Shown in pieces: positions 1 to 64,000 of a DNA stretch of 64,000 nucleotides. Within the stretch, counting starts at the first letter, position 1; every line of letters begins with the position of its first letter. The notes beneath the pieces are model-generated. The model made no database searches and was not told where the DNA came from. It saw only the letters and a list, made by a program, of their open reading frames with translations. The translations under genes were made by a program, and so were the position numbers. The DNA is from Minisyncoccia bacterium (GTDB lineage Bacteria; Patescibacteriota; Minisyncoccia; UBA6257; 2-01-FULL-56-20), in assembly GCA_050015515.1 (NCBI GenBank), contig JBEKBG010000003.1, forward strand, positions 6,871 through 70,870. The letters are read 5' to 3'.

Positions 1-4
1 TATT

Positions 5-1030
5 GTGAACGCCAGCGAAAAAACCACATTCGAGATCTCATGGGCAACGCTCTGGCGCGTGCTCGTTTTCGTGGCGCTCTTTGCCGTGCTGTATGACGGC
101 CGACAGATCGTACTCGGGCTTTTTTTGGCGATCATCATCTCTTCCGGGCTGGAAGGGATCGTGGATTTTTTTGAGACCCGCATCAGCCTGCCACGAAGCG
201 TGAGCGTCATTTTGATCTTTCTCATCGCGCTGATCATTTTTGTTGCGGTTGTCTATACCGTCATTCCGTTCCTGCTCGTGGAGATCGGCACGATCCTTTC
301 CGGCGTCAATGCAGCGAGCCTCGGCGGATGGGGGATCTTGCTCGATCTCAAGGCGCCACAATCGGTGGGATCGCTCGTTGGGAAAGTATCTTCACAATTC
401 ATTTCCGGCAGCGCCTCGCCGCTCCAACTTTTTTCCCAGATGCTCGGAAGTTTCGGCCTCGCGGTGGCGGTGTTCGCGAGCTCGTTCTATTTGAGCATCA
501 GCCATGACGGCGTGGAAAAATTCTTAAAGATCGTCGTGCCGCCGGATTACGACGAGACGGCAATGCGGATCTATAAGCGGTCCAAAGAATTGATCGGGTC
601 GTGGTTTCGGATGCAGGTGGTGCTCAGCGCGATCATGGGATTTTTAGTATGGGGAGGATTGTCGCTGCTTGGCGTGCGGTACGCGTTCTTGATCGCCATT
701 TTGGCGGCGATTTTCGAGCTGGTGCCGTTCCTCGGGCCGATCCTTTCCGGCGCGGTCGCCGTCGTTGCGGCGCTTTTGACCTCCGCCATACTCGCGTTCT
801 GGACGTTGGTATTCTTCCTCATTGCACAGCAGTTCGAATCGCATGTCCTCGTGCCGCTTTTGAGCCGCCGGTCGGTGGGACTGCATCCGGTCATCGTCAT
901 CGTCGCATTGCTTATCGGCGCGGAAATGGGCGGTGTACTTGGGCTCATCATCGCCGTCCCGCTCGCGGCGATCGCGCAGGAGATAATTCAGGATTGGTCC
1001 TCAAAGCGCCGAGCAAAAGCTATGGCATGA
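5..1030 (+). CDS. AI-2E family transporter (PerM/UPF0118-like polytopic membrane protein); may be 5'-partial at window edge
   Basis: 341-aa ORF with multiple TM segments and family-typical C-terminal core; GTG at position 5 with no upstream stop inside the window. Confidence 0.7.
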   Translation: MNASEKTTFEISWATLWRVLVFVALFAVLYDGRQIVLGLFLAIIISSGLEGIVDFFETRISLPRSVSVILIFLIALIIFVAVVYTVIPFLLVEIGTILSGVNAASLGGWGILLDLKAPQSVGSLVGKVSSQFISGSASPLQLFSQMLGSFGLAVAVFASSFYLSISHDGVEKFLKIVVPPDYDETAMRIYKRSKELIGSWFRMQVVLSAIMGFLVWGGLSLLGVRYAFLIAILAAIFELVPFLGPILSGAVAVVAALLTSAILAFWTLVFFLIAQQFESHVLVPLLSRRSVGLHPVIVIVALLIGAEMGGVLGLIIAVPLAAIAQEIIQDWSSKRRAKAMA

Positions 1031-1100
1031 GCAGTATGCTGTGCTGAGGCATGGAAGATTAAATGCCTCAGCACAGCATACTGCTCATGCCATAGCTTTT
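1015..1100. terminator. 38-bp perfect inverted repeat hairpin (loop ggaagattaa) overlapping the stop codon of the upstream gene
   Basis: aaaagctatggcatgagcagtatgctgtgctgaggcat ... atgcctcagcacagcatactgctcatgccatagctttt read directly from the sequence. Confidence 0.6.
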
Positions 1101-1146
1101 GCTCGATGGGTTGCAGAAAGAGGAGAAAAAATAGTACGCTATTGCA

Positions 1147-2592
1147 ATGGACTCACGCGACGAATTTTATATCACGACCCCGATCTATTATGTGAACGAC
1201 AAACCGCATATCGGCCATGCGTATTCGACGATTGTCGCCGACACACTCGCGCGCTGGCGCGAGACGCGCGGAGAGCACGTGGTGTTTTCCACCGGCGTGG
1301 ATGAGAATGCGCAAAAGACGGTTGATGCGGCGAAGAAGACCGGCGAGGAGATCCACGCGTATACCGACCGCATGGCGGATATTTGGAGCGGAACGTGGGC
1401 AAAACTCGGTATTTCAAACACGGATTTTATCCGCACCACGGAGGAGCGGCATATCGAAGTGGTCAATGACATTTGGGGCCGCATGGAGGCCGCCGGGGAT
1501 ATCTATAAAGGACAGTATCAGGGATTGTATTGCAAAGGACATGAGGCGTTCATGAAAGAGGACGAGCTGACGCCTGACGGGCTTTGCCCTGAGCACAAAG
1601 TTGCGCCGGAGCTCATTACCGAAGAAAATTATTTCTTCCGTTTATCAAACTATCAACAGAAGTTGCTGGATTTTTATGAAACACACGGCGAGTTCGTCGC
1701 GCCCGCGCACCGGTTCAACGAAGTGCGCGCGTTTGTCGAGAACGGTCTGGAGGATGTGAGTTTCTCGCGCGAAAAGAAGGAGTGGGGGATCCCGGTGCCG
1801 GACGATCCCGGCCAGGTCATCTATGTATGGGCCGACGCGCTCGTGAATTACATCACTATCGTCGGCGTGGAGGGATGGGAAGAACATCCGGCGGATGTGC
1901 ATGTGATGGCAAAAGAAATCGTGCGATTCCACGCGGTGATCTGGCCGGCGATGCTCATGTCCGCTGGGTTGCCGCTGCCCGGACAGATCGTTTCCACCGG
2001 ATTTCTTACCGTGAACGGAACGAAGATGTCAAAGTCATTGGGTAACGGGGTGGACCCGCTCGATCTTGCGGCGCGCTACGGCAACGATGCGGTGCGCTAT
2101 TTTCTCCTGCGCGAGGTTTCCTTCGGCGATGACGGCGATTTTTCCGAGGCCAAGATGAAGGAGCGCTACAACGCGGACCTTGCAAACGGGCTTGGCAACT
2201 TTGCCGCGCGGGTACTGACGTTGGCGGAAAAGGAAACGCTGTCCACGGCAGATGCCACGCTCGACGGTGATTTTGATATCACGATCGAGACGATGAAGCG
2301 AATGGTCTACGCGAAGTTAAAAGAGTATAAATTCTCCGACGCACTCGCCGCGATCTGGTCCGCGATCTCGTTCGGCGATCGCTATGTGAATGAGCGGAAG
2401 GTGTGGGAGATAAAAGACGACGCCACGCGCGCGGTGACGCTGTTCAATCTTGTGTCGTTACTTGAAGCTGTCGCGACCGAGCTCGTGCCATTTTTGCCGG
2501 AGACATCCCACAAAATCCGTGCGGCAATTGTGCGCGAAGGCGGTGTGTTAAAGACGAAGAAGCCGGACACGCTGTTTCCGCGGATAAAATAA
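1147..2592 (+). CDS. metG: methionyl-tRNA synthetase (short form, 481 aa)
   Basis: class I HIGH motif (PHIGHAYS) and KMSKS (KMSKSLGN); MetRS-like N-terminus ITTPIYYVNDKPHIGH. Confidence 0.92.
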   Translation: MDSRDEFYITTPIYYVNDKPHIGHAYSTIVADTLARWRETRGEHVVFSTGVDENAQKTVDAAKKTGEEIHAYTDRMADIWSGTWAKLGISNTDFIRTTEERHIEVVNDIWGRMEAAGDIYKGQYQGLYCKGHEAFMKEDELTPDGLCPEHKVAPELITEENYFFRLSNYQQKLLDFYETHGEFVAPAHRFNEVRAFVENGLEDVSFSREKKEWGIPVPDDPGQVIYVWADALVNYITIVGVEGWEEHPADVHVMAKEIVRFHAVIWPAMLMSAGLPLPGQIVSTGFLTVNGTKMSKSLGNGVDPLDLAARYGNDAVRYFLLREVSFGDDGDFSEAKMKERYNADLANGLGNFAARVLTLAEKETLSTADATLDGDFDITIETMKRMVYAKLKEYKFSDALAAIWSAISFGDRYVNERKVWEIKDDATRAVTLFNLVSLLEAVATELVPFLPETSHKIRAAIVREGGVLKTKKPDTLFPRIK

Positions 2593-2609
2593 TCTTCGCC
2601 CGCAGGCTG

Positions 2610-3206
2610 TTATCGCCGCGTTTCGTCAAAGAGGCTTTCGTAGACGCGATTGATGTCGCGGTGGAAGTGTTCGATATCGTCGTGGTTGTTCTCGATCACG
2701 ATCTCGGCGCGGAGTCCGATGTCGGGAATATCCACTTCCGTCCGCGCCTGTTCCTGCCGCGCAAAATTCTCCCACGTCGTCGCGCCCTCGCCGGCGCGGT
2801 TTCGCGCGAGCAGGCGGGCATAGCGCACTTTCGGATCGGCGGGAATATATATGATGATCGATTTTATTCCTTCCTCATTGAGATCGCGTAGCATCTTTTC
2901 GTCTCCAAGCCATCGTATGCCGTCCAGAATGGTCACGTCAACGTCTTCGTGCGTGATGCGGTTTTTCATCGCGCGCGCAAGCGCCCCATCCTTGAAACCA
3001 GTTTCCGCGTTCATAATGATCGCCATCTTTTGCTCGTTATCGCGCCCATGCGGAATGCCCCATAGGTCGAGCGTCTCGCGCAGGATCTCAGAGAACGTAT
3101 GACGGCTCACCGAATAACCGTCTTCGATGAGCAGTTTTTCCAATACGTTCGCGCAGGTTTCCTTTCCTGCGAGCGGCGCGCCGACGATGCCGATGACGAG
3201 TTTCAT
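2610..3206 (-). CDS. P-loop NTPase, putative nucleoside/nucleotide kinase-like protein
   Basis: Walker A GAPLAGKET near N-terminus; ATG at 3206 preferred over the TTG at 3224 used by the ORF track. Confidence 0.5.
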   Translation of the reverse strand: MKLVIGIVGAPLAGKETCANVLEKLLIEDGYSVSRHTFSEILRETLDLWGIPHGRDNEQKMAIIMNAETGFKDGALARAMKNRITHEDVDVTILDGIRWLGDEKMLRDLNEEGIKSIIIYIPADPKVRYARLLARNRAGEGATTWENFARQEQARTEVDIPDIGLRAEIVIENNHDDIEHFHRDINRVYESLFDETRR

Positions 3207-3250
3207 ATAATGGTATTGTAACAAAAAAATTGTGATAAGATGAATCTACT

Positions 3251-4126
3251 ATGGCTGAACAACCCTATTTCCTCGACGCCCATACCCACGTGCAATTTTC
3301 CGGTTACGACGCCGATCGCGGCGCGGTCATCCAACGCGCGCTTGACGCGGGTGTCCGGAAGATGATCGTCATTGGCACACAGAAGGATACGTCGCGTTCA
3401 GCGGTGGCGTTGGCGGAGCAATATCCCGACAATGTCCGCGCTGCGATCGGGCTTCACCCCATCCACACGAGTCGGTCGTTCCACGATGCGCAGGAGCTCG
3501 GCGGCGGAGACGCGGCGCAGGCGTTCACCTCGCGCGGCGAGAGTTTTGATATGGACTATTACCGAGCGCTCGCGCGGGATCCACGGACGGTCGCGATCGG
3601 CGAATGCGGCCTGGATTATTTTCATTTCAACGACGACGAGCCGCGCGAGGTGCAGATCGCCCGGCAAAAAGATGCGTTTCTTTTACAGATCGATCTTTCT
3701 AAAGAAGTGAGGAAGCCGCTCATGGTCCATTGCCGCGATGCGTTTTCCGACCTTATCGAGTTTCTTCAGCCGCATGCGGACGATCTTACGCCCGGCGTCG
3801 TGCATTTTTTTACCGGCACCGCAGATGACGCCCGGCGTCTGCTCGACATGGGATTTTCATTTACCTTCGGCGGCGCGATTACGTTCCCGCCACGCAAAGG
3901 AAGAACGCAGGGCGACTATGACGAGGTGATCAAGCTGATCCCGATCAATCGCATCATGAGCGAGACCGACGCGCCGTACGTCGCTCCCGCGCCGTTTCGT
4001 GGCAAGCGCAACGAGCCGGCGTATGTGGTGCACGTGGTGGCACGGCTTGCGGAATTGAAAGGCGTCTCGACGGATGAGATGAAGGCGCAGATAGAAGAGA
4101 ACTCGCAGCGGATATTTGGGATATAA
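3251..4126 (+). CDS. TatD family metal-dependent hydrolase/DNase
   Basis: N-terminal FLDAHTHV motif, family-typical length and conserved His/Asp/Glu positions. Confidence 0.85.
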   Translation: MAEQPYFLDAHTHVQFSGYDADRGAVIQRALDAGVRKMIVIGTQKDTSRSAVALAEQYPDNVRAAIGLHPIHTSRSFHDAQELGGGDAAQAFTSRGESFDMDYYRALARDPRTVAIGECGLDYFHFNDDEPREVQIARQKDAFLLQIDLSKEVRKPLMVHCRDAFSDLIEFLQPHADDLTPGVVHFFTGTADDARRLLDMGFSFTFGGAITFPPRKGRTQGDYDEVIKLIPINRIMSETDAPYVAPAPFRGKRNEPAYVVHVVARLAELKGVSTDEMKAQIEENSQRIFGI

Positions 4127-4172
4127 AGGAAGATTGAGAAAACCTCGCGAAAGCGATAGAATGGGAGTACTG

Positions 4173-6677
4173 ATGATTCCCTACGACCCAAAGAAGATCG
4201 AGGAAAAATGGAATAAAAAATGGCTCGAAGAGAAGGTCTTTAAAGCTGTCGACGATTCGGCGAAGCCGAAATATTATCAGCTGGAGACGTTCCCATATCC
4301 GTCCGCGGCGGGATTGCACATGGGCCATCCCAAGGGCTATACCGCGGAAGATATTCACGCGCGCTATATGCGCATGCACGGGTATGAAGTGCTTTACACG
4401 ATGGGATGGGACGCATTCGGACTCCCGACGGAAAATTATGCGATCAAAGTAGGGAGGAATCCGAAAGAGATCGCGCGCGAGAACACGGACAACTTCCGCC
4501 GTCAGGTGCAGATGTTCGGCTTCTCGTACGACTGGGACCGCGAGATCGATACTTCCTCGCCCGAATATTATAAGTGGACGCAGTGGCTCTTTATCCAGCT
4601 TTTCAAAAAAGGACTGGCGTATCGCAAGAATGCCAGAGCGAACTGGTGCCCAAAGGATCAGACCGTGCTTGCGAACGAGCAGGTGATCGACGGCAAATGC
4701 GAACGGTGTGGGAGTGTGATCGAAGAGCGCATGATGGAGCAATGGTTCCTTAAGATCACCAATTATGCGGATCGGTTACTCGCCGATTTGAAGGGCCTCG
4801 ACTGGCCGGCGGCGACGATCAAGCGCCAAGAGGACTGGATCGGAAAGAGCGAAGGGGCGCTGCTGAAATTTTCATTAAAAAATTCTGACGCGGCGATCGA
4901 AGTCTTTACGACGCGTCCAGACACACTGTTCGGCGCGACATACCTTGTTCTCGCACCGGAGCATCCGTGGGTGACGCTCGCGCTCGCCGACCAACACGAT
5001 ATTCTATTGAACAACGATGAAGTGAAAAAATATGTGGAAACGTCTTCTCATAAGACTGACCGCATGCGCCAGGAAGACGTAAAGGACAAAACCGGCGTGG
5101 AGCTGAAAGGGGTGATGGCTATCAATCCTGCAACGAAGGAAGAAATACCAATGTGGGTCGCGGATTATGTTTTAGGTTCGTATGGCACCGGCGCTATCAT
5201 GGGCGTGCCCGCGCACGACGAGCGCGACTTCGAGTTCGCAAAGAAATTTGGATTGCCGATAAAAAAGGTGGTGGTGCCGAAGCCGATCATTCCTGGCGTT
5301 CCTGTCGCGAGCGCCGCGATGGGTGGCGCATCGCCGGAGTTGCGGGCAGAAGAGGATCTGTGGGAGGGAGTCGGTGATCTGATAAATTCAGGTAAATTTA
5401 CGGGGATGAGCTCTGAAAAGGCCAAAGCGGAGATTGTTGCGTTCGTCGGCGGCGCGATGAAAACGCAGTACAAGATCCGCGATTGGTCCGTGTCGCGCCA
5501 GCGCTATTGGGAGGCGCCCGTCCCTATGATATATTGTGCAAAATGCGGGATTGTGCCGGTGCCGGAGAGTGAACTGCCGGTGGTGTTGCCGGATCTTGAA
5601 AACTATCGTCCGCAGGGGATGGCGCCGCTCGCCAGCTCGCCGAACTTCATCAACGTGAAGTGTCCGCAGTGCGACGGCGATGCCAAGCGCGATTCCGAAA
5701 CGCTCGACACATTTGTGGATTCTTCGTGGTATTTCCTTCGCTATCCGGATCCGCATAACGCGACCGCGATCTTCGATAAAGAAAAAGTGGCACATTGGAT
5801 GCCGGTGGATCTCTATGTGATCGGCGCGGAGCACACGGTGATGCACTTGCTCTACTCGCGTTTCATCACAAAGTTTTTGCATGACGAAGGATATCTCGCT
5901 TTCGTTGAGCCATTCAAGAAGATGCGGCATATCGGACTCATCATGGGCGCGGATGGCGCGAAGATGTCCAAAAGCAAAGGCAACGTGGTGAATCCCGACG
6001 AGATCGTCGCGGAGTTTAGCGTCGATGCCCTGCGAATGTATTTAATGTTCCTCGGCCCGTTCTATGAAGCGACGCCGTGGGATGCGAAGGGGATCCTTGG
6101 GGTCGAGCGATTTTTAAAGCGGTTCTGGAAATATTGCGCCGAAAATTTGGCGGGCGGAGGTGCCGCTGCCGGCGGCGCAGAGAAGCCGTCCGCGCGCGTT
6201 GCGCTCCATCGCACGATCAAAAAAGTAGGGGATGACATCGAGGCGTTCAAGTTCAACACCGCCATCTCGGCGCTTATGATACTCTTAAATGAGTTGGAGG
6301 CATCCGCATCGCTCGCACGCGAGGAACTCGCACCGCTCGTGAAGATCATCCATCCGTTCGTGCCGCATATGGCACAGGAGCTGTGGTCGCTCATGGGCAA
6401 TGCGAGCTATGTGGATTTCGAGCCGTGGCCCGCGTACGACGCGGCGCTTATCGCAGAGGAGAAGATCACCATCGTGTTCCAAGTGAACGGGAAGACGAAA
6501 GACGTGGCATCCGTGGGTGCGACGATCGATGAGGCCGCCGCAAAAAAAATGGCGCTCATGAGCGAAAAAGTGAAGGCCGCGATCGCCGCCGCCGCGGGTA
6601 ACGCGCAAGGCGCCGCTGTGTCGACGCCGAAACGCATCATCTACGTCGATAAAAAATTGGTCAATATCGTTATCTGA
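4173..6677 (+). CDS. leuS: leucyl-tRNA synthetase
   Basis: HMGH and KMSKS motifs, CP1/editing region; GGAG at 4164-4167 precedes the ATG at 4173 by 5 nt; the ORF-track start at 4116 overlaps tatD and is rejected. Confidence 0.92.
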   Translation: MIPYDPKKIEEKWNKKWLEEKVFKAVDDSAKPKYYQLETFPYPSAAGLHMGHPKGYTAEDIHARYMRMHGYEVLYTMGWDAFGLPTENYAIKVGRNPKEIARENTDNFRRQVQMFGFSYDWDREIDTSSPEYYKWTQWLFIQLFKKGLAYRKNARANWCPKDQTVLANEQVIDGKCERCGSVIEERMMEQWFLKITNYADRLLADLKGLDWPAATIKRQEDWIGKSEGALLKFSLKNSDAAIEVFTTRPDTLFGATYLVLAPEHPWVTLALADQHDILLNNDEVKKYVETSSHKTDRMRQEDVKDKTGVELKGVMAINPATKEEIPMWVADYVLGSYGTGAIMGVPAHDERDFEFAKKFGLPIKKVVVPKPIIPGVPVASAAMGGASPELRAEEDLWEGVGDLINSGKFTGMSSEKAKAEIVAFVGGAMKTQYKIRDWSVSRQRYWEAPVPMIYCAKCGIVPVPESELPVVLPDLENYRPQGMAPLASSPNFINVKCPQCDGDAKRDSETLDTFVDSSWYFLRYPDPHNATAIFDKEKVAHWMPVDLYVIGAEHTVMHLLYSRFITKFLHDEGYLAFVEPFKKMRHIGLIMGADGAKMSKSKGNVVNPDEIVAEFSVDALRMYLMFLGPFYEATPWDAKGILGVERFLKRFWKYCAENLAGGGAAAGGAEKPSARVALHRTIKKVGDDIEAFKFNTAISALMILLNELEASASLAREELAPLVKIIHPFVPHMAQELWSLMGNASYVDFEPWPAYDAALIAEEKITIVFQVNGKTKDVASVGATIDEAAAKKMALMSEKVKAAIAAAAGNAQGAAVSTPKRIIYVDKKLVNIVI

Positions 6678-6678
6678 T

Positions 6679-7677
6679 ATGGGGAAGGTCGTATTCATCA
6701 TTATCATCATCGTCGCGCTGGGCACCGGATTATATCTATACAGTTCCGGCGCGTTTGCGAACGGAGTGAAGGGGATTGATACGTTGTTCCCCGCGCCTTC
6801 CGGTATGGGATCATCCAGTGCAGGTTCTTCCTCCTCTTCTTCTTTAAGTTCATTCTGGAATGATCTTGGTTTCTCCGGCAGCGCCCATGCGCCCATCGGG
6901 CCATCGCTCACGCCTGCGGCGCCGGTGCAGCAGACGACGATCACTGCGCCATCATCCGGCGCGCCCGGTAACAATGCGACCGCGCCCGCCATCAATCCCG
7001 CCGATATTCCTGCGGGATATACCGCCGCCCAGCTTTCGCCATACTTCCATGACGTGCTATTCGGGAGCGTCTCCGCGGCGAGCTTCTATTCCTACGGCAC
7101 GATCACGCTGAACGACGATGATTATAATTCAACGGGGACGATCGACATCACGGGCTGGCAGATTAAGTCGAACGACGGCGATGAATATGTTCCGCAAGCG
7201 GTCAATTTGTACGATCCCACCGGGCTCGCACCGGAAAGCGATATCAACGTCAAGACCGGCGATACGGTGTTCATTTATTCGTCATCCGCGCCGTTCAACC
7301 TGCGGCTGAACGAGTGCATCGGCTACGCCGCGCATGTTGCCAATTTTGTTCCTGCGCTGCCGCTCACGTGCCCGTATATCAACCAGTCGCAGCTCCAGGA
7401 TTTTTCGGGCGTGTGCCAGAACTATCTTGATACCATCGGGCAATGCCAGATGCCAGTCCTGTCGGGCCCGCAGGTTCCGACCAACGATTACGCCTGCATG
7501 AATTACATCGAGAATAATTTTACGTACCGCTCATGCTTCGACCAGCACTCCGAGGACGCGAACTTTTTGAGCAACCAGGTATGGGTGTGGACCGGCAGCA
7601 GCCCCGTGAATCAGTATCACGACACGGTGCGTTTGCTCGACAAGAACGGATTGCTGGTGGATATTTATACGTACTAA
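6679..7677 (+). CDS. membrane-anchored secreted protein with lamin-tail-domain (LTD)-like segment and Cys-rich C-terminus
   Basis: N-terminal TM helix, Ser/Gly/Pro-rich linker, ITGWQIKSNDGDEY...VFIYSS resembling the LTD beta-sandwich signature, 8 Cys in C-terminal 100 aa. Confidence 0.5.
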   Translation: MGKVVFIIIIIVALGTGLYLYSSGAFANGVKGIDTLFPAPSGMGSSSAGSSSSSSLSSFWNDLGFSGSAHAPIGPSLTPAAPVQQTTITAPSSGAPGNNATAPAINPADIPAGYTAAQLSPYFHDVLFGSVSAASFYSYGTITLNDDDYNSTGTIDITGWQIKSNDGDEYVPQAVNLYDPTGLAPESDINVKTGDTVFIYSSSAPFNLRLNECIGYAAHVANFVPALPLTCPYINQSQLQDFSGVCQNYLDTIGQCQMPVLSGPQVPTNDYACMNYIENNFTYRSCFDQHSEDANFLSNQVWVWTGSSPVNQYHDTVRLLDKNGLLVDIYTY

Positions 7678-7680
7678 CAA

Positions 7681-7765
7681 AAAATAAGAAAAACTCCTCT
7701 CATTTTTTACGGTCACGTTCCTACGTGGTATTTCCGTAAAAAATGAGAGGAATTTTTCTTATTTC
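7681..7765. terminator. 32-bp inverted repeat hairpin (1 mismatch), bidirectional terminator between convergent genes
   Basis: aaaataagaaaaactcctctcattttttacgg ... ccgtaaaaaatgagaggaatttttcttattt; the loop contains a cacgt/acgtg mini-palindrome. Confidence 0.6.
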
Positions 7766-8775
7766 CTTTCCATCAATACCGCCTTTGCCGGGAATTGCTT
7801 TCCATCGCGGAGGATGAGCAGTTCGATCTCATCGCCGACATTGGATTCTTCCAGGAAATCGACGATGGGATGATCGCGGTCAAGGTGCTTTCCGTTGAAC
7901 TCCAGAATGATGTCCTTTTCTTTGATGCCTGCTTTTTCCGCAGGACTCTCGGGAACCACGGCATAGTCGTGCTCGCTTTCGCGCATGACATAGGCGCCGT
8001 AGTTCACGGAGAGCCCCATTTTTTTCTTGAGCACATCGTCGATCATTGTGTAGCGGACGCCGAGCAGCGGACGGTTGATGCGGCCGAATTTTTTTATGTC
8101 ATCGATATCGCGCCGCGCGGCGTTCACCGGGATCGCGAAGCCGATGTTTTGCGCGCCGGAGACGATCGCCGCGTTCACGCCGACGACGCAGCCGTCGCGG
8201 TCCACGATCGGGCCGCCGGAGTTGCCGGGATTGATCGCCGCGTCGGTTTGGATGAGACCGCGCATTTCCTGCGGCGGCGCGTCGGGTTCCGCCTGGGCGG
8301 TGATTGAGCGCGAAAGTCCGGAGACGATGCCGACGGAAACGGTATTGCGGAAGATGCCGAGCGCATTGCCGATCGCGATGAGCGACTGGCCGAGCTCCAG
8401 CTTCGTTGCGTCACCGAGCTTTACGCAGGGGAGTCCGTCCACGGCAATCTTCAAAATGGCGACATCGTTGATCGGATCGCGGCTTAAAATTTTTGCCGGG
8501 AAGGTGCGGCCGTCGGCAAGGATCACGGTGTATTCCGCTTTGCGTTCGCTCACCACGTGTTTGTTCGTAAGGATAAGCCCGTTCGGCGCGACGATGAATC
8601 CCGAGCCGCCGCCGGTCTGCACCATGCCTCGGTCGTCCACTGTCCCGTCCGGGATCGTCGGATTGAAGTCTTTCGGAAATTGCTTTTCAAGATCCGTCAG
8701 CCGCTCCGCGATGGCGATCGAAACGACCGAGGGCATGACCTTCTTTATGACCTTAATGACACGCTTGTCGTCCAT
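7759..8775 (-). CDS. HtrA/DegP-family trypsin-like serine protease with C-terminal PDZ domain
   Basis: catalytic His (TNKHV), Asp (DVAILK) and Ser (GNSGGP) motifs; PDZ-like C-terminus. Confidence 0.85.
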   Translation of the reverse strand: MDDKRVIKVIKKVMPSVVSIAIAERLTDLEKQFPKDFNPTIPDGTVDDRGMVQTGGGSGFIVAPNGLILTNKHVVSERKAEYTVILADGRTFPAKILSRDPINDVAILKIAVDGLPCVKLGDATKLELGQSLIAIGNALGIFRNTVSVGIVSGLSRSITAQAEPDAPPQEMRGLIQTDAAINPGNSGGPIVDRDGCVVGVNAAIVSGAQNIGFAIPVNAARRDIDDIKKFGRINRPLLGVRYTMIDDVLKKKMGLSVNYGAYVMRESEHDYAVVPESPAEKAGIKEKDIILEFNGKHLDRDHPIVDFLEESNVGDEIELLILRDGKQFPAKAVLMERK

Positions 8776-8849
8776 AGGATTATTCTAACATGAAAAAAGA
8801 AAACCGCCTTCCCCAAAAGATTCAATTTTCTTGGGTTGGCGGATTTTGG

Positions 8850-9104
8850 TTATGGGGTTACGCAACTTTGCAACTTGCTCTTCCACCAGTAATAGGAACG
8901 AACGCCGATCGCGACGATGTAGACCGCATATACTATCACCATCGTGATCTGCGAAGGAATGGGGATGTCTCTCTGAAATATGACGAGAATTTCTCCGATC
9001 ACGATGTAGGCGAGGGCGGTAAAAAAGAAAGCGACCGCACCACCTATGATTCCTACGATGAGTCCCAATACTGCGTTCAAAAGCATCAACTTTCTTTTCG
9101 ACAT
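8850..9104 (-). CDS. small two-TM membrane protein (hypothetical)
   Basis: 84-aa hydrophobic ORF; GAGGGTGG Shine-Dalgarno-like sequence 6-7 nt upstream of ATG; the antisense + ORF 8790-9170 is not hydrophobic and lacks an RBS. Confidence 0.4.
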   Translation of the reverse strand: MSKRKLMLLNAVLGLIVGIIGGAVAFFFTALAYIVIGEILVIFQRDIPIPSQITMVIVYAVYIVAIGVRSYYWWKSKLQSCVTP

Positions 9105-9192
9105 ATCGAACCACCCTCTATACAGAGATTAGCAGTGATATTTAAGGTTGTCAAAATTATCGGGAGATAATTCGCATCCGTCGCTTTGGCGT

Positions 9193-10095
9193 TTATTTCA
9201 CGAACCGTACATATATTCCCGACGGCACTACGCGGTCGGATCCTTTTTCGTTAATATGCAACTCGCCAAATTCTCCAGCGATTTTTTTGCCCGTTGCGAT
9301 TTCCGGGAAAGAGCTTTCCACGGCTTGCAAAAGCGATTGTGGCGCATATCCTGCGGCGTAGCCGTTCAACAAGAAGAACGAGCCGGGCTTTTGCGCGAAG
9401 ATTTTTTTGACGGCGTCGAGCAGGGGAATGATATCCTCTTCGATGCGCCACACTTCGCCGTCCGGGCCACGGCCGAATGCGGGTGGATCGAGAGTGATGC
9501 CGTCATACACCGAGCCGCGCCGGATCTCGCGTTCCACGAACTTGAGCGCGTCGTCGGCGATGTAGCGCAGCGTGTTCGGCGGCACCGCCGAAAGTGCCGC
9601 GTTCTCGCGCGCCCACGCGTTGCTCTGCTTGGATGCATCGAGGTGTGTCACCATCGCGCCGTGCTTGGCAGCGACGATGCTCGCGATACCGGTATAACCG
9701 AAGAGGTTCAAAACTTTTGGTTTGTCAGCGCTTTGCTCCGCACGTTTTACAAGCGCGCTCACCCGTTCGCCAATCCATTCCCAGTTCGGCGCCTGTTCCG
9801 GAAAGACGCCGGTGTGCTTGAACGACCCGGTGCGCAGGGAAAAGCGCACGTCGCCGTGCCATGCAATATTCCATTTGTCGGGCACGTTTTTTCCGCGCCA
9901 CGATCCCTTATCTTTGTCGAACTTGAACTCCGCCCCGGCCTGTTTCCATAATTCCGGATGGAGCGGTTTCCAGATCGCCTGTGTTTCCGGACGGATCAAA
10001 ACATGCGAGCCGAACTGCTCCACTTTGCGGTTATCGCCGGAATCGAGAAGCTCGTAATCGGCCCAGCCGTTCGTCGCAAGATCAATATGTTGCAT
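9193..10095 (-). CDS. class I SAM-dependent methyltransferase (RlmI/RlmK-like rRNA methyltransferase catalytic domain)
   Basis: SAM-binding motif LNLFGYTGIASI (motif I-like) and DPPAFGRG (motif IV-like DPP). Confidence 0.6.
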   Translation of the reverse strand: MQHIDLATNGWADYELLDSGDNRKVEQFGSHVLIRPETQAIWKPLHPELWKQAGAEFKFDKDKGSWRGKNVPDKWNIAWHGDVRFSLRTGSFKHTGVFPEQAPNWEWIGERVSALVKRAEQSADKPKVLNLFGYTGIASIVAAKHGAMVTHLDASKQSNAWARENAALSAVPPNTLRYIADDALKFVEREIRRGSVYDGITLDPPAFGRGPDGEVWRIEEDIIPLLDAVKKIFAQKPGSFFLLNGYAAGYAPQSLLQAVESSFPEIATGKKIAGEFGELHINEKGSDRVVPSGIYVRFVK

Positions 10096-10222
10096 GGGTA
10101 TAAGAGGATTATATCAGAAATCAAAAAGACCGTTCTTTCGAACGATCCTTTTGAAAATGGTGCTTACGGCGCCACATTAGATCGCCATCTTGATATCTAT
10201 AGTACTCGGATCTCTATGGACG

Positions 10223-11068
10223 TCAAAGTGCTCCCGGATGCCGCACGCTCCATTGATACAAAACTACCGCGGCAGACACCGACGCGTTCAGCGATTCCGC
10301 ACGCGCGTTCATTGGGATACGCAAGCCGACGTCACAGCGCTCCATCGTTTTTTGTCGGATGCCGTCACCTTCGTTGCCGACGATGAACAGCGCCGGTGCG
10401 TCGAACTTTTCATCAGTAATATTTTGTGACCCGTTCATTACTAAACCGTACGTGCGGAATCCCATTTTCGCGAGTGAATCTACCGCCTGGTTCACATTGC
10501 CGATCAAGACGAGCGGAACGCGGAACGCCATTCCGGCGGATGTCTTTACGACGGTGCCGGTGATCGGCGCCTGGTTGTGGACGGGGAGCAGCACGCCCGC
10601 CGCGCCGAACGCGGCGGCGGAACGGATGATCGCGCCGACGTTATGCGGATCGGTGAGCTCGTCGAGTAAAACCAGCATTGTGTTTTCCGTCGGACGCAGC
10701 TCGGCGAGAAATTCTTTGAAGTCGAGGAGCAGTGATCCTGGATCGGTCACGGCGATCACGCCCTGATGCGCGGTCTCGCGGCCGACCATGTGGTCCATCT
10801 CGCGCCCTTTCAAAACGCCGGGCGTGAGGTTGAGCTTTTTTAACAGCGCGCGTAGTTCAGCATCGTTCATTTCCGGCGACAAAAAGACCTTGCGCACCGT
10901 GTGCGGCGCGTGGGCGAGCGCTTCCATGAGCGCATGCTTGCCATAGATGTAGATCTTCTCGTGCGAGCCGTGCGCGGTATATTGCTTCGGGTGCGCCCCG
11001 CGGGAAGAGCGCTGGCCGCGCGAAGGGCCCTGGGAACGAGCCGAGTGCGATGAGCGGCGTGAGCGCAT
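10223..11068 (-). CDS. rlmB: 23S rRNA 2'-O-ribose methyltransferase, SpoU/TrmH family (RlmB-like) with Arg/Ser-rich N-terminal tail
   Basis: SpoU motifs (DPHNVGAIIRSA, IVGNEGDGI, ESLNASVSAAVVLYQ); start set at ATG 11068 so it abuts rather than overlaps the downstream DoxX gene. Confidence 0.75.
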   Translation of the reverse strand: MRSRRSSHSARSQGPSRGQRSSRGAHPKQYTAHGSHEKIYIYGKHALMEALAHAPHTVRKVFLSPEMNDAELRALLKKLNLTPGVLKGREMDHMVGRETAHQGVIAVTDPGSLLLDFKEFLAELRPTENTMLVLLDELTDPHNVGAIIRSAAAFGAAGVLLPVHNQAPITGTVVKTSAGMAFRVPLVLIGNVNQAVDSLAKMGFRTYGLVMNGSQNITDEKFDAPALFIVGNEGDGIRQKTMERCDVGLRIPMNARAESLNASVSAAVVLYQWSVRHPGAL

Positions 11069-11069
11069 A

Positions 11070-11636
11070 TCAAGATGATTTAAATTCCGAGCCCGGTTTC
11101 CACGGCACGCCAAGCCAGGGGAGCAGCCACCGGTCGAGGCCGAGCCATCCGGCGTTGCGCCACGCGAGGATCAGGAATAATTCAATGAGCAACAGCAGTG
11201 GATTCACGCTGACCGTTCCGGCAAAGAGATAATTGAGATTCATGAACGCGCCGAAGAACGCGGCGATGCCGGTGAATGCGCCGAGCACCAACCCGACACC
11301 AACGGCGAGCTCGCCAAACGTGATGAGATACGAAAAAATCGTGACGTGAGGAAGTGCGACGCTATGAATGAACCATGCGTACCATGACGTCACCGCCGGA
11401 TTGGTGCCCGTCGCTTTCGCCGCTGCGGCGGAAAGGAATCCGCGGAGCGTGGTCCCTGCTTGCGGACCGATCCACATGCCACCCGTCGCTTTTCCCCATC
11501 CCGCCGTCACCCATTGGTAGCCGACGTAAAGGCGGAGCAGAAGCCATACCCATGCCACCCGCGTGTCGGCAAACAAAAATCCCGCAAGCTTCGGCTCGGG
11601 AATCACGACCGATTTGTGCGATGGGCTTTCGGACAT
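11070..11636 (-). CDS. DoxX family membrane protein
   Basis: DoxX-like TM pattern (LRLYVGYQWVTAGWGK...); start at internal ATG 11636; the ORF-track extension to 11891 runs through hairpins and up to a tRNA gene. Confidence 0.7.
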   Translation of the reverse strand: MSESPSHKSVVIPEPKLAGFLFADTRVAWVWLLLRLYVGYQWVTAGWGKATGGMWIGPQAGTTLRGFLSAAAAKATGTNPAVTSWYAWFIHSVALPHVTIFSYLITFGELAVGVGLVLGAFTGIAAFFGAFMNLNYLFAGTVSVNPLLLLIELFLILAWRNAGWLGLDRWLLPWLGVPWKPGSEFKSS

Positions 11637-11792
11637 GAAGTTATTATAACTTATTTGCGGCGGAGGGGGTGGGATTCGCCCGCGGCTCAAATGCTCGCCG
11701 TCGCTCGCATTTGGCCTGGGCACCGCCTCGCTGATTTTCTCTGCTGAGAAAATCAGCTCCGGCGTTCGAATCCGCACATTCAAACAAGCAAT

Positions 11793-11856
11793 AAAAAGAA
11801 TATCCCTTTCTGGCGAATTATTCTTATCACGAGCCAGAAAGGGATATTCTTTTTTT
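11793..11856. terminator. 21-bp perfect hairpin followed by a T-tract on both strands, downstream of tRNA-Ser
   Basis: aaaaagaatatccctttctgg ... ccagaaagggatattcttttt; further short hairpins at 11690-11760 (caaatgc/gcatttg; gctgattttctc/gagaaaatcagc). Confidence 0.5.
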
Positions 11857-11861
11857 GTTGT

Positions 11862-11949
11862 TGGCGGAGGGTGCAGGACTCGAACCTGCAAGTCCCTTAC
11901 GGGACCCCGGTTTTCAAGACCGGTGCCTTGCCATTCGGCGCAACCCTCC
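11862..11949 (-). tRNA. tRNA-Ser (anticodon TGA), type II with long variable arm, CCA encoded
   Basis: folded by hand: acceptor GGAGGGT/ACCCTCC, anticodon loop CTTGAAA, variable stem GTCCC/GGGAC, T-arm GCAGG-TTCGAGT-CCTGC. Confidence 0.9.
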
Positions 11950-11958
11950 TCTTGAACT

Positions 11959-12447
11959 TTATACCATCAACTTGTAATGTTTTCCAATCCAGCTTCTGGT
12001 TAGGTAATGCTCTTCAGAGTGGCAATTGGGGCAAATCAATTCAAGGTTACTCAACTCATTATTCTTTCTATTTCTGTCTTTATGGTGTACATTCAAAATC
12101 TCACGTTTATTATAGCCGCACCTTTCGCATTTTCCACCCCGAATTTCAATCAACCTTATTTTTAAGAGTCCCGTAGAAACGATTTTATCTTTCAATCTAC
12201 GCCCGGTATATTTTATGCCTGCCCTATTCTTATTCGCGCAACTTCTGCTGCATGTCTTTTTATTTAATCTTGCGGCGATGGGCCTTTTGCAAATTACGCA
12301 TGGATGCTCTTTGAGTATGGATTTGCCGTAACAATCCATACTACAAAAGACATTTCCTTTGTTGATCGATATTTCTTTCGGTCTCCGATATATCGGCTTC
12401 CGACAAATTTTGCATTCAATGTTTGGGTTTCTCTTGTACGTTTCCAT
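11959..12447 (-). CDS. HNH endonuclease with N-terminal zinc-finger-like Cys clusters; AT-rich
   Basis: HNH core CERCGY...LNVHHKDRNRKNNELSNLELICPNCHSEEH; CxxC pairs near N-terminus; local GC clearly lower than flanks (visual). Confidence 0.8.
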   Translation of the reverse strand: METYKRNPNIECKICRKPIYRRPKEISINKGNVFCSMDCYGKSILKEHPCVICKRPIAARLNKKTCSRSCANKNRAGIKYTGRRLKDKIVSTGLLKIRLIEIRGGKCERCGYNKREILNVHHKDRNRKNNELSNLELICPNCHSEEHYLTRSWIGKHYKLMV

Positions 12448-12510
12448 TCGCGTACTTTATCGCAACACACAATAGATTTCAAGAGAAAATTTTAGAATTT
12501 TTTAATCTTG

Positions 12511-12581
12511 TGGACCCATGGGGAATCGAACCCCAACCTCCTCCATGCCATGGAGGCGTAATACCATTTTACTATGGGCCC
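12511..12581 (-). tRNA. tRNA-Ala (anticodon GGC) with G3:U70 identity pair, no encoded CCA
   Basis: hand fold: acceptor GGGCCCA/TGGGTCC giving G3:U70, anticodon arm CCTCC-ATGGCAT-GGAGG, T-arm TGGGG-TTCGATT-CCCCA; short D-loop makes it 71 nt. Confidence 0.8.
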
Positions 12582-12626
12582 TTCGTATAACAATCTTTCG
12601 ATTGCCTGCCACTCATTCTATATATA

Positions 12627-12655
12627 TTGCAGGCATTGCGTCAATCATCTATAGT
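12627..12655 (+). promoter_or_regulatory. sigma70-like promoter for the + strand tRNA cluster
   Basis: TTGCAG-N17-TATAGT, 8 nt upstream of the tRNA-Arg 5' end. Confidence 0.5.
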
Positions 12656-12663
12656 TTGTTCAA

Positions 12664-12738
12664 CGCCCTCGTAGTTCAATGGATAGAACGGCTCACTCCT
12701 AACGAGCTGATAGAGGTTCGATTCCTCTCGGGGGCACC
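12664..12738 (+). tRNA. tRNA-Arg (anticodon CCT)
   Basis: same arm layout as E. coli argW; anticodon loop CTCCTAA; T-arm AGAGG-TTCGATT-CCTCT; 3' end ACCC. Confidence 0.85.
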
Positions 12739-12789
12739 CTTGAAATCGCGTCGCGTTTCTGCGACCATAGAGTGGCACGTATGCAAAGC

Positions 12790-12876
12790 GGTGAGGTGGC
12801 TGAGTGGTCGAAGGCGCCGCACTCGAAATGCGGTGTACCTGAAAGGGTACCGTGGGTTCAAATCCCACCCTCACCG
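12790..12876 (+). tRNA. tRNA-Ser (anticodon CGA), type II
   Basis: acceptor GGTGAGG/CCTCACC, anticodon arm CCGCA-CTCGAAA-TGCGG, long variable arm, T-arm GTGGG-TTCAAAT-CCCAC; flanked by 10-bp inverted repeat atgcaaagcg/cgctttgcat. Confidence 0.9.
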
Positions 12877-12943
12877 CTTTGCATGTGAAGGTTATTGCTT
12901 ATTGCGCAATCCCATTATTTTCGCTATATTTTCTTGTGGCGGC

Positions 12944-13016
12944 GCCACCTTAGCTCAGCTGGTAGAGCAGTGCTTTCGTAAAGCAAAGGTCCCCGGTTCG
13001 AATCCGGGAGGTGGCT
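12944..13016 (+). tRNA. tRNA-Thr (anticodon CGT)
   Basis: acceptor GCCACCT/AGGTGGC, anticodon loop TTCGTAA, T-arm CCCGG-TTCGAAT-CCGGG; G27.A43 mismatch. Confidence 0.85.
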
Positions 13017-13042
13017 CAGAAAAGTGATATAATCAAGATATC

Positions 13043-13273
13043 ATGAAACGCGAACAAATTTCTTCGCAGGACGGTCCAAGCGAGCCGCAGATTCCTCAAC
13101 AACGGAATTTTGATTTCGAGGGAGCGGCTAAGAAAGCGGCTGTGGAGGCCAAGGCGATAGAATTGCGGAAAGTGAATGATTGGACGCTACCCTACGCGCG
13201 CGCCATGGCGAGTCAGCAATTAAAAAAAGAAGAGTGGGAAGAGAAAGCTAGCCAGAAAGAGAAATCCAATTAG
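13043..13273 (+). CDS. small charged hypothetical protein (76 aa) immediately upstream of prfB
   Basis: ORF with TGATATAAT -10-like element upstream; no recognisable domain. Confidence 0.4.
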   Translation: MKREQISSQDGPSEPQIPQQRNFDFEGAAKKAAVEAKAIELRKVNDWTLPYARAMASQQLKKEEWEEKASQKEKSN

Positions 13274-13279
13274 TTTTTT

Positions 13280-14327
13280 ATGAACCGAAACGAACCACTT
13301 CAGGAACTTACAGAAGAAGCTCGCCAACTGGGCGAGCGTCTTTGACCTCGCGGCGAAACAAAAACGGATCGTGGAATTGGAAGCGGAAATGTCATCCGCT
13401 GGTTTTTGGAATGATCGGCAAAACGCCGATGCCAAGATCCGCGAGCTTGGCGAACTGAATGATGTCATTGCAAAATATGAGATCATTCGCACCGGTATCG
13501 ACGGGCTTAAGCTTCAGTTCGATGAAAATAATTTCCACGATATCAAGCGTGCATTTCGCGAGTTCGAGCTGAAACAACTTTTTACGGGCCGTTACGACAA
13601 GCAGTCGGCGGTCCTTGCGATCTATCCGGGCGCGGGAGGCGAGGATGCGGAAGACTGGGCGCGGATGCTCGGCGCGATGTACGAAGGCTACGCGCGCGAG
13701 CGCGGCTGGAAAGTGCGCGAAGTGGACGATAATCCGCGCTCGCGCGCGATTGAAATAAGCGGCGCGTACGCGTACGGCTATTTAAAGAACGAGCAGGGGG
13801 TGCACCGCCTTGTGCGTATCTCGCCGTTCAACACAAAGCACTCGCGTGAGACATCCTTTGCGCTCGTGGAGGTCGTGCCAGACCTCCCGGCACTCGACGA
13901 ATCGAAGCTGCAAATTCCGGAAGCCGACCTGCGGTTTGAGTTCTCTCGCGCCGGCGGTCCGGGCGGCCAGAACGTGAACAAAGTGGAGACCGCCGTGCGG
14001 GTAGTACATATTCCAACGGGCATCGCGATCAGTTCGCGCGCCCAGCGCTCGCAGCAGCAGAATCGCGAACAAGCGCTTAAGATCTTGAAGGCGCGGCTGT
14101 TCCAACTGATGGAGCAGGAAAAAGTGGAAGAGGTTGGTGCGTTGCGCACAAAGGTAAAGCCAGAGTGGGGGAGCCAGATCCGTTCGTATGTGTTGAATCC
14201 CTATCAAATGGTAAAGGATCACCGCACCGATGCCGAAACCTCGCGTGTAGATGACGTGCTGGCGGGAAATATCGATATGTTTATAGAAGCCATGCTTGAG
14301 CAAAAATCTCCTGAAAAAAAGGATTAA
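13280..14327 (+). CDS. prfB: peptide chain release factor 2 with programmed +1 ribosomal frameshift (frame A 13280-13342, shift at CTT TGA C 13340-13346, frame B 13344-14327)
   Basis: SPF tripeptide (RISPFN) and GGQ motif identify RF2; upstream in-frame 21-codon [24 protein letters not shown] ends at UGA within the canonical CUU UGA C slippery site. Confidence 0.88.
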
Positions 14328-14361
14328 AAAATTGTTAAAAAGTTTTTGACTTTTATCTTGT

Positions 14362-14676
14362 GTGGCCTATGATTTGTGGATGATAAAAAAACCAAAAGAG
14401 AAAAAAATAACAATCGATAAATTAGCCATTATGGTCCAGGAAGGGTTTATGGCAATGGCAAAGCAGGAAGATTTACTTGCGTTGGCCGGGCGATTGGATA
14501 AATTTGAAGAAAGCATCAATGTCCACTTCGATAAGGTAGATAAACATTTTGGCGAGATGTCTTTAGAATTGAAAGAGATTCGTAAAGAGGTTTGCGTCAA
14601 CGAGCTGAAAAATCGTGGCGACGTTGCCAGTCTCGATTTCCGCGTAAACAAGTTAGAAAAGAAAGCCGGATTCTAG
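14362..14676 (+). CDS. AT-rich coiled-coil hypothetical protein (104 aa)
   Basis: ORF only; low GC relative to flanks; no recognisable motif. Confidence 0.35.
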   Translation: MAYDLWMIKKPKEKKITIDKLAIMVQEGFMAMAKQEDLLALAGRLDKFEESINVHFDKVDKHFGEMSLELKEIRKEVCVNELKNRGDVASLDFRVNKLEKKAGF

Positions 14677-14714
14677 TGTTTGGTTCTTTTTGAAAAAATG
14701 TTATCATTAATTAC

Positions 14715-15398
14715 GTGATTGTTTTTCAAGGAGTTTCCAAACATTACACGGGCCACGGGGTCGCGCTTGAGGATGTGAGTTTTGAAATTGATCCCGGGGA
14801 ATTCGTTTCCCTTGCGGGTCGCTCAGGCGCTGGAAAGTCCACGGTTATAAAATTACTGATCGGGGAAGAAAAACCGTCCAAGGGCCGTGTTTTTTTTGGG
14901 CAGTATGAAGTGAATAAATTGCAGGATAACGAGCTGCCCGCGTTCCGCCGCCACATCGGCGTCGTGTTCCAGGATTTTCGTTTGCTTCCCACCAAAACGG
15001 CATACGAAAATGTTGCATTTGCGTTGGAAGTGGCCGGGCGGCCACAACATGAGATCGCGGAATTGGTTCCGCAGGTGCTCGATATGGTGGGGTTAGGGGA
15101 TAAGATGAAAAACTTCCCGAATGAACTTTCCGGCGGTGAACGCCAGCGCGTCGCGATCGCGCGCGCGATGATCCATCGTCCGGAGGTCGTGATCGCCGAC
15201 GAGCCGACGGGAAACCTCGACCCGTTTCACACATTTGAGATCATCAAGCTGCTCGAAAAGATCAACCAGCTCGGCACCACGGTGGTGCTCGCCACGCATG
15301 ATAAGGAGGTCATTAACAACCTCGAGAGAAGAGTGATAACATTGGATAAGGGCCGCCTCATCCGCGACGAGAAGAAAGGCAAGTACATTCTAGTATAA
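14715..15398 (+). CDS. ftsE: cell division ATP-binding protein FtsE (ABC ATPase)
   Basis: Walker A GRSGAGKST, ABC signature LSGGERQRV, Walker B VVIADEPT; followed by ftsX. Confidence 0.9.
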   Translation: MIVFQGVSKHYTGHGVALEDVSFEIDPGEFVSLAGRSGAGKSTVIKLLIGEEKPSKGRVFFGQYEVNKLQDNELPAFRRHIGVVFQDFRLLPTKTAYENVAFALEVAGRPQHEIAELVPQVLDMVGLGDKMKNFPNELSGGERQRVAIARAMIHRPEVVIADEPTGNLDPFHTFEIIKLLEKINQLGTTVVLATHDKEVINNLERRVITLDKGRLIRDEKKGKYILV

Positions 15399-15411
15399 TA
15401 AAAAAATACCA

Positions 15412-16320
15412 ATGTTCACCATTATCTCCAGAATTTTCCATTTCGGGTTCAAGAACTTCTGGCGCAACGGCTGGCTGTCCACGGCGACGATCGCTATCAT
15501 GACGCTCGCGTCCATCGGTTTTTTAGGGCTTATCATGTTTGGCGTCATCACGCACGCTGCCGCGGCGGCCATCCAAGATAAAATAGACATCAGCGTTTAT
15601 TTTAATACCAACACGTCGGAGGATGAGATCTTGAATATTCAGCAATCGCTCGAGGGGCTTTCGCAGGTGGCAAGCGTGAATTATATTTCACAGGATCAGG
15701 CGCTCGCTACGTTCCAACAAAATCATGCGAGCGACCCGACGGTCAGCCAGGCCATCAATCAACTCGACACGAATCCGCTTGAGGCGTCGCTCAATGTCAC
15801 GGCGAAGAATCCGAGCGAGTACGGCGCGATCAACGATTACCTGAGTTCGCCCGACCTTTCTCAGTATATTGACACGATCAGCTATGCGCAGAACCAGGAC
15901 GTGATCAACCGCCTTGCGGCGATAGTGCGCGATGTCTCGATTGGCGGATGGATCCTGACCGTCTTCCTCGCGCTCGTCGCGGGACTCGTCATGTTCAATA
16001 CGATCCGCCTTGCCATCTATTCCAATCGCGAGGAGATCGGCGTGATGCGCGTGGTGGGCGCGTCGAACAGCCTCGTACGCGGGCCGTTCGTGGTGGAGGG
16101 AATGCTGTGGGGACTGATCGCTGCGCTGATCAGCCTCATTGTGTTTGCCCCCGTGCTCTATTTCGTCTCTCCCTATCTGAACGAGTTCATTCCAGGGTTG
16201 AACATCTTCCGGTATTTCTACACGCACATCGTCCAGCTGTTCGTCTATGAATTATTATTCGGCGTGGTGATCGGAGGACTCTCCAGTTTCTGGGCGGTGC
16301 GCCGTTATTTGAAGAACTAG
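15412..16320 (+). CDS. ftsX: cell division permease FtsX
   Basis: FtsX topology (N-terminal TM, periplasmic domain, 3 C-terminal TMs), position after ftsE. Confidence 0.88.
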   Translation: MFTIISRIFHFGFKNFWRNGWLSTATIAIMTLASIGFLGLIMFGVITHAAAAAIQDKIDISVYFNTNTSEDEILNIQQSLEGLSQVASVNYISQDQALATFQQNHASDPTVSQAINQLDTNPLEASLNVTAKNPSEYGAINDYLSSPDLSQYIDTISYAQNQDVINRLAAIVRDVSIGGWILTVFLALVAGLVMFNTIRLAIYSNREEIGVMRVVGASNSLVRGPFVVEGMLWGLIAALISLIVFAPVLYFVSPYLNEFIPGLNIFRYFYTHIVQLFVYELLFGVVIGGLSSFWAVRRYLKN

Positions 16321-16479
16321 AGCTTATTTTAAAAATAGGTATATGAGGATTTTGAGTCGATTTCGAGCGAGGAATGCGTATCGTGACGAAGGAATAGCGG
16401 TCGCTATTGCGAGGAGCGATACGCATTCCGCAGCCGAAATCGGCCAAAAGAGTCGTATGATCTATTTTTAAAATAAGCT
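16321..16479. other. ~160-nt triple-nested palindrome filling the ftsX-CAP intergenic region (candidate terminator or structured RNA)
   Basis: outer arms agcttattttaaaaatag/ctatttttaaaataagct (18-bp perfect); inner 26-bp imperfect arms tcgatttcgagcgaggaatgcgtatcg/cgatacgcattccgcagccgaaatcg; central aatagcg-gt-cgctatt. Confidence 0.5.
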
Positions 16480-16484
16480 CTACT

Positions 16485-17471
16485 TTGAACGACATCAACC
16501 CACAAGATATGCCGCCATCGCCTCCGGTGATGGAAATACCGCCGCCGCCTTCGCCTTCGCACGACGCGCCCGCCGCGTCGCGCAAAAAAAAGGCGCGGCG
16601 ACGGCTCATCATCATCGCCGGCGTGGTGGTGGTCGCCGCCTGCGCCTTGTGGTATTTCCAGAAATCTCTTTCTCTGCCGTTACAGAGCATTGAGTCGTTC
16701 GCGAACCCTACCACTCCTGCAGCAACCAGTAGTCAGTCCGCGCAGAATTTTCTCGCGCCGACTACGTCGATACAACAGGCCACGAAGGTCGTGCCAAAGA
16801 AAACAAATGCGTTGACGGTCGCGGGCGTGATCGCCGAGACGAACGCCGCGCGCGCCGCGAATGGCGACCTGCCGCCGCTCGTGGAGAACGCGACGCTCGA
16901 CGACATCGCCACGCTGCGCCTTGACGATATGTTTACCCAGCAATATTTCGCGCACGTCGGGCCGCAAGGAGAAGGCGCAATCACTGTGGCGTCGAGCGTC
17001 GGATACGATCACCTCGCGCTTGGCGAGAATCTCGCGCTTGGCAATTATGCCGGCGACGCCGGCGTCGTCACCGCGTGGATGAACAGTCCCGGCCACCGCG
17101 CGAACATTTTGGACACGCATTACACGCAGATCGGCGTCGCCGTACGCGAAGGGATGTTTGAAGGCGACGAGACGTGGCTCGCGGTGCAGATCTTCGGCAG
17201 ACCGGCATCGGATTGCACCGCGCCGGATGCGAATATGGAAAACAGCATCAATCTTTCCGAGCAGCAGATCAGTTCCACATCCGTCGAGCTCACCGATGAC
17301 AAGGCCATCATTGATGCGATGTCCCCGCAATCCGGCCCTGCGTACAACGCACAGGTGGAGGATTACAATAATCTCGCCGCGCAATACAACACCCTTGCCG
17401 CCGAGACCAAGACCGCCATCAGTGTCTACGACGCGCAGGTGACCGCGTTCAACGCGTGTTTGGCGGAATAA
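16485..17471 (+). CDS. membrane-anchored CAP/SCP/PR-1-like (YkwD-like) domain protein
   Basis: Pro-rich N-terminus, TM helix, CAP signature SPGHRANILDTHYTQIGVAV. Confidence 0.7.
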   Translation: MNDINPQDMPPSPPVMEIPPPPSPSHDAPAASRKKKARRRLIIIAGVVVVAACALWYFQKSLSLPLQSIESFANPTTPAATSSQSAQNFLAPTTSIQQATKVVPKKTNALTVAGVIAETNAARAANGDLPPLVENATLDDIATLRLDDMFTQQYFAHVGPQGEGAITVASSVGYDHLALGENLALGNYAGDAGVVTAWMNSPGHRANILDTHYTQIGVAVREGMFEGDETWLAVQIFGRPASDCTAPDANMENSINLSEQQISSTSVELTDDKAIIDAMSPQSGPAYNAQVEDYNNLAAQYNTLAAETKTAISVYDAQVTAFNACLAE

Positions 17472-17505
17472 CTAACGGGCGTGATATAATAATGATATAA
17501 ATTTC

Positions 17506-17643
17506 ATGACAACAAAATTTCTTTCATGGAGCTTCAGCTGGCGTCGAGTATTGATCATCGTCGGCGTTGGCGCCGTTGTCCTGCTTTTCTTTGCTCTTCT
17601 CGTTACGTATCTTGCCTCCCGGGGAATGTTGACCGGTATGTAA
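17506..17643 (+). CDS. unannotated 45-aa single-TM small protein, first gene of a putative operon with the pilin-LamG gene
   Basis: ATG 17506 ... TAA 17641-17643; hydrophobic core VLIIVGVGAVVLLFFALLV; TGATATAAT -10 at 17482-17490; stop lies 5 nt before the next ATG. Confidence 0.4.
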   Translation: MTTKFLSWSFSWRRVLIIVGVGAVVLLFFALLVTYLASRGMLTGM

Positions 17644-17647
17644 CGCC

Positions 17648-18874
17648 ATGCGCAACGCTTTCACCCTCATCGAGCTCCTGGTCGTCATCGCCATCATCGC
17701 CATCCTAGCCGTCGTCGTGGTCCTCACCCTGAATCCCACAGAGCTTCTCCGTCAGAGCAGGGATGCGAACAGGGTCTCTGACATGGCAACCCTCAATTCT
17801 GCCATCAATCTCTACAATACGGATCAGTCAGGAAGCATAGGATATACTCTCGGCAATGCCTCAAGCGTGTATGTCTCTCTCACGGATACCACAAGCACCT
17901 GTGCCAATCTTGGCCTTGCCACCGCTCCTACGGGATATACCTATGCCTGTGCCTCTGCCACTTCATCACGAAATATCAACAATACCGGCTGGATCCCTAT
18001 CAATTTCTCCACTATCAGTGCAGGATCTCCCTTAGGGTCCCTTCCTGTGGATCCAACAAATGCCTCTTCCTCAGGCCTCTACTATACCTACAGTACGAAT
18101 GGCACCCAATATGAGGTCACTTCCTTATTTGAATCAGCTAAATACAAGGCACAATACGGACAGAGCCCCATGGATCCCAGCTATCCCGAGGTCAATGCCC
18201 AGGGAAACTCCTTGTCCGTTTCCCCGCTCTTCAACCCCTCTGGGCTTGTAGGATGGTGGCCGCTCACCGAAGGATCTGGATCAAGCTCCATTGACCAATC
18301 AGGCAACGGGAATAACGGGAACTGGACAGGCACCGCATCGGGCACCAATGGCACTTACTATGCCGGGGGAAGGGTGGGAAGCTGGGCGGGATACTTCAAT
18401 GGGAGCACGGATGCTGTGAATACTGTTTCTAATCCTAGTCCAACGGGCTCTTCAAGGACAGTTTGTGCATGGATAAAAACTACCACAACCTCTCGTGGGG
18501 GTATTATCGATACTCGGGGTAGTGGTAGTGGTGGGTTTTTCTTTTCGGTAAATCGTACCACTGCGGGAAATCTAACCTATGCCCATAACGGAGGAAGTGC
18601 TGTTGAGATTGCTGCTGGTGTAAATAATGGACAATGGAATTTTGTGTGTGCAGTGTACAATGTTTCTTTGGCGGCAGCTAGTCTTTATGAAAACGGAACC
18701 ATACTTGGAACAATCTCCTCTTTCACGGCAGAACTTACTACTACGTCTACGGTTCAAATAGGAGAAGATAGCACCGGCGGTGACCTATTCTCTGGTCTCA
18801 TTGATGACGTCCGCATCTACAACCGCGCGCTTTCGGCGGCGGAGATTATGGCGATATATAACGCAGAGAAGTAA
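17648..18874 (+). CDS. type IV pilin/pseudopilin-like protein fused to a LamG/concanavalin-A-like lectin domain
   Basis: class III signal/pilin N-terminus FTLIELLVVIAIIAIL; C-terminal LamG-like motif LFSGLIDDVRIYNRALSAAEI. Confidence 0.75.
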   Translation: MRNAFTLIELLVVIAIIAILAVVVVLTLNPTELLRQSRDANRVSDMATLNSAINLYNTDQSGSIGYTLGNASSVYVSLTDTTSTCANLGLATAPTGYTYACASATSSRNINNTGWIPINFSTISAGSPLGSLPVDPTNASSSGLYYTYSTNGTQYEVTSLFESAKYKAQYGQSPMDPSYPEVNAQGNSLSVSPLFNPSGLVGWWPLTEGSGSSSIDQSGNGNNGNWTGTASGTNGTYYAGGRVGSWAGYFNGSTDAVNTVSNPSPTGSSRTVCAWIKTTTTSRGGIIDTRGSGSGGFFFSVNRTTAGNLTYAHNGGSAVEIAAGVNNGQWNFVCAVYNVSLAAASLYENGTILGTISSFTAELTTTSTVQIGEDSTGGDLFSGLIDDVRIYNRALSAAEIMAIYNAEK

Positions 18875-18924
18875 TCCGGCGCGCTGGTAAAACCTCCATT
18901 ATTTTGTTATCATTGCGGTGTGTT

Positions 18925-29049: not shown

Positions 29050-29532
29050 ATGAACGCTTTGGCCGCCCTGAAAGTATTGGTCATCGTATTCGCCGTGATC
29101 ATCATCGTCCTATTCGGTGTACTTTTTTTCTATAATCCCGCGAAGGCGCCGCAGCTCCCGCCGGACAACGTCGTCGGTGCAAAGATACTCCAGCCGACGA
29201 TGTCCGCGGACGGGCATCTTGGCGTGACGGCTCCGCAAGCGGGCGCGTTGATCGCATCGCCAGCCACCATCATCGGCACCATCACGGACGGCGGCTGGTT
29301 CTTTGAGGGATCGTTCCCGGTAAAGATCGTGGACAGCAACGGCGCGGTCATTGGGCGCGGCGTCGCGCAGGCGCAGTCCGACTGGACGTCCACGAGCTCG
29401 GTGCCGTTCACCGCAATCGTGCAGTTCAGCGCGCCGCACGGCGCCACGGGCACCGTAGTGCTCTCCAAGGATAATCCCTCCGGCGCGCCGCAGAACGACC
29501 TATCACTCACCATCCCGGTAAGGTTTAAATAA
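29050..29532 (+). CDS. Gmad2 immunoglobulin-like domain protein, membrane-anchored
   Basis: N-terminal TM, C-terminal GWFFEGSFPVKIVDSNGAVIGRGVAQAQSDW...FTAIVQF resembles Gmad2; start at ATG 29050. Confidence 0.55.
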   Translation: MNALAALKVLVIVFAVIIIVLFGVLFFYNPAKAPQLPPDNVVGAKILQPTMSADGHLGVTAPQAGALIASPATIIGTITDGGWFFEGSFPVKIVDSNGAVIGRGVAQAQSDWTSTSSVPFTAIVQFSAPHGATGTVVLSKDNPSGAPQNDLSLTIPVRFK

Positions 29533-29536
29533 AAAC

Positions 29537-29947
29537 ATGCCTCACGAACAATTACAAAACAATAGCGAGCGGGACGACGTATTCGAAACTCCAGAGGCAC
29601 TCGGTGCGCACCTGCGTGAGCTCGGGTGGGCGGAAGATCAAGTAGCCGGATTTATCGTAGCGATACGAGCCATGCTGGAAAAGATGTCCGCCAATACTAT
29701 AGAACTCACCGTCAAAACGGATGAGGGCGGGGAAGAAATGGCCGAAGTGACGCTTACGGGCGAAGGGAGCGGGCTTGATGCCCCACAGCTTACCGAGATC
29801 GCCGCCAAGGAGGAATTTCCCCTGGAGATCCTTGATAATGCCGATGTGGAATTTTTTGCGGGAGAGAACAAGGTCATCCTGCGGCGGAAGAAGGACCGGA
29901 ACTCTGATGGATTCAAATCGATAAAAAGAAATCCCCGCCACAACTGA
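29537..29947 (+). CDS. acidic hypothetical protein (136 aa)
   Basis: ORF only. Confidence 0.4.
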   Translation: MPHEQLQNNSERDDVFETPEALGAHLRELGWAEDQVAGFIVAIRAMLEKMSANTIELTVKTDEGGEEMAEVTLTGEGSGLDAPQLTEIAAKEEFPLEILDNADVEFFAGENKVILRRKKDRNSDGFKSIKRNPRHN

Positions 29948-29965
29948 ATTTGTGTGACGGGGGTT

Positions 29966-30298
29966 TTAGAAGGGGAGTGCCAATTGCGGGCTCTCCGGTA
30001 GCGTATCTTGCGATACTTCTTGCTTCTGTATTTTCGCTTCTCTCTCCTGCTTCGCTTTCTCGCGGTTTGCGATGGCCTGGTTCGCGCCTCGCGTTCCGAG
30101 ATCGCTGCAGATATCCGAATACATTCCCTTCCTTACTGAATCATCAAAGATCCCGTGCCCGTCAAGCACCAGCCATACTGCCCTGGGTACAGGATAATGA
30201 TGTTTGTCGTGAAGGGCCGCGGCTTCGTCAGCAAGCGTTTTTATCCTTTCAAGGTACCGCTGGGTTTTCAAGGTTCGCTCCCTCCTCTGCACCATCAT
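29966..30298 (-). CDS. hypothetical charged protein; start uncertain (ATG 30298 or downstream TTG after AGGAGG)
   Basis: ORF; start at 30367 would overlap the divergent nth start, so trimmed. Confidence 0.35.
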   Translation of the reverse strand: MMVQRRERTLKTQRYLERIKTLADEAAALHDKHHYPVPRAVWLVLDGHGIFDDSVRKGMYSDICSDLGTRGANQAIANREKAKQEREAKIQKQEVSQDTLPESPQLALPF

Positions 30299-30365
30299 TT
30301 TAACATAAAGTAAAGTATCAAGCAAGTGCCTTTTGCGCCCGATTTTGCTTATAATAGAATCTACC

Positions 30366-31037
30366 ATGATTGCAGAAAAGGACCTTCCCTATTATAAAAA
30401 GCGCTGGGCCCAGATCGCAAAGACCTTACATAAGCTCTTTCCGGACCCAAAGATTGCGCTGACGTTTGGGAACAGCTGGGAATTGCTCGTAGCGGTCCAG
30501 CTCTCCGCGCAGTGCACGGACAAGAAGGTGAACCAGGTGACGCCCGCGCTGTTTAAGAAATATTCCACGCTCGATGCGTATGTGAAGGCGGGGAAGACAG
30601 CGGCCAGTATCCAGCAGTTTGAGAACATGATCCACGCCTGCGGCTTCTATCGCGCCAAGACGCGCAACATCCTGGCGGCGGCAAAATATATAAAGGAGAA
30701 GTGTGGCGGCAAGCTCCCGCGCACGATGGCGGAAATGGTGACGATCCCGGGCGTCGGTCGTAAGTCGGCGAACGTCATCCTCGGCAACGCCTATGGTGTG
30801 GTGGAAGGGATCGCGGTGGACACGCATGTGATGCGCCTGTCGCACGTGCTGGGCCTGTCGCGCGAAAAGATGCCGGAGAAGATCGAGCGCGACCTCATGG
30901 CCATCATCCCGCGCAAGGACTGGTTCGCGGCCACTTATATGATCATCGACTACGGCCGCGCGTATTGCGTGGCGCGCCCACATAAGCACGACCTGTGCCC
31001 GCTGACGAAGGTGCTGGGGAAGGGGGCGGGCAAGTGA
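30366..31037 (+). CDS. nth: endonuclease III-like HhH-GPD DNA glycosylase lacking the full 4Fe-4S cysteine cluster
   Basis: HhH-GPD motif IPGVGRKSANVILG...VDTHVMRL; C-terminus has only 2 Cys (YCVARPHKHDLCPL) instead of Cx6Cx2Cx5C. Confidence 0.8.
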   Translation: MIAEKDLPYYKKRWAQIAKTLHKLFPDPKIALTFGNSWELLVAVQLSAQCTDKKVNQVTPALFKKYSTLDAYVKAGKTAASIQQFENMIHACGFYRAKTRNILAAAKYIKEKCGGKLPRTMAEMVTIPGVGRKSANVILGNAYGVVEGIAVDTHVMRLSHVLGLSREKMPEKIERDLMAIIPRKDWFAATYMIIDYGRAYCVARPHKHDLCPLTKVLGKGAGK

Positions 31038-31081
31038 CACCGCTGGACTGGTTTTTAATGTCGTTATGGTAGAATGCGCCC

Positions 31082-31606
31082 ATGGCAAAAAATTATGCTA
31101 TGGCGAGAAAAGAAGCGCAGGAATTATATGGCACTTTTACAAGCGTTGGTTGTCCGGCATTCGGAGGTGAATTGGTTTATTTTACCTCTGAGGGATTTAA
31201 TCATTTGATCTATAAAGGAGCCGGAAAGGAGCGTGATCCAAGGGTCCAAATAATGAAATTTGAACTTTTGCCCAAGGCGCGGCTTATCATAGAAATGTCA
31301 TCTACATTTCAGGAGTATGACGAGGGATTTGAATATCGAGTCGTGGAAAAATATGGAAAGAGGATTAAGGAAAGCGTCCTCGTCCGATGTTGGGGATTGG
31401 TAGCAATCATTCAAAAGTTTCGGGTAAAAGTGGTGATACGGCAGATCGGGAATGGGAAGAAAGAATTTTATAGCGTCATTCCGGCGTGGTTCACCAGGCA
31501 ATATCGAAACATGAAAATTATTGAGACGTCCGCGAGGGGTGGATTGCTCGAGGAAGATGATGCCGAGGCACTAAAAAACGCCACCAAGAAGAGTGACGCT
31601 CTTTAG
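31082..31606 (+). CDS. AT-rich hypothetical protein (174 aa)
   Basis: ORF with extended -10 TGGTAGAAT 11 nt upstream; no recognised domain. Confidence 0.45.
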   Translation: MAKNYAMARKEAQELYGTFTSVGCPAFGGELVYFTSEGFNHLIYKGAGKERDPRVQIMKFELLPKARLIIEMSSTFQEYDEGFEYRVVEKYGKRIKESVLVRCWGLVAIIQKFRVKVVIRQIGNGKKEFYSVIPAWFTRQYRNMKIIETSARGGLLEEDDAEALKNATKKSDAL

Positions 31607-31718
31607 TGTGGTCTGTTTCCGGCTCAAGATTTGGCCAGATAGGGCTGACGCCCCGCAGTCCACGTTTCTATAGTACGCCGCGTTTTGGAAAAAAGCAACA
31701 AGGGCGGATATCCCCATT

Positions 31719-31810
31719 TTGACATCGCCAAAACTGTGCTAGAATGGATATTGTTAGTTAGAAGAAAGACCGCTTTCCGGTGTGAGGCTGGAACGCGGTT
31801 TTTCGTTTTT
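31719..31810 (+). promoter_or_regulatory. strong promoter-like element followed ~25 nt later by an intrinsic terminator (mini-transcript or attenuator upstream of the HIT gene)
   Basis: TTGACA (31719-31724), extended -10 TGcTAGAAT (31737-31745); hairpin agaccgctttcc/ggaacgcggtt then tttcgttttt (31801-31810). Confidence 0.4.
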
Positions 31811-31852
31811 ATGGAGTTGGTTAAAAAGATATTTTAGAAGTATATTGAACTA

Positions 31853-32302
31853 ATGGATTGTATTTTCTGCAAAATCGTGAAAGGAGGGGCGCCGTCTCAT
31901 AAGATATGGGAGGATGAAAAGCATTTGGCTTTTCTCTCTATTTTTCCTAACACGGAAGGATTTTCAGTCGTTATTACCAAAGAGCATTTCCCCAGCTATC
32001 CATTTAATCTGCCGGAAGATGTATTGATCGGGTTATTGTTGGCAACAAAAAAAGTAGCAAAGCTTTTAGACGCGAAGCTTGATGACGTTGGTCGTACCGG
32101 AATGATATTTGAAGGATTCGGTGTTGATCATATCCACGCAAAACTTTTTCCGATGCATGGCACGAAGATGCTGGAATGGAAGCCTATAAAATCGAACGTC
32201 GATAAATATTTTGAAAAATATGAGGGGTATATCTCTTCACACGACTATAAGCGAGGGGATGACGAGAGGCTGTCCGCGCTTGCGAAGAAGATAAGAGAAT
32301 AG
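31853..32302 (+). CDS. HIT (histidine triad) family hydrolase
   Basis: HIT motif VDHIHAKLFP (HxHxHxx) and N-terminal CIFCKI. Confidence 0.85.
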   Translation: MDCIFCKIVKGGAPSHKIWEDEKHLAFLSIFPNTEGFSVVITKEHFPSYPFNLPEDVLIGLLLATKKVAKLLDAKLDDVGRTGMIFEGFGVDHIHAKLFPMHGTKMLEWKPIKSNVDKYFEKYEGYISSHDYKRGDDERLSALAKKIRE

Positions 32303-32446
32303 CACATGGGCAGTTTTTTATTTTTGACTCTTTATTAAATTTCCATTAAACTGGTCTGGCAGGAAAGAATCGCATGAGTACCCCCTATAGCCCCCGGGCA
32401 AGGGGCACTTTGCTGATTGCCCGAGGGCGTCATTATAAATACAGCC

Positions 32447-34494
32447 ATGAACCACTTCGAGATCATATCCGATAACCAGCCCGCAGGGGATCAGCCGAAG
32501 GCGATTGCATCGCTTGTTTCGGGTTTGCGCTCGGGTCTGCGCGACCAGACCCTGCTTGGCGTGACCGGCTCCGGCAAGACCTTCACGATGGCGAACGTGA
32601 TCCAGCAAATGGGCAAGCCGACGCTCGTGATCGCGCACAACAAGACGCTCGCCGCACAGCTCTGCAACGAGTTCCGCGAGCTCTTCCCGAACTCGTCCGT
32701 CAATTATTTCGTCTCGTACTACGACTACTATCAGCCGGAGGCATACATGCCGTCGAGCGACACCTATATAGACAAGGAGGCGCTGATCAACGACGAGATC
32801 GACAAGTTGCGCCACGCCGCGACGATGGCGCTCCTCACGCGGCGCGATGTGATCATCGTGGCGTCGGTATCGTGTATCTACGGCCTCGGCGCACCGGAGG
32901 AATATGCGAAAAATATTATTCGGTTTAAGGTAGGCGACCCGGTGGAGCGCCGCGATTTTTCGCGCAAGCTGGTTTCATTGCAGTTCAATCGTACCACCGC
33001 CGATTTGAAGCGCGCCACGTACCGCCTGCGCGGCGAAAATTGGGAGATCATGCCGGCGGACCGCGAGGTCATTTATAACTTGGAGGTATCGGGCGGCATC
33101 ATCCGCGCCATCTACGAAGTAGATCCGGTGAAGGGATTTCAGCCGGGCAAGACGCCGCAAATTCGGGACATCTTGTTCGCGCCGGCGAAGCACTTCATCA
33201 CCGCACCGGCATCACGCGAGCGGGCGCTCGTTGAGATTAAAAAAGAATTAAAAGAGCAGCTCGTGAAGTTCGAGAAGGAAAAGAAGTTTCTGGAGGCGGA
33301 GCGCATCGAGCGCCGCACCAAGTTCGACCTCGCCATGATGGCCGAGGTGGGATACTGTCACGGTATCGAGAACTACTCGCGCCATCTTTCCGGCCGAGCC
33401 GCCGGCGAGCCGCCGGCAACACTACTCGATTATTTCCCGCACCGCGAGGACGGTTCGCCCGATTTTCTCACCATCATCGACGAGTCGCACATGACCGTGC
33501 CGCAGCTGCAGGGGATGTTCAATGGCGACGCGGCGCGTAAAAAAACTTTAGTGGAGTATGGCTTTCGTTTGCCGTCGGCGATCGACAACCGCCCGCTCCG
33601 GTTCGAAGAATTCGACGCGCGGATCGGTCAGGTCATCTATACTTCGGCCACGCCGAGCCCGTACGAGATCAAAGTGAGCCAGCCGCCGAAGGGCCAGGTG
33701 GTTGAGCAGATCATCCGCCCGACCGGTCTTGTCGATCCCAAAATCACGATCAAGTCCGCGCGCGGACAGGTGGAAGACCTTATCCCGCGCATTCAGGAGC
33801 GCGTGGCAAAGCACGAGCGCGTGCTTGTAACGACACTTACCAAGCGTATGGCGGAAGATCTGAGCGCATACTTGGAAGAGAAAAAAATAAAGGTGAACTA
33901 TCTGCACAGCGACGTGAAGACGATGGACCGCATCAAGATCCTGACCGACCTGCGGCGTGGCAAGATCGAAGTGCTTGTCGGCGTGAACCTGCTCCGCGAA
34001 GGCCTCGACCTGCCGGAGGTTTCGCTCGTAGCGATCCTCGACGCAGATAAAGAAGGATTCCTGCGCAGCGAGGTTTCTTTGATCCAGACCATTGGCCGGG
34101 CCGCACGCAATGTGGAAGGCGAGGTGGTAATGTATGCGGACAACATCACTGGTTCCATCGAGCGCGCCGTCCGCGAGACCGACCGCCGTCGTAAGATTCA
34201 GGTTGCATATAATATAGAACATCACATCACGCCGCGCACGATCGTACGGAAGATATCGGATATTTTGTCGAGCATCGACATCGATGAGATTCTAAAACTC
34301 GAAACGATGCCGGTGCCACGGTCGAAGACGGCGCTTCAGCGGCTGATTATGGAAAAGGAAAAAGAGATGCGCCTTGCCGCGAAAGATTTGAATTTCGAAC
34401 TTGCGGGAATATTGCGCGATGAGATACGGGAGTTGAAAAAGAAGGCGGCGGCGGTGGAGGAGGTGATGAAGGACGCGAAAATCATTAAAAAAAG

Positions 34495-34498
<4 letters not shown>
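32447..34498 (+). CDS. uvrB: excinuclease ABC subunit B
   Basis: helicase motifs (GVTGSGKT Walker A, DESH), beta-hairpin region, C-terminal UVR domain. Confidence 0.95.
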
Positions 34499-37056
<2,558 letters not shown>

Positions 37057-37078
37057 TATTGAATGGTATAATAAAATC

Positions 37079-37357
37079 ATGAAAATCTTCGACAATAAGA
37101 TCTGGCGGGACGGGCAGAAGATCGCGTGGATCGACGGCAACCATATCCGCACGGATCAAGGCGGCGAAAAGCTCGGCTATTTTGAGAATAACTTCATCTA
37201 TAACATGGCGGGGCACAAAGTGGCATATATTTTTGAGAACGAATTGCGATTTGAGAATGGGGGCGACGCGGTCCCGCTTGAGCATATCAACGAGGAGATA
37301 GAAGGCGCGGCGCCGTTGCTCGAGAAATGCGCGGTGCATGTGCTGTTGCAGGATTAG
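37079..37357 (+). CDS. small hypothetical protein with an internal duplicated beta-repeat (92 aa)
   Basis: two similar segments KIAWIDGNHIRTDQGGEKLGYFENNF and KVAYIFENELRFENGG. Confidence 0.4.
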   Translation: MKIFDNKIWRDGQKIAWIDGNHIRTDQGGEKLGYFENNFIYNMAGHKVAYIFENELRFENGGDAVPLEHINEEIEGAAPLLEKCAVHVLLQD

Positions 37358-37366
37358 CGGATAACG

Positions 37367-38662
37367 ATGGTGAAAACTTCCGTTCCGTACAAAAATTTTC
37401 CCGAAACGCCGGGTGTTTATATTATGAAAGACGCCGCCCGGCGTGTTTTGTACGTGGGCAAGGCGGGAAATTTGCGCCGACGCGTGTCGAGTTATTTTGA
37501 GCGCCCGCACGACGTGCGCATTCAGACGCTCGTCAGCAAGATCGCGCACATTGACTTTGAGCAGAAGGATACCGCGCTCGAGGCGCTGATCCGCGAGGCG
37601 GAACTGATCAAGACGCTCGTGCCGCCGTTCAATGTGCGCGAGAAGGACGATAAGAGTTTTTTATACTTTGAGATCACACGCGAGAAATTTCCGCGCGTGC
37701 TACTGGTGCGCGGGAGTGGAGTGGCAAACGAAGGCCGTGGCGGCGTGGGCGGCGGCGTGGTTCAAGGCAAGCGCTTCGGTCCCTTCACCTCGGCGTCAAG
37801 CGCGCGCGAGGCGTTGCGTATTCTGCGGCGGATCTTCCCGTGGAGCACGCACGATCTGGACGAGATCGGCACAATGAAGCGGCCGTGCTTCAACTACGAG
37901 ATCGGACTTTGCCCGGGTACGTGCGTGGGAGTGATCACCCATGAGGATTATATAAAGAACATCGACCGGCTTAAGCTGTTCTTCGAAGGAAAGAAGGCGC
38001 GCATCATCCGTGCGATCGAGAAGGATATGAAGGCGGCGAGTAAAAGGGAGGAGTTCGAGAAGGCAGAGGTTTTGAAGCGGCAGGTGTTCGCTTTGCGGCA
38101 TATTCAGGACACGGCGCTTATTTCGGACAACGACGCTCTCGTGGCGGGAACTATCGGTTTCGGAAACACTCCATTGAAGGTGGGCTATCGTATTGAAGGC
38201 TATGACATCTCGAACATCTCCGGTACGTCCGCCGTCGGATCTATGGTGGTGTTCGAGGACGGCGCGCCGAATAGGAGCGAGTATCGCAAGTTCAAGATCC
38301 GCAGCATTTTCCAACCGAACGACGTTGGAATGTTAAAAGAGGTCTTGGAGCGGCGCTTTGCGCACGCAGCGGTGGCGTCTGCGGCTGAATCAAAGTCAAA
38401 AAATCAGTGGCCGATGCCCGACCTTCTCCTCATTGATGGCGGTCTCGCGCAGGTGAACACCGCGCGCCGCGTGTTACTCCGTGCCGGGATAAAGATCCCC
38501 ATCATCGGCATCGCAAAAGGGCCGCGCCGTGATCGCAACGACGTCATTGGCCTCGTACCGAAGGGCGTGCAAAAGGCGACGCTCATCAAAGTGCGCGATG
38601 AGGCACACCGGTTTGCCATCGCGTACCATAAGGCCTTGCGGCGTGTAAGAACGTTCGCATAG
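37367..38662 (+). CDS. uvrC: excinuclease ABC subunit C lacking the C-terminal (HhH)2 domain (431 aa)
   Basis: GIY-YIG motif (GVYIMKD...YVGKAGNLRRR), UVR domain, RNase H-like endonuclease domain (IEGYDISNI...VVFEDG); ORF ends before HhH region. Confidence 0.85.
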   Translation: MVKTSVPYKNFPETPGVYIMKDAARRVLYVGKAGNLRRRVSSYFERPHDVRIQTLVSKIAHIDFEQKDTALEALIREAELIKTLVPPFNVREKDDKSFLYFEITREKFPRVLLVRGSGVANEGRGGVGGGVVQGKRFGPFTSASSAREALRILRRIFPWSTHDLDEIGTMKRPCFNYEIGLCPGTCVGVITHEDYIKNIDRLKLFFEGKKARIIRAIEKDMKAASKREEFEKAEVLKRQVFALRHIQDTALISDNDALVAGTIGFGNTPLKVGYRIEGYDISNISGTSAVGSMVVFEDGAPNRSEYRKFKIRSIFQPNDVGMLKEVLERRFAHAAVASAAESKSKNQWPMPDLLLIDGGLAQVNTARRVLLRAGIKIPIIGIAKGPRRDRNDVIGLVPKGVQKATLIKVRDEAHRFAIAYHKALRRVRTFA

Positions 38663-38676
38663 CATGGTATTATGAG

Positions 38677-40341
38677 ATGATGATCGCCGACGAGATAAAA
38701 CAATTTTTCCATGGCGACGTGGCCGCCGACGACGCGACGCTCACGAAGTTCAGCCGCGACTATTCGCTCTTTAAAGTGCGCCCGCAGGTGGTGGTATTCC
38801 CGAAAGACGTCGATGATATAAAAAACTTGGTGAAGTTCGTCGCGCAAAAAAAGGCGGCGGGGGAGGACGTTTCGCTCACCGGCCGCTCGGCCGGCACGGA
38901 CATGACCGGCGGCCCGCTGAGCCAGGGGATCATCGTCTCGTTCACAAAATATTTTAATCATATCGTGGAGATCGGGAGTGACGAAGCGAAGGTCCAGCCC
39001 GGCGTCTACTTCCGCGATTTCGAGAAGGCGTTGACCGAGAAGGGGCTTTTATATCCGGCATTTCCCGCATCAAAGGACCTGTGCGCGTTGGGTGGTATGG
39101 TCAACAACAATTCCGGGGGCGAAAAGACGCTCGCGTACGGAAAGACGGAGGATTACGTGCAGGCGGTGAAGATCGTTCTGGGCGATGGCGAGGAGCACAC
39201 GCTGTGGCCGCTCTCGGGCGATGCGCTCAAAGCAAAGCTGGCCGAGACTAGCTTCGAGGGCGATATCTATCGCAAACTATATAAGCTCATCGAGGACAAT
39301 TACGACGTCATCAAAGCGGCAAAGCCGGACGTTTCAAAAAACTCCGCCGGATATTATTTATGGAATGTGTGGAATCGTGCGACCGGCGTATTCGACATCA
39401 CGAAAGTGATCGTCGGTTCGCAGGGGACGTTCGGCATGCTCACCGAGGCGAAGTTGAAGCTCGTACCGCTCAAAAAACATTCGCGCCTGTGCGTGGTGTT
39501 CTTGAAAGACCTTGCGCCGGTCGCGGACCTTGTGGAGGCGGTTCTACCATTCAAGCCGGAGAGCATCGAATCATACGACGACAAGACGATGGAGGTAGCG
39601 GTCAAGCTGTGGCGACAAGTGATCGGTTCCATGAAGGGTAACGTGATCACGCTCGGGCTCCAGTTCCTGCCAGAGGTATGGATGGTGCTTCGCGGCGGCA
39701 TGCCGAAGATGATCATGCTGGTGGAGTTGACGGGTGATGATGAGAAGGCGCTTGTAGCGAAATTGGTGATGCTGGGCGACGCGGTGAAGAAGTTCGCAAA
39801 GACGCACGCCGGCATTCAGGTGCTTGAGCTTAAAAATGAAAAGGAAGAGCAGAAATATTGGACGATCCGCCGCGAAAGTTTCGCGCTGTTACATAACAAC
39901 ACCACCGGTAAAGATACCGCGCCGTTCATTGATGACTTCATCGTCAAGCCCGAATATATGCCGGAGGTGCTTCCTCAAGTGAACGCCATTCTCGATAAAT
40001 ATAAAAAAGACCTCATCTATACCATCGCCGGGCATCCGGGCAACGGCAATTTTCACATCATTCCGCTGATGGATCTCAAGAGCGAGCGCGTGCGGGCGCT
40101 GATCCCAAAGATCTCGGAGGAGGTCTATCAGCTGGTGTTCAAATACCATGGTTCGATCACCGCGGAGCATAACGACGGCCTGATCCGTACGCCATATCTG
40201 GAGGAAATGTATGGGCCGAAGATAGAGGAGCTGTTCGTGGAGACAAAAAAGATCTTTGACCCGTTGAATATCTTCAATCCCGGCAAAAAAGTGGGCGGCA
40301 GCCTGCAATACAGCGAGGATCATATAGCGCCGTCACAATAA
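38677..40341 (+). CDS. FAD-binding oxidoreductase (FAD-linked oxidase/GlcD-like, PCMH fold)
   Basis: FAD-binding PCMH motifs (LTGRSAGTDMTGGPL; GHPGNGNFH). Confidence 0.75.
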   Translation: MMIADEIKQFFHGDVAADDATLTKFSRDYSLFKVRPQVVVFPKDVDDIKNLVKFVAQKKAAGEDVSLTGRSAGTDMTGGPLSQGIIVSFTKYFNHIVEIGSDEAKVQPGVYFRDFEKALTEKGLLYPAFPASKDLCALGGMVNNNSGGEKTLAYGKTEDYVQAVKIVLGDGEEHTLWPLSGDALKAKLAETSFEGDIYRKLYKLIEDNYDVIKAAKPDVSKNSAGYYLWNVWNRATGVFDITKVIVGSQGTFGMLTEAKLKLVPLKKHSRLCVVFLKDLAPVADLVEAVLPFKPESIESYDDKTMEVAVKLWRQVIGSMKGNVITLGLQFLPEVWMVLRGGMPKMIMLVELTGDDEKALVAKLVMLGDAVKKFAKTHAGIQVLELKNEKEEQKYWTIRRESFALLHNNTTGKDTAPFIDDFIVKPEYMPEVLPQVNAILDKYKKDLIYTIAGHPGNGNFHIIPLMDLKSERVRALIPKISEEVYQLVFKYHGSITAEHNDGLIRTPYLEEMYGPKIEELFVETKKIFDPLNIFNPGKKVGGSLQYSEDHIAPSQ

Positions 40342-40419
40342 GAAGTGAGACCCCTCCTTTTGTGCGCTCACCGTCCTTGTGGGGCATTTGCGCACAAAAG
40401 AAGGGGCTTCACTTCTTAT
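40338..40419. terminator. ~30-bp imperfect hairpin after the oxidoreductase gene
   Basis: ataagaagtgagacccctccttttgtgcgc ... gcgcacaaaagaaggggcttcacttcttat. Confidence 0.5.
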
Positions 40420-40473
40420 TGTAGGTAGAGCGTCTTTAATATTTCTTTAATCCGGTTTTGGTATGGTGGATGG

Positions 40474-41451
40474 GTGAAAACACGCGCCCGCGCCGTCTCA
40501 TATTTTTTATCCATCGTCGCCATCGCCGTGATATTCTTCACCATCGAGTTTGTCACGGAAAAATTTTTTTATCCCAACGATGAAGTGGTGGATATACTTG
40601 CCGCGATCATCGGCGCGCTTTCGTTCGCGCGGTGCAAGCGGTTCTTTGACGTGGCGACCGACCGGATATTTTTCCGCGGCCCGCGCGACGAGCGCGCGGA
40701 ATTCATTTCCAATATTTCCCATGAGCTCCAGACGCCGATCGCCATCCTGCGGGGCAATGTGGAGGTGTTGCAAGGCGGCCGTGCCACCGACGCGGAACGG
40801 GCAACGGCCGAGCGGGTGATCGTGTCGACGCTCGACGGCATGTCGCGCCTGATCGGCAATGTTCTTGAAAGCGCAAAATTAAAATTTTCCAAAAAAATAT
40901 TATACGAACAGGATATTGCCGTGGGGATGCTCTTGCGCGAAACGCACGAGGATTGCCTATTGCTCGCGGAAGATAAGGGCATTCGTTTATTGCTTGAGAT
41001 CGACGAGCGCGCGGAAGATGATATTTTCGTGCGCGGCAACCGCGACCGGTTGAAGGAGGTATTGTTCAACCTTATCAGCAATGCGCTCAAACACACGCCG
41101 TGCGGCGGGGCGATCGCGTTGCGTGTGGAACGGGCCCGCGCCACAGGCGCCACTGGCGTCGCGCGCATCACCGTCGAAGATTCAGGATGCGGCATCGCGC
41201 CGGAAGAATTGCCGCATATCTTCGAGCGGTTCTATCGGATCGAAGAACGCACCACCGACGGATCAGGCCGCTCTGCCGTGCCTGGCACTGGCATCGGCCT
41301 CAACATCTGCCGTGAGATCGTGGAGGCGCATAAAGGAACAATCACTGCTGAAAGTGCGTCGGGGAAGGGGAGCCGATTCATCATCAGCCTGCCGTTGTCG
41401 CCGCCGGCACGCGCACCCGCTTCCCACGCCGTTTCTGCTATAATTAATTAA
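40474..41451 (+). CDS. sensor histidine kinase (HisKA + HATPase_c), single N-terminal TM; no adjacent response regulator
   Basis: H-box ISHELQTPIAIL, N-box LISNALKHT, G-boxes DSGCGI and GTGIGLNI; GTG start. Confidence 0.85.
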   Translation: MKTRARAVSYFLSIVAIAVIFFTIEFVTEKFFYPNDEVVDILAAIIGALSFARCKRFFDVATDRIFFRGPRDERAEFISNISHELQTPIAILRGNVEVLQGGRATDAERATAERVIVSTLDGMSRLIGNVLESAKLKFSKKILYEQDIAVGMLLRETHEDCLLLAEDKGIRLLLEIDERAEDDIFVRGNRDRLKEVLFNLISNALKHTPCGGAIALRVERARATGATGVARITVEDSGCGIAPEELPHIFERFYRIEERTTDGSGRSAVPGTGIGLNICREIVEAHKGTITAESASGKGSRFIISLPLSPPARAPASHAVSAIIN

Positions 41452-42221
41452 TGAACACCATAACTATGCCCTCTAAAAAACTTTATTCCCAGGCCTCATC
41501 CGGCGATCTCGTGCTCGACAGCGATGGCGAAAAAGATAAGCGATATGTTTTAAAGCTACGCGACCTTCCCGCCGACGAAAAGCCGCGCGAGAAGTTGATC
41601 AAGTATGGGCCGTCGGTGCTTTCGCTCGCGGAGCTTTTTGCAGTGGTGCTGAACGTCGGCACGAAAAAAGAAGAAGTGCTCACGATGTCGCGTCGGTTAT
41701 TAAAAGAATATGGTGACAGCGCGATCGTCAACCAAAAAGATCCGGCGAAGATCAGAGAGCTGCTTGATATTCCGATAGGCAAAGCGTGTCAGGTTGTCGC
41801 GACCTTCGAGCTCGGCCGGCGATTCTTCAAGACACCGGACGGCAAGCGGCCGCTCGTGATCCGCACCGCGAGCCAGGTGTACGCATATCTTAAGGACATG
41901 CAGGATTTGCCGAAAGAGCACCTGCGCGGGTTGTATCTGGACGCGCACTATCAGCTGATCCACGACGAGGTCGTTTCCATCGGCACGCTCACGTCGAATA
42001 TCATCCATCCGCGCGAAGTGTTCCGCCCCGCGCTCGAGTATTCTGCATCGGCAGTGATCCTCGCGCACAACCATCCCTCCGGCGTGGCAAAACCAAGCGA
42101 CGCGGACATTCTTATTACGAAGCAGATCGTCGAGGCCGGAAAGATCCTCGGCATCTCGCTCCTCGACCATGTGATCATCACCAAGAACAAGTTCGAGAGC
42201 GTGCCGGTGGAATATAGCTAG
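41451..42221 (+). CDS. radC: RadC-like JAB/MPN domain protein (UPF0758)
   Basis: JAMM motif HNHPSG and Ser/Asp downstream; TAATG overlap with kinase stop. Confidence 0.85.
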   Translation: MNTITMPSKKLYSQASSGDLVLDSDGEKDKRYVLKLRDLPADEKPREKLIKYGPSVLSLAELFAVVLNVGTKKEEVLTMSRRLLKEYGDSAIVNQKDPAKIRELLDIPIGKACQVVATFELGRRFFKTPDGKRPLVIRTASQVYAYLKDMQDLPKEHLRGLYLDAHYQLIHDEVVSIGTLTSNIIHPREVFRPALEYSASAVILAHNHPSGVAKPSDADILITKQIVEAGKILGISLLDHVIITKNKFESVPVEYS

Positions 42222-42245
42222 GGGATAGTAGTGCTATAATTGAGC

Positions 42246-43775
42246 ATGGTTATAATTCTTAATTTCGGAAGTCAGTTTGCGCATCTCATAGCTAGGAGAG
42301 TTCGAGAACTCGGCGTCAAAGCTGAGATTTTACCCTTTGACGCATCGCTTAAACAAATAGCATCGCTTAGTCCCGTAGGTATTATTCTTTCTGGTAGCCC
42401 TGCTTCAGTTTTAGAGAAAGGAAGTCCGCGCCCCAGCAAGGGCATTTTTAATTTAGGAATTCCGGTGTTGGGGATCTGTTACGGAGAACAAGTGATGGCG
42501 TATATGTTCAATGGCAAAGTTCAAAAAGGCGATCACAGAGAGTTTGGTAAGGAAACGCTAAGGATTTCATCAAATCCGTTGTTTAAAGGATTAAATCACA
42601 ATGAAGTAGTATGGTTCTCGCACGGCGATCAAGTAACGAAGTTGCCGAATGGGTTTATCGCTATCGCTTCAACTAACGGATGTCGTTATGCAGGAATGAC
42701 GAATATAAAACAGAATCTATTTGCGATTCAATTCCATCCCGAAGTGACTCATACACAACACGGGAAAACGGTTCTTTCGAATTTCCTTTTTCAAATATGT
42801 AACGCGCCAAAAGATTGGAAGCTCGGTAAGGTTTTACCGGAACTTGAAGCGTCTCTTAGCAAGACGGTCGGAAAGGAACATGTGGTAGTTGGCATTTCTG
42901 GGGGTGTCGACTCTCTTGTCGCCGCGACTCTTTTATATAAAGCTATCGGAAAACAATTACACGCAGTGTTTGTTGATACGGGATTGCTTCGTAAAAACGA
43001 AGTTGAAGCAGTCTCCCGCTCTTTGCGTAAACAAGGATTTAAAAACCTTCATGTGATTGATGCGCGAACCATCTTTTTAAAAAGATTGAAAGGCAAGATC
43101 GACCCGGAAGAGAAACGGAAAATCATTGGTCATACGTTTATCGAAGTATTTCAAACAACGATTAAAAAGGAACTTAAAAGATATCCAATAAAATTCTTAG
43201 CGCAAGGAACTATTTATCCCGACCGCATTGAGTCGGCTGAAGCGTCGAAAAACGCCTCCAAGATAAAGAGTCATCATAATCTAACTCTTCCAGAAACATT
43301 GAGCCTAAAAATTCTTGAACCATTAAAGGATTTTTATAAGGACGAAGTAAGGGAGTTGGGCGCATTGCTTGGATTACCAAAAGAACTTCTCTGGAGGCAT
43401 CCCTTTCCTGGACCTGGGCTTGCCGTGAGGATTGTGGGAGAGATAACGCCTGAACGTTTGAATATTTTACGAGAGGCGGATGCCGTTTTTCTTGATGAAT
43501 TGAAAAAAGGAGGAGAATACGAAAAGATTTGGCAGGCATTTGCCGTTCTTCTTCCTCTGCGAAGCGTTGGTGTAATGGGGGATTCAAGGACATATGAATA
43601 TATGATCGCTTTGCGGGCGGTAGATTCCGTGGATGGTATGACTGCGGATTGGCATAAAATCCCTCCCCAATTATTGGAACGCATTTCCAGTCGCATAGTT
43701 GGAGAGGTAGGGGGCGTCAATAGAGTGCTCTACGATATTACCCAAAAACCTCCCGCGACGATTGAATACGAGTAA
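42246..43775 (+). CDS. guaA: GMP synthase (glutamine-hydrolysing); noticeably lower GC than neighbours
   Basis: class I GATase Cys (GICYGEQ), ATP-PPase SGGVDS motif, C-terminal dimerisation domain; TATAAT 6 nt upstream of ATG. Confidence 0.95.
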   Translation: MVIILNFGSQFAHLIARRVRELGVKAEILPFDASLKQIASLSPVGIILSGSPASVLEKGSPRPSKGIFNLGIPVLGICYGEQVMAYMFNGKVQKGDHREFGKETLRISSNPLFKGLNHNEVVWFSHGDQVTKLPNGFIAIASTNGCRYAGMTNIKQNLFAIQFHPEVTHTQHGKTVLSNFLFQICNAPKDWKLGKVLPELEASLSKTVGKEHVVVGISGGVDSLVAATLLYKAIGKQLHAVFVDTGLLRKNEVEAVSRSLRKQGFKNLHVIDARTIFLKRLKGKIDPEEKRKIIGHTFIEVFQTTIKKELKRYPIKFLAQGTIYPDRIESAEASKNASKIKSHHNLTLPETLSLKILEPLKDFYKDEVRELGALLGLPKELLWRHPFPGPGLAVRIVGEITPERLNILREADAVFLDELKKGGEYEKIWQAFAVLLPLRSVGVMGDSRTYEYMIALRAVDSVDGMTADWHKIPPQLLERISSRIVGEVGGVNRVLYDITQKPPATIEYE

Positions 43776-43808
43776 TCTTCCCCTCCTCTTTTTTGCTATA
43801 ATTCCCTC

Positions 43809-45461
43809 ATGGTGGGTTTCTCACGTCTCACAAAGATACAGAGAGTGATTCTCGTGCTCTTCATCTTCGTCGTCTTTCTTTATTGCTTCAATCAGTTTGC
43901 GAGTGCTGACACTTTTTACGATTTGCGGGCAGGGCAGCTGATCTGGCAGACGGGACAGATTCCTCACGCCGACGTTTTCTCTTTCACCGCTACAGGCGCG
44001 GAGTGGATTCCCCACGAGTGGCTTGCCCAGCTTATTTTTTATGGTGTTCAGTCGGCAATAGGGTTTTGGGGGCTTATGGCATTTGTGGCGGCACTTGCGG
44101 CTGGCGCATATTATCTTTTGTTCTCTCTTGCGATGCGGAAAGGAGCCAATTTTTATATTACTTTGCTGGTGCTTTTTGCAAGCGGAGCCGCCGGATTTAC
44201 GTTTTGGATCCCGCGTCCGCAGTCGATCGTCTTCCTATTGTGCGTTGCGCTCGTTTATCTGCTTGAGCGCTACCGAATCCGTCCGCGTGTAAGATATCTC
44301 TATGGAGCGGTGCTTCTCGTTCTCTTATGGGCCAACATCAATGCGAGCGTTATGCTCGCGATCGGCATCATCGCACTTTTTCTCGTCGCGGGCATTGCCA
44401 ACGAACGGCGATGGTCACCGCCGCTAAAATATCTTTTATGTACGTTGCTTGCGTCGGTGGGCATGGCGTTCGTGAATCCAAGCGGCTATAAGATATTTAC
44501 GTATGGGCTTATTATCTTGCCTTCTATCAAAGCGTTCGGTGTCTCCGAGTGGCAACCACTCACCGCGTATTGGGCTGGATGGGATACGAAAGTATTCGTT
44601 GTAGCGATCATCGCGGCGGCGCTTTTTCTTGTTTGGCGGCTTGGCAGGAAGGCGCCACGCGACTGGGTTTGGATCGCGCTTGTCGTCGCCACGGCCATCG
44701 CTCCGTTCATCGCCGCACGTTATCTTATCTTCTGGTCGCTCTTTGTGGTTCCGCCACTTGCATGGGTCGTTTCCGATGCGGCAAGAGATTTTCTTAATAA
44801 GATATCCCCGAAGCTATTTGTTGTTGCGGCGTTCATGATACTTGCCGTTTTGCTTATCGTTCGCTATGTCACATTCCCCGGCAATTATGTCGATGACGTT
44901 GCTTTGCCGGTACACGCTGCGAATTTTTTGGCAGAGAACGGCGCGCAGGGGAACGCGTTCAATGTGTATGCCCAAGGTGGTTATCTTTTATGGCGACTAT
45001 GGCCGCAGGTAAAGATCGCAATGGATGGGCGGTCGGAAGTATATCTTGGCGCGCCCACCGAGGAATATTATGCGATCCTCCATGATGCGCCGTCCGCGGC
45101 CGGACTCATCTCTCAAAAGTACAACATCCAATATTTTATTTTTCCCTATGATCCTGCGTTTCTCGCCGGCATTCATCCGCTCATTTCCTATCTGGAAAAA
45201 AATAACTGGCGACTGGTATGGTGGGACGACGGTGCGGTCGTTTTTGCAAAGGACGATCAACAGAACCAGACGTTTATAGCGAACTATGCCCTGCGGTACG
45301 TCGGTCCGTTCACGGATCCCTCGACGATCAACGCGACGGACACGCCGCTCGCGGTAACGGAACTACGCTCACTCATTGACCGCGCGCCGGATTCCGTAGT
45401 GGTAGCAGATTATATCAGCAGTTTTTTGGCAAGCCATCCGACGGCAGGGCTTTCACGATAA
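43809..45461 (+). CDS. large polytopic membrane protein, possibly GT-C-fold glycosyltransferase-like
   Basis: ~12 predicted TM segments, conserved Asp in first loop (FYDLRAGQ); function inferred weakly. Confidence 0.5.
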   Translation: MVGFSRLTKIQRVILVLFIFVVFLYCFNQFASADTFYDLRAGQLIWQTGQIPHADVFSFTATGAEWIPHEWLAQLIFYGVQSAIGFWGLMAFVAALAAGAYYLLFSLAMRKGANFYITLLVLFASGAAGFTFWIPRPQSIVFLLCVALVYLLERYRIRPRVRYLYGAVLLVLLWANINASVMLAIGIIALFLVAGIANERRWSPPLKYLLCTLLASVGMAFVNPSGYKIFTYGLIILPSIKAFGVSEWQPLTAYWAGWDTKVFVVAIIAAALFLVWRLGRKAPRDWVWIALVVATAIAPFIAARYLIFWSLFVVPPLAWVVSDAARDFLNKISPKLFVVAAFMILAVLLIVRYVTFPGNYVDDVALPVHAANFLAENGAQGNAFNVYAQGGYLLWRLWPQVKIAMDGRSEVYLGAPTEEYYAILHDAPSAAGLISQKYNIQYFIFPYDPAFLAGIHPLISYLEKNNWRLVWWDDGAVVFAKDDQQNQTFIANYALRYVGPFTDPSTINATDTPLAVTELRSLIDRAPDSVVVADYISSFLASHPTAGLSR

Positions 45462-45485
45462 TTTAATTTTTGTTACCATAGAGCC

Positions 45486-46235
45486 ATGGTTGAGTTCTCG
45501 CATCTGACGAAAGCCTATAAAAAACGGGTGGTCGTAGACGACTTCACGCTCTCCGTGGATGTACCGATATTCGGGTTTTTGGGGCAGAACGGGGCAGGGA
45601 AGACGACGATCATGAAGATGATCGTGGGACTGCTCGAGCCCACAAGCGGCACAATCACGATTGACGGGGCACTCTCGTCGCATCCTATTTTCAAGAAGAA
45701 ACTTGGCTACATGCCGGAGACGCCGTACTTTTATGAGCGCATGACGGGCATAGAGTTTTTACGTTTCTGCGACGAGCTTTTTGATAACAATAATAGCGGT
45801 ACGAGCCCGGCGGCGCGAACTTCTCACTATGAGGAACTTTTAAAGAAGGTTGGCATCTTTGCCGCACGCGATGCGGAGATTCGCACGTATTCCAAGGGCA
45901 TGCGCCAGCGCCTCGGCTTCGCGCAATCGCTCGTGAACGATCCGGAATATCTTTTCCTCGACGAGCCGCTTGACGGGCTTGATCCGATCGGCCGCCGCGA
46001 GATGAAAGAGGTGATGCTCGGTCTCAAGCAGGAGGGACGCAGGATATTTTTAAACACGCACATCCTCGCTGACGTGGAAGAGATCTGCGACGAGGTGGGG
46101 ATCGTGCATAAGGGAAAATTATTATACGCCGGTTCGGTAAAGGCGTTCTGTGCGGGCAAGCCGCTCGAGGAGCGATTTATGGAAGTCGTGCAGGCACACG
46201 AAACAGAGGCGCGTCTTGGACCATCCAAAAAATAA
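45486..46235 (+). CDS. ABC transporter ATP-binding protein (ABC-2/export type)
   Basis: Walker A GQNGAGKTT, signature SKGMRQRL, Walker B LFLDEP. Confidence 0.88.
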   Translation: MVEFSHLTKAYKKRVVVDDFTLSVDVPIFGFLGQNGAGKTTIMKMIVGLLEPTSGTITIDGALSSHPIFKKKLGYMPETPYFYERMTGIEFLRFCDELFDNNNSGTSPAARTSHYEELLKKVGIFAARDAEIRTYSKGMRQRLGFAQSLVNDPEYLFLDEPLDGLDPIGRREMKEVMLGLKQEGRRIFLNTHILADVEEICDEVGIVHKGKLLYAGSVKAFCAGKPLEERFMEVVQAHETEARLGPSKK

Positions 46236-46243
46236 TCCGCACC

Positions 46244-47008
46244 ATGAGAAATATCTTCATCATCGCAAAAAATACGCTCAAGCTCGAGATCCGCGACAAG
46301 ATCCTGTACGGCATCATCGTGTTCGGCCTGCTCTACGTGTTCTTCACGCTTTTTCTTGCCGACCTTGTGTTGAAAGAGCCTGCGATGGTCAAAGCCTTTG
46401 GGCTGACCGGCATCTATTTCTTTAACGCGATCATCGCGCTCTTCCTCGGCACGACGTCGTTCTTTAAAGACGTGGATCGTAAGGTGGTCTACTTCATCCT
46501 TTCAAAGCCGGTGTCGCGTGCGAAGTTCGTGCTGGGAAAATTCTTTGGGCTGTGCATGGTACTGCTCCTCACGAGCGCGATACTCGGCGTGGCGTACGTG
46601 GGCGTGGTGATGTATGAACACGCGGGATTTGACTGGATCGGGCTCACCGCCATCGCGATGCAGTTCCTCGAGATGGCGCTCTTCCTCGCGTTCGCAATAT
46701 TCGTCTCCACGTTTGCGAGCTCTTTGCTTTCCATCGTGTACACGTCCGGCGTATTCTTCCTTGGCCACATCGTAAGCCAGCTCGTAACCGACGCAAAGGC
46801 CATCGGCCTCGGCGGCATCAAGTTGTGGCTTGTGGAGATCCTCTATTATATTTTCCCGAACTTGGAGAAATTCGACGCCCGCGATTTTGCGATCCATGCG
46901 GTGCCTACGCCGTTCACCTCGTTTGCTTTCGCCGTCGCGTATGCGGCGGTGTACATCATTCTTTTGCTTTCCGCCGCCGTGTGGATATTCGATAAGAAAG
47001 AAATTTAA
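46244..47008 (+). CDS. ABC-2 family transporter permease
   Basis: 6 TM helices; immediately follows ATPase. Confidence 0.75.
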   Translation: MRNIFIIAKNTLKLEIRDKILYGIIVFGLLYVFFTLFLADLVLKEPAMVKAFGLTGIYFFNAIIALFLGTTSFFKDVDRKVVYFILSKPVSRAKFVLGKFFGLCMVLLLTSAILGVAYVGVVMYEHAGFDWIGLTAIAMQFLEMALFLAFAIFVSTFASSLLSIVYTSGVFFLGHIVSQLVTDAKAIGLGGIKLWLVEILYYIFPNLEKFDARDFAIHAVPTPFTSFAFAVAYAAVYIILLLSAAVWIFDKKEI

Positions 47009-47872
47009 ATGGCGCGGCTCAATAATCCGTTCGCGAAAATAATAACAGTGGGGTTGCTGCTCGCGCTCATCACGCTTTTGCAGCTTGAGTACGATGCGAC
47101 GAAGATCACGCTGCCCGCGTCGACTGTGCAGGAAGTGTCGCCGTTCATGGTGCGTTTGCTCGACATGGGATTCCATCCCGCCGTCGCGTCGTTCCTGTGG
47201 GCGACGACGATGCCGGAAATTTTGGACCTATGGAATAAAAAGACGGAATATTTTTCCGACCTCGCGTTCGTGAACGCAGTGGACCCGAAATTGAGCTACC
47301 CGTACGCGTTTTCGGTGCTGACGCTACCGGCGGTGCCGCCGGCCGATGATCCGCAGGCGGTGGCGCAGGCGGATGCGATCGGCGCGCAGGGGATCGCGCA
47401 CGGCGACGCCGATTGGCGCATTCCGTATTACATGGCAACGAACGAATTTTTATATGCCAAGGATGATATCGCTGCAGCGAAGTATTATAATCTTGCTGCC
47501 GAGACGCCGGGCATCCCGGCGTATGCGGAGCGGTTCTCCCTGAACTTTGGCATCGAGACGAACCAGCGGCAGAAGACGGAGCAGCTCTGGGAAACGATAA
47601 AGGATTCCACGAATGACCCGGACACGCAGGCGCGCGCGCAGGCGTACATCGACCACCTGCAGGATTTTGATTATCTGGACGCCGCGTCGGCGCAGTATAA
47701 AAAAGAGTTCGGCGCATATCCCACATCCACGGCGGAGCTCGTGGCGAAGGGGATCATTCCGTCCGTGCCCGTGGATCCGTTCGGGTTTACGTTCATAATT
47801 CAGAAGGACGGCACGTCGGCGATCGATCTGAACACGTTGCCGGCGTATATGTCTACGAGTACACTACAATAA
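47009..47872 (+). CDS. secreted hypothetical protein associated with the ABC transporter
   Basis: N-terminal signal/TM; 1-nt gap from permease stop. Confidence 0.45.
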   Translation: MARLNNPFAKIITVGLLLALITLLQLEYDATKITLPASTVQEVSPFMVRLLDMGFHPAVASFLWATTMPEILDLWNKKTEYFSDLAFVNAVDPKLSYPYAFSVLTLPAVPPADDPQAVAQADAIGAQGIAHGDADWRIPYYMATNEFLYAKDDIAAAKYYNLAAETPGIPAYAERFSLNFGIETNQRQKTEQLWETIKDSTNDPDTQARAQAYIDHLQDFDYLDAASAQYKKEFGAYPTSTAELVAKGIIPSVPVDPFGFTFIIQKDGTSAIDLNTLPAYMSTSTLQ

Positions 47873-48900
47873 TGAAACTCTCTCTTGGCATCGTCGGCCT
47901 TCCGAACGTGGGCAAATCCACGTTGTTCAAGATTTTAACGAAGCAGAATATCACGATCGCCAACTATCCATTTGCGACGATCGATCCGAACGTCGGCGTC
48001 GTTGCGGTTCCGGACGAGCGCTTGGAAAAACTGAACACACTCTCCGCGTCAAAAAAGAAGATTCCCGCCGTCGTGGAATTCTTCGACATCGCGGGCCTCG
48101 TGAAAGGCGCGAACAAAGGCGAGGGCTTGGGCAACGCGTTCTTGGATGATATCCAACTGACACAGGCCATCGTGATGGTGGTGCGCGCGTTTGAGAACCC
48201 GGACATCATCCATGTGGACAATTCCGTGGACCCGGTGCGCGACATCGATGTGATCAATCTGGAGCTGATGCTGAAGGACCTCGCCGCAGTGGATAAGCGC
48301 CTCGTGCGCACGGAGGCGGAGGCGCGCGCGGGCAAGAAGGAGGCCCTGCACGACAAGGATCTTTTGGAGCGATTGAAGAAGTCGCTCGAGGGCGGCGTCC
48401 TGCCCGTGACCGACGTGGACCTCGTGCACGACGTCAAGCACGAGCCGCGGCTGAACGACCTGCGCCTGCTCACGATCAAGCGGCAGCTTTATCTTATCAA
48501 CGGGAAAGAATCAGATGTGTCGCCGGAGCTGCTCGTGAAGATCGCCGCGCTCGGTGCGGATTACCTCGTGAGCGACCTTTCGTCGCCGGAGGTGGAGTCG
48601 GTGGAGATCCCGTTGCTCGTCAAGAAGGCGTATCACGTGCTGGACCTCATCAGTTTTTTTACGACCGGCGAGGACGAGACGCGCGCGTGGACGATAGAGC
48701 GGGGGACGAAGGCGCCGCAGGCGGCCGGCGTCATTCACACCGACTTTGAGGAGAAATTCATCCGCATGGAGGTCGTCCCGACGGACAAGCTGCTCGAAGC
48801 CGGTGGTTGGAGCAAGGCAAAGCAAAAAGGATGGTTGCGCGTGGAGGGAAAGGAATATGTGGTGGCGGATGGGGATGTGGTGGAAGTGCGGCACGGGTAG
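47872..48900 (+). CDS. ychF: ribosome-binding ATPase YchF (Obg-like)
   Basis: G1 GLPNVGKST, G3/G4 motifs, C-terminal TGS domain. Confidence 0.92.
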   Translation: MKLSLGIVGLPNVGKSTLFKILTKQNITIANYPFATIDPNVGVVAVPDERLEKLNTLSASKKKIPAVVEFFDIAGLVKGANKGEGLGNAFLDDIQLTQAIVMVVRAFENPDIIHVDNSVDPVRDIDVINLELMLKDLAAVDKRLVRTEAEARAGKKEALHDKDLLERLKKSLEGGVLPVTDVDLVHDVKHEPRLNDLRLLTIKRQLYLINGKESDVSPELLVKIAALGADYLVSDLSSPEVESVEIPLLVKKAYHVLDLISFFTTGEDETRAWTIERGTKAPQAAGVIHTDFEEKFIRMEVVPTDKLLEAGGWSKAKQKGWLRVEGKEYVVADGDVVEVRHG

Positions 48901-49319
48901 AATAAAAAAAGAGCCCACAACCATTATCTGGTTGCAGGCTCGGGAGCGGATAAGCATGAATAGCGTTGATAGTCTCCGTCTTGATCTGCGTATCAATAGA
49001 GACGTCGCACTCTTCTTCCGCCAATGACGATGCATCGATTTGGGACGATACGATGAGTCGCTCGTCGGCGGCGACCGTGTTCTCTTTTACTGCCACACTG
49101 AGCGCCTCGTGCGCAGCTTTCTTCGAGCAGAACACGATGCTGTGCTCGCCGGTCGCGGTAACAATTCTGCCGTGATGCTCGCATCCGCAAACCTCAAAAT
49201 AGGCTGCCGAACGAATGAGCATTCCTCCACCTCGCTTGATGCAATATAATATATTAGAAGTGGTATGTCAAATTACGATTACGCGATGGAACTCGTTAAG
49301 CGTCTGCTATAATTCTTCT

Positions 49320-49967
49320 ATGCGCGCCTTTCCAAAGTCGGTCATCAAGGAATTTCCCGATGAGTTTTCAATATTCAAAAAGCTGCAGAGCACTGCTGCC
49401 ATCCAAGATTTTGTGAATGGGCTAGAGATGAACTTCACCGGGCGGCGGCACACGTACGCGTCGCCACTCGTGGTGTTAGAAACCGGAAAGGCGCATTGCA
49501 TGGAAGGTGCGATGCTCGCCGCTGCCGCGTTGTGGCATCTCGGCTATCCGCCGCTACTCCTCGATCTCAAGACCACCGCGCATGACGACGATCACGTGGT
49601 CGCGCTCTTCAAAGAGAGTGGGCGATGGGGCGCGATCAGCAAGACAAATCATGCCGTCTTGCGGTACCGCGACCCGGTCTACCGCGACCCGCGCGAGCTC
49701 GCAATGTCGTACTTCAACGAATATTTTTTGGACTCGGGCGTAAAAACGATGCGCGGCTACTCCGCGCCGTTCGATCTTTTGCAGTGCCGCGCGGCGCACG
49801 GCGACGAATGGCTCACCTCGCGCGGGGATCTTTCTGCGATTGCGGAAGCGCTTGATTTTTCTCGCCATTTTGAGATTTTTAAAAAAGGCGCCGCGCCCCG
49901 TTTGCGCCGCGCCGATCGGATTGAGATTGAGGCGGGTAAGATCGTAGAGTGGAAGAATAAGGGTTAA
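49320..49967 (+). CDS. transglutaminase-like putative cysteine peptidase fold protein
   Basis: candidate Cys-His-Asp arrangement (GKAHCMEGAML...HDDDHVVALF); TATAAT 6 nt upstream of ATG 49320. Confidence 0.4.
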   Translation: MRAFPKSVIKEFPDEFSIFKKLQSTAAIQDFVNGLEMNFTGRRHTYASPLVVLETGKAHCMEGAMLAAAALWHLGYPPLLLDLKTTAHDDDHVVALFKESGRWGAISKTNHAVLRYRDPVYRDPRELAMSYFNEYFLDSGVKTMRGYSAPFDLLQCRAAHGDEWLTSRGDLSAIAEALDFSRHFEIFKKGAAPRLRRADRIEIEAGKIVEWKNKG

Positions 49968-50028
49968 CTATGCTCGAATCCCGGAAAGCGTTTCCAACGG
50001 ATTCAGCACCGCGTCGGCGGATTACAAT

Positions 50029-51234
50029 GTGACGATTAATATCGCGCCAATTTCGATCACTGCGGTGGCGGACAATAAGGTGTATGACGGGACGACTAAC
50101 GCCTCGGTGACGCTTACCGTGAACGGCGCGGTGCTTGGCGATGAGCTGACCGCGACCGGCACCGCTTCGTTCGATACCGCCGATGTCGGCGTGGGCAAGA
50201 CGGTGACGGTGAGTGGCATCGTGCTCGAGGGCGCGAATGCATCAAATTACGCCTATAGCGATACGGCGACCACGACTGCAGATATCACGAAGGCAGATCC
50301 GGTGGTCACGGTTATCCCGTATTCGGTGGATTACGATGGCGTCCCGCATTCTGCTTCCGGCACCGCGACCGGCGTGCTAGGAGAATCCCTGGACGGACTC
50401 AATCTCTCGAGCACTACGCACACCGCGGCAGGGACGTATAATACGGACCCGTGGACCTTTACCGACGCGGCTGGCAACTACAATGACGCATCGGGAACGG
50501 TCTCCGATGTGATTGGCCAAGTGACCGAACCGGTCACCCTAAATGGGCTCAGCCAAACGTTCAATGGCGCACCGGAATCGGTAAGCGCATCGACCACATT
50601 AAACGGCCTTCAGATCGATGTGACCTACAACGGCTCGACAACGGCGCCGACAAACGCGGGCAGCTACGCCATCGTCGCGTCCATCAATGATCCGAATTAC
50701 ACGGGTACCGCGACGGGAACGCTCGTTATCGCGCCCGCGATTCCGCAAGTTGTCAATATCGGCGGCAGCAGTGGCGGCGGCGGAGGAGGTGGTGGGGGTG
50801 GGGGTTTCTTTAACCCCACAATTTCCACCAGCACCAACAACGGAGGCGGATTGGTTCTCGGCGCTTCATCCACGAACACCGCCGGACTTCTGCAAACCCT
50901 TTTGAATCTTGAGCAACAGCTCGTTGTCCTTGAGTTCAAAGCAAACAGCTGCTCCGTCAGCTTCAATAAGAACCTCTCAAAGGGGATGACCGATCCTGAC
51001 GTGAAACATCTTCAGATGGTGCTTAATTTCACCTCGCTTACACAGGTGGCGGCAACCGGCCCCGGTTCTCCGGGCAATGAGAGCACATATTTCGGTAGCG
51101 CGACAAAGAACGCGGTGATCGCCTTCCAGAATATCTTTGCCGATCAGATATTGACGCCGAACGGGCTCACGTCCGGCACCGGATATGTCGGTTCCGCCAC
51201 GCGCGCGGTACTGAACAATCTTTGCGGAGAGTAA
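50029..51234 (+). CDS. MBG/YDG-repeat adhesin fragment with poly-Gly linker and C-terminal peptidoglycan-binding domain; likely 5'-truncated remnant
   Basis: KVYDGTT YDG-repeat signatures; G13 run; PG_binding_1-like C-terminus; in-frame repeat-like sequence continues upstream to a stop at 49945 with no ATG. Confidence 0.6.
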   Translation: MTINIAPISITAVADNKVYDGTTNASVTLTVNGAVLGDELTATGTASFDTADVGVGKTVTVSGIVLEGANASNYAYSDTATTTADITKADPVVTVIPYSVDYDGVPHSASGTATGVLGESLDGLNLSSTTHTAAGTYNTDPWTFTDAAGNYNDASGTVSDVIGQVTEPVTLNGLSQTFNGAPESVSASTTLNGLQIDVTYNGSTTAPTNAGSYAIVASINDPNYTGTATGTLVIAPAIPQVVNIGGSSGGGGGGGGGGGFFNPTISTSTNNGGGLVLGASSTNTAGLLQTLLNLEQQLVVLEFKANSCSVSFNKNLSKGMTDPDVKHLQMVLNFTSLTQVAATGPGSPGNESTYFGSATKNAVIAFQNIFADQILTPNGLTSGTGYVGSATRAVLNNLCGE

Positions 51235-51255
51235 AATACCGAGAAGTATAGAAAT

Positions 51256-51291
51256 AAAAACAGGCAGCTCGTTTTCGAGCTGCCTGTTTTT
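51256..51291. terminator. bidirectional rho-independent terminator
   Basis: aaaaacaggcagctcg-tttt-cgagctgcctgttttt perfect 14-bp stem with flanking A/T tracts. Confidence 0.7.
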
Positions 51292-51340
51292 GAGCGGGGG
51301 ATCCCGATCAGAGATCAGCGATCTCCTTGTGCGCAAAATC

Positions 51341-51961
51341 TCAATTCCTTCTGTCCATCGCCGCACCCAGCGTCTCGTCGTCCGCGAATTCGATCTCGCC
51401 ACCGGTGGGAAGGCCGCGCCCGAGCCGGCTCACCCGCTTGGCGAGCGGTGCGAGTTCTTTCAATAAGAGCGATGCTTGGAAGTCGCCGAGCGTGGTGGGA
51501 CTGAAGCCGAGGATGATCTCGTCTGCCGCGCCGCCGAGGGCATCTGCGATATATTTTTTCAAACTGAGCAGGCGCGTCTTTTGCCACGCCTCCAAAAACC
51601 CCGTCTTCGGCACCGGGCCAACGATAAAATAGCGCCCGGTAAACTTCTTTGTGTTCTCAAGCGAAAGATAATCCGTCTCTTTTTCCACCACCATGATGAT
51701 GCGCTGGTTCCGCGCCGGGTTCGCGCAGACGTCGCACAGCGTGCCCGCGTTCTGATGGATGAAAAAGCACCGCTCGCAGATCTTAATCAAGCGGAGCGCG
51801 TCAATGCTCTGCGCGAGCACGCGCAGATCCTCTTTCGGCCGCCCGATCAGATAGAACGCAAGCCGCACCGCCTGTCGCGGTCCGATGGAGGGGAGCTCCG
51901 CAAGTTCGTCCACCACCTTCTGCACCGGCTCCGGGAGTTTCATCATGAGATAATTATACAA
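51341..51961 (-). CDS. recR: recombination protein RecR
   Basis: HhH N-terminus, C4 zinc finger (CERCFFIHQNAGTLCDVC), Toprim domain; start may be ATG 51946/51943. Confidence 0.9.
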   Translation of the reverse strand: MYNYLMMKLPEPVQKVVDELAELPSIGPRQAVRLAFYLIGRPKEDLRVLAQSIDALRLIKICERCFFIHQNAGTLCDVCANPARNQRIIMVVEKETDYLSLENTKKFTGRYFIVGPVPKTGFLEAWQKTRLLSLKKYIADALGGAADEIILGFSPTTLGDFQASLLLKELAPLAKRVSRLGRGLPTGGEIEFADDETLGAAMDRRN

Positions 51962-52026
51962 CTAAAACCCGCAGAGCGGGATAAAGTTTATTTCTTTATT
52001 TCGAACAAAATTTGTCTACCCCCCCC

Positions 52027-52416
52027 TTACGATCTTCCAAAAGAAAAACCATTATCTGCATAGAGATGTATGTATCCGAAAATTACCAAAATAAGATAAA
52101 TAAGGGAAAGCACGATATCAATGACGCCGATAGTTATAGTTATGTTGGCTACTCTGCGAGCTGTCGAAAAATTCTCCGCCGATTGCAAGGCTATCCTACC
52201 GCTAATAAATGCAAATACTCCCAAGAAAAAGGCGGGCAATGAAATGAGCCACACGGGGATAATACCTCTCCAGAGCCCATTACCTGCAGCCATAGCAGTT
52301 GAATATGCCTGCATCGCATACAGAACAGATGACGGAATGCCGCAGATGCCCAAAAAAAGACCTGCCCAAGAAAGCTCTGAGGGCATTTTTTCTTTTGGAA
52401 CAATATTCGAATCCAT
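52027..52416 (-). CDS. small polytopic membrane protein (hypothetical)
   Basis: hydrophobic ORF; start placed at MDSNIVPK. Confidence 0.5.
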   Translation of the reverse strand: MDSNIVPKEKMPSELSWAGLFLGICGIPSSVLYAMQAYSTAMAAGNGLWRGIIPVWLISLPAFFLGVFAFISGRIALQSAENFSTARRVANITITIGVIDIVLSLIYLILVIFGYIHLYADNGFSFGRS

Positions 52417-52505
52417 ACTCAAATTATAACACAACAATAGCCGAGTCCACGGTTGAGGGAGGGATTCAAAAAACGCATGGCCCTCTGAGGCATTCCGGTT
52501 TGTCC

Positions 52506-52577
52506 TGAGGGGAATCGCGGAGGCACGAAGGTGCCGAGCGTTAGGGCGCGTTCAGCAGAACGCGACCCGTCCCCGAA
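52506..52577 (-). repeat. copy 2 of the 72-nt structured repeat core, inverted on the + strand (so in the same sense as copy 1 relative to the upstream minus-strand dnaB gene), inside a copy-specific hairpin (52479-52604)
   Basis: exact reverse-complement identity to 23479-23550; flanks ggccctctgaggcattccgg / ccggaatagctcagagggcc; right arm covers the dnaB stop codon. Confidence 0.6.
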
Positions 52578-52594
52578 GGGCATGCCGGAATAGC

Positions 52595-53959
52595 TCAGAG
52601 GGCCGGCAGTTCCTCGTATCTTTTCTCTATCGTCTTGAAGCTCGCGCGTTCCGCGTCGAAGAAGAAGTCGAGGTCCTTGAGCGCGCCGTTGCGGTGCTTG
52701 GCGATGCGCAAGTGGACGGTGTTGTCGATGGACGACGCCGTGTCGTTCGGGTTGTGCTCGTCGCGCCAGAGGAACATCACGATGTCCGCATCCTGCTCGA
52801 TCGCGCCCGACTCGCGGAGATCAGAAAGGCGGGGGATTTTGTGGTCACGTTGTTCCACGCCGCGCGAGAGCTGGGAGAGCGCGAGCACCGGCACCTTGAG
52901 CTCACGCGAGAGCGCCTTGAGGCCGCGCGAGATCTCGGTGATCATGTTCACCATATTGTCGCTGTTCGTCCGCGGGCGGATGAGTTGGAGATAGTCCACA
53001 ATGAGCAGATCGAGCCCGTGCTCCACCTGAAGCCGCCGCGCCATGGAGCGCATCTGGAGCACGTTCAGTGATGGCGAGTCGTCGATAAAAAGCTTGATCG
53101 ACGAAAGCCGGTCCAGCGCGCCCTGGATCATGGAGAACTCGCTGTCGTTCGAGATGCGGCCGGTGAGGATGTTCCAGAGCGGTACCTGCGATTCGGCGGC
53201 GATGATGCGGTCCTGCAACGACTCACGCGACATTTCAAGCGAGAACAGGCCGACGGTGAACCCCGCCTTGCCCGCGTTCCGCGCGATGTCGAGCGCGAGC
53301 GACGTCTTGCCGACCGACGGCCGCGCGCCAAGGATGACCAACTCTGATTTTTGGAGTCCCGAAAGTGTCTCGTCGAGTGCGGGGAAGCCGGTGGGTACGC
53401 CACGCAACTTTCCGCCACCGGCGTGAAGTTGCGCGATGCGTTCGTACGCGCTCGTAAGATCGTCCTTGAGCGATACAAAATTCTGCGGCATGGATTTCTG
53501 CGAGATCGAAAGGATCTTCTGCTCGACGTCGTCAAGCAGGTCTTCCACCTCGCCGCCGTTCGAGAACACATCCTCGGAGATCTCCGCCGACGCCTTGATG
53601 AGGTCACGCAAGATCTTCTTCTCCTTTACGATCGTGGCATAGTGAGCCACGTGCGATGCGCTCGACACGTGGTTCGTGAGGTCCGCAAGGTACGCCGACC
53701 CGCCGACCTCTTTTAAGAGCTCGTGCTCTTTGAGAAAATTGGTGAGGCTCAGTACGTCGATCGGCTGGTGCTTTTCATAGAGCGTAAGGACGGCTTGGTA
53801 GATCCGTTCGTGCGTCGGCGTGTAAAAATCTTCCGGCGACAAAATATCCGCCACGCGGAAGATCGCGTTCTTATCAATGAGGACGGAACCCAACACCGCC
53901 TGTTCCGCTTCCAGATTCTGCGGCGGGAGTTTCAGTTGTGATTTTTTGGTGACCGCCAT
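52595..53959 (-). CDS. dnaB: replicative DNA helicase DnaB
   Basis: Walker A GARPSVGKTS, DnaB N-terminal domain, RecA-like C-terminal motifs. Confidence 0.95.
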   Translation of the reverse strand: MAVTKKSQLKLPPQNLEAEQAVLGSVLIDKNAIFRVADILSPEDFYTPTHERIYQAVLTLYEKHQPIDVLSLTNFLKEHELLKEVGGSAYLADLTNHVSSASHVAHYATIVKEKKILRDLIKASAEISEDVFSNGGEVEDLLDDVEQKILSISQKSMPQNFVSLKDDLTSAYERIAQLHAGGGKLRGVPTGFPALDETLSGLQKSELVILGARPSVGKTSLALDIARNAGKAGFTVGLFSLEMSRESLQDRIIAAESQVPLWNILTGRISNDSEFSMIQGALDRLSSIKLFIDDSPSLNVLQMRSMARRLQVEHGLDLLIVDYLQLIRPRTNSDNMVNMITEISRGLKALSRELKVPVLALSQLSRGVEQRDHKIPRLSDLRESGAIEQDADIVMFLWRDEHNPNDTASSIDNTVHLRIAKHRNGALKDLDFFFDAERASFKTIEKRYEELPAL

Positions 53960-53983
53960 CGTTTTTAATGATTATTTAAAAGA

Positions 53984-55411
53984 TTAAAAAAATCTTTTTC
54001 TGATCCGGGAACCGTCCTTGTCATCCCTTATGGAATATCCTAATGCTTCTATCTCTTTTCTCAAAGCGTCGGACTGGATAAACTGTTTATTGCCGCGCAA
54101 ATCGGCATATATTCGGGCCATTTCCGCGATTTTGGGATCGTTTCCGGCCGCGCTCGCGTTGGCAATGGCGTTCTCCAACCCGAGTCCTAAGATTTTATCA
54201 CTCTGCTTGACGAGTGCAAGTTTCTCTTTCGGATTGCAGCTATCAGAGAGCATTTCGTGGAGTATGGCAAGTGCCCGGGGCGTGTTCAGGTCATCGTCCA
54301 TCGCCGCGCGAAAATCGGCGAGATACTGTTTGGGCGATTTTTTTGGCGCTTTCCCGTTCGCCGCCGGCGCGCTTTCTTCGTAGAGATCGTTCGCCGCTTC
54401 GTAGAGCCGTTCAATGCCACTTCTCGCCGCATCCAAACTTTCCCAGGTAAAGTTCAGCCGCGTGCGATAGTGCGCGCCGAGCACGAGATAGCGATAGACG
54501 AGGGGATGATAGCCTTTTGTTTCCAGCTCCGTGAGCGTAAGGAAGTTACCTTCCGACTTTGCCATCTTGCCGCCGTCAAGCAGAAGATGCTCGCCGTGCA
54601 TCCACACGTGCGCGAGCGGAACATCGTACGCCGCCTCTGATTGCGCGATCTCGTTCGTGTGGTGCGTGCCCACAAGGTCGATGCCGCCCGCATGGATGTC
54701 GAACGGCTGTCCAAGAAAGTGCCGCGCGATCGCGGAGCACTCGATATGCCATCCGGGAAATCCTTCACCCCATGGTGACGGCCAATGCAGGAGATGTTTT
54801 TTGAATTTTCCTTCCAACTTGAACCAGAGCGCGAAGTCGGCGGGGTTGCGCTTATCGTCGTCAACGATCACTTCTTCGCGCGCGCCGGTCATTTTTTCCG
54901 CGAGCGATTGTCCGGAGAGCGCGCCGTACGAGGGAAATGTACTCACGTCGAAATAAACGGCGGCGGCCGTATCGTACGCAAACCCTTTTTCGAGCAATAT
55001 CTGAACCAGCGCGATCTGCTCGCGCACGTATGCGCTCGCGGGCGCGATAATGTCCGGCTTTATGATATTCAGCTTCGCAAGGTCTTCAAAGAACGCATCG
55101 GTATAGAACTGTGCGATCTCCTCCACGGATTTTTTTTGCGCCGTGGCGGCGGTCTCGATCTTGTCGTCACCCGCGTCGGTGTCTCCGGTAAGGTGGCCGA
55201 CGTCAGTGATGTTCATCACGCGACGCACGGCGTAGCCATCAAAACGCAGGGTCCGCTCGAGGATGTCTTCAAAAATATAGGTGCGGAGATTGCCGATATG
55301 CGCAAAGTTATACACGGTCGGCCCGCAGGTATAGAGACCGACCCAGTCCGGATGAATGGGCTTGAGCGGTTCCTTCTTGCGTGAAAGCGTATTATAGAGC
55401 GTTAGAACCAT
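53984..55411 (-). CDS. cysS: cysteinyl-tRNA synthetase
   Basis: HIGH (FAHIGN) and KMSKS (KMAKS) motifs; CysRS zinc-binding Cys. Confidence 0.93.
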   Translation of the reverse strand: MVLTLYNTLSRKKEPLKPIHPDWVGLYTCGPTVYNFAHIGNLRTYIFEDILERTLRFDGYAVRRVMNITDVGHLTGDTDAGDDKIETAATAQKKSVEEIAQFYTDAFFEDLAKLNIIKPDIIAPASAYVREQIALVQILLEKGFAYDTAAAVYFDVSTFPSYGALSGQSLAEKMTGAREEVIVDDDKRNPADFALWFKLEGKFKKHLLHWPSPWGEGFPGWHIECSAIARHFLGQPFDIHAGGIDLVGTHHTNEIAQSEAAYDVPLAHVWMHGEHLLLDGGKMAKSEGNFLTLTELETKGYHPLVYRYLVLGAHYRTRLNFTWESLDAARSGIERLYEAANDLYEESAPAANGKAPKKSPKQYLADFRAAMDDDLNTPRALAILHEMLSDSCNPKEKLALVKQSDKILGLGLENAIANASAAGNDPKIAEMARIYADLRGNKQFIQSDALRKEIEALGYSIRDDKDGSRIRKRFF

Positions 55412-56283
55412 CCTTTTCGTTTGAAGTAGACGGTCATCACGACCATCCCCACCACCATGATGGCGAGGACTATCCAGAACGCGTAGGGGAGTCCGATGAT
55501 CGGTGTGCCGCGCGTGTTCATGCTAAAGAGCGCCGCGATGAGCAGGAACGGGAAGGTGAGGAACGAAAGTGAGGTGAATGTTTTCATAACACTATTGATC
55601 TTAAGGTTCATCAATTGATTGTTGGTATCCTCAAAATCGGAGATCGCCTCGCGGTAATCCTCGAGCTGGTTCACCACTTTGAGCTGGTCGCCGATGAGGT
55701 CGTTCAGATAGATCTCTGCGTCATCCCCCCAGAATTTTTTTCCTTTTGAGAGGAGCGAGCGCAGGATCGGTTCCTGGAGGCGCACCACAATGCGGTACTC
55801 GGAAACATCGCGCTTGACATAGGTGATGCGCTCCAGCACCTCCTTCTCTTTGTCTTTAAATATCTCCTTGCCGACCGCTTCCACCTTTTCGCGGATGTGG
55901 CGCAGTTGCCGTTCCTGGAAATTGATGAGGTGTTCAATGAGGGCGTACATCACCGCGAGTGAGGAATCGCATTCCGCTACGCCAAATCCGTCCATTACGC
56001 CATCCAGCCCGTCGTAGTGGACGGTCGCCACGCTGTCTTTGGTAATGATGAAGTCGATCTCGGTGCGCGTCGATGCCTCGTCATCGCGATCATACACGGG
56101 GAAGTAATAGATGAAATAAAGATAATCTTTATATGCTTCCACGCGTCCGCGCGCCGAAGGGCCGCGCAGTTCCTCCACGATGATGGGGTGGAGTTTATAT
56201 TCCTTTCCGAGCCACACCAGATCTTTGTCCGTCGGCTTCTCCACGTCGACCCACTGGACCCCTTTTCCTTTCTTTGTTTCCAT
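55402..56283 (-). CDS. corA: CorA-family divalent cation transporter with S-M-N in place of canonical G-M-N
   Basis: two C-terminal TM helices with LFSMNTRG loop motif; cytoplasmic N-terminal domain. Confidence 0.8.
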   Translation of the reverse strand: METKKGKGVQWVDVEKPTDKDLVWLGKEYKLHPIIVEELRGPSARGRVEAYKDYLYFIYYFPVYDRDDEASTRTEIDFIITKDSVATVHYDGLDGVMDGFGVAECDSSLAVMYALIEHLINFQERQLRHIREKVEAVGKEIFKDKEKEVLERITYVKRDVSEYRIVVRLQEPILRSLLSKGKKFWGDDAEIYLNDLIGDQLKVVNQLEDYREAISDFEDTNNQLMNLKINSVMKTFTSLSFLTFPFLLIAALFSMNTRGTPIIGLPYAFWIVLAIMVVGMVVMTVYFKRKGWF

Positions 56284-56394
56284 AATGATATTTTAACATA
56301 CTGCCGATCGATTTGGAGACACTATTCAATTTTCACCCAGCGGTCGAACAACGCAACAACGTTCGATCGCATTTTTTTGTTAAAAAAGCATGAA

Positions 56395-56433
56395 CTGGCA
56401 CTCTCTTGACTAGATTGCTAATTCGGCTAAAAT
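56395..56433 (+). promoter_or_regulatory. CIRCE-like inverted repeat operator overlapping a sigma70-like promoter upstream of hrcA
   Basis: cTGGCACTC-N9-GATTGCTAA (consensus TTAGCACTC-N9-GAGTGCTAA; 7/9 and 8/9 matches); TTGACT (56406-56411)-N16-TAAAAT (56428-56433); ATG at 56442 implies a near-leaderless transcript. Confidence 0.45.
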
Positions 56434-56441
56434 AAGAGTGT

Positions 56442-57128
56442 ATGACCGATCGAACAGCACAAATTTTGGAAGCGGCGATTCAAGAGTTCATCAACACCGG
56501 CGACCCGGTGAGTTCGGGGTTGCTCTACGATCGATACGACTTTGGAATAAAACCGGCGATGATACGGCTTGAATTAGACGAGCTTGAGGACGCTGGGTAT
56601 CTCGAACAGCCGCATCATTCGGCGGGTCGCGTGCCGACGAACAGTGGGTATGAATTTTTTGCAAAACGGATGCTGGGCATCGCGAACGTGCCGAGCGAAC
56701 GCTCCGTCGGCGCCGCGAAACAAAATGATCTTCATCTACTCCTTAAAGAGCAGGCGTGGCCGGATCTTTTGAACGAGCTCTCGGCGCAGCTCGGGTTGCT
56801 CTCCGTCGCCGCCGACCTCGCGCGCGAGTCGGTCTACAAAGCGGGGCTCCAGCATCTCATCGATCATCTTGACTGGCAGGACCAGAGCGGCATCCGTTCG
56901 GTCATCCGCGATTTCGAGGAAGTGGACGAGCGAGCGCCGCGCGCGGCAGAGCATATGGGCATCGGCCCGCAGATCTTCATCGGCAAGAAAAGTCCGCTGA
57001 CGACGAGCGATAATCTTTCTGTCGTGGGTGGGAACTATCAGATCGGCGGTGCGACCATCTCCATCTTTGCCATCGGCCCCAAACGGATGGATTACAAAAA
57101 GGTCATACGAACATTCAAAAATCTTTAA
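56442..57128 (+). CDS. hrcA: heat-inducible transcription repressor HrcA (short form, 228 aa)
   Basis: N-terminal winged-HTH (AQILEAAIQEFINTGDPVSS), position upstream of grpE-dnaK-dnaJ. Confidence 0.85.
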   Translation: MTDRTAQILEAAIQEFINTGDPVSSGLLYDRYDFGIKPAMIRLELDELEDAGYLEQPHHSAGRVPTNSGYEFFAKRMLGIANVPSERSVGAAKQNDLHLLLKEQAWPDLLNELSAQLGLLSVAADLARESVYKAGLQHLIDHLDWQDQSGIRSVIRDFEEVDERAPRAAEHMGIGPQIFIGKKSPLTTSDNLSVVGGNYQIGGATISIFAIGPKRMDYKKVIRTFKNL

Positions 57129-57145
57129 TCAACTTTCATAAACCA

Positions 57146-57640
57146 ATGGCAGACGAGGAAAACAAATTACCTGAACCGACGGTCGCCGACCTCAAGGATC
57201 AGATAGAAGAGATGACGACCCAGCGTGACGAGTATTTTGCCGGGTGGCAGCGCGCGAAGGCGGACTTCATCAATTATAAAAAAGAAGAAATGGGGCATTT
57301 GGAAGAGGTCGCGCGGTACGGCAGTGAGGATTTGATAAAAGACCTTATCTCCGTGATGGATAATTTCGACCTTGCGCTGCGCACGATCGAAAAGGCCGGC
57401 CCGGTGGAAAAAGGCATTTATTTTATCCGGACGCAGATAGAGGATATTTTAAAGAAGCGGGGGTTGGAGAAGATCGACATCAAGGAAGGCGACGAATTCG
57501 ATCCCGCGATCGCGGAAGCGCTTGCGGAAGTCGCGTCGGATAAATCGCACGGCATGGTTGTGGAGGTGATCGAACAAGGGTATCGTCTGCACGAAAAGGT
57601 CTTGCGCCCAGCACGGGTAATAATAAGCAAAGGAACATGA
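57146..57640 (+). CDS. grpE: nucleotide exchange factor GrpE
   Basis: long N-terminal helix and C-terminal beta domain; operon position. Confidence 0.9.
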   Translation: MADEENKLPEPTVADLKDQIEEMTTQRDEYFAGWQRAKADFINYKKEEMGHLEEVARYGSEDLIKDLISVMDNFDLALRTIEKAGPVEKGIYFIRTQIEDILKKRGLEKIDIKEGDEFDPAIAEALAEVASDKSHGMVVEVIEQGYRLHEKVLRPARVIISKGT

Positions 57641-57807
57641 GACATAAACAGACGGTAGAGGAATTGCATCATTTTCAGTGCGGGAAGTGTAAGAAGTGGT
57701 GGGCTATCGGTGATACGCCGCGAGCTAAAAGAAATTGGTTCTGTCCGTGGTGTGGGAGTGTGGAAGGAGAGATAAAAAAGTCATTAAATAATAAATCTAT
57801 AAAATAA
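57637..57807 (+). CDS. unannotated 56-aa zinc-ribbon small protein (CxxC-x17-CxxC) in the grpE-dnaK spacer
   Basis: ATG 57637 overlaps grpE stop (ATGA); [56 protein letters not shown]; stop 5 nt before dnaK ATG. Confidence 0.4.
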
Positions 57808-57812
57808 ATAAC

Positions 57813-59750
57813 ATGCCAAAGATCATAGGAATCGATTTGGGGACAACGAACTCGGCCGTCTCCGTCATGAAGAACGGCGAGTTGCAGATTTTGGAGAATG
57901 CCGAGGGCAATCGCACGACGCCGTCCATCGTTGCGCTTTCAAAGAGCGGGGAGCGGCTCGTGGGCCTGCTCGCCAAGCGGCAGTCGGTGACGAATCCGAC
58001 GAACACGATATTCTCGGTGAAGCGTCTGATCGGGCGCAAATTCACGGATCCGGAGGTCCAGCGCGACAAGACGTGGCTTCCGTATGAGATCCGCGCTGGC
58101 GCGACCGGCGGCGTTGAGGTGAAGATGGGCGATAAGTGGTATTCGCCGGAGGAGATCTCCGCGTTCATCTTGAGCAAACTGAAAGCCGATGCCGAGGCGA
58201 AGCTCGGCGAGAAGATCGACGAGGCGGTCATCACGGTGCCCGCGTACTTTGATGATTCGCAAAGACAGGCGACGAAAAACGCCGGCGAGATCGCAGGCTT
58301 GAAAGTTGACCGCATTCTGAACGAGCCGACCGCGGCCGCGTTCGCGTATGGCGTCAATAAAGAAAAGAACCAGAAGATCGTCGTCTACGATTTCGGCGGC
58401 GGAACATTCGATGTGTCCGTTTTGGAAATGGGCTACGATGCCGACACAAAAGAGCAGACGGTGGAGGTTCGCGCGACGGGCGGCGATACGCATCTTGGTG
58501 GCGACGACTTTGATAAGAAGATCCAGGAATATCTGGTTGCCGAATACAAGAAACAGGAAGGCATCGATATCTCGAAGGATCCGCTCGCGGTCCAGCGGTT
58601 GAAGGAAGCCGCCGAGCGCGCCAAGCACGAGCTTTCGACCGCGGTGGAGACGGAGATCAACATTCCATACATCTCGTCCGACGCGAACGGGCCGAAGCAC
58701 TTTCAGATCAAGTTGACGCGCGCGAAGCTCGAGTCGCTCGTGCAGGAATATATCGATCGTTCGATTCAGCTGACGAAAGAGACGGTGACGTCGCCCGCGC
58801 CGAAAGGCGCCGGATACCAGCTAAGTGAGATCGCGGAAGTGATCCTTGTCGGCGGGCAGACGCGCATGCCGGCAATGCAGGAAGCGGTCAAGAATCTTTT
58901 CGGCAAGGAACCGCATCAGGGAATTAATCCGGATGAGGTGGTGGCGCTCGGCGCGGGCATCCAGGCTGAAATTTTGGCGGCGAAAGCGGAAGGTCGCAAG
59001 ACGGAAGGCGAGGTAAAAGATATTTTATTGCTTGATGTGACGCCGCTCTCGCTCAGCATCGAAACGTATGGTGGCGTGGCGACGCCGATGATCCCAAAGA
59101 ACACGACGGTGCCGACCGCGAAGTCGCAGATTTTTTCGACGGCGGCGGACAATCAGACATCTGTGGAAGTACACGTGCTCCAGGGCGAGCGCCCGATGGC
59201 CGGCGACAACAAGACGCTCGCGAAGTTCATCCTTGACGGCATTCCGCCGTCACCGCGCGGAGTCCCGCAGGTGGAGGTCACCTTCGACATCGACGCAAAC
59301 GGCATTTTGAACGTCTCGGCTAAGGATAAAGCGAGTGGCAAAGTGCAATCGGTCAAAGTGGAAGCGTCGAGCAACCTTTCAAAAGAAGAGATCGAGAAGT
59401 TAAAGAAAGAAGCGGCAGAACATGCGGTGGAAGATGAAAAGAAAAAGGTGCTCATCGAGATGCGCAATCAAGCGGAGTCGCTCATCTATCTTGCCGAAAA
59501 ATCGATAAAGGATGCGGGTGATACATTGCCGGCGGAGGTGAAGGCCGGCGTGGAAGAAAAATTGACGGCACTGAAGAGCGTGAAAGATGCCGAGGATGTT
59601 GCGGCCATTAAAGCTGCGACCGAGGCACTTTCGACGGAGATACAAAAGATCGGGCAAGCGGCGTATAATAAACCCAATGAACCTCAGGGAGATCATGACG
59701 GGCAGCAGCCCGATGGACCTGCAGAACCAAAACCTGATCAATCCGTCTAA
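57813..59750 (+). CDS. dnaK: molecular chaperone DnaK (Hsp70)
   Basis: Hsp70 signatures [27 protein letters not shown]. Confidence 0.97.
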
Positions 59751-60702
59751 GATCAGCACCACTCAGCGCCCATCGGGCAGGTGGCGGTCGCTTTGTCTTG
59801 ATGTGGTGGCGGTGTTTTCCGCCGCACTGTTTGGTTATTGCTACTATCGCTATCTCACGCAGGGATGGTCGGTGTGGTTCTTATTTGCGGCGCTCACGTT
59901 CTTTGGGGTGGTATCCGTCATGGAGGTATTTTTGTCCAAGAACGGATGGCGGAGTATGCTCGTTATTTTTCTTGAAACGGCAGCGATGCTCGGATTTTTT
60001 TGGCGGGACAATGTGACGGTGCTTGGTATCATCGCCGCCATTATGGTGGTGATGCTCGTGTGGGGACATATGAGCGCCCGCACGCTTGTGCGGAACGGGA
60101 TCGAGATCCCATTCTTCGGCGCGAGCGGGGATATGTTGGGAAAATTCACGACCGGGGTCTTACTTTTCATGATCCTCGCGTACGTTCCACAGATCGCCGG
60201 CAATGCGCTTGTCGTTTCGGCTCAGAGCTTCCGGACGTTCTTTGACTGGACCTCGGGTCTCGTAAACAGTTTCTATCCGGAGCTGTCACTCAACGGCTCG
60301 TTCGGCGATTTCGCGCAAAGTGTTTCCAAGATGGAGCTTGCGAACAATCCCAGCTTCCAAAGCCTGAATGCCGCCCAGCAGAATATCGCACTCCAGCAGG
60401 CGACCACCCAGTTCACGCAGAACTTTTTGCAAAACGCCTCCGGCACGGTTGCCACGTCGTCACCCGCGAGCGACGCGTTCTATAATGTGCTGAACGGCGT
60501 GCTGAACGCATGGCAGAGCCAGTCGTCGGGATGGTTCGATATCGGCTGGGTGACAGTGCTCTTCATCGGCCTGCGCACGCTCGGCATTCTCTTCGTATGG
60601 TTCGCGCAGTTCATATGCCTCGTTTTTTACGAATTGTTGCTCGCATCGGGATTCATGAAGATCTCCGAGGAGCCACACTCGCGGGAGGTCATCGGATATT
60701 AA
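59713..60702 (+). CDS. polytopic membrane hypothetical protein; 5' end overlaps dnaK 3' end, true start uncertain (59677-59801)
   Basis: 5-6 TM helices downstream of 59750; in-frame Met codons at 59677/59695/59713 all lie inside dnaK. Confidence 0.45.
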
Positions 60703-60730
60703 TAGGCACGCAATAATGTATTAAATTTTT

Positions 60731-61840
60731 ATGAAAGATTATTATTCAATTTTAGGAGTGCAAAAAACCGCCTCGGAAGAGGAGGTCAAAAAGGCGTATC
60801 GCAAGCTTGCGCACCAGCATCATCCCGATAAGGCCGGCGGCAACGAAGCGAAGTTCAAGGAGATCAACGAGGCGTATCAGATATTGTCGGACAAGAGCAA
60901 GCGCGCGCAGTACGATCGTTTTGGCACGGCGGATCCGATGGGTGGGTTTGGCGGTGGCGGCGCGCCGGGCGCGGGCGGCGCGCAATGGAGTGGTGGATTT
61001 CCGGGCGGCGGCTTCGGCGGTTTTGATCCGTCGCAATTCGGCGACCTCGGCGACATTTTTGAAACATTCTTTGGCGGAGGGATGGGTGGCGCGTCGCGGC
61101 GCAAGACGTATGAATCGGGATCCGATCTGGAGATGCATGAACAGATCACGTTGGAAGAAGCTTTTTCCGGAACGGTAAAAACGGTGCGGTTGAAGACGTT
61201 CGTCCAATGCGTGAAGTGCAGTGGAAAAGGCGCGGAGCCGGGCAGCGGTTTTGAAAAATGTTCCACGTGCGACGGGCAGGGTCAGGTGCGCGAACAGCGC
61301 CGGACGATGTTCGGCAATTTTTCGCAGGTCAAGGCGTGCGCAAAATGTCATGGCACGGGCGAAGTGCCAAAGAAGCCGTGTGGCGTGTGCCGCGGCGCGG
61401 GGCGCATGATGGCGGATCGCGAGATCAAGATCGACATCGTGGCGGGCATTGATGACAACCAACTTATCAAAGTGAAGGGGATGGGCGAGGCGGGTGAGCG
61501 TGGCACGACCGCGGGCGATCTCTACGTGCGCGTGCGCGTGCGGCCGAGTGCGGTGTTCACGCGGCACGGCGCCGATCTCGTCGTCACGAAAGAGCTCAAG
61601 CTCGTTGACGTGCTCCTTGGCAAAGCGATCGCGGTGCCGGTGGTTTCCGGCGGCACGATCACGGTGGAGATCCCCGCCGGGTTCAATCTTAAGGAACATT
61701 TAAGGATCACTGGCCAAGGTATGCCGCATATCGGTTCGCGCGCGCGCGGCGATCTTTTGGTGAATTTTATTATCAAAGCGCCGAAAAAGCCGGGGGCGAC
61801 GGCAAAAGAACTTCTTGAAAAATTAGAGAAAGAGCAGTAG
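60731..61840 (+). CDS. dnaJ: molecular chaperone DnaJ
   Basis: J-domain HPD motif, G/F-rich region, four CxxCxGxG zinc-finger repeats, C-terminal domains. Confidence 0.95.
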
Positions 61841-61847
61841 CATTTTT

Positions 61848-62258
61848 ATGGAGCGTGGCATTGTCATTTCCGCCGATAAAAATTTCGTAAAGGCCGCCGA
61901 GGCGGCGGCGCTGTACATCGAGCTCGGTTGGGGGACCGCGAAAGAATATTCCACCGCGCGGATGCGGCGCTCGCTCGCGCATTGCGACATCGTCGTCTCC
62001 GCGCGGAATAGCGCGGGTGAGCTCGTTGGCATCGGGCGTGCGTTGAGTGACTTTGCGATCGATACAAAGATCCTCGATCTTATCATCGCGCCGGAATATC
62101 AGCGCCAGGGTTTGGGCCGGGCGATGATGAAAAAGATCGCGGCCGCCGCGCGGGGCACATCCATCTATTTTGAGACCGAGCGGAAGAATTTCGCTTTTGC
62201 CGCAAAATGCGGATATACAAAGCGCAACGGGTTGACGGTGTTCAGGAAGAAGGCATAG
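61848..62258 (+). CDS. GNAT family N-acetyltransferase
   Basis: acetyl-CoA binding motif A (QRQGLGRAMM). Confidence 0.8.
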   Translation: MERGIVISADKNFVKAAEAAALYIELGWGTAKEYSTARMRRSLAHCDIVVSARNSAGELVGIGRALSDFAIDTKILDLIIAPEYQRQGLGRAMMKKIAAAARGTSIYFETERKNFAFAAKCGYTKRNGLTVFRKKA

Positions 62259-62311
62259 AATACGTGCGGGGCGGTATAGTTAATCAATTAAGAGTTACGA
62301 AGGAGAAATCT

Positions 62312-62680
62312 ATGCCTCAGAAGACCATCTTTATCGGACATCCTATCGGCGGCGACATACAGGCCAACGTCAAGAAGGTTCTTAAGATATGCGCGGAGCT
62401 GCATACCAAGGGAATCATCCCCGTTGCTCCCTACCTCGTGTCGCTTCAGTATTTGAACGATGAAGTTGCTGAAGATCGCGAACTTGGGATGGAGGCGAAC
62501 CACGAATGTTTCCGTCGCCATTATATTGATGAACTTTGGCTTTTCGGCGAGCGTATCTCAAGTGGCATGAGGAAGGAGGTTCTTCTCGCAAAAGAGATGG
62601 ACATCCCCGTCATTCCGAAGACCGAGGGGACAAAGCGCGATTTGGAAGAATTAGAAACCGAACTTATCCGCCAGAAGTGA
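62312..62680 (+). CDS. DUF4406-like protein (nucleoside 2-deoxyribosyltransferase-like Rossmann superfamily)
   Basis: N-terminal TIFIGHPIGG and C-terminal ELWLFGERISSGMRKEVLLAKEMDIPVI match the DUF4406 pattern; AGGAG RBS 6 nt upstream of ATG 62312. Confidence 0.6.
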   Translation: MPQKTIFIGHPIGGDIQANVKKVLKICAELHTKGIIPVAPYLVSLQYLNDEVAEDRELGMEANHECFRRHYIDELWLFGERISSGMRKEVLLAKEMDIPVIPKTEGTKRDLEELETELIRQK

Positions 62681-62711
62681 TTGGCGGATTTTTTATCCCG
62701 CCCTGGCACGG

Positions 62712-62740
62712 TTGAAATATCGGACCGTTTTCACTATCAT
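62712..62740 (+). promoter_or_regulatory. sigma70-like promoter for tRNA-Lys
   Basis: TTGAAA-N17-TATCAT, 11 nt upstream of tRNA 5' end. Confidence 0.4.
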
Positions 62741-62751
62741 TAGCAGGAATT

Positions 62752-62828
62752 GCCCCTATAGCTCAGTCCGGTAGAGCAGCTCCCTTTTAAGGAGATGGTC
62801 CCAGGTTCAAATCCTGGTGGGGGCACCA
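62752..62828 (+). tRNA. tRNA-Lys (anticodon TTT), CCA encoded
   Basis: acceptor GCCCCTA/TGGGGGC, anticodon loop CTTTTAA, T-arm CCAGG-TTCAAAT-CCTGG. Confidence 0.9.
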
Positions 62829-62838
62829 AAGATTGGGA

Positions 62839-63408
62839 TCAAAGTAGGATCTCTTTATCTGCTTTCTGAAAAAGTAGATAGATGAATTTTTTATCCTCTT
62901 CAGAATTAAAAACCTTAAGTCCTAAGCGAAAAGCTTCCTCCAATAACCCATCGCGAACCTTTTTGGCATCCTTTTTTGTTTTTGCTGGACGTTCCGCTTC
63001 GTAAAAGAAATAATTTTTCGGTGCGCGTACTAAAGACCATTCCACACCCTGATAGGTATATACATCGCTTGAACGCTTTATCTGCAACGCTTTATCAATC
63101 CCGACCGCCTTCACGACTTTTTTCGCTGTTTCCAGATTATTATCTTTTAATGCAAGGGAGATCTCCTCCCGCGCTTCATTATTCTTAGAGACCTTCTTTT
63201 TTACCATAATCTCGCAGGTGCCATTGGTGTTTCGTAAACGAATATCAACCGTCCGCTCAAGCGGATCATGGGCATATCCCGGATGGCCGTAAAGAAAAAA
63301 TGCCTCTCGGTCCGTGTGTCCCATGAACTTTCCGCGCTTGGCAAGGAAGCGGCGCAGGTGTTCATATGCCTGCTTGTCGAGCGACCCTCTGATTTCAACC
63401 TCAATCAT
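62839..63408 (-). CDS. CYTH-domain protein (class IV adenylyl cyclase / triphosphate tunnel metalloenzyme-like)
   Basis: N-terminal EVEIR (ExExK-like) motif and alternating basic/acidic beta-strand pattern typical of the CYTH tunnel. Confidence 0.5.
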   Translation of the reverse strand: MIEVEIRGSLDKQAYEHLRRFLAKRGKFMGHTDREAFFLYGHPGYAHDPLERTVDIRLRNTNGTCEIMVKKKVSKNNEAREEISLALKDNNLETAKKVVKAVGIDKALQIKRSSDVYTYQGVEWSLVRAPKNYFFYEAERPAKTKKDAKKVRDGLLEEAFRLGLKVFNSEEDKKFIYLLFQKADKEILL

Positions 63409-63475
63409 TTTTCTTTATTTTATCACATACCGTCTTTATTTGTATTTCCATTGGATTGGTGCGACAATATTTTTT

Positions 63476-63904
63476 ATGAGAATCTACGTACTCGGCAGCA
63501 GCTCATTCAAGGAAGAGATGGTGAGGACGACGAATAAACTTAAGGAACTTGGATACAATGCTTGGATCCATCCGGATTACGAAGCTTTTGTGCGCGGAGA
63601 GAAGAAGGATATTATAGAGCGATGGCATAATGGGGAACACGCGGCCATTAAGCGGGAAAATAAATATCTTGAGCAGCATTACCGGGGAATTTTGGAAAGC
63701 GACGCGGTGCTTTTCGTCAATGCGGAAAAAAATGGAATAAAAAATTATATTGGCGGAAATGTTTTGATCGAAATGGGGCAGGCATATGTGAACAATAAAA
63801 AGATATTCTTCCTGTACGACATGCCGAGCCAGCTTCCGTATATGGATGAGATCGAGGCCATGGATCCGATTTGCCTGAACGGGGATCTTGCCGCCATCGC
63901 TTAA
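63476..63904 (+). CDS. nucleoside 2-deoxyribosyltransferase-like protein
   Basis: MRIYVLGSSSF N-terminus and IGGNVLIEMGQAYVNNKKIFFLY resembling the NDT active-site region; the ORF-track start at 63314 is an unlikely extension. Confidence 0.55.
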   Translation: MRIYVLGSSSFKEEMVRTTNKLKELGYNAWIHPDYEAFVRGEKKDIIERWHNGEHAAIKRENKYLEQHYRGILESDAVLFVNAEKNGIKNYIGGNVLIEMGQAYVNNKKIFFLYDMPSQLPYMDEIEAMDPICLNGDLAAIA

Positions 63905-63905
63905 T

Positions 63906-64000
63906 ATGAAAAAGAAAAAGATAATCACCATCTGCTCGAGCGCTGCGTTTTTTAAACAGGCGTTGGAAGTCGAGAAACAGCTTACCGCGATGGGCTATGC
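63906..64000 (+). CDS. second nucleoside 2-deoxyribosyltransferase-like paralog, 3'-partial at window edge
   Basis: MKKKKIITICSSAAFFKQALEVEKQLTAMGY parallels the N-terminus of the preceding gene. Confidence 0.4.
   Translation, partial: MKKKKIITICSSAAFFKQALEVEKQLTAMGY

Follow-up and report, generated by a model that had tools for sequence, protein, structure and literature searches.

A free-standing HNH endonuclease gene upstream of tRNA-Ser(UGA) in Patescibacteria: a probable homing cassette

The window analyzed here, a stretch of 64,000 nt from a Minisyncoccia bacterium (contig JBEKBG010000003.1, forward strand, positions 6,871 to 70,870), contains a cluster of five tRNA genes, and within this cluster a gene for an HNH endonuclease is flanked by tRNA-Ala(GGC) and tRNA-Ser(UGA) (Table 1). 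The tRNA genes were called with ARAGORN, and all five lie above the Rfam gathering score. A preliminary description of this DNA had placed a 162-residue HNH reading frame in a low-GC stretch between two minus-strand tRNA genes of the cluster, and ARAGORN, Rfam and Pfam agree with this arrangement. The start codon, estimated there at about 60 nt from the 3' end of tRNA-Ala, was measured at 62 nt; the stop codon does adjoin tRNA-Ser, at 9 nt from its 5' end instead of the 10 nt given. The GC content of the reading frame is 0.38, and that of positions 11900-12650 is 0.38-0.41, compared with about 0.55 for the window as a whole. The GC content at third codon positions (GC3) is 0.44 in the HNH gene and 0.68 in the flanking ORFs. 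No further HNH copy was found across the window. The ten ORFs compared with Pfam, nine of low GC content and a SpoU methylase, gave no match to an integrase family, in keeping with the preliminary description, which had seen no integrase.

Table 1. Features at and around the HNH gene (positions within the window).
Feature	Position	Strand	Basis
DoxX-family membrane protein gene, conserved right neighbour	11070..11636	-	PF07681
20-nt copy of the class A tRNA-Ser(UGA) 3' end (T arm and acceptor strand), CGAATCCCACCCCCTCCGCC	11659..11678	-	matching, alignment
183-nt highly structured segment, from tRNA-Ser to the 3'-end repeat	11679..11861	-	RNA fold
Long hairpin with 17-bp arms, then a T run, inside the 183-nt segment	11798..11849	-	sequence, RNA fold
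tRNA-Ser(UGA) of allele class B, paired with the HNH gene	11862..11949	-	ARAGORN, Rfam
HNH endonuclease ORF, 162 aa	11959..12447	-	Pfam, PHROG, alignment, AlphaFold2
Promoter-like site TTGAAA-17-TAAAGT, with its end 6 nt upstream of the HNH ATG	12454..12482	-	consensus scan, 9/12 matches
tRNA-Ala(GGC), conserved left neighbour	12510..12581	-	ARAGORN, Rfam
Promoter-like site TTGACG-18-TAGAAT, upstream of tRNA-Ala(GGC)	12615..12644	-	consensus scan, 10/12 matches
tRNA-Arg(CCT), tRNA-Ser(CGA), tRNA-Thr(CGT), divergently transcribed, conserved neighbours	12665..13017	+	ARAGORN, Rfam

Domain match, residues and fold all place the protein in the HNH (beta-beta-alpha-metal) endonuclease superfamily PF01844. 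The Pfam HNH model matched residues 107-147 (E 7.9e-07; 29.6 bits, cutoff 21.4). PHROG 1271 'HNH endonuclease' was the best PHROG match (E 1.1e-15), and more than 20 PHROG HNH families matched. The N-terminus carries two four-cysteine zinc modules (C12/C15/C35/C39 and C50/C53/C66/C70), and the C-terminus a zinc-bound HNH core (C107/C110/C139/C142 with H121, H122, N134, H143 and H147). The cysteine pairs and H-N-H core that had been read from the translation are indeed present: three cysteine sets of the CxxC...CxxxC type and the HH...N...H residues are invariant in 103 homologs and found in the window protein. An AlphaFold2 model (mean pLDDT 87.3) contains the beta-beta-alpha fold, with strands at 119-122 and 135-138 followed by a helix at 140-150. 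When the model was searched with Foldseek, the HNH domain alone was matched, to McrA (6ghc), Cap5, the Cas9 HNH domain and T4 endonuclease VII, with probabilities of 0.8-1.0 and weak E-values (0.008 or higher); searches of solved structures returned nothing past the generic HNH domain. All catalytic-domain matches were of the HNH type, and no GIY-YIG domain was found in the protein. PADLOC gave weak matches to ZorE-type HNH proteins (E 1.8e-08), confined to the HNH domain, and its only matches extending past the HNH core were 'homing endonuclease' models. We therefore rejected a reading of the gene as part of a defence system. The current 'HNH/McrA' annotation label of these proteins obscures their nature.

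Two promoter-like sites lie on the strand of the HNH gene. The one upstream of tRNA-Ala(GGC) is invariant in sequence in the window and in two related loci (L001 and L010) and likely starts a transcript of tRNA-Ala, HNH and tRNA-Ser. The other lies so close to the start codon that the HNH mRNA would be leaderless or nearly so. Most other members of the family have a conserved TGTGGTATACTGG, an extended -10 element, at this place, 6 nt ahead of a GTG start; the family consensus of the site is TnTGTGGTATACTGGnTGAGTG, with column conservation of 70-99%. An internal promoter for tRNA-Ser within the 3' end of the HNH gene was rejected as a general feature, as good sites occurred at 12 of 80 loci compared with 6-10 of 79 control windows. 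Co-transcription of tRNA-Ser with the HNH gene is therefore the default inference. By eye, sites resembling TTGGAA-N17/18-TATAAT were seen in L016, L029, L049 and L063, and a weak one in this window. Downstream of tRNA-Ser, the long hairpin followed by a T run is terminator-like and would mark the end of the tRNA-Ser transcript; a consensus terminator scan missed it because its loop is 18 nt long.

The arrangement in the window is found throughout the phylum. In all 79 Patescibacteria genomes that could be tested, an HNH homolog lies on the same strand as tRNA-Ser(UGA) and directly upstream of it. Together with about 26 metagenome contigs, the pairing and its single-gene layout were seen at more than 100 loci. 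The gap between stop codon and tRNA has a median of 4 nt and is 10 nt or less in 57 of 78 cases. At 20 loci the reading frame ends inside the tRNA, and in six of these the TGA of the anticodon serves as stop codon. The neighbour upstream of the HNH gene differs between genomes; regardless of that neighbour, the gene keeps its place at the 5' end of tRNA-Ser(UGA). The earlier suggestion that tRNA clusters, as general integration hotspots, explain the position does not account for this constant partner. We found no description of the gene pair in the literature searched, and the pair can serve as a reliable annotation marker.

Syntenic loci of relatives (L163-L174) were recovered with the DoxX gene as a marker; three DoxX homologs (P0293, P0296 and P0273) proved uninformative, as no tRNA cluster was present at their loci. 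In the window's own clade, in which flanking proteins are 73-83% identical, the HNH gene is present in some genomes and absent from others, the outcome of the synteny check proposed in the preliminary description. It is intact in the window and missing from four of seven genomes. In L001 it is a pseudogene, in which R109 has become an in-frame TGA and the substitution C53R is present. At sites without the gene, tRNA-Ala and tRNA-Ser are separated by 47 nt (L163), 12 nt (L164) and 3 nt (L165), and the extra DNA between these tRNAs in occupied loci consists of the HNH gene and its promoter only. The 53-nt spacer of L246 corresponds to the final 16 HNH codons; C-terminal remnants were also detected in L253 and L221, and an N-terminal one in L194. 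The metagenome loci with one tRNA-Ser type, 72 in all, comprise 26 (about 36%) with a full HNH gene, four with remnants and 42 (about 58%) with none. Every stage of the life cycle of such a cassette is visible in public genomes.

Horizontal spread is suggested by pairwise and compositional comparisons. The HNH protein of L010 is intact and just 64.9% identical to that of the window, while the flanking proteins are 79-97% identical; a 65%-identical allele thus sits in a genomic background of 80-87% identity. Conversely, the HNH proteins of L007 and L023 are 91% identical between flanks of about 70%. When HNH GC3 was regressed on host GC3, the slope was 0.46, and the gene departs from its host in GC3 where the host is GC-rich.

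Relatives of the protein also occur in viruses, which bears out the phage affinity anticipated in the preliminary description. In 20 of 24 viral contigs, cyanophage-like ones included, homologs with 26-53% identity lie at most 80 nt upstream of tRNA genes. In the T5-like Salmonella phage S124, an HNH gene whose product is 38% identical to the window protein at the HNH domain directly follows tRNA-Ser(GCT) and tRNA-Met in the tRNA region.

Some of these observations would also fit a domesticated host gene, which might act on tRNA-Ser(UGA) or its precursor, regulate the tRNA operon or cut invading tRNA-Ser DNA, and would pass on mainly by vertical descent, being lost now and then. Intact HNH copies are under strong purifying selection (dN/dS 0.04-0.07 for close pairs); this ratio of about 0.05 and the predominance of intact copies are compatible with a gene useful to its host. 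The invariant catalytic and zinc-binding residues, the position fixed across the phylum and the weak ZorE-type matches point the same way. The GC content of the gene tracks that of the host as well (r 0.81), so much of its history must have been vertical. However, a host function has to be reconciled with the absence of the gene from most loci carrying the same tRNA and from more than half of the window's own clade, with pseudogenes and deletion remnants, with the divergent allele in a conserved background, with GC3 values that are not host-like in high-GC hosts, with relatives in phage tRNA arrays and with the fact that, in PADLOC, 'homing endonuclease' models alone are matched outside the HNH core. 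We regard a domesticated host gene as unlikely. It had been stated beforehand that conservation at this position across the clade together with host-like composition would speak against a selfish element; the position is conserved, even phylum-wide, but in this window the composition of the gene departs from that of the host, and members of the clade are polymorphic for it.

Integrase-type genomic islands and prophages insert into the 3' ends of tRNA genes. The HNH gene shares with them a tRNA context and a nearby repeat of a tRNA 3' end: 184 nt downstream of tRNA-Ser lies a copy that matches class A tRNA-Ser(UGA) at 20 of 20 positions, other tRNA-Ser at 18 and non-Ser tRNAs at 15. This repeat, together with the low GC content, would suit a remnant of a larger integrated element, a prophage or island with a tRNA attachment site, of which only the HNH gene is left, as had been considered initially. 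Unlike such islands, however, the HNH insert lies at the 5' side of its tRNA, and no tRNA 3'-end direct repeats bracket it. The sole repeat of the att type that the preliminary description had called for brackets the 183-nt segment instead. This segment has a fold energy of -101.7 kcal/mol (z -9.4), and neither it nor the other non-tRNA parts of the locus matched Rfam. It is missing from L001, L010, L163 and L164, while a near-identical copy is present in L214 and L223, which lack the HNH gene, and an inverted homolog adjoins tRNA-Arg(CCT) in L010. We therefore rejected the idea that the HNH cassette ends on its right at the repeat; the segment is a separate small element outside it. Furthermore, the segment in which the window differs from empty-site relatives comprises the promoter, the HNH gene and tRNA-Ser and nothing else, the inserted DNA contains no recombinase, no integrase family was found among the ORFs scanned, and the same single-gene layout recurs at all the loci described above. 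A remnant of a larger element is extremely improbable.

The partner tRNA is unusually variable. Among seven related genomes, tRNA-Ser(UGA) falls into three discrete allele classes that are 65-74% identical to each other. In the same genomes, tRNA-Ala(GGC) is 85-100% identical (mean 93%), and the three divergently transcribed tRNAs, taken as internal controls for tRNA conservation, have mean identities of 87% (Arg), 95% (Ser(CGA)) and 98% (Thr). The tRNA-Ser(UGA) genes of L010, L163 and L164 belong to class A. Between the window and L010, the HNH gene and the whole of tRNA-Ser differ jointly, with conserved DNA on both sides. The 3' stub downstream of tRNA-Ser records a former class A tRNA at the window locus, which carries class B today. 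Stubs of the tRNA-Ser 5' end (positions 1-20/27) were found upstream of the HNH gene in L034, L053 and L063, and some of the stubs upstream of cassettes are of a different tRNA-Ser type. In L189, L198 and L219, which lack the gene, a tRNA-Ser stub lies immediately ahead of the tRNA. Around the HNH start, the first 26 nt are similar to a tRNA-Ser 5' end (z about 5.8); no such similarity was seen for other tRNAs.

These traces could be explained by a cleave-and-rescue pair, in which the HNH nuclease would destroy the resident tRNA-Ser(UGA) and the cassette would bring a resistant replacement, both spreading as one unit that drives allele turnover. The joint difference between the window and L010, the discrete allele classes, the foreign 5' stubs and the class A 3' stub beside a class B tRNA are what such a pair would leave behind. 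However, the 3' stub is accounted for by the separate 183-nt element, and the tRNA classes vary among genomes without the HNH gene too (L165 and L167 versus L163 and L164). Identical tRNA-Ser(UGA) sequences were found both with and without the gene, so the tRNA sequence alone cannot account for immunity of occupied loci, and we rejected immunity through tRNA sequence differences. HNH identity is uncorrelated with the identity of the linked tRNA (rho 0.02 with the tRNA taken whole, -0.04 with the 5' part alone and 0.02 with the 3' part alone), which rejects co-evolving matched pairs at the level of overall similarity and indicates that, over long times, the tRNA is not as a rule converted along with the HNH gene. 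We consider a cleave-and-rescue pair quite improbable. A related scheme is a drive that cleaves and replaces an essential tRNA: the cassette would enter tRNA-Ser(UGA) near the D arm, the 5' stub would become the first HNH codons in most copies, and a complete tRNA would be carried along or rebuilt downstream. We think this doubtful, though conceivable; if true, the nuclease could spread through the chromosomes of the phylum with the host keeping its tRNA, and the tRNA-Ser allele would be repeatedly overwritten.

Taken together, the reading frame is probably a free-standing HNH homing endonuclease gene in a compact selfish cassette at the 5' end of Patescibacteria tRNA-Ser(UGA). The gene is intergenic, adjoins a conserved gene and lies outside any intron or intein, and it displays the presence/absence polymorphism and the decay of copies typical of homing genes. 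The selfish or homing nature proposed in the preliminary description is borne out by the empty sites (L163-L165), the decayed copies (L001, L246, L253 and L194), the non-host GC3 and the phage relatives. Cleavage and homing would proceed as follows. Where another cell or a phage supplies homologous DNA, the nuclease would nick or cut tRNA-Ser(UGA) loci without the HNH gene or with another allele, and recombinational repair would place a copy of the gene at the break, often together with the neighbouring tRNA in part or in full. Transcription of the HNH gene would read through into tRNA-Ser, so that RNase P cleavage at the 5' end of the tRNA would sever the message at or inside the stop codon; such cleavage would hold the nuclease at a low level, as has been suggested for T4 segB. 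Once a copy no longer spreads, it would decay or be deleted. On this homing reading, a phage-type element would have settled in the chromosomes of bacteria throughout the phylum, bound to a single tRNA isoacceptor. If the nuclease targets tRNA-Ser(UGA) loci, this would explain the discrete, horizontally exchanged alleles of tRNA-Ser(UGA) in Patescibacteria, provide evidence for regular DNA exchange between episymbiotic cells and yield a compact zinc-finger HNH enzyme of 160 residues with a natural conserved target.

Free-standing homing endonucleases of tRNA regions have been studied in a few phages (T4 and T5). Our best reading of the cassette, consisting of its own promoter and a putatively leaderless HNH ORF, is that it would be a chromosomal, phylum-wide analogue of T4 segB and the T5 F-Tfl genes. 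T4 SegB is a free-standing homing endonuclease of the GIY-YIG family whose gene lies inside the T4 tRNA cluster; it homes the tRNA region, recognising a motif of the T arm (T stem-loop), and the segB stop codon coincides with a tRNA processing site (PMC2330249). It drives the inheritance of itself and of neighbouring tRNA genes, and related phages without segB exist (PMC2330249). Like segB, the window gene encodes a free-standing nuclease amid tRNA genes with which it would be transcribed. Unlike segB, it is of the HNH type, resides in a bacterial chromosome and is bound to a single isoacceptor. The resemblance is one of behaviour and gene layout, not of ancestry, and homing by SegB has been established experimentally, whereas we infer that of the window gene. 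The T5 F-Tfl genes are presented in the same source as ORFs for HNH-family site-specific endonucleases within a tRNA gene cluster (PMC2330249). Proteins of this type resemble the window protein at the HNH domain alone (residues 68-156); they are larger (227 aa) and phage-borne, and they are not known to have a fixed partner tRNA. Within CPR bacteria, homing endonucleases of the LAGLIDADG family are encoded in introns of 16S and 23S rRNA genes and in rRNA operon spacers (PMC8172020). These genes share with the window gene the phylum and a place in or beside highly conserved RNA genes, as expected of selfish nucleases; they are mostly intron-encoded and reside at rRNA genes, whereas the HNH gene is free-standing, without an intron, and attached to one tRNA gene.

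The preliminary description placed a low-GC HNH gene between the two minus-strand members of a five-tRNA cluster, and this arrangement was recovered by ARAGORN, Rfam and Pfam. The gene stops 9 nt before the 5' end of tRNA-Ser(UGA), and its ATG lies 62 nt from the 3' end of tRNA-Ala(GGC). The low GC content was also confirmed (0.38-0.41 for the segment against ~0.55 for the window), and GC3 is 0.44 compared to 0.68 in the neighbouring ORFs. The Pfam HNH match was above threshold, and many phage HNH families were matched as well. At the N-terminus of the protein, two four-cysteine modules precede a zinc-bound HNH core, and all catalytic and metal-binding residues are intact. AlphaFold2 produced a confident model (pLDDT 87.3), and structure searches with the protein recognised the HNH domain alone (McrA, Cap5, Cas9 HNH, T4 endonuclease VII).

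Features of the HNH locus and further features of the window
Feature	Position	Strand	Basis or remark
20-nt class-A tRNA-Ser 3' end	11659-11678		3' of the class-B tRNA
Strongly folding 183-nt segment plus 20-nt tRNA-Ser 3'-end copy	11659-11861	-	follows tRNA-Ser
tRNA-Ser(UGA)	11862-11949	-	ARAGORN, Rfam
HNH ORF, 162 aa	11959-12447	-	between two minus-strand tRNAs; Pfam HNH match
tRNA-Ala(GGC)	12510-12581	-	ARAGORN, Rfam
Promoter-like site before tRNA-Ala	12644-12615	-	
tRNA-Arg(CCT), tRNA-Ser(CGA), tRNA-Thr(CGT)	12665-13017	+	ARAGORN, Rfam
Short ORF before release-factor gene	13043-13273	+	
Release-factor gene	13371-14327	+	PCRF/RF-1 domains in relatives' gene calls
GMP synthase (guaA)	42240-43775	+	GC 0.43
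Low-GC ORF	8790-9170		
Low-GC ORF	14362-14676		
Low-GC ORF	23604-24647		
Low-GC ORF	25099-25509		
Low-GC ORF	31082-31606		
Low-GC ORF	52027-52437	-	
Low-GC ORF	63314-63904		

Seven other ORFs of the window have a low GC content (0.40-0.44; genome ~0.55). A Pfam search returned nothing for these seven, which are possible further cases of foreign or rapidly evolving genes. The GC content of guaA is well under that of its neighbours, and a lower-GC relative may be the source of the gene. The short ORF and the release-factor gene (13043-14327) show the layout that we would expect of prfB with a programmed +1 frameshift, for which they are a candidate. At three compared loci, ARAGORN called "tRNA-???" genes with abnormal anticodon loops between SpoU methylase and SAM-methyltransferase genes (L010, 6094-6166; L164, 4985-5057; L171, 5031-5103).

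Protein searching yielded >1000 homologs of ~160 aa, 60-70% identical to the HNH protein, and the named sources were Patescibacteria. A scan of one genome per species detected relatives in no fewer than 241 species; it depends on exact peptide words and so underestimates their number. Linkage statistics were drawn from the best 80 loci. In all 79 of these that were sufficiently long, tRNA-Ser(UGA) lies immediately 3' of the HNH gene on the same strand, with a median gap of 4 nt between stop codon and tRNA (≤10 nt in 57 of 78). The HNH ORF extends into the tRNA in 20 of the 80. In six loci (L002, L039, L047, L055, L057, L066) it enters by 36-38 nt and terminates at the TGA anticodon of the tRNA, and five further ORFs end at TAG or TAA within the D loop. 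The 5' neighbour varies (tRNA-Ala, tRNA-Ser(GCT), tRNA-Cys or protein genes), so the constant partner is tRNA-Ser(UGA) and not a tRNA cluster, to which the position of the gene had originally been attributed.

In most loci, conserved non-coding DNA, TnTGTGGTATACTGGnTGA, directly precedes the GTG start of the HNH gene. It forms an extended -10 element at a distance of 6 nt from this codon, implying a leaderless message. The left end of the mobile unit is marked by the loss of conservation ~19 nt 5' of the start codon. The window and L001, the species with the closest HNH protein, carry a promoter-like variant, TTGAAA-17-TAAAGT, with 6 nt between its end and the ATG. Promoters in the interval from HNH gene to tRNA were generally not found in a scan of the family loci, so the simplest view is that the tRNA is transcribed by read-through, starting at the HNH promoter or at a site farther 5'. 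The tRNA-Ser of the window is followed by a strong hairpin and a T run. A stretch of 26 nt across the HNH start codon is similar to the tRNA-Ser(UGA) 5' end: the five best matches average 14.8/26 (background 9.7, sd 0.9), no such peak was seen with other tRNAs, and the match reaches 19-20 nt in L048 and L067. This modest sequence similarity is a lead that hints at an ancestral insertion into a tRNA-Ser gene.

Syntenic loci were retrieved from relatives via the DoxX gene located 3' of tRNA-Ser in the window; in these relatives, proteins flanking the locus share 73-83% identity with those of the window. This synteny comparison, suggested in the preliminary description, revealed the absence of the HNH gene from L163, L164, L165 and the rearranged L167. 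At the empty sites, tRNA-Ala(GGC) and tRNA-Ser(UGA) are 47 nt (L163), 12 nt (L164) and 3 nt (L165) apart. The L001 copy (91% aa identity) is decaying, with an in-frame TGA at R109 and loss of the zinc ligand C53. Among 72 metagenome loci with one tRNA-Ser(UGA) sequence type and enough upstream DNA, 26 had a full HNH gene, 4 remnants and 42 none, fractions that are approximate because some contigs resample one population. The 53-nt tRNA-Ala/tRNA-Ser spacer of L246 consists of the final 16 HNH codons, FEEHYLEKSWLKNTGR, and the stop codon; remnants in L253 and L221 resemble it, and L194 retains the HNH N-terminus alone.

The 183-nt segment downstream of tRNA-Ser folds strongly (-101.7 kcal/mol, z -9.4), is closed by a 20-nt copy of a tRNA-Ser 3' end (11659-11678) and had no match in Rfam. 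Near-identical copies lie 3' of tRNA-Ser in the HNH-less loci L214 and L223, and an inverted homolog adjoins tRNA-Arg(CCT) in L010 (about 3450-3700), flanked by a repeat of the 3' 19 nt of that tRNA. The segment resembles a miniature element whose insertion at tRNA 3' ends duplicates ~20 nt. The origin of the window's sole tRNA 3'-end repeat (11659-11678), together with the single-gene insert, contradicts the earlier idea that the HNH gene is the remnant of a larger integrated element, here an integrase-type island, which we regard as highly improbable. Direct repeats of tRNA-Ser 3' ends (16-24 nt; resident or different type) were also seen 22-260 nt 3' of tRNA-Ser(UGA) in L018, L201, L200, L194, L066, L056, L016 and L204, which suggests that small insertions at this end are common in Patescibacteria.

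L010 is as closely related to the window as L001: the proteins flanking its locus share 79-97% identity and four neighbouring tRNAs are nearly identical, whereas its intact HNH protein shares 64.9% identity. The sequences diverge from precisely the 3' end of tRNA-Ala up to the 3' end of tRNA-Ser; the HNH and tRNA-Ser alleles have both been replaced. Across seven related genomes, mean pairwise identity is 93% for tRNA-Ala(GGC), 87% for tRNA-Arg(CCT), 95% for tRNA-Ser(CGA), 98% for tRNA-Thr(CGT) and 76% for tRNA-Ser(UGA). The latter falls into three discrete classes (65-74% identity between, 92-100% within): A in L010 (occupied) and in L163 and L164 (empty), B in the window and L001, and C in L165 and L167. 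These classes reappear in distant genomes, and close genomes are often unlike. Stubs of tRNA-Ser 5' ends (positions 1-20/27), unlike the resident type, lie 5' of the cassette in L034, L053 and L063, 4-49 nt from its left-end motif and at 20-60 nt from the GTG. A stub immediately precedes the tRNA in L189, L198 and L219, which are HNH-less. The survival of older stubs indicates that the tRNA-Ser(UGA) gene at this locus has been overwritten repeatedly. Frequent recombination occurs here, as would be anticipated close to a nuclease target. A strict cleave-and-rescue pair of HNH nuclease and tRNA is an attractive explanation, but quite unlikely, as covariation is lacking: family-wide, HNH and tRNA similarity do not correlate, and the same tRNA sequence occurs with and without the gene. 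Nuclease and tRNA allele are therefore not a fixed pair.

Close HNH pairs, the window and L001 among them, have dN/dS of 0.04-0.07; intact copies are thus under strong purifying selection, and inactivation in L001 is recent. Such constraint would be accounted for by a host-beneficial role, which is nevertheless unlikely, since it would leave unexplained why most loci and close relatives lack the gene and why alleles have been swapped. Pairwise HNH identity is oddly uniform across the family (mean 62.6%, 5th-95th percentile 56-70%); flanking orthologs are mostly down to 20-45%. HNH GC follows host GC (r 0.81, slope 0.59; GC3 slope 0.46), and the gene remains AT-rich in GC-rich hosts, including the window's. 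This fits long residence punctuated by inter-lineage transfers, or could reflect weak codon adaptation.

The suspected phage affinity was borne out in viral contigs, where a same-strand tRNA lies ≤80 nt 3' of the HNH relative in 20 of 24 scanned. Full-length relatives (42-53% identity) are directly 5' of tRNA-Ser(GGA) or tRNA-Ser(UGA), and those at 26-38% precede tRNA-Ala, Pro, Thr or Gly within phage tRNA arrays. A sister group (L081-L083, L085, L086, L094; 42-53%, full length) is attached likewise to tRNA-Ser(GGA) instead of tRNA-Ser(UGA). L081 has a second, unrelated HNH-type gene nearby. In L087-L093, a 47%-identical full-length relative lies ~20 nt 5' of a phage tRNA-Ser(UGA), near a tRNA array, pstS, gnd and a 2OG oxygenase gene, the last three being typical cyanophage genes. 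Matches in isolated phages were weak at best; one of them comes from a T5-like phage, whose tRNA region contains the matching HNH gene.

Presence/absence polymorphism, decay, allele replacement and phage kinship support the initial reading of a selfish or homing endonuclease. Among studied systems, the nearest is T4 segB, a free-standing endonuclease gene inside the T4 tRNA cluster, whose product recognises a tRNA T stem-loop motif; in mixed infections, segB and neighbouring tRNA genes are inherited at nearly 100%, and its ORF ends at the processing site of the next tRNA, which was proposed to limit segB expression (PMC2330249). By this analogy and from the evidence here, we conclude that the window ORF probably encodes a homing-type HNH endonuclease that is active or was so until recently. 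Its expression would be low, from the leading part of the tRNA-Ser precursor and under control of RNase P, and the nuclease would nick or cut tRNA-Ser(UGA) loci on homologous DNA and would spread through recombinational repair, sometimes carrying tRNA-Ser sequence along, before being lost through decay or deletion. Literature searches found no description of an HNH/tRNA-Ser(UGA) gene pair; in Patescibacteria, LAGLIDADG genes are known in rRNA introns and spacers (PMC8172020). The gene would belong to a known kind, the free-standing tRNA-associated homing endonucleases, and is new in being chromosomal, phylum-wide and bound to one isoacceptor.
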